In this document: in pieces, positions 1 through 64,000 of the stretch | Numbering within the stretch: the stretch's first letter is position 1 | Layout of the letters: the number at the start of each line of letters is the position of its first letter | NCBI RefSeq assembly: GCF_056712565.1 | Contig: NZ_CM160072.1 | Length of the DNA stretch: 64,000 nt | Reading direction: 5' to 3' (one strand) | Position numbers and translations under genes: made by a program | Notes under the pieces: generated by a model | Databases searched by the model: none | Told to the model about the DNA's origin: nothing | Seen by the model: the letters and a program-made list of their open reading frames with translations, nothing else

Positions 1-152
1 CAATGGACCTTTATGGTCGCCATATACAAGTAGTGCTGCGTAAAAAAATACGCAATGAGCAGCGATTTGCATCGCTGGACGAACTGAAAGCGCAGATTGC
101 GCGTGATGAATTAACCGCCCGCGAATTTTTTGGGCTAACAAAACCGGCTTAA
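1..152 (+). CDS. ribF: riboflavin kinase / FAD synthetase, 3' end only (partial at window edge)
   Basis: Frame 3 translates to ...MDLYGRHIQVVLRKKIRNEQRFASLDELKAQIARDELTAREFFGLTKPA then TAA at 150-152, matching the RibF C-terminus; lies immediately upstream of ileS as in E. coli. Confidence 0.9.
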   Translation, partial: MDLYGRHIQVVLRKKIRNEQRFASLDELKAQIARDELTAREFFGLTKPA

Positions 153-194
153 GCCTGTTATGTAATCAAACCGAAATACGGAACCGAGAATCTG

Positions 195-3011
195 ATGAGT
201 GACTATAAATCAACCCTGAATTTGCCGGAAACAGGGTTCCCGATGCGTGGCGATCTCGCCAAGCGCGAACCGGGAATGCTGGCGCGTTGGACTGATGATG
301 ATCTGTACGGCATCATTCGTGCAGCTAAAAAAGGCAAAAAAACCTTCATTCTGCATGATGGCCCTCCTTATGCGAATGGCAGTATTCATATTGGTCACTC
401 GGTTAACAAGATTCTGAAAGACATTATCATTAAGTCCAAAGGGCTTTCTGGATATGACTCGCCGTATGTGCCTGGCTGGGACTGTCATGGTCTGCCAATC
501 GAGCTGAAAGTAGAGCAAGAATACGGTAAGCCGGGGGAGAAATTCACCGCCGCTGAGTTCCGCGCCAAGTGCCGCGAATACGCTGCGACCCAGGTTGACG
601 GTCAGCGCAAAGACTTTATCCGTCTGGGCGTGCTGGGCGACTGGTCGCACCCGTACCTGACCATGGACTTCAAAACTGAAGCCAACATCATCCGCGCGCT
701 GGGCAAAATCATCGGCAACGGTCACCTGCACAAAGGCGCGAAGCCGGTGCACTGGTGCGTTGACTGCCGTTCTGCACTGGCAGAAGCGGAAGTTGAGTAT
801 TACGACAAAACTTCTCCGTCCATCGACGTCGCTTTCCTGGCGGTCGATCAGGATGCGCTTAAAACGAAATTTGGCGTAAGCAATGTTAACGGCCCAATTT
901 CGCTGGTTATATGGACCACCACGCCGTGGACGCTGCCTGCTAACCGCGCAATCTCCATTGCACCTGATTTTGATTATGCGCTGGTGCAAATCGACGGTCA
1001 GGCCGTGATCCTCGCGAAAGATCTGGTTGAAAGCGTAATGCAGCGTATCGGCGTTAGCGATTACACCATTCTTGGCACGGTGAAAGGTGCCGAGCTGGAA
1101 CTGTTGCGCTTTACCCATCCGTTTATGGACTTCGATGTTCCGGCAATTCTCGGCGACCACGTTACGCTGGATGCCGGTACCGGTGCCGTTCATACCGCGC
1201 CAGGCCACGGTCCGGACGACTATGTGATCGGTCAAAAATATGGTCTGGAAACCGCTAACCCGGTTGGCCCGGACGGCACTTATCTGCCGGGTACTTACCC
1301 GACTCTGGATGGCGTTAACGTCTTCAAAGCGAACGATATTGTCATTGCGTTGTTGCAGGAAAAAGGCGCACTGTTGCACGTTGAGAAAATGCAACACAGC
1401 TATCCGTGCTGCTGGCGTCATAAAACGCCGATCATCTTCCGCGCGACGCCGCAGTGGTTCGTCAGCATGGATCAGAAAGGTCTGCGTGCGCAGTCACTGA
1501 AAGAGATCAAAGGCGTGCAGTGGATCCCTGACTGGGGCCAGGCGCGTATCGAGTCGATGGTTGCTAACCGTCCTGACTGGTGTATCTCTCGTCAGCGTAC
1601 CTGGGGCGTGCCGATGTCACTGTTCGTGCACAAAGACACAGAAGAACTGCATCCGCGTACTCTCGAACTGATGGAAGAAGTGGCAAAACGCGTTGAAGTT
1701 GACGGCATTCAGGCGTGGTGGGATCTCGATGCGAAAGAGATCCTCGGCGACGAAGCTGACCAGTATGTGAAAGTACCGGATACGCTGGATGTATGGTTTG
1801 ACTCCGGATCTACCCACTCTTCCGTTGTTGATGTGCGTCCGGAATTTGCCGGTCACGCAGCGGACATGTATCTGGAAGGTTCTGACCAACACCGTGGCTG
1901 GTTCATGTCTTCCCTGATGATCTCTACCGCGATGAAGGGCAAAGCGCCATATCGTCAGGTACTGACTCACGGCTTTACCGTGGATGGTCAGGGTCGCAAG
2001 ATGTCTAAATCCATCGGTAACACCGTTTCGCCGCAGGATGTGATGAACAAACTGGGTGCGGATATTCTGCGTCTGTGGGTGGCATCAACCGACTACACTG
2101 GCGAAATGGCCGTTTCTGACGAGATCCTGAAACGTGCTGCCGACAGCTATCGTCGTATCCGTAACACCGCGCGCTTCCTGCTGGCAAACCTGAACGGTTT
2201 TGATCCGGCAAAAGATATGGTGAAACCGGAAGAGATGGTGGTACTGGATCGCTGGGCCGTAGGTTGTGCGAAAGCGGCACAGGAAGACATCCTCAAAGCG
2301 TACGAAGCATACGATTTCCACGAAGTGGTACAGCGTCTGATGCGCTTCTGCTCCGTTGAGATGGGGTCCTTCTACCTCGACATCATCAAAGACCGTCAGT
2401 ATACCGCCAAAGCGGACAGCGTGGCGCGTCGTAGCTGCCAGACTGCGCTGTATCACATCGCAGAAGCGCTGGTTCGCTGGATGGCACCAATCCTCTCCTT
2501 CACCGCTGATGAAGTGTGGGGTTACCTGCCGGGCGAACGTGAAAAATACGTCTTCACCGGCGAGTGGTACGAAGGCCTGTTTGGTCTGGCAGACAGTGAA
2601 GCAATGAACGATGCGTTCTGGGACGAGCTGTTGAAAGTGCGTGGCGAAGTGAACAAAGTCATTGAGCAAGCGCGTGCCGATAAGAAAGTGGGCGGCTCGC
2701 TGGAAGCGGCAGTAACCTTGTATGCAGAACCGGAACTGGCGGCGAAACTGACCGCGCTGGGCGATGAATTACGATTTGTCCTGTTGACCTCCGGCGCTAC
2801 CGTTGCAGACTATAACGACGCACCTGCTGATGCCCAGCAGAGCGAAGTCCTCAAAGGGCTGAAAGTCGCGTTGAGTAAAGCCGAAGGTGAGAAGTGCCCT
2901 CGCTGCTGGCACTACACCCAGGATGTCGGCAAGGTGGCGGAACACGCAGAAATCTGCGGCCGCTGTGTCAGCAACGTCGCCGGTGACGGTGAAAAACGTA
3001 AGTTTGCCTGA
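195..3011 (+). CDS. ileS: isoleucyl-tRNA synthetase
   Basis: 938-aa ORF with class I aaRS HIGH ([11 protein letters not shown]) and KMSKS motifs; length and synteny match IleS. Confidence 0.97.
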
Positions 3012-3505
3012 TGAGTCAATCGATCTGTTCAACAGGGCTACGCTGGCTGTGGCTGGTGGTAGTCGTGCTGATTATCGATCTGGGCAGCAAATACCTGATC
3101 CTCCAGAACTTTGCTCTGGGGGATACGGTCCCGCTGTTCCCGTCGCTTAATCTGCATTATGCGCGTAACTATGGCGCAGCGTTTAGTTTCCTTGCCGATA
3201 GCGGCGGCTGGCAGCGTTGGTTCTTTGCCGGTATTGCGATTGGTATTAGCGTGATCCTGGCAGTGATGATGTATCGCTCGAAGGCCACGCAGAAGCTAAA
3301 CAATATCGCTTACGCGCTGATTATTGGCGGCGCACTGGGCAACCTGTTCGACCGCCTGTGGCACGGCTTCGTTGTCGATATGATCGACTTCTATGTCGGC
3401 GACTGGCACTTCGCCACCTTCAACCTTGCCGATACTGCCATTTGTGTCGGTGCGGCACTGATTGTGCTGGAAGGTTTTTTACCTTCTAAAGCGAAAAAAC
3501 AATAA
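3011..3505 (+). CDS. lspA: lipoprotein signal peptidase II
   Basis: 164-aa polytopic membrane ORF whose start overlaps the ileS stop; conserved ribF-ileS-lspA order. Confidence 0.95.
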
Positions 3506-3511
3506 TAAACC

Positions 3512-3585
3512 CTGCCGGATGCGATGCTGACGCATCTTATCCGGCCTACAGATTGCTGCGAAATCGTAGGCCGCATCCGGCAAAA
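3512..3585. repeat. REP / BIME palindromic unit pair
   Basis: gccggatgcg...cgcatcttatccggcctac and the inverse copy gtaggccgcatccggc, the typical E. coli REP consensus, in the lspA-fkpB spacer. Confidence 0.8.
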
Positions 3586-3612
3586 ATCCTCAAAATATAA
3601 GAGCAAACCTGC

Positions 3613-4062
3613 ATGTCTGAATCTGTACAGAGCAATAGCGCCGTCCTGGTGCACTTCACGCTGAAACTCGATGATGGCACCACCGCTGAGTCTACCCGCA
3701 ACAACGGTAAACCGGCGCTGTTCCGCCTGGGTGATGCTTCTCTTTCTGAAGGGCTGGAGCAACACCTGCTGGGGCTGAAAGTGGGCGATAAAACCACCTT
3801 CTCGCTGGAGCCAGATGCGGCGTTTGGCGTGCCGTCACCGGACCTGATTCAGTACTTCTCCCGCCGTGAATTTATGGATGCAGGCGAGCCAGAAATTGGC
3901 GCAATCATGCTTTTTACCGCAATGGATGGCAGTGAGATGCCTGGCGTGATCCGCGAAATTAACGGCGACTCCATTACCGTTGATTTCAACCATCCGCTGG
4001 CCGGGCAGACCGTTCATTTTGATATTGAAGTGCTGGAAATCGATCCGGCACTGGAGGCGTAA
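3613..4062 (+). CDS. fkpB: FKBP-type peptidyl-prolyl cis-trans isomerase
   Basis: 149-aa ORF; length and position between lspA and ispH match FkpB (SlpA). Confidence 0.93.
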
Positions 4063-4063
4063 C

Positions 4064-5014
4064 ATGCAGATCCTGTTGGCCAACCCGCGTGGTTTTTGTG
4101 CCGGGGTAGACCGCGCTATCAGCATTGTTGAAAACGCGCTGGCCATTTACGGCGCACCGATATATGTCCGTCACGAAGTGGTGCATAACCGCTACGTGGT
4201 CGATAGCCTGCGCGAGCGTGGGGCTATCTTTATTGAGCAGATTAGCGAAGTACCGGACGGCGCGATCCTGATTTTCTCCGCACACGGTGTTTCTCAGGCA
4301 GTACGTAACGAAGCGAAAAGCCGCGATTTGACGGTGTTTGATGCCACCTGTCCGCTGGTGACCAAAGTGCATATGGAAGTCGCCCGCGCCAGCCGTCGTG
4401 GTGAAGAATCTATTCTCATCGGTCACGCCGGGCACCCGGAAGTGGAAGGGACGATGGGCCAGTACAGCAACCCGGAAGGGGGAATGTATCTGGTCGAATC
4501 GCCAGACGATGTGTGGAAACTGACGGTCAAAAACGAAGAGAAGCTCTCCTTTATGACCCAAACCACGCTGTCGGTGGATGACACGTCTGATGTGATCGAC
4601 GCGCTGCGTAAACGCTTCCCGAAAATTGTCGGTCCGCGCAAAGATGACATCTGCTACGCCACGACTAACCGTCAGGAAGCGGTACGCGCCCTGGCAGAGC
4701 AGGCGGAAGTAGTACTGGTGGTTGGTTCGAAAAACTCCTCCAACTCCAACCGTCTGGCGGAACTGGCCCAGCGTATGGGCAAGCGCGCGTTTTTGATTGA
4801 CGATGCGACAGATATCCAGGAAGAGTGGGTGAAAGAGGCGAAATGCGTCGGCGTGACTGCTGGCGCATCAGCTCCGGATATTCTGGTACAGAACGTAGTC
4901 GCACGTTTACAGCAGCTTGGCGGTGGCGAAGCCATTCCGCTGGAAGGTCGTGAAGAAAACATTGTTTTCGAAGTGCCGAAAGAGCTGCGTGTCGATATTC
5001 GTGAAGTCGATTAA
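4064..5014 (+). CDS. ispH: 4-hydroxy-3-methylbut-2-enyl diphosphate reductase
   Basis: 316 aa from the ATG at 4064 ([19 protein letters not shown]...), with the conserved Cys of the 4Fe-4S LytB fold; the longer track ORF from 3980 is an in-frame upstream extension overlapping fkpB. Confidence 0.95.
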
Positions 5015-5037
5015 GTCATTAGCAGCCTAAGTTATGC

Positions 5038-5067
5038 GAAAATGCCGGTCTTGTTACCGGCATTTTT
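5038..5067 (+). terminator. rho-independent terminator after ispH
   Basis: Hairpin aaatgccggtcttgttaccggcatttttt (GC stem followed by a T-run). Confidence 0.7.
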
Positions 5068-5079
5068 TATGGAGAAAAC

Positions 5080-5994
5080 ATGCGTTTACCTATCTTCCTC
5101 GATACAGACCCCGGCATTGACGATGCCGTTGCCATTGCCGCCGCGATTTTTGCCCCCGAACTCGATCTGCAACTGATGACCACTGTCGCGGGTAATGTTT
5201 CGGTAGAGAAAACCACCCGCAACGCCCTGCAACTGCTGCATTTCTGGAATGTGGATATTCCGCTTGCCCAGGGCGCTGCCGTACCACTGGTTCGTGCGCC
5301 GCGCGATGCGGCATCTGTACACGGTGAATCGGGAATGGCTGGCTATGACTTTGTTGAACACAACCGTCAGCCACTGGGTATACCGGCGTTTCTGGCAATT
5401 CGTGATGCCCTGATGCGTGCGCCAGAGCCCGTTACCCTGGTGGCCATCGGCCCGTTAACCAATATTGCGCTGTTACTTTCACAATGCCCGGAATGTAAGC
5501 CGTATATTCGCCGTCTGGTGATCATGGGCGGTTCTGCTGGTCGCGGCAACTGCACACCAAACGCCGAGTTTAATATCGCTGCCGATCCAGAAGCGGCAGC
5601 CTGTGTCTTCCGTAGCGGCATCGAAATCGTCATGTGCGGTCTGGATGTCACCAATCAGGCAATATTAACCCCTGACTATCTCGCTACTTTGCCGGAATTG
5701 AATCGCACCGGAAAAATGCTACACGCCCTGTTTAGCCACTACCGTAGCGGCAGTATGCAAAGTGGACTACGTATGCACGATCTTTGCGCTATCGCCTGGC
5801 TGGTGCGCCCGGAATTGTTCACTCTCAAACCGTGTTTTGTCGCGGTAGAAACTCAGGGTGAATTTACCTCAGGCACGACGGTTGTTGATATCGACGGTTG
5901 CCTGGGCAAACCAGCCAATGTACAGGTGGCGCTGGATCTGGATGTGAAAGGCTTCCAGCAATGGGTGGCTGAGGTGCTGGCCCTGGCGCTCTAA
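5080..5994 (+). CDS. rihC: non-specific ribonucleoside hydrolase
   Basis: 304-aa ORF with the N-terminal DTDPGIDD nucleoside hydrolase signature; synteny. Confidence 0.93.
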
Positions 5995-6016
5995 TAATAA
6001 AACAAGGAAGTGTTCT

Positions 6017-6382
6017 ATGACGTATGGAGAAGCGTATCTGGAAGGGTGGAAAAACATCTTTAATTATGAAGGTGTTTCCAATCGCTTCGAGTTCTGGTCG
6101 TTTATGATTGGTAGTGGCGTTATCTGTCTGCTTCCGCTTTTATGTTGGTGGTTAGCGGTAACAATTAACAATGACTATGGTGTTTTCATTTTTTTTGCGC
6201 TGCCCGCGTCATTTATTTTAACGTTGATTTTTGCCATACCGGCGATAGCGTTAGCCGTCAGAAGGATGCACGATATCGGATATTCAGGGTGGTGGGTTAC
6301 CATTGTCGTGTTGATCCCTGTTACGGGCGTAATTCTGCTTATACTGTGCTGCCTGCCGTCAAAGTCACAAGACCAGGCATAA
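6017..6382 (+). CDS. small inner-membrane protein, DUF805 (YhaH/YhaI-like) family; not present at this locus in K-12 as I recall it
   Basis: 121-aa ORF with RBS aaggaag 6 nt upstream; 3-4 predicted TM helices and the family motif RRMHDIGYSGWW; followed by hairpin atgacgca...tgcgtcat; the rihC-dapB spacer is about 380 bp longer than in K-12. Confidence 0.65.
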   Translation: MTYGEAYLEGWKNIFNYEGVSNRFEFWSFMIGSGVICLLPLLCWWLAVTINNDYGVFIFFALPASFILTLIFAIPAIALAVRRMHDIGYSGWWVTIVVLIPVTGVILLILCCLPSKSQDQA

Positions 6383-6527
6383 TGACAGAGGGTATGACGC
6401 ATCACTTTCTGCGTCATGCCTTTCACTGATATCCCTCCCTGTTTATCATTAATTTCTAATTATCAGCGTTTTTGGCTGGCGGCGTAGCGATGCGCTGGTT
6501 ACTCTGAAAACGGTCTATGCAAATTAA

Positions 6528-7364
<837 letters not shown>

Positions 7365-7769
7365 CCACAAGATATTTATGGTGATGCAAAAACAACACAT
7401 TTAATTCGTTGAATATAAAGGGCTTTAATTTTTGGCCCTTTTATTTTTAGTGTTATGCTTTTAAATCTAATGCAAATGCTGAAAATTACATGTTTTGTAT
7501 TCTGTTTTTGTTGTTTTAATGTAAATTTTGACCATTTGGTCCACTTTTTTCTGCTCATTTTGATTTCATGCAATCTTCTTGCTGCGCAAGCGTTTTCCAG
7601 AACATGTTATATGATCTTTTTGTCGCTTAATGCCTGTAAAACATGCATGAGCCACAAAATAATATAAAAAATCCCGCCATTAAGTTGACTTTTAGCTCCC
7701 ATATCTCCAGAATGCCGCCGTTTGCCAGAAATTCGTCGGTAAGCAGATTTGCATTGATTTACGTCATCA

Positions 7770-7815
7770 TTGTGAATTAATATGCAAATAAAGTGAGTGA
7801 ATATTCTCTGGAGGG
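7770..7815 (+). promoter_or_regulatory. carAB P2 promoter region with tandem ArgR (ARG) boxes
   Basis: gtgaattaatatgcaaata and agtgagtgaatattctct resemble the ARG box consensus TNTGAATWWWWATTCANW, immediately upstream of carA; established carAB arginine control. Confidence 0.6.
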
Positions 7816-7819
7816 TGTT

Positions 7820-8968
7820 TTGATTAAGTCAGCGCTATTGGTTCTGGAAGACGGAACCCAGTTTCACGGTCGGGCCATAGGGGCAACAGGTTCGGCGGTT
7901 GGGGAAGTCGTTTTCAATACTTCAATGACCGGTTATCAAGAAATCCTCACTGATCCTTCCTATTCTCGTCAAATCGTTACTCTTACTTATCCCCATATTG
8001 GCAATGTCGGCACTAATGACGCCGATGAAGAATCTTCTCAGGTTCATGCCCAAGGTCTGGTGATTCGCGACCTGCCGCTGATTGCCAGCAACTTCCGTAA
8101 TACCGAAGACCTCTCTTCTTACCTGAAGCGCCATAACATCGTGGCGATTGCCGATATCGATACCCGTAAGCTGACGCGTTTACTGCGTGAGAAAGGTGCT
8201 CAGAATGGCTGCATTATCGCAGGCGATAACCCGGATGCGGCGCTGGCATTAGAAAAAGCCCGCGCGTTCCCAGGTCTGAACGGCATGGATCTGGCAAAAG
8301 AAGTAACCACCGCAGAACCCTATAGCTGGACACAAGGGAGCTGGACACTGACCGGCGGCCTGCCAGAAGCGAAAAAAGAAGACGAGCTGCCGTACCACGT
8401 CGTGGCCTACGATTTCGGTGCCAAGCGCAACATCCTGCGTATGCTGGTGGATAGAGGCTGTCGCCTGACCATCGTTCCGGCGCAAACTTCTGCGGAAGAT
8501 GTGCTGAAAATGAATCCGGACGGCATCTTCCTCTCCAACGGTCCTGGCGACCCGGCCCCGTGCGATTACGCCATTACCGCTATCCAGAAATTCCTCGAAA
8601 CTGATATTCCGGTATTCGGCATCTGCCTCGGTCATCAGCTGCTGGCGCTGGCGAGCGGTGCGAAGACTGTCAAAATGAAATTTGGTCACCACGGCGGCAA
8701 CCATCCGGTTAAAGATGTTGAGAAAAATGTGGTGATGATCACCGCCCAGAACCACGGTTTTGCGGTGGATGAAGCAACATTACCTGCAAACCTGCGTGTC
8801 ACACATAAATCCCTGTTCGACGGTACGTTACAGGGCATTCATCGTACCGATAAACCGGCGTTCAGCTTCCAGGGACACCCGGAAGCCAGCCCTGGTCCAC
8901 ACGACGCCGCGCCGTTGTTTGACCACTTTATCGCGTTAATTGAGCAGTACCGTAAAACCGCTAAGTAA
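7820..8968 (+). CDS. carA: carbamoyl-phosphate synthase small (glutaminase) subunit
   Basis: 382 aa counted from the in-frame TTG at 7820 (carA is known to use a UUG start; protein begins [21 protein letters not shown]); the track ORF from ATG 7793 adds 9 codons. Catalytic Cys in GICLGHQ present. Confidence 0.93.
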
Positions 8969-8985
8969 TCAGGAGTAAAAGAGCC

Positions 8986-11900
8986 ATGCCAAAACGTACA
9001 GATATAAAAAGTATCCTGATTCTGGGTGCGGGCCCGATTGTTATCGGTCAGGCGTGTGAGTTTGACTACTCTGGCGCGCAAGCGTGTAAAGCCCTGCGTG
9101 AAGAGGGTTACCGCGTCATTCTCGTGAACTCCAACCCGGCGACTATCATGACCGACCCGGAAATGGCTGATGCAACCTACATCGAGCCGATTCACTGGGA
9201 AGTGGTACGCAAGATTATTGAAAAAGAGCGCCCGGACGCGGTGCTGCCAACCATGGGGGGGCAGACGGCGCTGAACTGTGCGCTGGAGCTTGAGCGTCAG
9301 GGCGTGCTGGAAGAGTTCGGCGTCACCATGATTGGTGCCACTGCCGATGCGATTGATAAAGCCGAAGACCGCCGCCGTTTCGACGTAGCGATGAAGAAAA
9401 TCGGTCTGGAAACTGCGCGTTCCGGTATCGCTCATTCAATGGAAGAAGCGCTGGCGGTTGCCGCTGAAGTTGGCTTCCCGTGCATTATTCGCCCATCCTT
9501 TACCATGGGCGGTAGCGGTGGCGGTATCGCTTATAACCGTGAAGAATTTGAAGAAATTTGCGCCCGCGGTCTGGATCTTTCTCCGACTAAAGAGCTGCTG
9601 ATTGATGAGTCGCTGATCGGCTGGAAAGAGTACGAGATGGAAGTGGTGCGTGATAAAAACGACAACTGCATCATCGTCTGCTCTATCGAAAACTTTGATG
9701 CGATGGGCATCCACACCGGTGACTCCATCACTGTCGCGCCAGCCCAAACGCTGACCGATAAAGAATATCAAATCATGCGTAACGCCTCGATGGCGGTACT
9801 GCGTGAAATCGGCGTTGAAACCGGTGGTTCCAACGTCCAGTTTGCGGTGAACCCGAAAAACGGTCGCCTGATTGTTATCGAAATGAACCCACGCGTGTCT
9901 CGCTCCTCTGCGCTGGCGTCGAAAGCCACTGGTTTCCCGATTGCCAAAGTGGCGGCGAAACTGGCGGTGGGTTACACCCTCGACGAGCTGATGAACGACA
10001 TCACCGGTGGGCGTACTCCGGCCTCCTTCGAGCCGTCCATCGACTATGTGGTTACTAAAATTCCTCGCTTCAACTTCGAGAAATTCGCCGGTGCTAACGA
10101 CCGTCTGACCACTCAGATGAAATCGGTTGGCGAAGTGATGGCGATTGGTCGCACGCAGCAGGAATCCCTACAAAAAGCGCTGCGCGGCCTGGAAGTGGGC
10201 GCAACTGGCTTCGATCCGAAAGTGAGTCTCGACGACCCGGAAGCGCTGACTAAAATCCGCCGCGAACTGAAAGATGCTGGCGCAGAGCGTATCTGGTATA
10301 TCGCTGATGCCTTCCGCGCGGGCCTGTCTGTAGACGGTGTATTTAATTTGACCAACATTGACCGCTGGTTCCTGGTACAGATTGAAGAGCTGGTGCGTCT
10401 GGAAGAGAAAGTCGCAGAAGTGGGCATCACTGGCCTGCACGCTGAATTCCTGCGCCAGCTGAAACGCAAAGGCTTTGCCGATGCGCGTCTGGCAAAACTC
10501 GCGGGCGTGCGTGAAGCAGAAATCCGCAAGCTGCGCGACCAGTATGACCTGCACCCGGTTTACAAGCGCGTGGATACTTGTGCGGCAGAGTTCGCCACCG
10601 ACACCGCTTACATGTACTCCACTTATGAAGAAGAGTGCGAAGCGAATCCGTCCACCGATCGTGAAAAAATCATGGTGCTCGGCGGCGGCCCGAACCGTAT
10701 CGGTCAGGGTATCGAATTCGACTACTGCTGTGTACACGCCTCGCTGGCGCTGCGCGAAGACGGTTATGAAACCATTATGGTTAACTGTAACCCGGAAACC
10801 GTCTCCACCGACTACGACACCTCTGACCGTCTCTACTTCGAGCCGGTAACTCTGGAAGACGTGCTGGAAATTGTGCGTATTGAGAAGCCGAAAGGCGTTA
10901 TCGTCCAGTACGGCGGTCAGACCCCGCTGAAACTGGCGCGCGCGCTGGAAGCTGCTGGCGTACCGGTTATCGGTACCAGCCCGGATGCCATCGACCGTGC
11001 GGAAGACCGTGAACGCTTCCAGCATGCGGTTGAGCGTCTGAAACTGAAACAACCGGCGAACGCCACCGTTACCACCATCGAAATGGCGGTTGAGAAAGCG
11101 AAAGAGATTGGCTACCCGCTGGTGGTGCGTCCGTCTTACGTTCTCGGCGGTCGGGCGATGGAAATCGTCTATGACGAAGCTGACCTGCGTCGCTACTTCC
11201 AGACAGCGGTCAGCGTATCTAACGATGCGCCAGTGTTGCTGGACCACTTCCTTGATGACGCAGTAGAAGTTGACGTGGATGCCATCTGCGACGGCGAAAT
11301 GGTGCTGATTGGCGGCATCATGGAGCATATTGAGCAGGCGGGTGTGCACTCCGGTGACTCCGCATGTTCACTGCCAGCTTACACCTTAAGTCAGGAAATT
11401 CAGGATGTGATGCGCCAGCAGGTGCAGAAACTGGCCTTCGAACTGCAGGTGCGCGGCCTGATGAACGTGCAGTTTGCGGTGAAAAACAACGAAGTCTACC
11501 TGATTGAAGTTAACCCGCGTGCGGCGCGTACCGTTCCGTTCGTCTCCAAAGCCACCGGCGTACCGCTGGCAAAAGTGGCGGCGCGTGTGATGGCTGGCAA
11601 ATCGCTGGCTGAGCAGGGCGTAACCAAAGAAGTTATCCCGCCGTACTACTCGGTGAAAGAAGTGGTGCTGCCGTTCAATAAATTCCCGGGCGTTGACCCG
11701 CTGTTAGGGCCAGAAATGCGCTCTACCGGGGAAGTAATGGGCGTGGGCCGCACCTTCGCTGAAGCGTTTGCCAAAGCGCAGCTGGGCAGCAACTCCACCA
11801 TGAAGAAACACGGTCGTGCGCTGCTTTCCGTGCGCGAAGGCGATAAAGAACGCGTGGTGGACCTGGCGGCAAAACTGCTGAAACAGGGCTTCGAGCTGGA

Positions 11901-12207
11901 TGCGACTCACGGCACGGCGATTGTGCTGGGCGAAGCGGGTATCAATCCGCGTCTGGTGAACAAGGTGCATGAAGGCCGTCCGCACATTCAGGACCGTATT
12001 AAGAATGGCGAATATACCTACATCATCAACACCACCTCAGGTCGTCGTGCGATTGAAGACTCCCGCGTGATCCGTCGCAGTGCGCTGCAATATAAAGTGC
12101 ATTACGACACCACCCTGAACGGCGGCTTTGCCACCGCGATGGCGCTGAATGCCGATGCGACCGAAAAAGTAATTTCGGTGCAGGAAATGCACGCGCAGAT
12201 CAAATAA
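8986..12207 (+). CDS. carB: carbamoyl-phosphate synthase large subunit
   Basis: 1073-aa ORF with duplicated ATP-grasp halves; synteny. Confidence 0.97.
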
Positions 12208-12261
12208 TAGCGTGTCATGGCGGATATTTTTCATCCGCTAATTTGATCGAATAACTAATAC

Positions 12262-12287
12262 GGTTCTCTGATGAGGACCGTTTTTTT
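12262..12287 (+). terminator. carB rho-independent terminator
   Basis: cggttctctgatgaggaccg stem followed by ttttttt; the IS200-like insertion begins immediately after the T-run. Confidence 0.6.
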
Positions 12288-12996
12288 GTGCACAGAAAAC
12301 CCCCAGCTAGGCTGGGGGTTCCGGAAAGCTTTCAGCTTTGAGCCAGTTATTAAAACCCCTTTTGATTTGTTAAAACACCTTGCGGTCTGGCAACTGCAAG
12401 TGTCAAACAAGAAATCAAAAGGGGGTCCCAATGGGGAACGAAAAGAGCTTAGCGCACACCCGATGGAACTGTAAATATCACATAGTATTTGCGCCAAAAT
12501 ACCGAAGACAGGTGTTCTACAGAGAGAAGCGTAGAGCAATAGGCTGTATTTTGAGAAAGCTGTGTGAGTGGAAAAGTGTACGGATTCTGGAAGCTGAATG
12601 CTGTGCAGATCATATCCATATGCTTGTGGAGATCCCGCCCAAAATGAGCGTATCAGGCTTTATGGGATATCTGAAAGGGAAAAGCAGTCTGATGCCTTAC
12701 GAGCAGTTTGGTGATTTGAAATTCAAATACAGGAACAGGGAGTTCTGGTGCAGAGGGTATTACGTCGATACGGTGGGTAAGAACACGGCGAAGATACAGG
12801 ATTACATAAAGCACCAGCTTGAAGAGGATAAAATGGGAGAGCAGTTATCGATTCCCTATCCGGGCAGCCCGTTTACGGGCCGTAAGTAACGAAGTTGGAT
12901 GCAAATGTCAGATCGTGTGCGCCTGTTAGGGCGCGGCTGGTAAGAGAGCCTTATAGGCGCATTTGAAAAACCTCCGGCTATGCCGGAGGATATTTA
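12288..12996 (+). mobile_element. IS200-like insertion sequence (IS200/IS605 family), about 709 bp; boundaries approximate
   Basis: Contains a Y1 transposase gene; perfect subterminal palindrome ccccagc-tag-gctgggg at 12301-12317 (the characteristic IS200 left-end hairpin) and a second palindrome cctccggc-tat-gccggagg at 12971-12989 near the right end; the carB-caiF spacer is about 710 bp longer than in K-12. Confidence 0.8.
12431..12889 (+). CDS. tnpA: IS200 transposase TnpA (HUH / Y1 single-strand transposase)
   Basis: 152 aa from ATG 12431: MGNEKSLAHTRWNCKYHIVFAPKYRRQVFYREKRRAIGCILRKLCEWKSVRILEAECCADHIHMLVEIPPKMSVSGFMGYLKGKSS..., containing the HxH (HIHML) motif and catalytic Tyr region of IS200 TnpA. 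Confidence 0.9.
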   Translation: MGNEKSLAHTRWNCKYHIVFAPKYRRQVFYREKRRAIGCILRKLCEWKSVRILEAECCADHIHMLVEIPPKMSVSGFMGYLKGKSSLMPYEQFGDLKFKYRNREFWCRGYYVDTVGKNTAKIQDYIKHQLEEDKMGEQLSIPYPGSPFTGRK

Positions 12997-13178
12997 TTTG
13001 CCCATTAAGTAAATCTTTTGGGGAATCGATATTTTTGATGACATAAGCAGGATTTAGCTCACACTTATCGACGGTGAAGTTGCATACTATCGATATATCC
13101 ACAATTTTAATATGGCCTTGTTTAATTGCTGCAAAACGAGTCATAGCCAGTCTTTTAATTTGTGAAACTGGAGTTCGT

Positions 13179-13574
13179 ATGTGTGAAGGATGTGTTGAAA
13201 AACCACTCTATTTGTTAATCGCCGAATGGATGATGGCTGAAAACCGGTGGGTGATAGCAAGAGAGATCTCTATTCATTTCGATATTGAACACAGCAAGGC
13301 GGTTAATACCCTGACTTATATTCTGTCGGAAGTCACAGAAATAAGCTGCGAAGTTAAGATGATCCCTAATAAGCTGGAAGGGCGGGGATGCCAGTGCCAG
13401 CGACTGGTAAAAGTGGTTGATATCGATGAGCAAATTTACGCGCGCCTGCGCAATAACAGCCGGGATAAATTAGTCGGCGTAAGAAAGACGCCGCGTATTC
13501 CTGCCGTTCCGCTCACGGAACTTAACCGCGAGCAGAAGTGGCAGATGATGTTGTCAAAGAGTATGCGTCGTTAA
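13179..13574 (+). CDS. caiF: transcriptional activator of the cai and fix operons
   Basis: 131 aa from ATG 13179 (MCEGCVEKPLYLLIAEWMMAENRWVIAREISIHF...); the track ORF from 13074 is an upstream extension. Confidence 0.9.
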   Translation: MCEGCVEKPLYLLIAEWMMAENRWVIAREISIHFDIEHSKAVNTLTYILSEVTEISCEVKMIPNKLEGRGCQCQRLVKVVDIDEQIYARLRNNSRDKLVGVRKTPRIPAVPLTELNREQKWQMMLSKSMRR

Positions 13575-13589
13575 TGTCATTTCGTTGAT

Positions 13590-13690
13590 ACCGTGCGACC
13601 TGGTCGCTGGATGCGATGCTGGCGCATCTTATCCGGCCTACGGTTGCTTTACAGCCAGGTCGGATAAGGCGTTTATGCCGCATCCGACGA
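13590..13690. repeat. REP / BIME elements
   Basis: gatgcgatgctggcgcatcttatccggcctac and inverse ggataaggcgtttatgccgcatccgac. Confidence 0.75.
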
Positions 13691-13692
13691 TG

Positions 13693-14283
13693 TTACCGTT
13701 TCGGCGTCACATCCGTCGTCCCCTGCAAACGGGGGCGATTTTCCTCCATTTGCCTCAGTGGCTGCGTTTCATGTAACGCTGCATGACAGCGCCCGACAAG
13801 ATCCTGATACTCTTTGGTATTCAACCGTTTCCAGTGTAACTCGTCGTCACTCACGCTGCGTACAGCGCGGGCTGGCGTACCCATCAACAACTGGCGTTTC
13901 TCGCCGCGAAAGCCCGCTTTGACAAAGCTCATAGCGGCAACAATGCTCTCTTCGCCAATGACCGCGCCATCCATAATCACGCTGTTCATCCCGACCAGTG
14001 CATCGCGACCAATCACACAACCATGCAGGATCGCTCCGTGCCCGATATGACCGTTTTCCCCAACGATGGTGTCAGTGTCGCAGTAGCCATGCATAATGCA
14101 GCCATCCTGAATATTGGCTCCCGCTTGCACGATCAACCGCCCGTAGTCACCACGCAGTGAGGCGAGTGGGCCGATGTAGACACCGGCTCCCACAATCACA
14201 TCGCCAATCAATACTGCACTGGGATGGACAAACGCCGTCGGGTGAACAACCGGAATTAACCCCTCAAAGGCGTAATAGCTCAC
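13693..14283 (-). CDS. caiE: carnitine operon protein CaiE (hexapeptide-repeat acyltransferase-like)
   Basis: 196 aa from GTG 14283 (protein [14 protein letters not shown]...), or 203 aa from GTG 14304; left-handed beta-helix hexapeptide repeats; last gene of caiTABCDE. Confidence 0.88.
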
Positions 14284-14288
14284 GGTTG

Positions 14289-15074
14289 TTAACGTCCTTT
14301 CCACACTGGATCGCGCTTCTCGGCAAACGCCAGCGGCCCTTCAATGGCATCCTCCGAATGCAGAACCGATGGATAGTGTTTCAACACGCCGCTGCGAATA
14401 TAGCGATACGCTTCTTCTACCGGCATTTCACTGGTGGTGCGGTAGATCTCTTTCAGCGCCGCAATCGCCAGCGGAGCGCTGTTAACCAGCTGCTGCGCCA
14501 GTTCGCGGGCGTTATCCATCAGTTCCGCCTGGCTAACCACGCGGTTGACTACCCCCCAACGCAGCGCCTCTTCTGCGCCCATTCGTCTGCCGGTCATCAC
14601 CATTTCATTGACGATGGCAGGCGGCAGGATCTTCGGCAGACGCAGCACGCCGCCGCTGTCAGGAACGATGCCCAGTTTGGCTTCCGGTAGGGCGAAGCTG
14701 GCGTTATCGGCACAAACAATAAAATCTGCCGCCAGCGCCAGTTCAAAGCCGCCGCCAAAGGCATAGCCGTTCACAGCGGCGATGACCGGTTTGTCGAGAT
14801 TGAAAATTTCGGTTAATCCCGCAAAACCTCCCGGGCCAAAGTCAGCATCCGGTGCTTCGCCTTCTGCTGCCGCTTTTAAATCCCAGCCCGCGGAAAAGAA
14901 TTTCTCTCCGGCACCGGTAATAATGGCGACACGTAATTGCGGATCGTCACGGAAATTTAGAAATACTTCGCCCATTTCAAAGCTGGTTTTTGCATCAATA
15001 GCATTCGCTTTTGGACGATCAAGGGTAATTTCCAGAATTGATCCATTGCGGGTCAGATGTAATGATTCACTCAT
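14289..15074 (-). CDS. caiD: crotonobetainyl-CoA hydratase (enoyl-CoA hydratase family)
   Basis: 261 aa from ATG 15074 ([27 protein letters not shown]...); the track ORF extends 36 codons further upstream. Confidence 0.92.
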
Positions 15075-15182
15075 TCCTTTTCTCCATTTTTGCTTTTTCA
15101 GGGACGACAACATCCCTGCAAAAAATGCATATTGTTTTAGAGCGTGATTATTAGCTGACAGGGTAGTTCCCTGCCGTTTCAT

Positions 15183-16736
15183 TTATTTCAGATTCTTTCT
15201 AATTATTTTCCCCGAGCAATTACGTGGCAGATCTTTTCTGATCTCCAGATAAGAGGGCACTTTAAATTTCGCCATATTCTGTTCACAGAAGCAGAAGAAT
15301 TCCTCTTCGCTCAATGTTTCACCTTCATTCAGCACCACAAATGCTTTGATGGCTTCATCGCGAATCGAATCTTTAATACCCACAACCACGATATCCTGAA
15401 TTTTTGGATGGGTGGCGATGATATTTTCGAGCTCCACGCAGGAGACATTCTCGCCACCGCGTTTGATCATATTGCAGCGGCGATCGACGAAATAAAAAAA
15501 GCCCTCTTCGTCGCGGTATCCGGTATCGCCGGTATGTAGCCAGCCATCGGCTTCCAGCACTTTCGCAGTGGCTTTCGGGTTGAGAAAATACTCTTTGAAG
15601 ATGGTTTTCCCTGGTACGCCTTTAATACAGATTTCACCGAGCTCACCAGCCGGGAGGGGACGATTGTGATCGTCGCGGATCTCCGCTTCGTAGCAAAAGC
15701 CCGCCCGACCAATCGACGGCCAGCGCCGTTTATCGCCAGGGCGATCGCCGATAATGCCCACAATGGTTTCCGTCATCCCATAAGACGTCAGCAAGCGAAC
15801 GCCGAAGCGTTCACAAAACGCGTCTTTTTCCTGTTCCGACAAGTTGAGATAAAACATCACTTCCCGCAGGCGGTGTTGCCGATCGTTCGCTGAAGGCGGC
15901 TGCACCATCAACGTACGAATCATCATCGGAATACATTCGGTAATGGTGGCGCGGTACTTCTGCACCTGTCCCCAGAAGGCGCGGGCGCTGTATTTCTCGA
16001 CCAGCACAAAGGTGGCCCCGGCAGAAAACGCCGCCATCGCCGCAGTACACTGGCAATCGATATGAAACGCAGGCATTACCGTCAGGTAGACGTCATCGTC
16101 ACGCAGTGCACACTGCCAGGCGGAGTAATATCCAGCGAAGCGCAGGTTGTAATGGGTAATCACCACCCCTTTCGGTCGGGAGGTAGTGCCGGAGGTGAAG
16201 AGAATTTCCGCCGTATCGTCAGTCGATAGCGGCGGTGCATAGCACAAGGTGGCAGGTTGTTGATTTTTCAGTTGAGTAAACGAACTCACGCCATCATCAG
16301 CGGGAAGTGCCATATCTATCAGGCAAATGTGCCGCAACTGAGAGGCATCTTCCTGCTGAATCTGTTGATACATAGGATAAAATTGCGCACTGGTCACCAG
16401 CAGGCACGCCTGGCTATTTTGCAGGATCCACGTGCTTTCTTCGCGCAACAGGCGGGCGTTAATTGGCACCATAATCGCGCCAATTTTTGCCAGCCCGAAC
16501 CAGCAAAAGATAAATTCCGGGCAGTTGTCGAGATGTAGAGCAACCTTGTCGCCTTTGCGAATCCCCAGCGTATAAAACAGGTTTGCCGTGCGGTTAATCT
16601 CCTGATTTAACTCAAGATAACTATACCGGTTAACGACTCCGCCGCTGGATTCACAAATCAGCGCCGTTTTATGACCGTAAACGTCCGCCAGATCGTCCCA
16701 CATTTGACGTAGATGTTGTCCGCCAATGATATCCAT
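15183..16736 (-). CDS. caiC: crotonobetaine/carnitine-CoA ligase
   Basis: 517 aa from ATG 16736 (MDIIGGQHL...; alternative ATG at 16751); AMP-binding motif [10 protein letters not shown]. Confidence 0.92.
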
Positions 16737-16808
16737 TGCACCTCTATCCATTTTGTTCGTTTGTTATTGGGCGGGCGCTAGTCAGGCAAGTTGACTGACG
16801 CCACGCGT

Positions 16809-18150
<1,342 letters not shown>

Positions 18151-18153
18151 GAC

Positions 18154-19296
18154 TTAACGGTATTGCTTCAGCACCGCGCGACCCAGCGTCAGGATCTGCA
18201 TTTCGTCAGATCCTCCGGAAACGCGGTCTACACGCAGGTCACGCCAGAAGCGGCTGATGCGGTGGTTGCCCGCAATCCCGACACCGCCCAGCACCTGCAT
18301 TGCGCTATCCACCACTTCAAATGCCGCATTGGCGCAGAAGTATTTGCACATCGCTGCATCGCCAGAGGTGATGGTGCCGTTGTCTGCTTTCCACGCTGCT
18401 TCATACAGCATGTTTTTCATGGAGTTTAATTTGATCGCCATGTGGGCGAATTTTTCCTGAATCAACTGGAAACGACCAATAGCCTCGCCAAACTGCACAC
18501 GCTGGTTGGCGTAGCGCGCCGCATCTTCAAAGGCGCACATCGCCGTACCGTAGTTGGTCAGGGCTACCAGGAAACGTTCATGGTCGAACTCTTCTTTGAC
18601 GCGGTTAAAGCCGTTACCTTCCCGACCGAACATGTCTTTCTCGTCCAGTTCCACGTCGTCAAAGGTGATTTCACAGCAGCTATCCATACGCAGACCGAGC
18701 TTTTCAAGTTTGGTCACTTTGATGCCCGGTTTGCTCATATCAACAAACCATTCGGTGTAGACAGGTTTGTCCGGAGAAGCCCCGTCGCGCGCCATCACCA
18801 CGATGTACGGGGTGTAGGCGCTGCTGGTAATAAAACACTTACTACCATTAAGATAAATCTTACCATTTCTACGGGTATAAGTCGTTTTCAGGCTACCCAC
18901 GTCGGAGCCTGCGCCCGGTTCGGTAATTGCTGAGTTCCACATCTGCTTACCGGTGCCGCGGAAAGCCATAATCTTGTCGATCTGCTCTTGCGTACCTTCA
19001 CGCAGGAAGGTGTTAAACCCGCCCGGTAACTGATACAGCACGTAAGTTGGCGCTCCCAGACGACCCAGTTCCATCCACACGGCGGCGAGAGTAACAAACC
19101 CCGCGTCCAGACCACCGTGCTCTTCAGGGATCAGCAGACTGTCGATACCCATATCCGCCAGGGCTTTGACAAAACGTTCCGGGTAGACGCTGTCACGGTC
19201 GCACTCGGCAAAATAGGCCTCCCAGTTTTCGCTGGCCATCAGTTCGCGGATACCGGCGACAAACAGTTCCTGCTCATCATTTAAATTAAAATCCAT
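18154..19296 (-). CDS. caiA: crotonobetainyl-CoA reductase (acyl-CoA dehydrogenase family)
   Basis: 380-aa ORF; synteny. Confidence 0.93.
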
Positions 19297-19326
19297 CTTT
19301 CAACCTCTTGATATTTTGGGGGTTAA

Positions 19327-20844
<1,518 letters not shown>

Positions 20845-21091
20845 TTAATTCCACTGTGAAAACGAACATTTATTTTGCGTTCCCGTTTGTTTTATTTTTG
20901 TTAACATTTAATATAATTATTATTAACCTCGTGGACGCGTTAATGGCTAACTCATAATGGGTATTCAATAAGCTGCATTCTGTGATTGTTATCACATTTT
21001 TGTTTCGGGTGAATAGAGGGCATTTTTTCGTTAATTTTGATTATTAATCAGTTTGTTATGTTATGTTGTGAGTAAAAAAATAGCATCTGAC

Positions 21092-21222
21092 TTTCAATAT
21101 TGGTGATCCATAAAACAATATTGAAAATTTCTTTTTGCTACGCCATGTTTTCAATATTGGTGAGGAGCTTAACAATATTGAAAGTTGGATTTATCTGCGT
21201 GTGACATTTTCAATATTGGTGA
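21092..21222. promoter_or_regulatory. cai-fix divergent control region with repeated palindromic CAATATTG motifs (CaiF / CRP / FNR target region)
   Basis: tttcaatattggtga occurs three times (21092-21106, 21149-21163, 21208-21222) interleaved with aacaatattgaaa (21115-21127, 21171-21183); the core CAATATTG is self-complementary. Confidence 0.7.
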
Positions 21223-21313
21223 TTAAAGTTTTATTTCCAAATTAAAGGGCGTGATATCTGTAATTAACACCACCGATATGAACGACGTTTCCTTCATGAT
21301 TTCTGGAGATGCA

Positions 21314-22084
21314 ATGAAGATTATTACTTGCTATAAGTGCGTGCCTGATGAACAGGATATTGCGGTCAATAATGCTGATGGTTCGTTAGACTTCAGCAAA
21401 GCCGATGCCAAAATAAGCCAATACGATCTCAACGCTATTGAAGCGGCTTGCCAGCTAAAGCAACAGGCAGCAGAGGCGCAGGTGACGGCCTTAAGTGTGG
21501 GCGGTAAAGCCCTGACCAACGCCAAAGGGCGTAAAGATGTGCTATCGCGCGGTCCGGATGAACTGATTGTGGTGATTGATGACCAGTTCGAGCAGGCACT
21601 GCCGCAACAAACGGCGAGCGTACTGGCTGCAGCCGCTCAGAAAGCAGGCTTTGATTTGATCCTCTGTGGCGATGGTTCTTCCGACCTTTATGCCCAGCAG
21701 GTTGGTTTGCTGGTAGGCGAAATCCTTAATATTCCGGCAGTTAACGGCGTCAGCAAAATTATCTCCCTGACTGCAGATACCCTCACCGTTGAGCGCGAAC
21801 TGGAAGATGAAACAGAAACCTTAAGCATTCCGCTGCCTGCGGTTGTTGCTGTTTCCACTGATATCAACTCCCCACAAATTCCTTCGATGAAAGCCATTCT
21901 CGGCGCGGCGAAAAAGCCAGTCCAGGTATGGTCGGCGGCGGATATCGGTTTTAACGCAGAGGCAGCCTGGTCAGAACAACAGGTTGCCGCGCCGAAACAG
22001 CGCGAGCGTCAGCGCATCGTGATTGAAGGCGACGGCGAAGAACAGATCGCCGCATTTGCTGAAAATCTTCGCAAAGTCATTTAA
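21314..22084 (+). CDS. fixA: electron transfer flavoprotein beta-subunit homologue
   Basis: 256 aa from ATG 21314 ([15 protein letters not shown]...); the track ORF from 21251 is an upstream extension. Confidence 0.92.
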
Positions 22085-22098
22085 TTACAGGGGATGCT

Positions 22099-23040
22099 AT
22101 GAACACGTTTTCTCAAGTCTGGGTATTCAGCGATACCCCTTCTCGTCTGCCGGAACTGATGAACGGTGCGCAGGCTTTAGCTAATCAAATCAACACGTTC
22201 GTCCTCAATGATGCCGACGGCACACAGGCAATCCAGCTCGGCGCTAATCATGTCTGGAAATTAAGCGGCAAACCGGACGAGCGGATGATCGAAGATTACG
22301 CCGGTGTCATGGCTGACACTATTCGCCAGCACGGCGCAGACGGTCTGGTGCTGTTGCCAAACACCCGTCGCGGCAAATTACTGGCGGCGAAACTGGGTTA
22401 CCGCCTTAACGCGGCGGTGTCTAACGATGCCAGCGCTGTTAGCGTGCAGGACGGTAAAGCGACAGTGAAACACATGGTTTACGGCGGTCTGGCGATTGGC
22501 GAAGAACGCATTGCCACGCCGTATGCGGTACTGACCATCAGCAGCGGCACGTTCGATGCGGCTCAGCCAGACGCGTCACGCACTGGCGAAACGCACACCG
22601 TGGAGTGGCAGGCTCCGGCTGTGGCGATTACCCGCACGGCAACCCAGGCGCGTCAGAGCAACAGCGTCGATCTCGACAAAGCCCGCTTGGTGGTCAGCGT
22701 TGGTCGCGGTATTGGCAGCAAAGAGAACATTGCGCTGGCAGAACAGCTTTGCAAGGCGATAGGTGCGGAGTTGGCCTGTTCTCGTCCGGTGGCGGAAAAC
22801 GAAAAATGGATGGAGCACGAACGCTATGTCGGTATCTCCAACCTGATGCTGAAACCTGAACTGTACCTGGCGGTGGGGATCTCCGGGCAGATCCAGCACA
22901 TGGTTGGCGCTAATGCGTCGCAAACCATTTTCGCCATCAACAAAGATAAAAATGCGCCGATCTTCCAGTACGCGGATTACGGCATTGTTGGCGACGCCGT
23001 GAAGATCCTTCCGGCACTGACCGTAGCTTTAGCGCGTTGA
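22099..23040 (+). CDS. fixB: electron transfer flavoprotein alpha-subunit homologue
   Basis: 313-aa ORF; synteny. Confidence 0.93.
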
Positions 23041-23090
23041 TCCACTCTGGCAGGGCTGCATTTTGGCCCTGCCGCTGACAGGGAGCTCTT

Positions 23091-24377
23091 ATGTCCGAAG
23101 ATATCTTTGACGCCATCATCGTCGGTGCAGGGCTTGCCGGTTCGGTTGCCGCACTGGTGCTCGCCCGCGAAGGTGCGCAAGTGTTAGTTATCGAGCGAGG
23201 CAATTCCGCAGGTGCCAAGAACGTCACCGGCGGGCGTCTCTATGCCCACAGTCTGGAACACATTATTCCTGGTTTCGCAGACTCCGCCCCCGTAGAACGC
23301 CTGATCACCCATGAAAAACTTGCGTTTATGACGGAAAAGTCAGCGATGACTATGGACTACTGCAATGGCGACGAAACCTCGCCATCCCAGCGTTCTTACT
23401 CCGTTTTACGCAGTAAATTTGATGCCTGGCTGATGGAGCAGGCCGAAGAAGCGGGCGCGCAGTTAATTACCGGGATCCGCGTCGATAACCTCGTACAGCG
23501 CGATGGCAAAGTCGTCGGTGTAGAAGCCGATGGCGATGTGATTGAAGCGAAAACGGTGATCCTTGCTGATGGGGTGAATTCCATCCTTGCCGAAAAGCTG
23601 GGGATGGCAAAACGCGTTAAACCGACGGATGTGGCGGTTGGCGTGAAGGAACTGATCGAGTTACCGAAGTCGGTTATTGAAGACCGTTTTCAGTTGCAGG
23701 GTAATCAGGGCGCGGCTTGCCTGTTTGTGGGATCACCCACCGATGGCCTGATGGGCGGTGGCTTCCTTTATACCAATGAAAATACCCTGTCGCTGGGGCT
23801 GGTTTGTGGTTTGCATCATCTGCATGACGCAAAAAAATCGGTGCCGCAAATGCTGGAAGATTTCAAACAACATCCGGCCGTTGCACCGCTGATCGCGGGC
23901 GGCAAGCTGGTGGAATATTCCGCTCACGTAGTGCCGGAAGCGGGCATCAACATGCTGCCGGAGCTGGTCGGTGACGGCGTATTGATTGCTGGTGATGCCG
24001 CCGGAATGTGTATGAACCTCGGTTTTACCATTCGCGGTATGGATCTGGCGATTGCCGCCGGGGAAGCAGCAGCAAAAACTGTGCTTTCAGCGATGAAAAG
24101 CGACGATTTCAGTAAGCAAAAACTCGCGGAATATCGTCAGCATCTTGAGAGTGGCCCGCTGCGCGATATGCGCATGTACCAGAAACTACCGGCGTTTCTT
24201 GATAACCCACGCATGTTTAGCGGCTACCCGGAACTGGCGGTGGGCGTGGCGCGTGACCTGTTCACCATTGACGGCAGTGCGCCGGAACTGATGCGCAAGA
24301 AAATCCTCCGCCACGGCAAGAAAGTGGGCTTCATCAATCTGATCAAGGATGGCATGAAAGGAGTGACCGTTTTATGA
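23091..24377 (+). CDS. fixC: FAD-dependent oxidoreductase (ETF-quinone oxidoreductase-like)
   Basis: 428-aa ORF with N-terminal FAD dinucleotide fold IIVGAGLAGS. Confidence 0.93.
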   Translation: MSEDIFDAIIVGAGLAGSVAALVLAREGAQVLVIERGNSAGAKNVTGGRLYAHSLEHIIPGFADSAPVERLITHEKLAFMTEKSAMTMDYCNGDETSPSQRSYSVLRSKFDAWLMEQAEEAGAQLITGIRVDNLVQRDGKVVGVEADGDVIEAKTVILADGVNSILAEKLGMAKRVKPTDVAVGVKELIELPKSVIEDRFQLQGNQGAACLFVGSPTDGLMGGGFLYTNENTLSLGLVCGLHHLHDAKKSVPQMLEDFKQHPAVAPLIAGGKLVEYSAHVVPEAGINMLPELVGDGVLIAGDAAGMCMNLGFTIRGMDLAIAAGEAAAKTVLSAMKSDDFSKQKLAEYRQHLESGPLRDMRMYQKLPAFLDNPRMFSGYPELAVGVARDLFTIDGSAPELMRKKILRHGKKVGFINLIKDGMKGVTVL

Positions 24378-24661
24378 CTTCTCCCGTCAATGTGGACGTC
24401 AAACTGGGCGTCAATAAATTCAATGTCGATGAAGAGCATCCGCACATTGTTGTGAAGGCCGATGCAGATAAACAGGCCCTGGAGCTGCTGGTGAAAGCGT
24501 GCCCCGCAGGTCTGTACAAGAAGCAGGATGACGGCAGTGTGCGCTTCGATTACGCCGGATGTCTGGAGTGCGGCACCTGTCGCATTCTGGGGCTGGGGTC
24601 GGCGCTGGAACAGTGGGAATACCCGCGCGGCACCTTTGGTGTGGAGTTCCGTTACGGCTGA
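24374..24661 (+). CDS. fixX: ferredoxin-like protein
   Basis: 95-aa ORF overlapping the fixC stop by 4 nt; Cys cluster CLECGTC. Confidence 0.9.
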   Translation: MTSPVNVDVKLGVNKFNVDEEHPHIVVKADADKQALELLVKACPAGLYKKQDDGSVRFDYAGCLECGTCRILGLGSALEQWEYPRGTFGVEFRYG

Positions 24662-24719
24662 TGTTGGTTTGATACGTAATGCCGTACTGACTCTCATTGC
24701 AAAAAAACAGGAATAACCC

Positions 24720-26051
24720 ATGCAACCGTCCAGAAACTTTGATGATCTTAAATTCTCCTCTATTCACCGCCGCATTTTGCTGTGGGGAAGCGGTGGTCCG
24801 TTTCTGGATGGTTATGTACTGGTAATGATTGGCGTGGCGCTGGAGCAACTGACTCCGGCGCTGAAACTGGACGCTGACTGGATTGGCTTGCTGGGCGCGG
24901 GAACGCTCGCCGGGCTGTTCGTTGGCACATCGCTGTTTGGCTATATCTCCGATAAAGTCGGACGGCGCAAAATGTTCCTCATTGATATCATCGCCATCGG
25001 CGTGATATCGGTGGCGACGATGTTTGTCTCATCCCCCGTCGAACTGTTGGTGATGCGGGTACTTATCGGCATTGTTATCGGTGCGGATTATCCCATCGCC
25101 ACCTCAATGATCACCGAGTTCTCCAGTACCCGTCAGCGGGCGTTTTCCATCAGCTTTATCGCCGCGATGTGGTATGTCGGCGCGACCTGCGCCGATTTGG
25201 TCGGCTATTGGCTTTATGATGTGGAAGGCGGCTGGCGCTGGATGCTGGGTAGCGCAGCGATTCCCTGTTTATTGATTTTGATTGGTCGATTCGAACTGCC
25301 TGAATCTCCCCGCTGGTTGTTACGCAAAGGGCGAGTAAAAGAGTGCGAAGAGATGATGATAAAACTGTTTGGCGAACCGGTGGCTTTCGAGGAAGAGCAG
25401 CCGCAGCAAACCCGTTTTCGCGATCTGTTTAATCGCCGCCATTTTCCTTTTGTTCTGTTTGTTGCCGCCATCTGGACCTGCCAGGTGATCCCAATGTTCG
25501 CCATTTACACCTTTGGCCCGCAAATCGTTGGTTTGTTAGGATTGGGGGTTGGCAAAAACGCGGCGCTGGGGAACGTGGTGATTAGTCTGTTCTTTATGCT
25601 CGGCTGTATTCCGCCGATGCTGTGGCTAAACACTGCCGGACGGCGTCCATTGTTGATTGGCAGCTTTGCCATGATGACGCTGGCGCTGGCGGTTTTGGGG
25701 CTGATCCCGGATATGGGGATCTGGCTGGTAGTGATGGCCTTTGCGGTGTATGCCTTTTTCTCTGGCGGGCCGGGTAATTTGCAGTGGCTCTATCCTAATG
25801 AACTCTTCCCGACGGATATCCGCGCCTCTGCCGTGGGCGTGATTATGTCCTTAAGCCGTATTGGCACTATTGTATCGACCTGGGCACTGCCGATCTTTAT
25901 CAATAATTACGGTATCAGTAACACGATGCTAATGGGGGCGGGTATCTCGCTATTTGGCTTGTTGATTTCCGTAGCGTTTGCCCCGGAGACTCGAGGGATG
26001 TCACTGGCGCAGACCAGCAATATGACGATCCGCGGGCAGAGAATGGGGTAA
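24720..26051 (+). CDS. yaaU: MFS family transporter
   Basis: 443-aa polytopic membrane ORF; synteny. Confidence 0.9.
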   Translation: MQPSRNFDDLKFSSIHRRILLWGSGGPFLDGYVLVMIGVALEQLTPALKLDADWIGLLGAGTLAGLFVGTSLFGYISDKVGRRKMFLIDIIAIGVISVATMFVSSPVELLVMRVLIGIVIGADYPIATSMITEFSSTRQRAFSISFIAAMWYVGATCADLVGYWLYDVEGGWRWMLGSAAIPCLLILIGRFELPESPRWLLRKGRVKECEEMMIKLFGEPVAFEEEQPQQTRFRDLFNRRHFPFVLFVAAIWTCQVIPMFAIYTFGPQIVGLLGLGVGKNAALGNVVISLFFMLGCIPPMLWLNTAGRRPLLIGSFAMMTLALAVLGLIPDMGIWLVVMAFAVYAFFSGGPGNLQWLYPNELFPTDIRASAVGVIMSLSRIGTIVSTWALPIFINNYGISNTMLMGAGISLFGLLISVAFAPETRGMSLAQTSNMTIRGQRMG

Positions 26052-26158
26052 TTTGTTCAGATTTCTCTCTTTTCTGAATCAATATTATTGACTATAAGCT
26101 GCGTGAATATATGACTACACTTTGTGGGAAAACAAAGGCGTAATCACGCGGGCTACCT

Positions 26159-26681
26159 ATGATTCTTATAATTTATGCGCATCCGTATCCGCATTATTCC
26201 CATGCGAATAAACGGATGCTTGAACAGGCAAGGACGCTGGAAGGCGTCGAAATTCGCTCTCTTTATCAACTCTATCCTGACTTCAATATCGACATTGCCG
26301 CCGAACAGGAGGCGCTGTCTCGTGCCGATCTGATCGTCTGGCAGCACCCAATGCAGTGGTACAGCATTCCACCGCTTCTTAAACTTTGGATCGATAAAGT
26401 TTTCTCGCACGGCTGGGCTTACGGTCACGGCGGCACGGCGCTGCACGGCAAACATTTGCTGTGGGCGGTGACGACCGGCGGTGGGGAAAGCCATTTTGAG
26501 ATTGGTGCGCATCCGGGCTTTGATGTGCTGTCGCAGCCGCTACAGGCGACGGCAATCTACTGCGGGCTGAACTGGCTGCCACCGTTTGCCATGCACTGCA
26601 CCTTTATTTGTGACGACGAAACCCTCGAAGGGCAGGCGCGGCACTATAAGCAACGTCTGCTGGAATGGCAGGAGGCACATC

Positions 26682-26689
<8 letters not shown>
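26159..26689 (+). CDS. kefF: KefC regulator, flavodoxin-like quinone oxidoreductase
   Basis: 176-aa ORF; the kefC start overlaps its 3' end. Confidence 0.92.
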
Positions 26690-29215
<2,526 letters not shown>

Positions 29216-29300
29216 TTTTGTATATTAGAATTCCGGCATCACTGATACGTGCAGATATCCGTGTATACCAGACGTATAAATTGTACAGGAGCACGAGATC

Positions 29301-29534
29301 ATGACTGCAAAACGTACCACACAAAGTGTGACCGTCACCGTCGACCGTGAGTTAGTCAATCGCGCTCGTGATGCAGGCTTAAATATGAGCGCCACCCTTA
29401 CGGTTGCGCTCAATGCTGAACTTAAAAAACATGCAGCAACACGTTGGCGTGAAGAGAACGCAGAAGCTATCGCTGCGTTAAATCAATTGGCTGATGAAAC
29501 CGGATGTTTCTCTGATGAGTACCGGAGCTTCTAG
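29301..29534 (+). CDS. ccdA: CcdA-family antitoxin (chromosomal ccdO157-type)
   Basis: 77-aa ORF MTAKRTTQSVTVTVDRELVNRARDAGLNMSATLTVALNAELKKHAATRWREENAEAIAALNQLADETGCFSDEYRSF; ribbon-helix-helix N-terminus and W-x-EEN...GSF-DE-R-F C-terminus align with F-plasmid CcdA; GTATAC-like palindromes upstream. Confidence 0.88.
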   Translation: MTAKRTTQSVTVTVDRELVNRARDAGLNMSATLTVALNAELKKHAATRWREENAEAIAALNQLADETGCFSDEYRSF

Positions 29535-29536
29535 CG

Positions 29537-29852
29537 ATGCAATTTACGGTATACCGCAGTCGCGGCAGGAACGCCGCGTTTCCCTTTGTTATTGATGTTA
29601 CCAGCGACATTGTTGGTGAGATTAATCGCCGTATCGTTATTCCATTAACACCTATTTGAACGATTTAGCCGTATTCGCCCACCAGAACGGCTTAACCCAA
29701 TCCTTTTACCGGTAGACGGCAAAGAATATGTGCTCATGACGCATGAGACTGCAACTGTTCCAGTTAACGCGCTGGGAACGAAATTTTGCGATGCCAGCGC
29801 GCACCGAACGTTGATTAAAGGAGCATTAGATTTTATGCTCGACGGGATTTAA
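29537..29852 (+). pseudogene. ccdB: CcdB-family gyrase toxin gene, inactivated by a +1 frameshift
   Basis: ATG 29537 encodes MQFTVYRSRGRNAAFPFVIDVTSDIVGEINRRIVIPLTPI, then TGA at 29657-29659; the +1 frame from 29658 continues [64 protein letters not shown] to TAA 29850-29852. Both parts align with CcdB; the break is in the T-run of cct att tga. Confidence 0.85.
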
Positions 29853-30697
29853 GACGCTACCGCCTCTCCCTCACTCAAATCCTTATGCCGGTTCGACGGC
29901 TGGACAAAATACTGTTTATCTTCCCAGCGCAGGCAGGTTAATGTACCACCCCAGCAGCAGCCGGTATCCAGCGCGTAAATACCTTCCGGCGTACCTTTGC
30001 CTTCCAGCGATGCCCAGTGACCAAAGGCGATGTTGTACTCTTCAGCGACGGGGCCAGGAATCGCAAACCACGGTTTCAGTGGGGCAGGGGCCTCTTCCGG
30101 CGATTCTTTGCTGTACATATCCAGTTGACCGTTCGGGAAGCAAAAACGCATACGGGTAAAGGCGTTGGTGATAAAACGCAGTCTTCCCAGCCCCCGCAAT
30201 TCCGGCGACCAGTTATTTGGCATATCGCCGTACATGGCATCAAGGAAGAAGGGATAGGAGTCACTCGACAGCACCGCTTCTACATCGCGCGCGCACTCTT
30301 TGGCTGTCTGCAGATCCCACTGCGGCGTGATCCCGGCGTGGGCCATCACTAACTTTTTCTCTTTGTCGATTTGCAGCAAAGGCTGGCGACGCAGCCAGTT
30401 AAGCAGCTCGTCGGCATCCGGCGCTTCCAGCAGCGGTGTCAGGCGATCTTTCGGTTTATTGCGGCTGATCCCGGCAAATACCGCCAGCAGATGCAGATCG
30501 TGATTACCCAGCACCAGACGTACGCTGTCGCCTAAGGATTTCACATAGCGCAGAACATCCAGCGAACCCGGGCCGCGCGCGACCAGATCGCCCGTCAGCC
30601 AGAGGGTATCTTTCCCAGGGGTAAATTCTACTTTATGCAGCAATGCGATCAGTTCATCGTAACAACCATGAACGTCGCCAATAAGGTATGTCGCCAT
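29849..30697 (-). CDS. apaH: bis(5'-nucleosyl)-tetraphosphatase, symmetrical
   Basis: 282-aa ORF with metallophosphatase motifs GDVHGC and GNHD; the C-terminus (..[11 protein letters not shown]) is 2 aa longer than the K-12 form I recall, and its stop codon overlaps the ccdB stop on the opposite strand. Confidence 0.93.
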
Positions 30698-30703
30698 ATT
30701 CTT

Positions 30704-31081
30704 TTAATGAATGAGTGTGGGAACGGCGAGTCGGAATACGGGAATGTCGATGCTGAAAGGGACGCCATTTTCATCGATCATTTCGTAGTGACCCTGCATG
30801 GTGCCCAGCGGGGTTTCAATGATTGCACCGCTGGTGTACTGGTACTCTTCGCCAGGCGCGATAAGTGGCTGGACGCCAACCACTCCTTCGCCCTGGACTT
30901 CGGTTTCACGGCCATTGCCATTGGTGATCAGCCAGTAACGCCCCAACAACTGCACTGGCGCTCGCCCCAGATTGCGTATGGTTACGGTATAAGCAAAAAC
31001 GTAACGTTCATTATCAGGTGAAGATTGGGCCTCAATGTAGACGCTTTGAACCTGAATACACACTCGGGGCGAATTGATCAT
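30704..31081 (-). CDS. apaG: ApaG (DUF525) protein
   Basis: 125 aa from ATG 31081 ([19 protein letters not shown]...); the track ORF extends 18 codons upstream. Confidence 0.92.
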
Positions 31082-31083
31082 CG

Positions 31084-34177
<3,094 letters not shown>

Positions 34178-34229
34178 ACTTTTTCCATTTCAATTAACCG
34201 CACTGCGGATTACGTGGTAAATCAACAAA

Positions 34230-36551
34230 TCACAAAGTGTTTTGATACGGCAGAATGTTCGAACGCAGCATCTCTTGCGTACCCAGACCGTAGTTGGAGC
34301 TCAGGCCGCGAAGTTCGATGTTAAAGCCGATTGCGTTGTCATATACCGCATGTTGTTTATCGTTATCCCAACCGTTCAGCTTCCGCTCGTAACCGACGCG
34401 AATCGCATAGCAGCAGGAGCTGTATTGCACACCTAACATAGAGTCGGCTTGCTTGTTCGCATTGGTGTCGTAGTAGTAGGCCCCAACAATGGACCAACGA
34501 TCGGCAATTGGCCAGCTGGCGACGGCACCTACCTGCGAAATACCATTCTTATATTGCTCAGCAGTGGAATAGTACTTAGGCAGCGTTGCCTGAATATATT
34601 CCGGGCTGGCGTAACGGTAATTCAGCTGTACCAGACGGTCTTCATCCCGACGGTATTCAATGCTGGAGTTACTGGTCGCTACGTTATCCAGACGTGTATC
34701 GTACTGAATCCCGCCACGCAATCCCCAACGATCAGAGATGCGCCAGTAAGTATCGCCTGCCCATACCAGTGAGCCCGTTTTGTCGTCATTCTCCCATGTT
34801 ATGTTGTCATCGCCAGTGCGAGACTCCGTGAAATAGTAGATTTGACCAACGGAAATATTAAAACGTTCAACGGCAGCATCATCATATATGCGAGATGTGA
34901 CACCGGTCGTCACCTGGTTAGCGGAGGCAATACGGTCAAGACCGCCGTAAGTCCGGTCCCGGAACAGGCCGGAGTAGTCAGATTGCAGCAGCGACGAGTC
35001 GTAGTTATAGATTTTGCTCTGATCGCGATATGGCACATACAGATACTGCGCGCGTGGTTCCAGTGTCTGGGTATAGCCCGGCGCCAGCATTTCCATATCA
35101 CGCTCGAAGACCATTCTACCGTCTACCTTGAACTGCGGCATTACACGGTTAGCGGACTCTGCTAGCTTGGTCGTGTTTCTGGAGTTATACCAGTCAAGAT
35201 TGGTTTGCTGATAATGGGTTGCCAGCAACTTCGCTTCAGTATTGATGCTGCCCCAGTTATTAGAGAGCGGCAGATTGATGGTCGGTTCCAGGTGAACACG
35301 AGTCGCCTCTGGCATGTCATCTCTGGTGTTAACAAAGTGCACCGCCTGGCCGTAAATTCGCGTATCGAAAGGACCGACATCGTTTTGATAGTAGTTAACG
35401 TCTAACTGCGGTTCTGCCGAGTAGCTACTGGTGTTCTGCTCGCTGAAGACCTGGAACTGCTTGGTTGAAACGGTGGCATTGAAGTTTTGCACCGCATAGC
35501 CAACGCTGAATTTTTGCGTTGCGTAGCCGTCGGTACTGGAACCGTACTTGTTATCGAAATCATTGAAGTAGCTAGGATCGCTGACCTTGGTGTAGTCGAC
35601 GTTGAAACGCCACACCTGATCCATGACCCCGGAGTGGTTCCAGTAGAATAACCAACGACGTGAACTGTCATCGTTCGGGTGTTCATCTTTATAGACTTTA
35701 TCTGAAGGCAGATAGTCCAGTTCCATCAAGCCAGCGCCCGCCTGGGAGAGGTAGCGGAATTCGTTCTCCCACATGATATTGCCACGACGATGCATATAAT
35801 GCGGCGTGATGGTGGCATCCATATTTGGCGCGATGTTCCAGTAATATGGCAGGTAGAACTCAAAGTAGTTGGTGGTGGTGTACTTGGCGTTCGGGATCAA
35901 GAAACCAGAGCGACGTTTGTCACCCACCGGCAACTGCAAATAGGGGCTATAAAAGATCGGTACCGGACCCACCTTAAAGCGGGCGTTCCAGATCTCCGCA
36001 ACTTGTTCTTCGCGGTCATGAATAATTTCGCTACCTACCACGCTCCAGGTGTCAGAACCCGGCAGACAGGAGGTAAAGCTACCGTTATCCAGAATGGTAT
36101 AGCGGTTTTCGCCACGTTGTTTCATCAGGTCCGCTTTACCGCGGCCCTGGCGACCCACCATCTGGTAATCACCCTCCCAGACGTTGGTATCTTTGGTGTT
36201 CAGATTCGCCCAGCCTTTCGGCCCTTTGAGGATCACCTGGTTATCGTCGTAATGGACATTACCGAGCGCATCAACGGTACGTACCGGCTCCGGTTGTCCT
36301 GGTGCCTCTTTTTGATGGAGCTGCACTTCGTCGGCCTGCAGACGGCTGTTACCCTGCATGATATCCACGCTGCCAGTAAACACGGCGTCATCCGGGTAGT
36401 CCCCTTTCGCGTGGTCAGCATTGATAGTCACGGGTAAGTCATTGGTATCGCCCTGTACCAGAGGACGGTCATAGCTTGGCACGCCCAACATGCACTGTGA
36501 GGCGAGGTCGGCTGCCAGTCCCTGTTGACTATAAAGGGCGGTGGCAATCAT
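34230..36551 (-). CDS. lptD: LPS-assembly outer-membrane protein LptD; the annotated-type start (ATG at 36582) is out of frame with the body, so this is an apparent signal-peptide frameshift
   Basis: 773-aa in-frame body [25 protein letters not shown]...; upstream the minus strand reads atg aaa aaa cgt atc ccc act c ctg gcc acc atg att, i.e. MKKRIPT in another frame, leaving 16 nt where 18 are required. See findings. Confidence 0.85.
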
Positions 36552-36836
36552 GGTGGCCAGGAGTGGGGATACGTTTTTTCATACGTTGATTTTATTGTTC
36601 CATCATCGGTAACGTTGCGCGTGACAAACGGTCAGAGACTAACGTACTCGTCATCTCTACGCTAGTGTTAATCCTGTCCGAATAGCGTCTGTGGTGTTAG
36701 GCACGGCATTGAATGACAGGTATGATAATGCAAATTATAGGCGATGTCTCACAATAGACCGCAGCCAGAAATGGGTAAAAGCGCCTTTATATTGTGGGAG
36801 ATAGCCCTGATATCCGTGTGTCGATTTGGGGAATAT

Positions 36837-37652
36837 ATGCAGTATTGGGGAAAAATCATTGGCGTGGCCGTGGCCTTAATAATGGGCGGCGGCTTTTGGG
36901 GCGTAGTATTGGGCCTGTTAATTGGCCATATGTTTGATAAAGCCCGTAGCCGTAAAATGGCGTGGTTCGCCAACCAGCGTGAGCGTCAGGCGCTGTTTTT
37001 TGCCACCACTTTTGAAGTGATGGGGCATTTAACCAAATCCAAAGGTCGCGTCACGGAGGCTGATATTCATATCGCCAGTCAGTTGATGGACCGAATGAAT
37101 CTGCATGGCGCTTCCCGTACTGCGGCGCAAAATGCATTCCGGGTGGGAAAATCAGACAATTACCCGCTGCGCGAAAAGATGCGCCAGTTTCGCAGTGTCT
37201 GCTTTGGTCGTTTTGACTTAATTCGTATGTTTCTGGAGATCCAGATTCAGGCGGCGTTTGCTGATGGTTCACTGCACCCGAATGAACGGGCGGTGCTGTA
37301 TGTCATTGCCGAAGAGTTAGGCATCTCCCGCGCCCAGTTTGACCAGTTTTTGCGCATGATGCAGGGCGGTGCACAGTTTGGTGGCGGTTATCAGCAGCAA
37401 TCTGGCGGTGGTAACTGGCAGCAAGCGCAGCGTGGCCCGACGCTGGAAGATGCCTGTAATGTGCTGGGCGTGAAGCCGACGGATGATGCGACCACCATCA
37501 AACGTGCCTACCGTAAGCTGATGAGTGAACACCATCCCGATAAGTTGGTGGCGAAAGGTTTGCCGCCAGAGATGATGGAGATGGCGAAGCAGAAAGCGCA
37601 GGAAATTCAGCAGGCCTATGAGCTGATAAAGCAGCAGAAAGGGTTTAAATAA
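36837..37652 (+). CDS. djlA: DnaJ-like membrane co-chaperone
   Basis: 271 aa from ATG 36837 ([14 protein letters not shown]...); N-terminal TM segment and C-terminal J-domain with HPD (SEHHPDK). Confidence 0.93.
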
Positions 37653-37654
37653 GT

Positions 37655-37795
37655 TTCAACGTGTAGGCCTGATAAGACGCGGTAGGCCGGATAAGACGCG
37701 CCAGCGTCGCATCCGGCGAGCAGCATCAGACAATCGGCGCAAAATTGCCGGATGCGGCGTGAACGCCTTCTCCGGCCTACCGAACTTCGCCAGCG
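37655..37795. repeat. REP / BIME cluster
   Basis: gtaggcctgataagacgcggtaggccggataagacgcgccagcgtcgcatccggc ... gccggatgcggcgtgaacgccttctccggcctacc. Confidence 0.75.
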
Positions 37796-37801
37796 TGACT
37801 A

Positions 37802-38461
37802 TTAAAAATCCGCTGGTGCTTTAAACGTCATACTATTGCCATACGCCGGATGGGTAATCGTCAGCATCTCTGCATGTAGCAACAAACGCGGTGCCATTGC
37901 TCTCGCTTCTGGTGATGCATAAAAACGATCGCCGAGAATCGGATGACCCAGCGCCAGCATATGCACACGCAGCTGATGCGAACGCCCGGTAATCGGTTTT
38001 AACACCACTCTTGCCGTGTTATCCGCTGCATATTCCACCACTTCATATTCCGTCTGCGCAGGTTTACCTGTTTCGTAACAGACTTTCTGTTTCGGGCGGT
38101 TTGGCCAGTCGCAAATCAGCGGCAGATCCACCAGACCTTCCGCAGGGGATGGATGCCCCCAGACGCGGGCCACATACTGCTTTTTCGGCTCGCGCTCGCG
38201 GAACTGGCGTTTTAACTCCCGCTCCGCGGCTTTGGTCAGCGCCACTACAATCACGCCGCTGGTAGCCATATCCAGACGATGCACCGATTCTGCCTGCGGA
38301 TAATCACGCTGAATGCGCGTCATCACGCTGTCTTTGTGCTCTTCCAGACGACCCGGCACAGACAACAAACCGCTCGGCTTGTTGACCACCATAATATGGT
38401 CATCCTGATACAGGACAACCAGCCAGGGGTCCTGCGGCGGATTGTAGTTTTCCATCCCCAT
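37802..38461 (-). CDS. rluA: rRNA/tRNA pseudouridine synthase A
   Basis: 219-aa ORF with catalytic motif HRLDMATSG. Confidence 0.93.
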   Translation of the reverse strand: MGMENYNPPQDPWLVVLYQDDHIMVVNKPSGLLSVPGRLEEHKDSVMTRIQRDYPQAESVHRLDMATSGVIVVALTKAAERELKRQFREREPKKQYVARVWGHPSPAEGLVDLPLICDWPNRPKQKVCYETGKPAQTEYEVVEYAADNTARVVLKPITGRSHQLRVHMLALGHPILGDRFYASPEARAMAPRLLLHAEMLTITHPAYGNSMTFKAPADF

Positions 38462-38472
38462 CTTCGGCTCCG

Positions 38473-41379
38473 TTACTGATGCGTCACAACGATCAAACGC
38501 AGGGCATCCAGACGCCAGCCTGCCTGATCCAGGCTTTCCATTACCTGCTGACGGTTGCTCTCAATGGCGGTCAGTTCGTCGTCACGAATGTTCGGGTTAA
38601 CTGCACGCAGCGCTTCCAGACGAGACAGCTCGGCAGACAGTTTTTCGTCGGCTTCGTTACGCGCTGCATCAATCAATGCACGGGCAGATTTCTCGATCTG
38701 CGCTTCCCCCAGCTGAAGGATAGCGTGAACATCCTGCTGCACGGCGTTAACCAGCTTGCTGCCGGTGTGACGGTTAACCGCGTTAAGCTGGCGGTTAAAG
38801 GTTTCAAACTCTACCTGCGCCGCCAGGTTGTTGCCGTTTTTATCCAGCAGCATACGTACCGGCGTCGGTGGCAGGAAGCGGTTGAGCTGCAACTGCTTCG
38901 GAGCCTGGGCTTCAACCACATAAATCAGTTCCACCAACAGCGTACCTACCGGCAACGCTTTGTTTTTCAACAGTGAAATCGTGCTGCTACCGGTATCGCC
39001 AGAAAGGATCAGATCCAGACCGTTGCGGATCAGCGGATGCTCCCAGGTAATAAACTGTGCATCTTCACGCGCCAGCGCCACTTCACGGTCGAAGGTGATG
39101 GTGATGCCATCTTCCGACAGGCCAGGGAAGTCCGGCACCAGCATATGATCGGACGGCGTCAGCACGATCATGTTGTCGCCGCGATCGTCCTGATTGATAC
39201 CGATAATATCGAACAGGTTCATGGCGAAGGCGATCAGGTTGGTATCGTCATCCTGCTCTTCAATGCTTTCTGCCAGTGCCTGGGCTTTTTCGCCACCGTT
39301 GGAATGGATTTCCAGCAGGCGGTCACGACCTTGTTCCAGCTGTGCTTTCAGCGCTTCATGTTGCTCGCGGCAGTTTTTGATCAGATCGTCAAAGCCTTCG
39401 GTTTGATCCGGTGAAGCCAGATAGTTAATCAGATCGTTGTATACGCTATCGTAAATAGTGCGTCCGGTCGGGCAGGTGTGCTCGAATGCATCCAGACCTT
39501 CGTGATACCAGCGCACCAGCACCGACTGAGCAGTTTTTTCCAGATAAGGCACATGGATCTGAATATCGTGCGCCTGACCGATACGATCCAGACGCCCAAT
39601 ACGCTGCTCCAGCAGATCCGGGTTGAATGGCAGGTCAAACATTACCATGTGGCTGGCGAACTGGAAGTTACGTCCTTCAGAACCGATTTCCGAGCACAGC
39701 AGTACCTGCGCGCCGGTGTCTTCTTCGGCAAACCAGGCGGCAGCGCGGTCACGTTCGATAATCGACATACCTTCGTGGAATACCGCGGCGCGAATACCTT
39801 CACGTTCGCGCAGTACCTGCTCCAGTTGCAGCGCAGTGGCAGCTTTGGCGCAGATCACCAGCACTTTCTGAGAGCGATGGCTGGTCAGGTAGCCCATCAG
39901 CCACTCAACGCGCGGATCGAAGTTCCACCAGGTGGCGTTATCACCTTCAAATTCCTGATAAATACGCTCCGGGTAGAGCATATCGCGAGCGCGATCTTCC
40001 GCACTTTTGCGTGCGCCCATAATGCCGGAGACTTTAATAGCCGTCTGATACTGCGTCGGCAGCGGCAGCTTAATGGTGTGCAGCTCGCGTTTCGGGAAGC
40101 CTTTCACACCGTTACGGGTGTTACGGAACAGCACGCGGCTGGTGCCGTGGCGATCCATCAGCATCGAAACCAGCTCCTGACGGGCGCTCTGGGCATCTTC
40201 GCTGTCGCTGTTTGCTGCTTGCAACAGCGGCTCGATATCCTGCTCGCCGATCATCTCACCGAGCATGTTCAGTTCGTCATTGCTGAGTTTGTTACCAGCC
40301 AGCAGCATGGCAACGGCGTCCGCAACCGGACGATAATTTTTCTGCTCTTCAACGAATTGCGCAAAATCGTGGAAACGGTTCGGGTCCAGCAGACGCAGAC
40401 GGGCGAAGTGGCTTTCCATCCCCAGTTGTTCCGGGGTTGCGGTCAGCAGCAGAACGCCGGGCACGTGCTCTGCCAGTTGTTCAATGGCCTGATATTCACG
40501 GCTCGGCGCATCTTCGCTCCACACCAGGTGATGCGCTTCATCGACCACCAGCAGGTCCCACTCGGCTTCACAGAGATGTTCCAGACGCTGTTTGCTACGA
40601 CGGGCAAAATCCAGCGAGCAAATCACCAGCTGTTCGGTGTCGAACGGGTTGTAAGCATCGTGCTGAGCTTCGGCATAACGCTCATCATCAAATAGCGCAA
40701 AGCGCAGGTTGAAACGGCGCAGCATTTCTACCAGCCACTGATGCTGTAAGGTTTCCGGGACGATAATCAGCACACGTTCAGCAGCGCCAGAGAGCAGTTG
40801 CTGATGCAGGATCATCCCGGCTTCAATGGTTTTCCCTAAACCCACTTCGTCAGCCAGCAGGACGCGCGGCGCGTGGCGGCGACCAACATCATGAGCGATG
40901 TTGAGCTGGTGCGGGATCAGGCTGGTACGCTGACCGCGCAGGCCGCTGTACGGCATACGGAACTGTTCGCTGGAATACTTACGCGCGCGATAACGCAGCG
41001 CAAAGCGGTCCATACGGTCAATCTGCCCGGCAAACAGACGGTCCTGCGGTTTGCTGAACACCAGTTTGCTATCAAGGAAAACTTCACGCAGGGCCACGCC
41101 GGACTCTTCAGTATCAAGGCGAGTACCGATATAGGTCAGCAAGCCATTTTCTTCTTTTACTTCTTCGACTTGCATCTGCCAGCCGTCATGGCTGGTAATG
41201 GTATCACCAGGGTTGAACATCACGCGGGTCACGGGGGAATCACTGCGTGCGTACAGACGGTTTTCACCAGTAGATGGGAAAAGTAAAGTGACAGTTCGCG
41301 CATCCACCGCGACAACGGTTCCAAGTCCCAATTCGCTTTCTGTATCGCTGATCCAGCGTTGACCAAGTGTAAAAGGCAT
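38473..41379 (-). CDS. rapA: RNA polymerase-associated Swi2/Snf2 ATPase
   Basis: 968-aa ORF with helicase motifs [10 protein letters not shown] (Walker A) and DEAH. Confidence 0.96.
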
Positions 41380-41542
41380 ATGTGTTCGGCTCTATATCTT
41401 TAATTGCAGGCAATAACCACCCGCTACCGTGCTTATGAGGTAGTGGTGTTATTCAGGTCCAGGAATGGAAAGGGCGCTATGGTACTGGATGGCAAAGCAT
41501 TCGTCACGCATCAAAATGGTATCTGGCGAACTCTTTTTTTGC

Positions 41543-43894
41543 TCAAAATAGCCCAAGTTGCCCGGTCATAAGTGTAGCAAAATTATCCTCAATAAAAGGG
41601 AGTATTCCCTCCGCCACGGGTTGTAACTGGCGGGTCAGATAGTGTTCGTAATCCAGCGGTGAACGTTGGTAGTCCAGCGGCTCCGGGCCGTTGGTGGTCC
41701 ATACGTACTTAATGGTGCCGCGGTTCTGATATTGCAAGGGGCGACCGCGCTTATGGTTTTCTTCATCGGCAAGGCGAGCGGCGCGTACATGAGGCGGAAC
41801 ATTACGCTGATATTCGCTCAGCGGACGGCGAAGGCGTTTACGGTAAACCAGCCGCGTGTCCAGTTCGCCCGCCATCAGCTTGTCGATGGTTTCGCGCACG
41901 TATTCCTGATATGGCTCGTTGCGGAAGATGCGCAGGTAAAGCTCCTGCTGAAACTGCTGGGCCAGCGGCGTCCAGTCGGTGCGCACGGTTTCCAGCCCTT
42001 TAAACACCATCCGCTGTTTGTCGCCCTCCTGAATCAGTCCGGCGTAGCGCTTTTTGCTGCCGGTATCGGCCCCGCGAATGGTTGGCATCAGAAAACGGCA
42101 GAAATGGGTTTCATACTCCAGTTCCAGTGCGCTGGTCAGCCGTTGTTTTTGCAGCGTTTCCGCCCACCAGGCGTTAACGTGCTGCACCAGTGCACGACCG
42201 ATTTTCGCTGCTTCTTCTTCCGAATGTGCACCTTTCAGCCAGACAAACGTTGAGTCGGTATCGCCGTAGATAACATCATAGCCCTGCGCTTCAATCAAGG
42301 TTTTGGTTTGCCGCATGATCTGATGACCACGCATGGTGATCGACGATGCCAGGCGTGGATCGAAGAAACGGCAGGCGGTGGTGCCGAGCACACCATAAAA
42401 GGCATTCATAATGATCTTCAGCGCCTGCGAAAGCGGCTTATTACCCTGACGTTTGGCTTCATCGCGCCCGTGCCAGATGTTAGTCACAATCTCCGGCAGG
42501 CAATGTTTCTCCCGTGAGAACCAGGCATCGAGAAAACCTTCGGTACTGTGCTCTGGATCAGGCTGCGCCATGCCTTCCACCAGCCCGACGGGATCAATCA
42601 GAAAGGTGCGGATGATCGACGGGTACAGGCTTTTGTAGTCCAGCACCAGCACCGAATCATAAAGCCCAGGTCGCGAATCCATCACGTAGCCGCCAGGGCT
42701 GGCGTGCGGCGGCACTTCGCCGAGATTAGGCGCGACATAACCAGCGCGATGCATACGGGGAAAATAGAGATGACCAAACGCTGCCACCGAACCGCCGTGT
42801 CGATCTACCGGCAGGCCGTTCACCGTCGCCCGTTCGAGCAAAAACGGCATGATTTCAGTTTTGTGGAAGATCTGCGTCACCAGCTCGCAATCTTTCAGGT
42901 TATAAGTTGCCAGCGCAGGCTTATCTTCGGCGAAACGGCGGTCAATTTCGTCCATTCGATCCCACGGGTTATCGATAGATTTTCCTTCGCCTAATAACTC
43001 CTGAGCGACGGTTTCCAGCGAGAATGAAGAGAAATTCCAGAACGCGGATTTCAGCGCCTCGATACCGTCGATAATCAGTCGCCCTTTGGCCTGAGCAAAA
43101 AAGACGTCGTTTTTAAAGCCGTGCTCGCGCCACTCCAGCTCGCTGTTATCACGCCCCAGACGCAGCGGAATACGGTAACGCTCGGCATGTTTTTGCAGCA
43201 TTCGCAGATCGAACTGCACCACGTTCCAACCGATGATCACATCAGGATCATGAGTCGCAAACCAGGCGTTAAGTTTTTCCAGTAGCAGCGGGCGGCTGGC
43301 GACGTATTCCAGTTCAAAATCGAGCGCGGAGGCGTCGCCATTCTCTGGCCCCAGCATATAAACGATACGCTGCCCGCAACCTTCCAGGCCGATGCAGTAC
43401 AGCTCACCGTGGCGGGTGGTTTCAATATCAATAGAAACCCACTTGAGCGGCGGACGATAGTCGGGATGCGGTTTCAGACGGGCATTAACGATAGCGCCGT
43501 TGCGCATATCACCCTCGACCCACACTGGCGAGGTGATAAACCGCTCCATCAGATAGCGTTCTGGCGGGCGCACATCGGCCTCGTAGACGGTAACGCCACC
43601 TTCACGCAGGCGCTTTTCGTAATTCATCAACTGGCGATGGGCGCGACAGTAAAGGCCATACACCGGCTGGCGGTGAAAATCTTTTAACGCCAGCGGCGTC
43701 AGGCGAAAGCCTTGTTCACCCTGCAAAATATGCTGAGCGCGGGGAACATGATCGGCGGGAATAAATGCCACGGACTCTTGCGGCGCAAGCGTAACCTGCA
43801 ACGGCCCGTTGTCCGTTGCCAGCCAGAAGGAAACTTCGGTCCCTTGCGGGGTGTCCCGCCAGTGTCGGGTTAAGATAAAACCTGCCTGCGCCAC
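41543..43894 (-). CDS. polB: DNA polymerase II (B-family)
   Basis: 783-aa ORF with polymerase motifs including YGDTDS. Confidence 0.96.
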
Positions 43895-43903
43895 GCTGAA
43901 AAT

Positions 43904-43940
43904 CCAATAAAAAACCAGGCTTGATTATAGCCTGGTTTCG
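43904..43940 (-). terminator. araBAD operon rho-independent terminator
   Basis: Minus strand cgaaaccaggctataatcaagcctggttttttatt: GC-rich hairpin plus U-run just downstream of araD. Confidence 0.6.
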
Positions 43941-43949
43941 TTTGATTGG

Positions 43950-43965
43950 CTGTGGTTTTATACAG
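43950..43965. promoter_or_regulatory. LexA (SOS) box upstream of polB
   Basis: ctgtggttttatacag matches the CTGT-N8-ACAG LexA consensus, about 55 bp upstream of the polB start. Confidence 0.75.
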
Positions 43966-43968
43966 TCA

Positions 43969-44664
43969 TTACTGCCCGTAATATGCCTTCGCGCCATGCT
44001 TACGCAGATAGTGTTTATCCAGTAGCGTTTGCTGCATATCCGGTAACTGCGGCGCTAACTGACGGCAGAATATACCCATATAAGCGACTTCTTCCAGCAC
44101 GATGGCGTTATGCACCGCATCTTCGGCATTTTTGCCCCATGCAAACGGGCCGTGAGAATGGACCAGCACGCCGGGCATTTGCGCTGCATCGATACCCTGT
44201 TTTTCGAAGGTTTCTACGATGACGTTACCGGTTTCCCACTCATATTCACCGTTGATTTCTGCGTCGGTCATTTTGCGGGTGCAGGGAATGGTGCCGTAGA
44301 AATAGTCGGCGTGGGTGGTACCGGTTGCTGGAATCGACTGACCCGCCTGCGCCCAGATGGTGGCGTGGCGCGAGTGTGTGTGCACAATGCCGCCAATAGA
44401 CGGGAATGCCTGATAGAGCAGCCGGTGAGTTGGCGTGTCGGAGGAGGGCTTTTTCGTACCTTCAACCACTTCACCGGTTTCGATGCTGACCACGACCATA
44501 TCGTCAGCGGTCATGGTGCTGTAGTCGACGCCGGAAGGTTTGATCACCAGGACGCCGCGCCCGCGATCAACGGCGCTGACATTGCCCCAGGTGAGCGTGA
44601 CCAGGTTGTGTTTTGGCAGCGCCAGGTTGGCTTCTAAGACCTGGCGTTTGAGATCTTCTAACAT
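43969..44664 (-). CDS. araD: L-ribulose-5-phosphate 4-epimerase
   Basis: 231-aa ORF; synteny in araBAD. Confidence 0.95.
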
Positions 44665-44667
44665 GTT

Positions 44668-44945
44668 GACTCCTTCGTGCCGGATGCGCTTTGCTTATCC
44701 GGCCTACAAAATCGCAGCGTGTAGGCCTGATAAGACGCGTCGGCGTCGCATCAGGCGGTGAATGCCGGATGCGCTTTGCTTATCCGGCCTACAAATCCGG
44801 AACGCGTAGGCCTGATAAGACGCGCCAGCGCCGCATCAGGCGGTGAATGCCGGATGCGCTTTGCTTATCCGGCCTACAAATCCGGAACGCGTAGGCCTGA
44901 TAAGACGCGTCAGCGTCGCATCAGGCGTTACATACCTGATGCGGC
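44668..44945. repeat. BIME array: three tandem copies of an approximately 96-bp REP-containing unit
   Basis: gccggatgcgctttgcttatccggcctacaaa ... gtaggcctgataagacgcg ... gcatcaggcggtgaat repeated three times between araD and araA. Confidence 0.85.
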
Positions 44946-44948
44946 TAC

Positions 44949-46451
44949 TTAGCGACGAAATCCGTAATACACTTCGTTCCAGCGCAGCGCGTCTTTAAAC
45001 GCTGGAAGGCGGGTATCGTTATCAATCACTGTGATTTCAATGTCGTGCATCTCGGCGAACTGGCGCATATCGTTGAGGTTCAGCGCATGGCTGAAGACGG
45101 TATGGTGCGCGCCACCGGCAAGGATCCACGCTTCGGAAGCGGTCGGCAGATCCGGTTGCGCTTTCCACAGCGCATTCGCCACCGGCAGTTTCGGCAGGGA
45201 GTGCGGTGTTTTCACCGTGTCGATGCAGTTAACCAGCAGACGGTAACGATCGCCGAGATCAATCAGGCTGGCGACAATGGCTGGACCGGTTTGAGTGTTG
45301 AAGATCAGGCGGGCAGGATCGTCTTTACCGCCAATACCGAGATGCTGAACGTCGAGGATCGGTTTCTCTTCCACAGCGATCGACGGACAGACTTCCAGCA
45401 TATGGGAGCCGAGTACCAGGTCATTACCTTTCTCGAAGTGATAGGTGTAGTCCTCCATAAAGGAGGTGCCGCCCTGCAGACCGGTTGACATCACCTTCAT
45501 GATGCGAAGCAGGGCGGCAGTTTTCCAGTCGCCTTCGCCCGCAAAGCCGTAGCCCTGCTGCATCAGACGCTGTACGGCCAGACCCGGAAGCTGTTTCAGG
45601 CCGTGCAAATCTTCAAAGGTAGTAGTGAAAGCGTGGAAGCCACCTTGTTCCAGGAAACGCTTCATCCCCAGCTCAATACGCGCCGCTTCCAGCACGTTCT
45701 GTCGTTTTTCGCCGTGGATTTGTGTGGCAGGTGTCATGGTGTAGCAGCTTTCGTACTCATCGACCAGCGCGTTAACATCGCCGTCGCTTATGGAGTTCAC
45801 CACCTGCACCAGATCGCCAACCGCCCAGGTATTGACGGAGAAACCAAACTTGATCTGTGCGGCAACTTTATCGCCATCGGTGACCGCTACTTCACGCATG
45901 TTATCGCCAAAACGGCAGACTTTCAGATGACGGGTATCCTGTTTAGAGACCGCCTGACGCATCCAGGAGCCAATACGCTCATGTGCTTGTTTATCCTGCC
46001 AGTGACCGGTAACAACGGCATGTTGCTGACGCATACGCGCGCCGATGAAGCCGAACTCGCGACCGCCATGCGCGGTCTGGTTCAGGTTCATAAAGTCCAT
46101 GTCGATGCTGTCCCACGGCAGCGCCGCGTTGAACTGGGTGTGGAATTGCAGCAACGGTTTGTTGAGCATGGTCAGGCCGTTGATCCACATTTTGGCCGGG
46201 GAGAAGGTGTGCAGCCACACCACCAGACCAGCGCAACGATCGTCGTAATTCGCGTCGCGGCAAATAGCGGTGATTTCATCCGGCGTGGTGCCCAGCGGTT
46301 TCAGCACCAGTTTGCAGGGCAACTTCGCTTCTGTATTCAGTGCATTAACAACGTGTTCCGCATGTTGCGTCACCTGGCGCAGAGTCTCCGGGCCGTAAAG
46401 ATGTTGGCTGCCAATTACAAACCACACTTCATAATTATCAAAAATCGTCAT
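44949..46451 (-). CDS. araA: L-arabinose isomerase
   Basis: 500-aa ORF; synteny. Confidence 0.96.
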
Positions 46452-46461
46452 TGTCGTGTCC

Positions 46462-48500
<2,039 letters not shown>

Positions 48501-49346
48501 ATGGCTGAAGCGCAAAATGCTCCCCTGCTGCCGGGATACTCGTTTAACGCCCATCTGGTGGCGGGTTTAACGCCGATTGAGGCCAACGGTTATCTCGATT
48601 TTTTTATCGACCGACCGCTGGGAATGAAAGGTTATATTCTCAATCTCACCATTCGCGGTCAGGGGGTGGTGAAAAATCAGGGACGAGAATTTGTCTGCCG
48701 ACCGGGTGATATTTTGCTGTTCCCGCCTGGAGAGATTCATCACTACGGTCGTCATCCGGAGGCTCACGAATGGTATCACCAGTGGGTTTACTTTCGTCCG
48801 CGCGCCTACTGGCATGAATGGCTTAACTGGCCGTCGATATTTGCCAATACCGGTTTCTTTCGCCCGGATGAAGCGCACCAGCCGCATTTCAGCGACCTGT
48901 TTGGGCAAATCATTAATGCCGGACAAGGGGAAGGGCGCTATTCGGAATTGCTGGCGATAAATCTGCTTGAGCAATTGTTACTGCGGCGCATGGAAGCGAT
49001 TAACGAGTCGCTCCATCCACCGATGGATAATCGGGTACGCGAGGCTTGTCAGTACATCAGCGATCACCTGGCAGACAGTAATTTTGATATCGCCAGCGTC
49101 GCACAGCATGTCTGCCTGTCGCCGTCGCGTCTGTCGCATTTGTTCCGCCAGCAGTTAGGGATTAGCGTATTAAGCTGGCGCGAGGACCAGCGCATCAGTC
49201 AGGCGAAGCTGCTTTTGAGCACCACCCGGATGCCTATCGCCACCGTCGGTCGCAATGTCGGTTTTGATGATCAACTCTATTTCTCGCGAGTATTTAAAAA
49301 ATGCACCGGGGCGAGTCCGAGCGAGTTTAGGGCAGGTTGTGAATAA
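48501..49346 (+). CDS. araC: arabinose operon regulator AraC; C-terminus shortened and recoded by the adjacent islet
   Basis: 281 aa from ATG 48501 ([19 protein letters not shown]...), ending ...[11 protein letters not shown]; the K-12 form I recall is 292 aa, ending ...[19 protein letters not shown]. Confidence 0.93.
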
Positions 49347-49392
49347 TAAGAAAGAAGGGGGGGAACCCCCTTGCTTTCTTCATCTGACGTTA
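49347..49392 (+). terminator. putative rho-independent terminator immediately after the araC stop
   Basis: aagaaagaaggggggg-aa-cccccttgctttctt hairpin followed by a T-rich tract. Confidence 0.55.
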
Positions 49393-49860
49393 TTTATATA
49401 TTTCACGGGGGATTAATTTTAGTTATTTTTAGTTGAATCGTTTTACCTGAATTATTTTTTTTCTTGATAAAATATCGACAACGATTTCTTTTTGTAAAAA
49501 TAAAACGAAGGCTTATGTATCGGGATACCCATCATGAACATATTGTCCGGTTGCATCAGGAGAATATATCAAGCGGTTTGTTCATCGTAGGAACACCACA
49601 TTGAGCGGTTATGGCAGGCACTTCACGCCACCATAAATGCCGTTCGATGTGGCAGTTGTTGAAAAAAGTACGGCATTCTATGAAAAACGCCAGTTACTCC
49701 CTCAGAGGAGAACATGGTCTGGCAAAAGTGTAGCGGCATCAGGCGCAGCTATCTTTGTAAATTCATTCATAAAATGAATTGTATACAAAAAAATATTGAA
49801 AAATAATATTTTTCCTTATTGATATTATTTGCTATACGTTTTTTTTGAGGGGAGATTGTG

Positions 49861-50709
49861 ATGAGCAAACGTAACGATATTACTGATGGAATATTTGCAA
49901 CAACGAAAAAGTATGGATTAGTTTATACCGAAGAGTTAGGTTGGATCGATTTGGGGCATGCTCAGGGACAAGATGCCAGAATATTAAAAAGAAAATTGGA
50001 GCAAGAACATTTTTCAACATATTACGATGAATTTCATGATTGGTATTTTCCTGTTGATTATCATCAGGAAATGGGAATTCGGAAAAAAATATTAGGAGTA
50101 GATCTTACATTTCATACCGGTGTTTATACGAAGGTTATGGTTCGTTCATGTCTTTCACCCACTCTTAAAGCAAGAGTTGCCTTAACGTTAATGTATGGAA
50201 CTGCGAAGAGGTTTGAAGCATGGCAAAACTCATTTATTTTTAACTGGTATACTGATAGCGGATTTAGTGCAGAAGATTTAGTCTCAGACTTGATTGGTTT
50301 TTATCGTGTATTTGGAACAGGCCCCGATCCACTTTTATTGGCAAAACCTTTATCTTACACAAAAGCCTTACAAATATGGGATACATATGGAGCGCCAGGG
50401 AATTTTAAAAATACTGAGTTTACGCCATTCTTATTTACAACCCATCCTCCTTTTAAAAAAAATCAACTAATAAAAAAGAAGCTTCCAGAATGGTTAAATT
50501 ATATAAAGCCATTAGATGAGTCTTTTTCAATATTGTTATATAATCAATATAATAATAGACCTGTTACTAATTATTATAAAGATAAAAACAGAATAAATCA
50601 TGAGTTGTATAGTTCATTATCAAGTTCGGGAGCTATAAAGTTTTCAGAATCTCCCTTTGAAAGACCGCTTTTTCTTTTCTTAAACCCTCATTATCCGCAC
50701 AGGTCGTGA
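49861..50709 (+). CDS. hypothetical protein, 282 aa, no signal peptide, family unassigned
   Basis: Uninterrupted 283-codon ORF in roughly 30% GC DNA (unlikely by chance); RBS gaggggag 6 nt upstream of ATG 49861 (GTG at 49858 also in frame); product rich in K/N/Y/F: MSKRNDITDGIFATTKKYGLVYTEELGWIDLGHAQGQDARILKRKLEQEHF... Confidence 0.7.
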   Translation: MSKRNDITDGIFATTKKYGLVYTEELGWIDLGHAQGQDARILKRKLEQEHFSTYYDEFHDWYFPVDYHQEMGIRKKILGVDLTFHTGVYTKVMVRSCLSPTLKARVALTLMYGTAKRFEAWQNSFIFNWYTDSGFSAEDLVSDLIGFYRVFGTGPDPLLLAKPLSYTKALQIWDTYGAPGNFKNTEFTPFLFTTHPPFKKNQLIKKKLPEWLNYIKPLDESFSILLYNQYNNRPVTNYYKDKNRINHELYSSLSSSGAIKFSESPFERPLFLFLNPHYPHRS

Positions 50710-50715
50710 GTAGAG

Positions 50716-51138
50716 ATGTCAAAATATATTTATATTTTATTATCATTTTTAGTTTTATTCTTTATATTTTTCTATGCTTATATCTCATTGATGTCAAAGG
50801 AACATCACTATACACAGCATGAACTTTCCCCATTTTTCCTTTATACGCCAGAGAGTTTGCGAAATTTGCCAAACATATCAAACGTAGCCGAGTATAGCTA
50901 TTACTATAATGTTGATGATATGCAAACAAGAGTGATTGTTACATGGCGAAATATAGATAACATTTTTCTTCAGAAAGCAAAGCTAATAGATTTTTTGAAA
51001 AGAATGGGACCGAGTCTACAAAACGATTGTATATGGTTTTTTCATGATAAAAGTGATTATGCAAATAATTTCCAGCGTTATTGCATCATTGAGCACCGTG
51101 ATTCTCTGCAGGTGGAATATTTTGAGACTATCGAATGA
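50716..51138 (+). CDS. hypothetical membrane-anchored protein, 140 aa, family unassigned
   Basis: Starts 6 nt after the upstream ORF stop (operon / translational coupling); N-terminal hydrophobic segment YIYILLSFLVLFFIFFYAYISL followed by an approximately 110-aa soluble domain. Confidence 0.65.
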   Translation: MSKYIYILLSFLVLFFIFFYAYISLMSKEHHYTQHELSPFFLYTPESLRNLPNISNVAEYSYYYNVDDMQTRVIVTWRNIDNIFLQKAKLIDFLKRMGPSLQNDCIWFFHDKSDYANNFQRYCIIEHRDSLQVEYFETIE

Positions 51139-51159
51139 TAGGCAGAGGGTGTCTTTTGT

Positions 51160-51207
51160 GCCGGTTGTGAAGAAAAAGTGAATGATGTAGCCGTCAAGTT
51201 GTCATAA
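51160..51207 (+). other. displaced native 3' end of araC (non-translated remnant)
   Basis: gccggttgtgaagaaaaagtgaatgatgtagccgtcaagttgtcataa encodes ...AGCEEKVNDVAVKLS*, the K-12 AraC C-terminus, now separated from araC by the islet; yabI starts 85 bp after it as in K-12. Confidence 0.8.
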
Positions 51208-51292
51208 TTGGTAACGAATCAGATAATTGACGGCTTGACGGAGTAGCATAGGGTTTGCAGAATCCCTGCTTCGTCCATTTGATAGGCACATT

Positions 51293-52057
51293 ATGCAAGC
51301 ATTGCTGGAACACTTTATTACCCAATCCACCGTGTATTCATTGATGGCGGTGGTGTTGGTGGCCTTTCTGGAGTCGCTGGCGCTGGTCGGTTTGATTCTA
51401 CCCGGTACGGTGCTGATGGCGGGGCTGGGAGCGCTGATTGGTAGCGGTGAGTTAAGTTTCTGGTACGCCTGGCTGGCGGGGATTATTGGCTGCCTGATGG
51501 GCGACTGGATCTCCTTCTGGCTGGGCTGGCGTTTTAAAAAGCCGTTGCATCGCTGGTCATTTCTGAAGAAGAACAAAGCATTACTCGATAAAACCGAACA
51601 TGCGCTGCATCAGCACAGCATGTTCACCATTCTGGTCGGTCGTTTTGTCGGTCCGACGCGTCCGCTGGTGCCAATGGTGGCGGGAATGCTGGATCTCCCG
51701 GTGGCAAAATTTATTACGCCGAATATTATCGGCTGCTTGCTGTGGCCACAGTTTTACTTCCTGCCGGGGATTCTGGCGGGTGCGGCGATCGATATTCCTG
51801 CCGGGATGCAGAGCGGTGAGTTTAAATGGTTGCTGCTGGCAACAGCGGTGTTTTTGTGGGTTGGAGGCTGGCTGTGCTGGCGGTTATGGCGCAGCGGTAA
51901 AGCGACTGACCGTTTGAGTCATTATTTGTCCCGCGGTCGTTTGTTGTGGCTGACGCCGTTGATTTCTGCCATCGGCGTGGTGGCGCTGGTGGTGTTAATT
52001 CGCCACCCGTTGATGCCGGTGTATATCGATATTTTGCGTAAAGTGGTTGGGGTTTAG
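51293..52057 (+). CDS. yabI: DedA-family inner membrane protein
   Basis: 254-aa polytopic membrane ORF; synteny. Confidence 0.92.
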   Translation: MQALLEHFITQSTVYSLMAVVLVAFLESLALVGLILPGTVLMAGLGALIGSGELSFWYAWLAGIIGCLMGDWISFWLGWRFKKPLHRWSFLKKNKALLDKTEHALHQHSMFTILVGRFVGPTRPLVPMVAGMLDLPVAKFITPNIIGCLLWPQFYFLPGILAGAAIDIPAGMQSGEFKWLLLATAVFLWVGGWLCWRLWRSGKATDRLSHYLSRGRLLWLTPLISAIGVVALVVLIRHPLMPVYIDILRKVVGV

Positions 52058-52064
52058 GGGATAG

Positions 52065-52165
<101 letters not shown>

Positions 52166-52170
52166 GCATA

Positions 52171-52869
52171 TTAACCTTTAATTCCCAACAGCGCCGAAGC
52201 ACTCGCCTTACCGCTCAACAACTCATCGGTCTTACCCTGCCAGGCGATACGCCCGTCGGCGACCACCACCGAGCGCGTGGCGATCCGCGCCGCATCTTCC
52301 ACACTGTGCGACACCATCAAGAGCGTCATTTTTTGCTGTTGGCAGCTCGAACTCACCAGCGTCAGCATCTCCTGACGTAGCGCCGGATCGAGTGCGGAAA
52401 ACGGTTCATCGAGCAATAAAATGGGCTGTTCGCGTACCAGACAACGCGCTAACGCCACGCGCTGTCGCTGACCGCCGGAAAGCTCGCCAGGTAACCGCGC
52501 CATTAAATTATCAATCCCCATCTGGTGGGCAATCGCGTGCATTTTCTTCTGCTGCGCCGCATTTAGTTTCAACCCCGGATTTAGCCCCAGCCCGATGTTT
52601 TGCGCGACCGTCAGATGGCTGAACAGGTTGTTCTCCTGAAACAGCATCGACACCGGACGGCGTGACGGCGGCGTCGTGGTGTGATCTACGTCGTCGATAG
52701 TCAGCAAACCGCTGGCTGGCGTCAGAAAACCGGCGATCAAATTAAGCAGGGTACTTTTACCTGCGCCGCTTGGCCCGAGGATCGCCACCTGCTCGCCGCG
52801 TTCCACCGTTAAGCTAAAACGCATCGGCAAATGGTGGTAAAGCCAGGTGATATCAGTCAGTTTTAACAT
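52171..52869 (-). CDS. thiQ: thiamine ABC transporter ATP-binding protein
   Basis: 232 aa from ATG 52869 ([14 protein letters not shown]...); Walker [10 protein letters not shown] and ABC signature LSGGQRQR. Confidence 0.93.
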
Positions 52870-54463
52870 TTCGCCCCGGTATTTTTTCAATCACGGTAAA
52901 CAGCAGAAAACAGAGCAGCAGCAGAATTAACGCGGTGACCGCGCCGTCCTGGCTGCGATAGGAGCCAATTTGCTGGTAGAGATAAAACGGCAGGGTACGG
53001 AAATCATCGTTACCGAACAATGCCACCACGCCAAAATCACCAATCGACAGCACACAAGCAAAGGCCAGCGCCTGCGCCAGTGGACGTTTTAGGGCGCGCA
53101 GCTCCACCACTTTTAAGCGTGACCAGCCTTCAATGCCCAGCGACTGACACAACATGCTGTAGCGGGCGGTGATATCGCGCATCGGGTTTTCCAGCACTTT
53201 CAGCGCATAAGGGATTGCCATTAACGCATTGGTGAAAATCACAATGCCGTCAGCAGATTGTGGCAGGCCGATAGTGTTGTTGAGCAGTAAAAAGAAGCCC
53301 GTAGCCAGCACAATCCCCGGCATGGCGAGGATCAACATGCCGCTCATCTCCAGCGCCTGACCCGCCAGCATTTTCTGCCGCGCCCGAAGTTCGCGACTGC
53401 TCCATAGCAGCATCATGGTCAGCACTACGCACAATACGCCTGCCGCCAGCGCAATACGCAACGAGGTCCACAGCGCCTGCCACAGCACCGGTTGTGCCAG
53501 CACTTCCGGCAACTGGCGATTTACCCCATCGACGATCACCGCCAGTAACGGTGGCAGCAACAGCAGCAGCGCCAGCACAATTAACGCCGTGTCGCAAATG
53601 CGACTATGCAGACGATCGTCCGGGTCGCGCCAGCCTTGCAGCAGTGTGGTACCAGGCGCAATGGCCTTACTCAATCGCTGACTCAACAGCACCAGCCCGA
53701 GGCAGCACACCATCTGGATCAGCGCCAGCATTGCCGCGCGGGCAGGATCGTAGTCGTAACTCAGCGCCTGATAGATTGCCAGCTCGATAGTGGTCGCCTG
53801 CGGACCGCCGCCCAGCGATAGCACGGTGGCGAAGCTGGCGAAACAGAGCATAAAGATTAGTGCGGCAACCGGCGGGATTTGTCGCCGTAACCACGGCCAT
53901 TCGACGAAACGGAAAAAATGCCAGCCGTGCATCCCAAGTTGGGCGGCAAGCTGACGTTGTTCGCCGGGAATGTTTTCCAGTGCCTGGAGTAATAAACGGC
54001 TAGCCATCGGCAGATTAAAAAACACATGGGCCAGCAAAATGCCTTGCAGGCCGTAGGGCGAAAAGGTCCACTCCAGACCAAGTGATTGCCAGAGCGAGGC
54101 CAGCCAGCCCTGGCGACCATAGACGCTAAGAATGCCGAAAACAGCAACCAGCACCGGGAGGATCAAGGTCATTGCGCACAGACGCAACAGCATCTGTCGC
54201 CCAGGAAAGCGCCTGCGATAGAGGGCGCGGGCGAGGAATATTGCGGGTACGACAGAGAGCAGCGCCGAGAGAAACGCCTGCCAGAAGGAGAAGCGCACCA
54301 CATGCCACAGGTAGCTGTCCTGCCAGACTGCCACCCAGTCACCCTGCGGCGCGTTCCACCACAGGGCGAGAAACGCCGCCAGTGCAACCGCCACCACCAG
54401 CGTGGCGGCGCTTACGCCTGGAATTAACCAGCCGGGAATTAACGGCTGACGGCGCGTTGCCAT
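52853..54463 (-). CDS. thiP: thiamine ABC transporter permease
   Basis: 536-aa polytopic membrane ORF; overlaps the thiQ start. Confidence 0.93.
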
Positions 54464-55422
54464 TCGCTAATCCATGCCTGACGTTGTGCCGCCACTTCGG
54501 CGGGTGTGAACTCTAGCGTGGTGGCTGGTTTGGTCAATTGTTCAAATCCTGCAGGCAGAGTGACGTTTGCTACCGGATACATCCAGTTGCCGGTTGGGAT
54601 CGCATTCTGAAAAGCCGGAGAAACCATAAACTGGAGGAATTTTTGCGCCAGCTCTGGCTGCTTGCTGGCAGCGGTGCGGGCGGCAACTTCCACCTGCAGA
54701 TAGTGACCTTCGATAAAGTTTGTGGCGGCGTAGTTATCTTTCTTCTCTTCGAGAATGTGATAAGCCGGAGAGGTGGTGTAACTCAGTACCAGATCGCTTT
54801 CGCCTTTTAAAAACAGGCCGTAGGCTTCGCTCCAGCCTTTGGTGACCGTGACAGTTTTCTTCGCCAGTTTCTGCCAGGCTTGCGGGGCGTTATCGCCATA
54901 GACTTTTTGCATCCATAGCAACAGACCCAGCCCCGGTGTACTGGTACGTGGATCTTCATAAATCACCCGCCAGTTTTGATCGCTCTCAACCAGTTCTTTC
55001 AGGCTTTGCGGCGGATTTTTCAGTTTGTTCTTGTCATAGACGAAGGCGAAATAGCCGTAATCATACGGTACGAAAGTGTCATTATTCCAGCCGCCAGGAA
55101 CGTTAACGGCTTCCGCTGCCACACCGCTTTTAGCAAACAGCTCTGTTTTGCTGGCGGCGTCTAACAGATTGTTATCCAGCCCCAGCACCACATCGGCTTT
55201 ACTGTTTTTGCCTTCCATCCGCAGACGGTTGAGAAGCGAAACGCCATCTTCCAGCGCCACCAGTTTCAGTTCGCAATTACAGTCTGCTTCAAAGGCTTTT
55301 TTGACTACCGGACCAGGTCCCCAGTCAGCGGCAAAGGAATCGTAGGTATAAACAGTCAGAACAGGTTTAGCGAAAACAGGCGCTGTGCACAGCAACAGCA
55401 GGGGAAGACATTTTTTTAACAC
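54439..55422 (-). CDS. thiB: thiamine-binding periplasmic protein
   Basis: 327 aa from GTG 55422 (protein LKKCLPLLLLCTAPVFA..., signal peptide); an alternative GTG lies at 55434. Confidence 0.92.
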   Translation of the reverse strand: MLKKCLPLLLLCTAPVFAKPVLTVYTYDSFAADWGPGPVVKKAFEADCNCELKLVALEDGVSLLNRLRMEGKNSKADVVLGLDNNLLDAASKTELFAKSGVAAEAVNVPGGWNNDTFVPYDYGYFAFVYDKNKLKNPPQSLKELVESDQNWRVIYEDPRTSTPGLGLLLWMQKVYGDNAPQAWQKLAKKTVTVTKGWSEAYGLFLKGESDLVLSYTTSPAYHILEEKKDNYAATNFIEGHYLQVEVAARTAASKQPELAQKFLQFMVSPAFQNAIPTGNWMYPVANVTLPAGFEQLTKPATTLEFTPAEVAAQRQAWISEWQRAVSR

Positions 55423-55459
55423 TTTGCACCTCACAAAAGAGTGGCAAAGGACTTGAGAA

Positions 55460-55560
55460 GGAGCCTCAAATCCCTTCGCCGGCGTTATCCGGATCAGGTT
55501 CGACGGGTATTTTCTCAGCGCACGCGGCTGCGTGGCACCCCGTTGAGAACGGCGTTAGTG
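55460..55560 (-). ncRNA. TPP riboswitch (thi box) in the thiBPQ leader
   Basis: Minus strand carries the conserved aptamer elements GGGGUGCC, CUGAGA and ACCUGAUCCGGAUAACGCCGGCGAAGGGA directly upstream of thiB. Confidence 0.8.
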
Positions 55561-55585
55561 TAGTGATTTTGTTATCAACCAGCAA

Positions 55586-57241
55586 TCATGGATCCGGTGG
55601 TGCAAACCACGCTGATTTAAAATCGAACCAGCCGAGGGTGTTCATGCGCAGGCCGCGCATACTACGTTGCCCCTGAATGATCAGCCAGTGGTGGATAAGT
55701 GGCACCATTGCTTTGCTGGCGACCAGTTGTTGGCACCAGTTCGCCAGATTCATTTCGCCATTGCGCCAGCGGGCGGCGTCGGCTTGCCAGTCGATCGGAA
55801 TACAGTGTTGGAGCAGCGGCACCTCGCACAAGTGCGCGAACAGCGAAAAATCCAGCGGCAGCGTAAAGTTGGCGCTGTTAAGCCAGATATCGCTCTCGAT
55901 CTCTCCTTCATGCCACTGATCGTAGCTGATCTCTTTGATTTCCAGCGTGACCTGGTGACTTGCCAGAATCTGCTGCATGATCCCGGCAATCACCCGATGC
56001 TCGCTGTGATCCTGATAAAAGGTCAGGGTGAGGCTTTCCAGACCAGCCGGTTTTTCGCTCTTTATGGTGCGGGCATGGTGCCAACGGGGGAGCAGTCCAT
56101 AAGCCGGGAACCACAGTTGCTGGTACTGTTCCTCAGCGAAATAGACCAGATTCGTCGGAGAAAGCACATAGCTTACCCAGTCTCTGACTTGCTGATTCGC
56201 CCCTCGATGGGTGCGGCTGTCGAACAGTAAATAGTAGCAACCTTCCTCCAGGCGGCTTTCAATCTCTTTTTCCTCGCCCTGTGGACCTTTTAGCATCAGC
56301 CCTCCGGCTGGCTCGTCGGCAATTTCCGGCAGAACCCAGACGTTAACTTCGTCGATTAATGCCCGGTAACCGAAGAAGTCATCGAATGCCTGAATTTTCA
56401 GTTGATTGGTGCTGTTGCGGATCACCGCATACGGACCGGTGCCGATGGGATGGCTGGCAAAGTTACTGAGGGTTTCCCATTCGCGCGGCAGGATCATTGC
56501 CGGAACTTGCCCCAGCAGTAACGGCAACCAGCGGTCCGGTTGCGTGAGATGGATATCCAGCGTCCAGGGCGTCGGCGACACAATGTTAGCAATATGCGAA
56601 TAGAGCGGAAGCGTATTGATTCGTTTTAAAGAGGCGATCACATCGTCCATTTCCAGTTCACGACCATGGTGAAAATGGACTCCTGGACGCAAAAAGAAAC
56701 GCCAGTGAAGCGGTGATATTTGCTGCCAGTGGTGTGCGATGTCTGCTTCCAGTTCCCCATTTTCCTCATTTATGCGCGTTAGCGAACTGAAGATTTGCCG
56801 GGCGATATGGGTTTCAGAACGGCGCAATGCGCTGCCAGGTAGCAGATTACGCAACGGACGATAGTAGAGCACGCGCAGGATGTGCCGCCCCTGGCGGAAG
56901 CTGCGGCCCAGATGAGAAACCAGCATTTGCCGCACAGTCGCTTTGTCGCCAACCAACTGCACTAGTTGGTCGATACGATCCTGCTCCAGCAGGTCTTCCG
57001 CCCGCTGTTGCTGAAGCGCCAGCCCGGTATAGAGGAATGTCAGGCGTGAACGTTTACCGCGCCCGACTTCCGCTTCCCACGTCAGCCAGCCGCGATCCTG
57101 CATGGTGTTGAGCAGGGTGCGCATATGACGACGCGAGCAACTCAGTAACGCTGCCAGTTCGTTGAGCGTGGTCTCCTGAGATTTACCCTCGCAGCATTGC
57201 CACAGGCGGATGAACTGTTGTTGCAGACGAGCAGATGGCAT
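55586..57241 (-). CDS. sgrR: sugar-phosphate stress transcriptional regulator
   Basis: 551 aa from ATG 57241 ([15 protein letters not shown]...); N-terminal HTH domain plus solute-binding-protein-like domain; divergent from sgrS. Confidence 0.93.
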
Positions 57242-57308
57242 AAAAGGGGAACTCCTGCGCAAAAGACAGCAATTTTATTTTCCCTATATTAAGTCAATAA
57301 TTCCTAAC

Positions 57309-57536
57309 GATGAAGCAAGGAGGTGCCCCATGCGTCAGTTTTATCAGCACTATTTTACCGCGACAGCGAAGTTGTGCTGGTTGCGTTGGTTAAGCGTCCC
57401 ACAACGATTAACCATGCTTGAAGAGCTGATGCAGTGGGAGGGGAGTCATTCTGACTACTGATTTGCGGACATCATGTGTGACTGAGTATTGGTGTTAATC
57501 GCCACGCCAGCAGTGATTATCTGCTGGCTTTTTTCT
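57309..57536 (+). ncRNA. sgrS: small RNA SgrS (glucose-phosphate stress sRNA)
   Basis: 5' end gatgaagcaagg(a)ggtgcccc; embeds the sgrT ORF; conserved 3' base-pairing region agtattggtgt; terminator ccagcagtgattatctgctgg plus U-run. Confidence 0.85.
57330..57461 (+). CDS. sgrT: small protein SgrT (PTS glucose transporter inhibitor), divergent allele
   Basis: 43-aa ORF MRQFYQHYFTATAKLCWLRWLSVPQRLTMLEELMQWEGSHSDY within sgrS; roughly 60% identical to the K-12 SgrT I recall. Confidence 0.75.
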   Translation: MRQFYQHYFTATAKLCWLRWLSVPQRLTMLEELMQWEGSHSDY

Positions 57537-57568
57537 TTTTGGCGATTGAGTGCCGGACGGTGTACAAA

Positions 57569-59585
<2,017 letters not shown>

Positions 59586-59587
59586 GA

Positions 59588-62250
<2,663 letters not shown>

Positions 62251-62289
62251 GGTTTGGGTCCTTGTCTCTTTTTGAGCGCCTCGCTTCGG

Positions 62290-62325
62290 GCATAAAAAAA
62301 CCCGCGCAATGGCGCGGGTTTTTGT
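62290..62325 (-). terminator. leu operon attenuator terminator
   Basis: Minus strand aaacccgcgccattgcgcgggttttttatg: GC hairpin plus U-run between leuL and leuA. Confidence 0.8.
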
Positions 62326-62341
62326 TTGACTGCGTGCTGGC

Positions 62342-62428
62342 TTAATGCTGGATGCCGCTCACTCGTCTACCGCGCAAAAAAGATGCGTTTAGTAGTAGTA
62401 GACCGATAAAGCGAACGATGTGAGTCAT
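62342..62428 (-). CDS. leuL: leu operon leader peptide
   Basis: 28-aa [31 protein letters not shown] with four consecutive Leu codons, the classical attenuation control. Confidence 0.9.
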
Positions 62429-63085
62429 TAAATCAGCTCCAGATGAATGCGATATGCTTTTAGAGTTACTGGATACAAAAACGGATGTCAACCCTGAAGC
62501 AATAAAAACGTCACGCCATTGTGAGTTCGGCATCCGTAAAATTAGCTAATTGTGCTGCGGTGGTTAAAACAAGCGATATTAATTTCTGCTTAACCGCCGA
62601 TGCTTTTCATCGGTTGACATATTTCAGAATAATTTTTTGCATCTAATCAACGAGGGAAAGGGGGATAAAATGCACGCGTTACAAAACCTATCCTGATGAT
62701 TTGTATTGAATTATATGTTTTGCGAATTTTTTGATATTCATTTGCTGAATATTATTGATCAATTAATGTTAAGAATTAATGCATTAAACATATAAATTAA
62801 TTATTAAAAAACACATTTAATCCATTTTGTGGATGATTGAGTATTCGTGGTAGTTATGATTAGATTGTTTTCGCAACAAAAACATTATGGATTATTATGC
62901 TGTAGTAAATGACTCTTTGCTCGGCAGTGGATTCTGTTTTTATCAGAACCTGTATCTTTATGTTTTCCTAATTTTACTCATTTTGCTTTTTCTTATTTTA
63001 TATGCATGATAAATCATATTCTCGAGGATTATTTCTCTGCATTCCAATAAGGGAAAGGGAGTTAAGTGTGACAGTGGAGTTAAGT

Positions 63086-64000
63086 ATGCCAGAGGTACAA
63101 ACAGATCATCCAGAGACGGCGGAGTTAAGCAAGCCACAGCTACGCATGGTCGATCTCAACTTATTAACCGTTTTCGATGCCGTGATGCAGGAGCAAAACA
63201 TCACCCGTGCCGCTCATGCTCTGGGAATGTCGCAACCTGCGGTCAGTAACGCTGTTGCACGCCTGAAGGTGATGTTTAATGACGAGCTTTTTGTTCGTTA
63301 TGGCCGTGGTATTCAACCGACTGCTCGCGCATTTCAACTTTTTGGCTCAGTTCGTCAGGCATTGCAACTAGTACAAAATGAATTGCCTGGTTCAGGTTTT
63401 GAACCCGCGAGCAGTGAACGTGTATTTCATCTTTGTGTTTGCAGCCCGTTAGACAGCATTCTGACCTCGCAGATTTATAATCACATTGAGCAGATTGCGC
63501 CAAATATACATGTTATGTTCAAGTCTTCATTAAATCAGAACACTGAACATCAGCTGCGTTATCAGGAAACGGAGTTTGTGATTAGTTATGAAGACTTCCA
63601 TCGCCCTGAATTTACCAGTGTGCCATTATTTAAAGATGAAATGGTGTTGGTAGCCAGCAAAAATCATCCAACAATTAAAGGCCCGTTACTGAAGCATGAT
63701 GTTTATAACGAACAACACGCTGCGGTTTCGCTCGATCGTTTCGCATCATTTAGTCAAACCTGGTATGACACGGTAGATAAGCAAGCCAGTATCGCGTATC
63801 AGGGCATGGCAATGATGAGCGTACTTAGCGTGGTGTCGCAAACGCATCTGGTCGCTATTGCGCCGCGTTGGTTGGCTGAAGAGTTCGCTGAATCCTTAGA
63901 GTTACAGGTATTACCGCTGCCGTTAAAACAAAACAGCAGAACCTGTTATCTCTCCTGGCATGAAGCTGCCGGGCGCGATAAAGGCCATCAGTGGATGGAA
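63086..64000 (+). CDS. leuO: LysR-family transcriptional regulator LeuO (partial; runs off the window end)
   Basis: ATG 63086 begins [61 protein letters not shown]... (LysR HTH); preceded by a very AT-rich H-NS-type upstream region 62540-63060. Confidence 0.93.

Follow-up and report, generated by a model that had tools for sequence, protein, structure and literature searches.

The window analysed in the current study, a 64,000-nt stretch of DNA (assembly GCF_056712565.1, contig NZ_CM160072.1), comes from E. coli, and the region described here matches the type strain, ATCC 11775, at 100% identity. The gene order is araBAD, araC, a 1.8-kb islet of low G+C content that carries two ORFs (ORF1, 283 or 282 aa; ORF2, 140 aa), yabI, thiQPB and sgrR. 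An earlier note on this sequence placed approximately 500 bp between the araC stop and ORF1, which agrees with the 511–514 bp counted here (araC stop codon at nt 49344–49346; ORF1 start at GTG 49858 or ATG 49861). Within this gap, the left arm of the islet, the same note pointed to a segment of higher G+C content at about nt 49530–49760 and offered three explanations for it: a remnant of a former gene, a small regulatory RNA, or a small protein partner of the operon. The compositional anomaly is real, as the fraction of G+C in nt 49530–49760 is 0.463, compared with 0.320 in the remaining islet. In the sharper interval nt 49555–49752 it reaches 0.475 (47.5% vs 32% for the remainder of the islet; binomial p = 3.9e-6, i.e. 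about 4e-6), while the neighbouring sequences have values of 0.332 (nt 49347–49554, the left scar) and 0.200 (nt 49753–49857). Among the 1204 other 198-bp windows of the islet, none exceeded 0.399. The features recognised in the arm are collected in Table 1.

Table 1. Features of the left arm of the araC–yabI islet, in positions of the 64-kb window.
Feature	Position (nt)	Strand	Evidence or remark
Start of the island after the shortened araC, with a bidirectional GC-rich hairpin and T-runs (49355–49372)	49347–49372	+	Terminator-like on both strands
AT-rich upstream (promoter/leader) relic of a PfkB-family kinase gene	49373–49514	+	blastn against the ST131 locus
First 13 codons, MYRDTHHEHIVRL, of a PfkB-family carbohydrate kinase; Shine-Dalgarno sequence GAAGG upstream, remainder of the gene deleted	49515–49552	+	tblastn, DNA alignment
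GC dinucleotide at the deletion joint of kinase stub and IS fragment	49553–49554		Three-way comparison (window, ST131 locus, IS copies)
Transposase pseudogene fragment, codons 281–343	49555–49733	+	blastn, tblastn, PGAP, four-way alignment
40-aa ORF, tail …CRSMWQLLKKVRH…GLAKV*	49611–49733	+	Native C-terminal transposase frame
Right terminal inverted repeat, CGGCATCAGGCGCAGCTAT	49734–49752	+	Three reference elements align to here, then diverge
Spacer of 20% G+C before ORF1, with Shine-Dalgarno sequence GAGGGGAG at 49847–49854	49753–49857	+	Cassette side, not IS

The G+C-rich interval proved to be the end of an insertion sequence. By blastn, nt 49555–49752 aligned over 211 columns with an intact IS630-family copy on the E. 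coli plasmid p16F5M1D101 (extract 1501–1711), at 79% identity (E = 3e-50); the copy on E. marmotae pEM148 was 80% identical, and IS630 of S. flexneri pWR501 was 72% identical. The interval is collinear with the last 211 bp of all three intact elements, and each of the alignments contains a single gap, of 13 bp. At the protein level the homology is divided between two frames, transposase residues 281–307 being followed by residues 308–343 (tblastn, E = 9e-18 against the left arm and 3e-15 against the whole window), and residues 281–343 align with two IS630-family transposases (E = 9e-18 and 4e-17). The first frame translates as IRRIYQAVCSS*EHHIERLWQALHATI and the second as SRHHKCRSMWQLLKKVRHSMKNASYSLRGEHGLAKV*, the latter being identical to TRNHKCRAMWQLLKKVRHFMKTVSPFPGGKHGLAKV at 25 of 36 positions. 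The IS630 family, part of the Tc1/mariner/IS630 superfamily, is defined by a single transposase gene with a product similar to IS630-family transposases (PMC2170065). The intact transposase of p16F5M1D101 (WP_096307492.1, 343 aa) scores 247.7 bits against NCBIfam NF033545 (transpos_IS630, cut-off 100) and gives a Pfam DDE_3 match (1.5e-23). Pfam searches with the repaired 62-aa peptide of the remnant and with the 40-aa ORF returned only noise, both peptides being too short to score. The assignment to the IS630 family, made on sequence likeness, is contradicted by none of the evidence.

The gene is heavily damaged. Everything upstream of codon 281 has gone, and with it the initial ~940 bp of the IS, a premature stop (TGG to TAG) is present at nt 49588–49590, and a frameshifting deletion of 13 bp lies inside nt 49625–49637; the native stop codon, TAG, is still found at nt 49731–49733. 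Of the DDE triad only the third residue is kept, the E of I-E-R-L-W (nt 49603–49605), and the region coding for both aspartates (upstream of codon 281, including the VDNY of relatives) is deleted. The HTH_23, HTH_32 and HTH_33 domains, which cover residues 27–157 in an intact relative, were not found in the window. The segment is therefore a dead fragment of an IS630-family member and not a functional one. Intact relatives have a G+C fraction of 0.49–0.53 compared with 0.475 in the remnant, and the compositional anomaly is fully accounted for because the remnant keeps the IS's own composition amid island DNA of 30–32% G+C.

Only one end of the element remains. The left inverted repeat is deleted and its left flank is gone, while the right repeat is collinear with those of the three references and identical at 16 of 19 positions to the repeat of the closest intact copies. 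Past nt 49752 the three references diverge from each other and from the window. Homology halts 1 bp before the canonical end, …GCAGCTATT followed by TA: where the references have this sequence, the window reads …GCAGCTATCTT, so that the last base and the TA are non-canonical. A duplicated TA is expected next to the element ends in the IS630 family (PMC2170065). Because the canonical TA is absent and the homology is 1 bp short, the right end may be slightly eroded too, and the present junction between IS and ORF1 may not be the original insertion junction. Many other E. coli genomes have, in intergenic DNA without annotation, short matches of 41–48 bp to nt 49705–49752 (~90% identity), which are probably more solo ends of IS630-family elements.

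To the left of the joint, the arm derives from a different source. In ST131-type E. coli a larger island occupies the same site between araC and yabI, and blastn of nt 49200–49552 against this locus gave 76.6% identity over 411 columns, 61 of them gaps (E = 2e-94). The kinase stub has 10 of 13 identities to residues 1–13 of WP_000285500 (MYRDTRREYIVRL) by tblastn. Kinase homology ends at nt 49552 and IS homology starts at nt 49555, with no visible microhomology at the joint, and position 49554 is polymorphic (C/T) among strains. The hairpin at the island start now serves as the araC terminator, and the same element, with substitutions, is found in the ST131-type island (extract 2291–2330). The island is hosted by the 3' end of araC itself: AraC has 281 aa here (…SEFRAGCE*) and 292 aa in K-12-like strains (nt 49326–49350), and the original last 11 codons and stop of the gene (…EKVNDVAVKLS*) survive as an orphan fragment at the right border (nt 51154–51210). 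About 25 bp of araC sequence are present, in diverged form, on both borders. The part of araC beside the island is 93% identical to the K-12-like allele.

The arm is best read as two dead pieces of DNA lying end to end, the left end of a kinase gene (nt 49347–49552) and the tail of an IS (nt 49555–49752), which would have no function of their own; we put the probability of this reading at roughly 90%. The first of the earlier explanations, a remnant of a former gene, was correct, the gene being the 3' end of an IS630-family transposase with its right inverted repeat, and a 5' stub of a kinase gene lies to the left of it. The transposase pseudogene as such was already known, as it is annotated by PGAP/RefSeq, where nt 49594–49733 are labelled 'IS630 family transposase; frameshifted; incomplete; missing N-terminus', and the family is thoroughly known. 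The same annotation stands in every islet-bearing genome inspected, including ATCC 11775, Nissle 1917, CFT073 and CE10.

Among 5426 complete E. coli genomes, the araC–yabI site was found in three states: no insert (most genomes), the two-ORF islet (486) and a five-gene island with the kinase (575). The two inserts have a common left junction and different right junctions. The whole left arm was found in the same 486 genomes as the islet, at an identity of at least 98.6%, each time in one copy and each time on the chromosome. The carriers include ATCC 11775, Nissle 1917, CFT073, S88, LF82, APEC strains and CE10. The earlier note would have taken a lack of conservation among islet-bearing genomes as evidence against the segment; the arm is indeed present in 486 of 486, but the whole islet is equally similar, which makes this comparison uninformative and means that conservation of the arm reflects shared descent and not constraint. 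In four strains (the window, Nissle, E57 and MS20674) 10 of 514 columns were variable in the arm, compared with 6 of 1272 in ORF1 and ORF2 (Fisher p = 0.005), and across nine strains SNPs numbered 15–19 per kb in the arm and 6–9.5 per kb in the ORFs. The many homopolymer indels across the islet of strain SCU-485 were taken as probable sequencing errors and ignored. In the same nine strains the flanks varied far more than the islet, with 51 sites per kb in the 3' part of araC (nt 48900–49346) and 75 per kb in the 5' part of yabI (nt 51293–51600), compared with 6–19 per kb. This suggests either recombinational transfer of the islet from lineage to lineage or a mosaic origin, by recombination, of the flanks.

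The two other explanations in the earlier note, a small RNA and a small protein, found no support. A regulatory or structured RNA could be sought around a plus-strand hairpin at nt 49596–49652, as the plus strand of the remnant folds better than most of its shuffled versions (z = –2.98; 3 of 200 shuffles were as good) and no SNPs fall within the hairpin in nine strains. Its 19-bp stem contributes to a fold energy of –34.3 kcal/mol for nt 49590–49678, much stronger than the –16.5 to –18.5 kcal/mol of the equivalent stretch in intact IS630 relatives, and the tail of an intact IS has a z of only –0.84. However, the score is modest for a segment chosen post hoc and tested on two strands, the minus strand giving –1.49, and the source of the signal is this hairpin, the complementarity of which is largely inherited from transposase coding sequence and was joined by the 13-bp deletion; the hairpin would then be a by-product. 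On the plus strand no promoter-like site was seen upstream and no terminator-like site downstream, no Rfam family matched either strand of nt 49347–49857 (Rfam 15, E ≤ 1, in a scan spanning nt 48000–52500), and the available sequences, at 98.6% identity or more, are too alike for any covariation test. A small RNA at this position is considered very unlikely. A weak terminator-like site on the minus strand (nt 49692–49671) lies inside the transposase relic and was treated as a chance occurrence. In the yabI–thiQ intergenic region (nt 52051–52167) there are sub-threshold matches on both strands to the Rfam family naRNA4, which is REP-element-like (29–37 bits against a gathering value of 59.5). 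As to a protein, the short ORF seen earlier does exist on the plus strand but encodes 40 aa and not 39, a size that is unremarkable in itself because 111 ORFs of 30 aa or more overlap the surrounding 10 kb. Its residues ~9–40 represent the genuine C-terminal reading frame of the transposase past the 13-bp deletion, and residues 1–8 are out of frame. A second, chimeric ORF of 29 aa (nt 49515–49604, plus strand) consists of MYRDTHHEHIVRL followed by 16 out-of-frame IS codons and retains the start codon of the kinase and the Shine-Dalgarno sequence belonging to it; should any part of the arm be translated, this ORF would be the better candidate. Either product might in principle work with ORF1 and ORF2, and both frames are open in nine of nine strains. 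Against this, the 40-aa ORF is by homology a transposase tail, has no Shine-Dalgarno sequence, has its ATG paired inside the 19-bp stem and shows two SNPs, both nonsynonymous (N26S, L31F); moreover, by tblastn neither peptide lies beside the ORF1–ORF2 homologues of Enterobacter, Pantoea and Erwinia, and ORFs this short often arise by chance. A small protein partner is extremely improbable.

Three further possibilities would give the relics a present role in cis. The kinase promoter region (nt 49373–49514) might still fire and read through the IS tail, so that the arm would form the promoter and 5' UTR of ORF1–ORF2. The upstream region, Shine-Dalgarno sequence and ATG of the kinase are kept in the correct orientation, no plus-strand terminator-like site lies between nt 49373 and ORF1, and the 105-bp spacer before ORF1 holds no consensus promoter, so that ORF1 needs a promoter from somewhere. 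Yet a scan of nt 49373–49860 found no sigma-70-like or other promoter-like site on the plus strand, and the best candidate found by eye, TCGACA and TGtAAAAAT, has a suboptimal spacer of 15 nt. The upstream region also differs from that of the intact island by several indels (the 61 gap columns above), and homologues of the cassette elsewhere work without the arm; the ORF1–ORF2 cassettes on plasmids of Enterobacter, Pantoea and Erwinia show no DNA or peptide similarity to it. A co-opted promoter is therefore regarded as unlikely, although it is the only alternative of any weight. A fuller version, in which the fused relic has been exapted, the kinase promoter driving a long leader containing the IS tail and the hairpin at nt 49596–49652 modulating its stability or read-through, would be a little less likely again. 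Finally, the orphan right repeat might still act in cis, a transposase supplied by intact IS630-family copies producing one-ended events or rearrangements between araC and yabI. The similarity of the repeat to that of the closest intact copies, noted above, fits such a site, other IS630-family sequences are present in some islet-bearing genomes (two places per record, e.g. Nissle), and ISY100, with an IS630-family transposase, gave mostly single-end insertions in vitro (PMC2170065). The altered terminal base and flanking TA speak against it, as do the uniform structure of the locus in 486 of 486 genomes, none of which gives a hint of continuing rearrangement, and the finding of no further IS630-like sequence in the 64-kb window. 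It is judged highly improbable, and an arm made of two inert relics remains the preferred reading.

In the simplest history compatible with these two relics, an IS630-family element would formerly have stood between the kinase gene and the ORF1–ORF2 cassette, and one illegitimate deletion, possibly IS-associated, would have removed the kinase from codon 14 onwards together with the missing 5' part of the IS. Thereafter, slippage between the imperfect direct repeats CGACACCATAA and CGCAACCATAA would have cost the remnant its 13 bp. These repeats are 13 bp apart in intact relatives and flank the deleted bases, and replication slippage is the likely cause of this deletion. It is partly this deletion that made the hairpin at nt 49596–49652, which holds the ATG of the 40-aa ORF. 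The proposed order of events is made less certain by the orphan araC tail, which is absent from the ST131-type island. Among complete E. coli genomes the intermediate state (kinase, intact IS and ORF1–ORF2) was not found, all matches being to the full arm (486), to the kinase island only, or to unrelated IS630 copies. A donor with an intact IS beside ORF1 was likewise not found in an exact-match scan, which is insensitive to diverged copies: the 21-mer of the IS/ORF1 junction, searched in one genome per species, gave one match, in a Lachnospiraceae MAG. This was rejected as chance, since there was no similarity to the window outside the 21-mer. A literature search on the locus (araC/yabI/IS630; CFT073 locus tags c0075–c0078) returned nothing relevant.

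On the other side of the remnant, ORF1 and ORF2 (nt 49861–51138) form a conserved two-gene cassette to which neither NCBIfam nor PADLOC assigns a function: neither gave a match to either ORF, and Pfam returned only a sub-threshold DUF4056 hit for ORF1 (E = 0.13). In the homologues on Enterobacter and Pantoea plasmids (40–46% identity for ORF1, ~27% for ORF2) the stop and start codons of the two genes overlap, and homologues of ORF1 are also carried by Cronobacter plasmids and by a 2.7-kb plasmid of Erwinia. The cassette of P. agglomerans CFBP13593 is flanked by two fragments with the annotation 'amidohydrolase family protein' and has a tyrosine recombinase nearby, an arrangement that resembles insertion into a gene. 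ORF1 is split in two by a 1-bp deletion (~nt 50083) in Nissle 1917 and CFT073 (ST73), so the cassette is decaying in part of the population.

The direct importance of the remnant is small: a candidate sRNA and a candidate small protein can be struck off, and the anomaly in composition is explained by the native G+C of a transposon. Its value is historical, as the kinase stub and IS tail indicate that the 1.8-kb islet stands on the remains of a larger island that preceded it. The araC–yabI interval is therefore a recurrent site of insertion and replacement in E. coli of phylogroup B2/F type, and an IS-associated deletion would be one step in its remodelling.

When compared with IS630 (Shigella sonnei; S. 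flexneri pWR501) and with other elements of the family such as ISEc33, the fragment shares the last 211 bp, i.e. codons 281–343, the native stop and the right inverted repeat, with 72–80% identity in DNA, ~67% in protein and a similar G+C content. Only ~18% of an intact element survives, without the left end, the HTH domains or the first two catalytic aspartates. The closest intact copies found (p16F5M1D101 and pEM148) are just ~80% identical, and no closer candidate for the exact parent IS was found. The PGAP pseudogene (EAS44_RS25625 in ATCC 11775; C_RS29975 in CFT073) is the same object, but IS homology begins 39 bp earlier, at nt 49555, and runs 19 bp further, into the inverted repeat, to nt 49752; the kinase stub carries no PGAP annotation. 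The ST131-type island comprises, before yabI, genes for a PfkB kinase (a DeoR-ribokinase fusion of the 'RikA' type, in one record named 'transcription factor/ribokinase fusion protein RikA'), a DHDPS-family protein, TctC, TctB and TctA. In the islet, unlike this island, the kinase breaks off after codon 13 and its four companion genes are missing, and the right borders differ: the islet ends with the orphan araC tail, while in ST131-type strains the island extends to 8 bp before the ATG of yabI. The two nevertheless have in common the chromosomal site, the shortened araC, the terminator hairpin, the upstream region and the first 13 codons of the kinase.

Follow-up and report, generated by a model that had tools for sequence, protein, structure and literature searches.

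A setA-less sgrS-leuD junction is probably the native arrangement of Escherichia, and the setA-bearing block of K-12 a later import

The SgrT proteins of Escherichia coli K-12 and Salmonella are known to inhibit transport by PtsG. SgrR activates setA, the gene located just downstream of sgrS, and the role of SetA in the stress response is unclear (2014 review, PMC4021124). A comparative study of SgrS (Horler & Vanderpool 2009, NAR 37:5465, PMC2760817) reported a conserved sgrR-sgrS control region, found the CFT073 and Sakai alleles to be 88% identical to K-12 SgrS, included CFT073 SgrT (EcCFT) in its alignment, and marked setA, where present, in its synteny figure. The same study described a mutated sgrT start codon in Sakai, which we saw again in the Sakai sequence, as well as a GGGG/CCCC hairpin that inhibits sgrT translation and is present in just 3 of 15 E. 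coli strains. More recently, it was stated that the 'AB1 sublineage acquired ... SetA' (González-Alba et al. 2019, PMC6896753). The setA-less arrangement, the CFT073-type SgrT and the gain of setA in A/B1 are therefore already published. Our only additions are that the setA-less junction is common to several Escherichia species and that the K-12 locus appears to contain a mosaic block with crossovers in sgrT and leuD. Loss of setA followed by its regain at the same site is not spelled out in either the 2009 or the 2019 paper.

Here we analyze this locus in a stretch of DNA of 64,000 nucleotides, referred to as the window, in which the wider neighbourhood is that of E. coli: thiB / sgrR / sgrS-sgrT / leuDCBA. 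The features of the locus are listed in the table below. Our preferred reading, to which we assign a probability of roughly 0.85, is that the window carries a native, intact Escherichia glucose-phosphate stress module, that setA was lost before the radiation of the genus, and that the block present in K-12 was imported later.

Table. Features of the sgrR-sgrS-leuD locus, with positions in the window
Feature	Position	Strand	Description and basis
sgrR	55586-57241	-	SgrS activator, senses sugar-phosphate stress; NCBIfam equivalog NF010149, 1127 bits (cutoff 476)
sgrR-sgrS divergent control region, including the sgrS promoter	57242-57308		67 nt; K-12 comparison
sgrS, dual-function small RNA	57309-57535	+	Rfam RF00534, 228.9 bits
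sgrT, PtsG-inhibitor family	57330-57461	+	43 codons + TGA; translation, Pfam PF15894
SgrS base-pairing seed	57470-57495	+	CATCATGTGTGACTGAGTATTGGTGT; K-12 alignment, seed scan
sgrS intrinsic terminator	57506-57540	+	terminator scan and RNA fold
sgrS-leuD spacer	57536-57568		33 nt; from the end of the Rfam match to the leuD stop codon
leuD, 3-isopropylmalate dehydratase small subunit	57569-58174	-	TIGR00171, 343.9 bits; ATCC 11775 annotation
Apparently native Escherichia stretch, replaced by the setA-bearing block in K-12-type genomes	57424-57641		K-12 alignment, blastn

The sgrR gene is so named in the record of the E. coli type strain ATCC 11775, which is identical to the window here. Within the control region a single base (57258) differs from K-12, and a promoter-like element, AAGACA-16-TATATT, lies at 57263-57290 (+), just 5' of the Rfam sgrS start. 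The small RNA itself, divergent from sgrR across this conserved intergenic region, matches RF00534 end to end (model positions 1-232 of 232, E = 1.2e-65, gathering score 37). Its 26-nt seed has no differences from K-12 even though it is embedded in a stretch that is about 26% divergent, and the 22-nt seed core is found exactly in 44 Enterobacteriaceae species genomes; ptsG, with whose mRNA the seed is predicted to pair, lies outside the window. The RNA ends in an 8-bp GC-rich hairpin (57506-57528) followed by TTTTTTCTTTTT (U6CU5) at 57529-57540, as in a Rho-independent terminator with a poly-U tail. Compared with K-12, the stem is the same but for its closing pair (G-C in the window, G-T in K-12), with further changes in the loop and the tail; over the terminator region, the window haplotype is similar to Citrobacter. 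Promoter-like matches on the minus strand within sgrS were dismissed as coincidental, since they overlap the constrained seed and one of them recurs in K-12. Two ORFs, 57517-57615 (-, 32 aa) and 57539-57805 (+, 88 aa), were likewise set aside as out-of-frame or antisense by-products of leuD.

All sequence parts of the SgrR/SgrS/SgrT module are thus intact, with an unchanged seed and a normal terminator. By extension from K-12 and Salmonella, sugar-phosphate stress would lead SgrR to switch on the divergent sgrS promoter, the seed of SgrS together with Hfq would pair with the ptsG and manXYZ mRNAs and stop the synthesis of new transporters, and SgrT made from the same RNA would block the PtsG already in place. 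Transcription is predicted to stop at the hairpin and U-tract, leaving 33 nt to the convergent leuD. What would be missing from this scheme is the SgrR-driven efflux arm provided by SetA, whereas the paralogue setB would still be available in E. coli generally: it encodes a protein with 52% identity to SetA and is a core gene, present in 5413 of 5426 complete genomes.

The open reading frame of sgrT is intact and lies inside sgrS, with an ATG at 57330, a TGA at 57459-57461 and AGGAGG 8 nt upstream of the start. The encoded protein, MRQFYQHYFTATAKLCWLRWLSVPQRLTMLEELMQWEGSHSDY, is WP_001248768.1, an accession annotated also in ATCC 11775, CFT073 and IAI39. The first-pass annotation had described it as substantially different from K-12 SgrT (MRQFYQHYFTATAKLCWLRWLSVPQRLTMLEGLMQWDDRNSES). 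The C-terminus is indeed a different one, but the difference is smaller than claimed: 36 of 43 residues are identical, changes being confined to residue 32 (G32E in the window) and residues 37-40, 42 and 43. Residues 1-31 and 33-36 are the same, and the tails read EGSHSDY in the window and DDRNSES in K-12. The Pfam PF15894 core (residues 3-37) scores equally well in both, 50.0 bits for the window and 49.6 for K-12 against a cutoff of 27; an NCBIfam profile search returned no model matching SgrT. Residues invariant among nine aligned sequences, including W17, L18, P24-L27 and L33-W36, are all present in the window protein. The tail is variable among genera: in non-Escherichia loci (Salmonella, Citrobacter and others) SgrT is 37-40 aa long, 40 in most, and its ends differ. 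According to the alignment, E32 occurs in seven of the eight other SgrT sequences, with G in K-12 and T in S. arizonae. Among the E. coli and other Escherichia sequences examined, G32 is found only in K-12, and the setA-bearing B1 strain IAI1 has E32. The SgrT allele of the window is the one common in Escherichia, and it is the tail of K-12 SgrT that looks imported.

A second difference affects translation signals. At the Shine-Dalgarno base 57321 the window and IAI1 read AAGGAGGUG and K-12 reads AAGGGGGUG, a single A/G change; the window sequence is AAGGAGG and does not form the GGGG/CCCC hairpin of K-12. The K-12 5' hairpin folds at -12.4 kcal/mol, whereas the window RNA adopts another fold at -8.1 kcal/mol. 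Because the inhibitory 5' hairpin of K-12 is missing from the window RNA, the window-type module probably makes more SgrT than that of K-12. The K-12 G in the Shine-Dalgarno sequence and the codon change to Gly32 (window positions 57321 and 57424) appear to be point changes of the K-12 sublineage that lie outside the import of the setA block, because IAI1, which does carry setA, has the window bases at both positions.

In K-12, the interval from sgrS to leuD consists of 27 nt, setA (1179 nt) and 48 nt; in the window it is reduced to the spacer. The observation in the first-pass annotation that sgrS adjoins leuD was borne out by the Rfam match, which ends at 57535, 33 nt short of the leuD stop codon at 57569. 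So was the absence of setA, which encodes an MFS sugar efflux transporter (TIGR00899) and is not found directly 3' of sgrS here: a tblastn search with K-12 SetA and a sensitive blastn search with setA plus both intergenic regions, run across the whole 64 kb, returned only chance matches (best E = 0.16), without any trace of a remnant.

To place this junction among E. coli, we used a 901-nt sgrR-sgrS-leuD query, over which the type strain ATCC 11775 matches the window at 100% identity. Of 5426 complete E. coli genomes, 2159 (about 40%) carry the window-type junction uninterrupted; another 3241 genomes of this set form a separate class with 90-95% identity, in which the match breaks at the sgrS end. 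An assembly artefact as the cause of the junction can accordingly be rejected, as thousands of complete genomes share it. K-12 setA is present in 3241 of the 5426 genomes, and in 3228 of these the match reaches 99% identity or more. Since this count equals that of genomes with the K-12-type sgrS haplotype, presence of the gene and haplotype are tied one-to-one. At megablast sensitivity, setA is therefore not located elsewhere in genomes with the window junction; the direct search covered the 64-kb window, and for the rest of the source genome this statement comes from the population counts. The setA matches over the E. coli set numbered 3242, three of them on plasmid records and 3239 chromosomal. 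Among individual strains, setA is absent from ATCC 11775 and CFT073 (which we take to belong to phylogroup B2), IAI39 (presumably F), Sakai (O157:H7; presumably E) and 042 (presumably D), and present in K-12 and IAI1 (assumed to be A and B1, respectively). The suggestion that the window represents a different configuration of the stress response holds in that the SetA arm is missing, unlike in K-12, but the configuration is not peculiar to the strain.

To look beyond E. coli, 100,044 species-representative genomes were scanned with the 22-nt SgrS seed, and SgrR, SetA, LeuD and LeuC were mapped around the resulting 44 loci. Outside Escherichia, setA directly follows sgrS in all 36 loci that extend far enough downstream; these come from Citrobacter, Salmonella arizonae/diarizonae, Klebsiella, Raoultella, Enterobacter, Pluralibacter, Siccibacter and Superficieibacter, and three further loci were too short downstream to be scored for setA. 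By contrast, leuD directly follows sgrS in four Escherichia genomes, namely E. albertii, E. whittamii, Escherichia sp. E1V33 and SCPM-O-B-8794. The last of these is labelled E. coli, but its sgrR is just 89% identical to that of the window, and it is therefore another Escherichia species. E. fergusonii is missing from the results of this exact seed scan. The spacers of these four Escherichia genomes are homologous to that of the window, with which they share the pattern GGCTTTTTTCTTTTTGGCGATTGAG..GGACGG.GTACAAACTAACGCAT, and 042 and IAI39 have a homologous spacer too. Within the spacer, CTTTTTGGC is similar to the sequence found after the terminator in Citrobacter, CGTTTTGGC, and TGCCGGA...CAAAC to a hairpin that lies after the stop codon of setA in Citrobacter and Salmonella. 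It thus seems that remnants of the former sgrS-setA and setA-leuD intergenic regions were joined in the spacer when setA was cleanly deleted.

Given that the outgroups carry setA and that the Escherichia genomes share the spacer, setA appears to have disappeared in one clean event that predates the split among the Escherichia species sampled. By its shared spacer the window belongs with these genomes and would represent the native setA-less haplotype of Escherichia. The scenario would start from an ancestor of Enterobacteriaceae with the order sgrS-setA-leuD, from which a single clean deletion, preceding the divergence of the sampled Escherichia species, would have left the 33-nt spacer. This reverses the direction proposed in the first-pass annotation, which had treated the window as having lost setA from a K-12-like state: the same junction is found in B2, D, E and F strains and in four other Escherichia species, and it is K-12 that appears derived. 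The annotation had itself named ancestral absence, or setA residing elsewhere, as what would overturn its view. The former is what the comparison points to, setA being already gone before the sampled species diverged, whereas the latter was not found, as the 3241 genomes with setA are the 3241 genomes with the K-12-type haplotype.

Alignment with K-12 further revealed a step-like footprint of divergence around the indel. Upstream, at 57000-57423, there are 10 differences in 424 nt (2.4%), followed by 29 in the 112 nt of 57424-57535 (26%), none of them in the seed; on the other side, 17 differences in the 73 nt of 57569-57641 (23%) give way to 16 in the 559 nt of 57642-58200 (2.9%). In blastn comparisons, identity between the window and K-12 is 97.8% in sgrR (segment 56500-57241), 98.9% in the 5' part of sgrS, 97.0% in the rest of leuD and 96.4% in leuC, as against 79.5% in the 3' part of sgrS and 80.3% in the last 24 leuD codons. 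At the protein level, LeuD of the window differs from that of K-12 only at residues 191, 194 and 201, all inside the divergent block. Other Escherichia are 95-97% (sgrS 3') and 85-93% (leuD 3') identical to the window at these edges, and K-12 is as far from the window there as Citrobacter or Salmonella, although the identities are noisy given that the edges are short (112 and 73 nt). The alignment proposed as a check in the first-pass annotation thus confirmed that setA is missing, but block edges that are about 20% divergent between flanks of 97-99% identity speak against a simple deletion. A deletion cannot give such a step, and one of the two haplotypes has therefore probably come by homologous recombination.

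Several observations suggest that the K-12-type block is the one that moved. The setA-less type is found in several species and the setA block is near-invariant in E. coli, which argues that the latter is an import. Moreover, in MOD1-EC7003, a separate Escherichia species, sgrR is 92% identical to K-12, whereas the sgrS 3' part is 100% and setA 98.9% identical, in a comparison that reaches 451 nt downstream of the seed. A block this similar despite the divergence of sgrR implies recent horizontal exchange between species. From the flank divergence, we infer that K-12 is the derived state. In this scenario, homologous recombination would have exchanged the native stretch of the E. coli A/B1 lineage for a block with setA that came from a deeply diverged relative outside the sample. 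The crossovers would fall within sgrT, near codon 32, and within leuD, near codon 177, and both the SgrT tail and the LeuD C-terminus of K-12 would be foreign, imported sequence. As for the donor, K-12 setA is 72.5-82% identical at the nucleotide level to setA of all sampled non-Escherichia, about as for sgrR, and the donor would therefore have been about as far from Citrobacter and Salmonella as Escherichia itself. A search for proteins similar to K-12 SetA yielded near-identical E. coli sequences only among the best 120 matches listed, and E. fergusonii is disfavoured as a donor by its published 81% SgrS identity to K-12.

The simplest reading of the window, a recent deletion of setA specific to the strain or its clone from a K-12-like locus, deserves next to no credence. 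Some deletion did happen, since setA follows sgrS in every sampled non-Escherichia relative, and the junction is clean and free of coding remnants, just as a deletion would leave it; however, the same junction in 2159 complete E. coli genomes (B2, D, E, F) and in four other Escherichia species, together with flanks of the indel about 20% diverged from K-12, is more than a recent event could produce. The junction shared with E. albertii and E. whittamii already refutes this reading. A different possibility is that presence and absence of setA are an old polymorphism of Escherichia, inherited vertically without any import, with A/B1 and MOD1-EC7003 having kept the gene. The distance of K-12 setA from that of Citrobacter and Salmonella (77-80% identity) is close to that of sgrR (78-81%), as expected for a gene of the Escherichia lineage, and the K-12 leuD 3' block is nearer to other Escherichia (83-88%) than to Citrobacter (72-79%). 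Nevertheless, we consider this explanation unlikely: it requires that both alleles survived while the entire genus radiated, the haplotypes are some 20-26% apart at the edges where the window differs from other Escherichia species by 3-15%, and the fact that K-12 and MOD1-EC7003 are nearly identical in the block but 92% identical elsewhere speaks for horizontal movement. Under import and old polymorphism alike, the state of the window is not a recent loss.

One could also turn the direction of movement around and suppose that it was the setA-less haplotype that moved: a deletion allele from a single lineage would have spread by recombination to many Escherichia species and E. coli phylogroups, displacing an original locus of the K-12 type. 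Among setA-less Escherichia, the sgrS 3' block is 95-97% identical, compared with 88-91% in the adjacent sgrR, which is what a spreading allele might leave behind, but such conservation is also expected from the constraint on the seed and terminator. The leuD 3' block follows species divergence (85-93%), and it is the setA block that shows almost no diversity (at least 99% identity in 3228 of the 3241 genomes carrying it) and is confined to a narrow set of phylogroups, making a mobile deletion allele highly improbable. Early loss of setA followed by import of the K-12-type block therefore remains the reading that we favour.

The removal of setA brings sgrS and leuD into direct convergence. On the minus strand, no consensus intrinsic terminator for leuD was found in either the window or K-12, and this feature therefore does not distinguish the haplotypes. 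Read on the leuD strand, the sgrS hairpin is followed by GUGGCGAUU and not by a U-tract, which would make it a poor terminator for the leu operon. It could be imagined that the hairpin nonetheless doubles as a leu terminator and that read-through of leuABCD, antisense to the seed, couples leucine transcription to SgrS. From about 10 nt past the hairpin, read-through transcripts would be perfectly complementary to the SgrS seed, and the coupling would operate in setA-less Escherichia through a sponge effect or transcriptional interference, K-12 being insulated by setA from leu read-through across SgrS. From the sequence, we regard such coupling as very unlikely.

Other differences were observed elsewhere in the window. 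A TPP riboswitch (55453-55552, -, Rfam, 66.1 bits) lies upstream of thiB, and its K-12 counterpart is annotated as the small RNA SroA. In the window and K-12 just about 33 nt separate this riboswitch from sgrR, while espY2, a gene for a T3SS effector, lies between the two in IAI39, Sakai and 042 (locus coordinates 14289-14858, 4673-5242 and 6759-7328, respectively). Between araC and yabI, the window has about 1.8 kb (49350-51154) missing from K-12, with two ORFs, 49858-50709 (+, 283 aa) and 50716-51138 (+, 140 aa), that have no Pfam match. CFT073 and IAI39 have two hypothetical proteins at this position, IAI39 also a fragment of an IS630 transposase, and 042 and Sakai are without the insert. 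At 37650-37802, about 150 nt of the window stand against about 1.5 kb in K-12 that includes yabP and yabQ (K-12 locus coordinates 8179-9687), and these two genes are therefore absent from the window. Finally, blast matches offset by 85 nt at 44678-44943 indicate tandem repeats of about 85 nt, which are also present in K-12 and are positioned between araD and araA.

As a useful caution, K-12 is not the reference state for the sgrS-leuD locus. The SgrR-driven SetA pump is missing in about 40% of complete E. coli genomes, among them the type strain, uropathogenic B2 strains and O157:H7, and it is likewise missing in the other Escherichia species sampled. Most strains, including that of the window, probably rely on SgrS and a better-translated SgrT and not on SetA. 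In its fine structure, the locus would offer a tidy example of a gene lost before a radiation and regained at the same site by homologous recombination.

Among described systems, CFT073 comes closest to the window. Its sgrS is 100% identical over 226 nt, its SgrT, SgrR and LeuD have the same accessions, and setA is lacking as well; the difference is that IS200C is located right after the U6 of the sgrS terminator, whereas the window spacer is uninterrupted. This element (locus coordinates 6935-7640) lies between sgrS and leuD in CFT073 and likewise in strain E166, which shows that the spacer takes up insertions in some B2 and avian strains. Sakai has the same setA-less junction and is 98.5% identical over sgrS and the spacer, but its sgrT starts with ATT, whereas the window keeps ATG; the Sakai record has no sgrT annotation. 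IAI1 has setA as in K-12, but the Shine-Dalgarno sequence and E32 of the window type. K-12 has the same gene order outside setA, a single base of difference in the promoter region and an identical seed, and differs by its 1179-nt setA, another SgrT tail, G32 and the Shine-Dalgarno G hairpin, none of which is found in the window. Salmonella, Citrobacter, Klebsiella and Enterobacter share with the window the divergent sgrR/sgrS pair, the seed, the embedded sgrT and the terminator but, unlike the window, keep setA directly 3' of sgrS.
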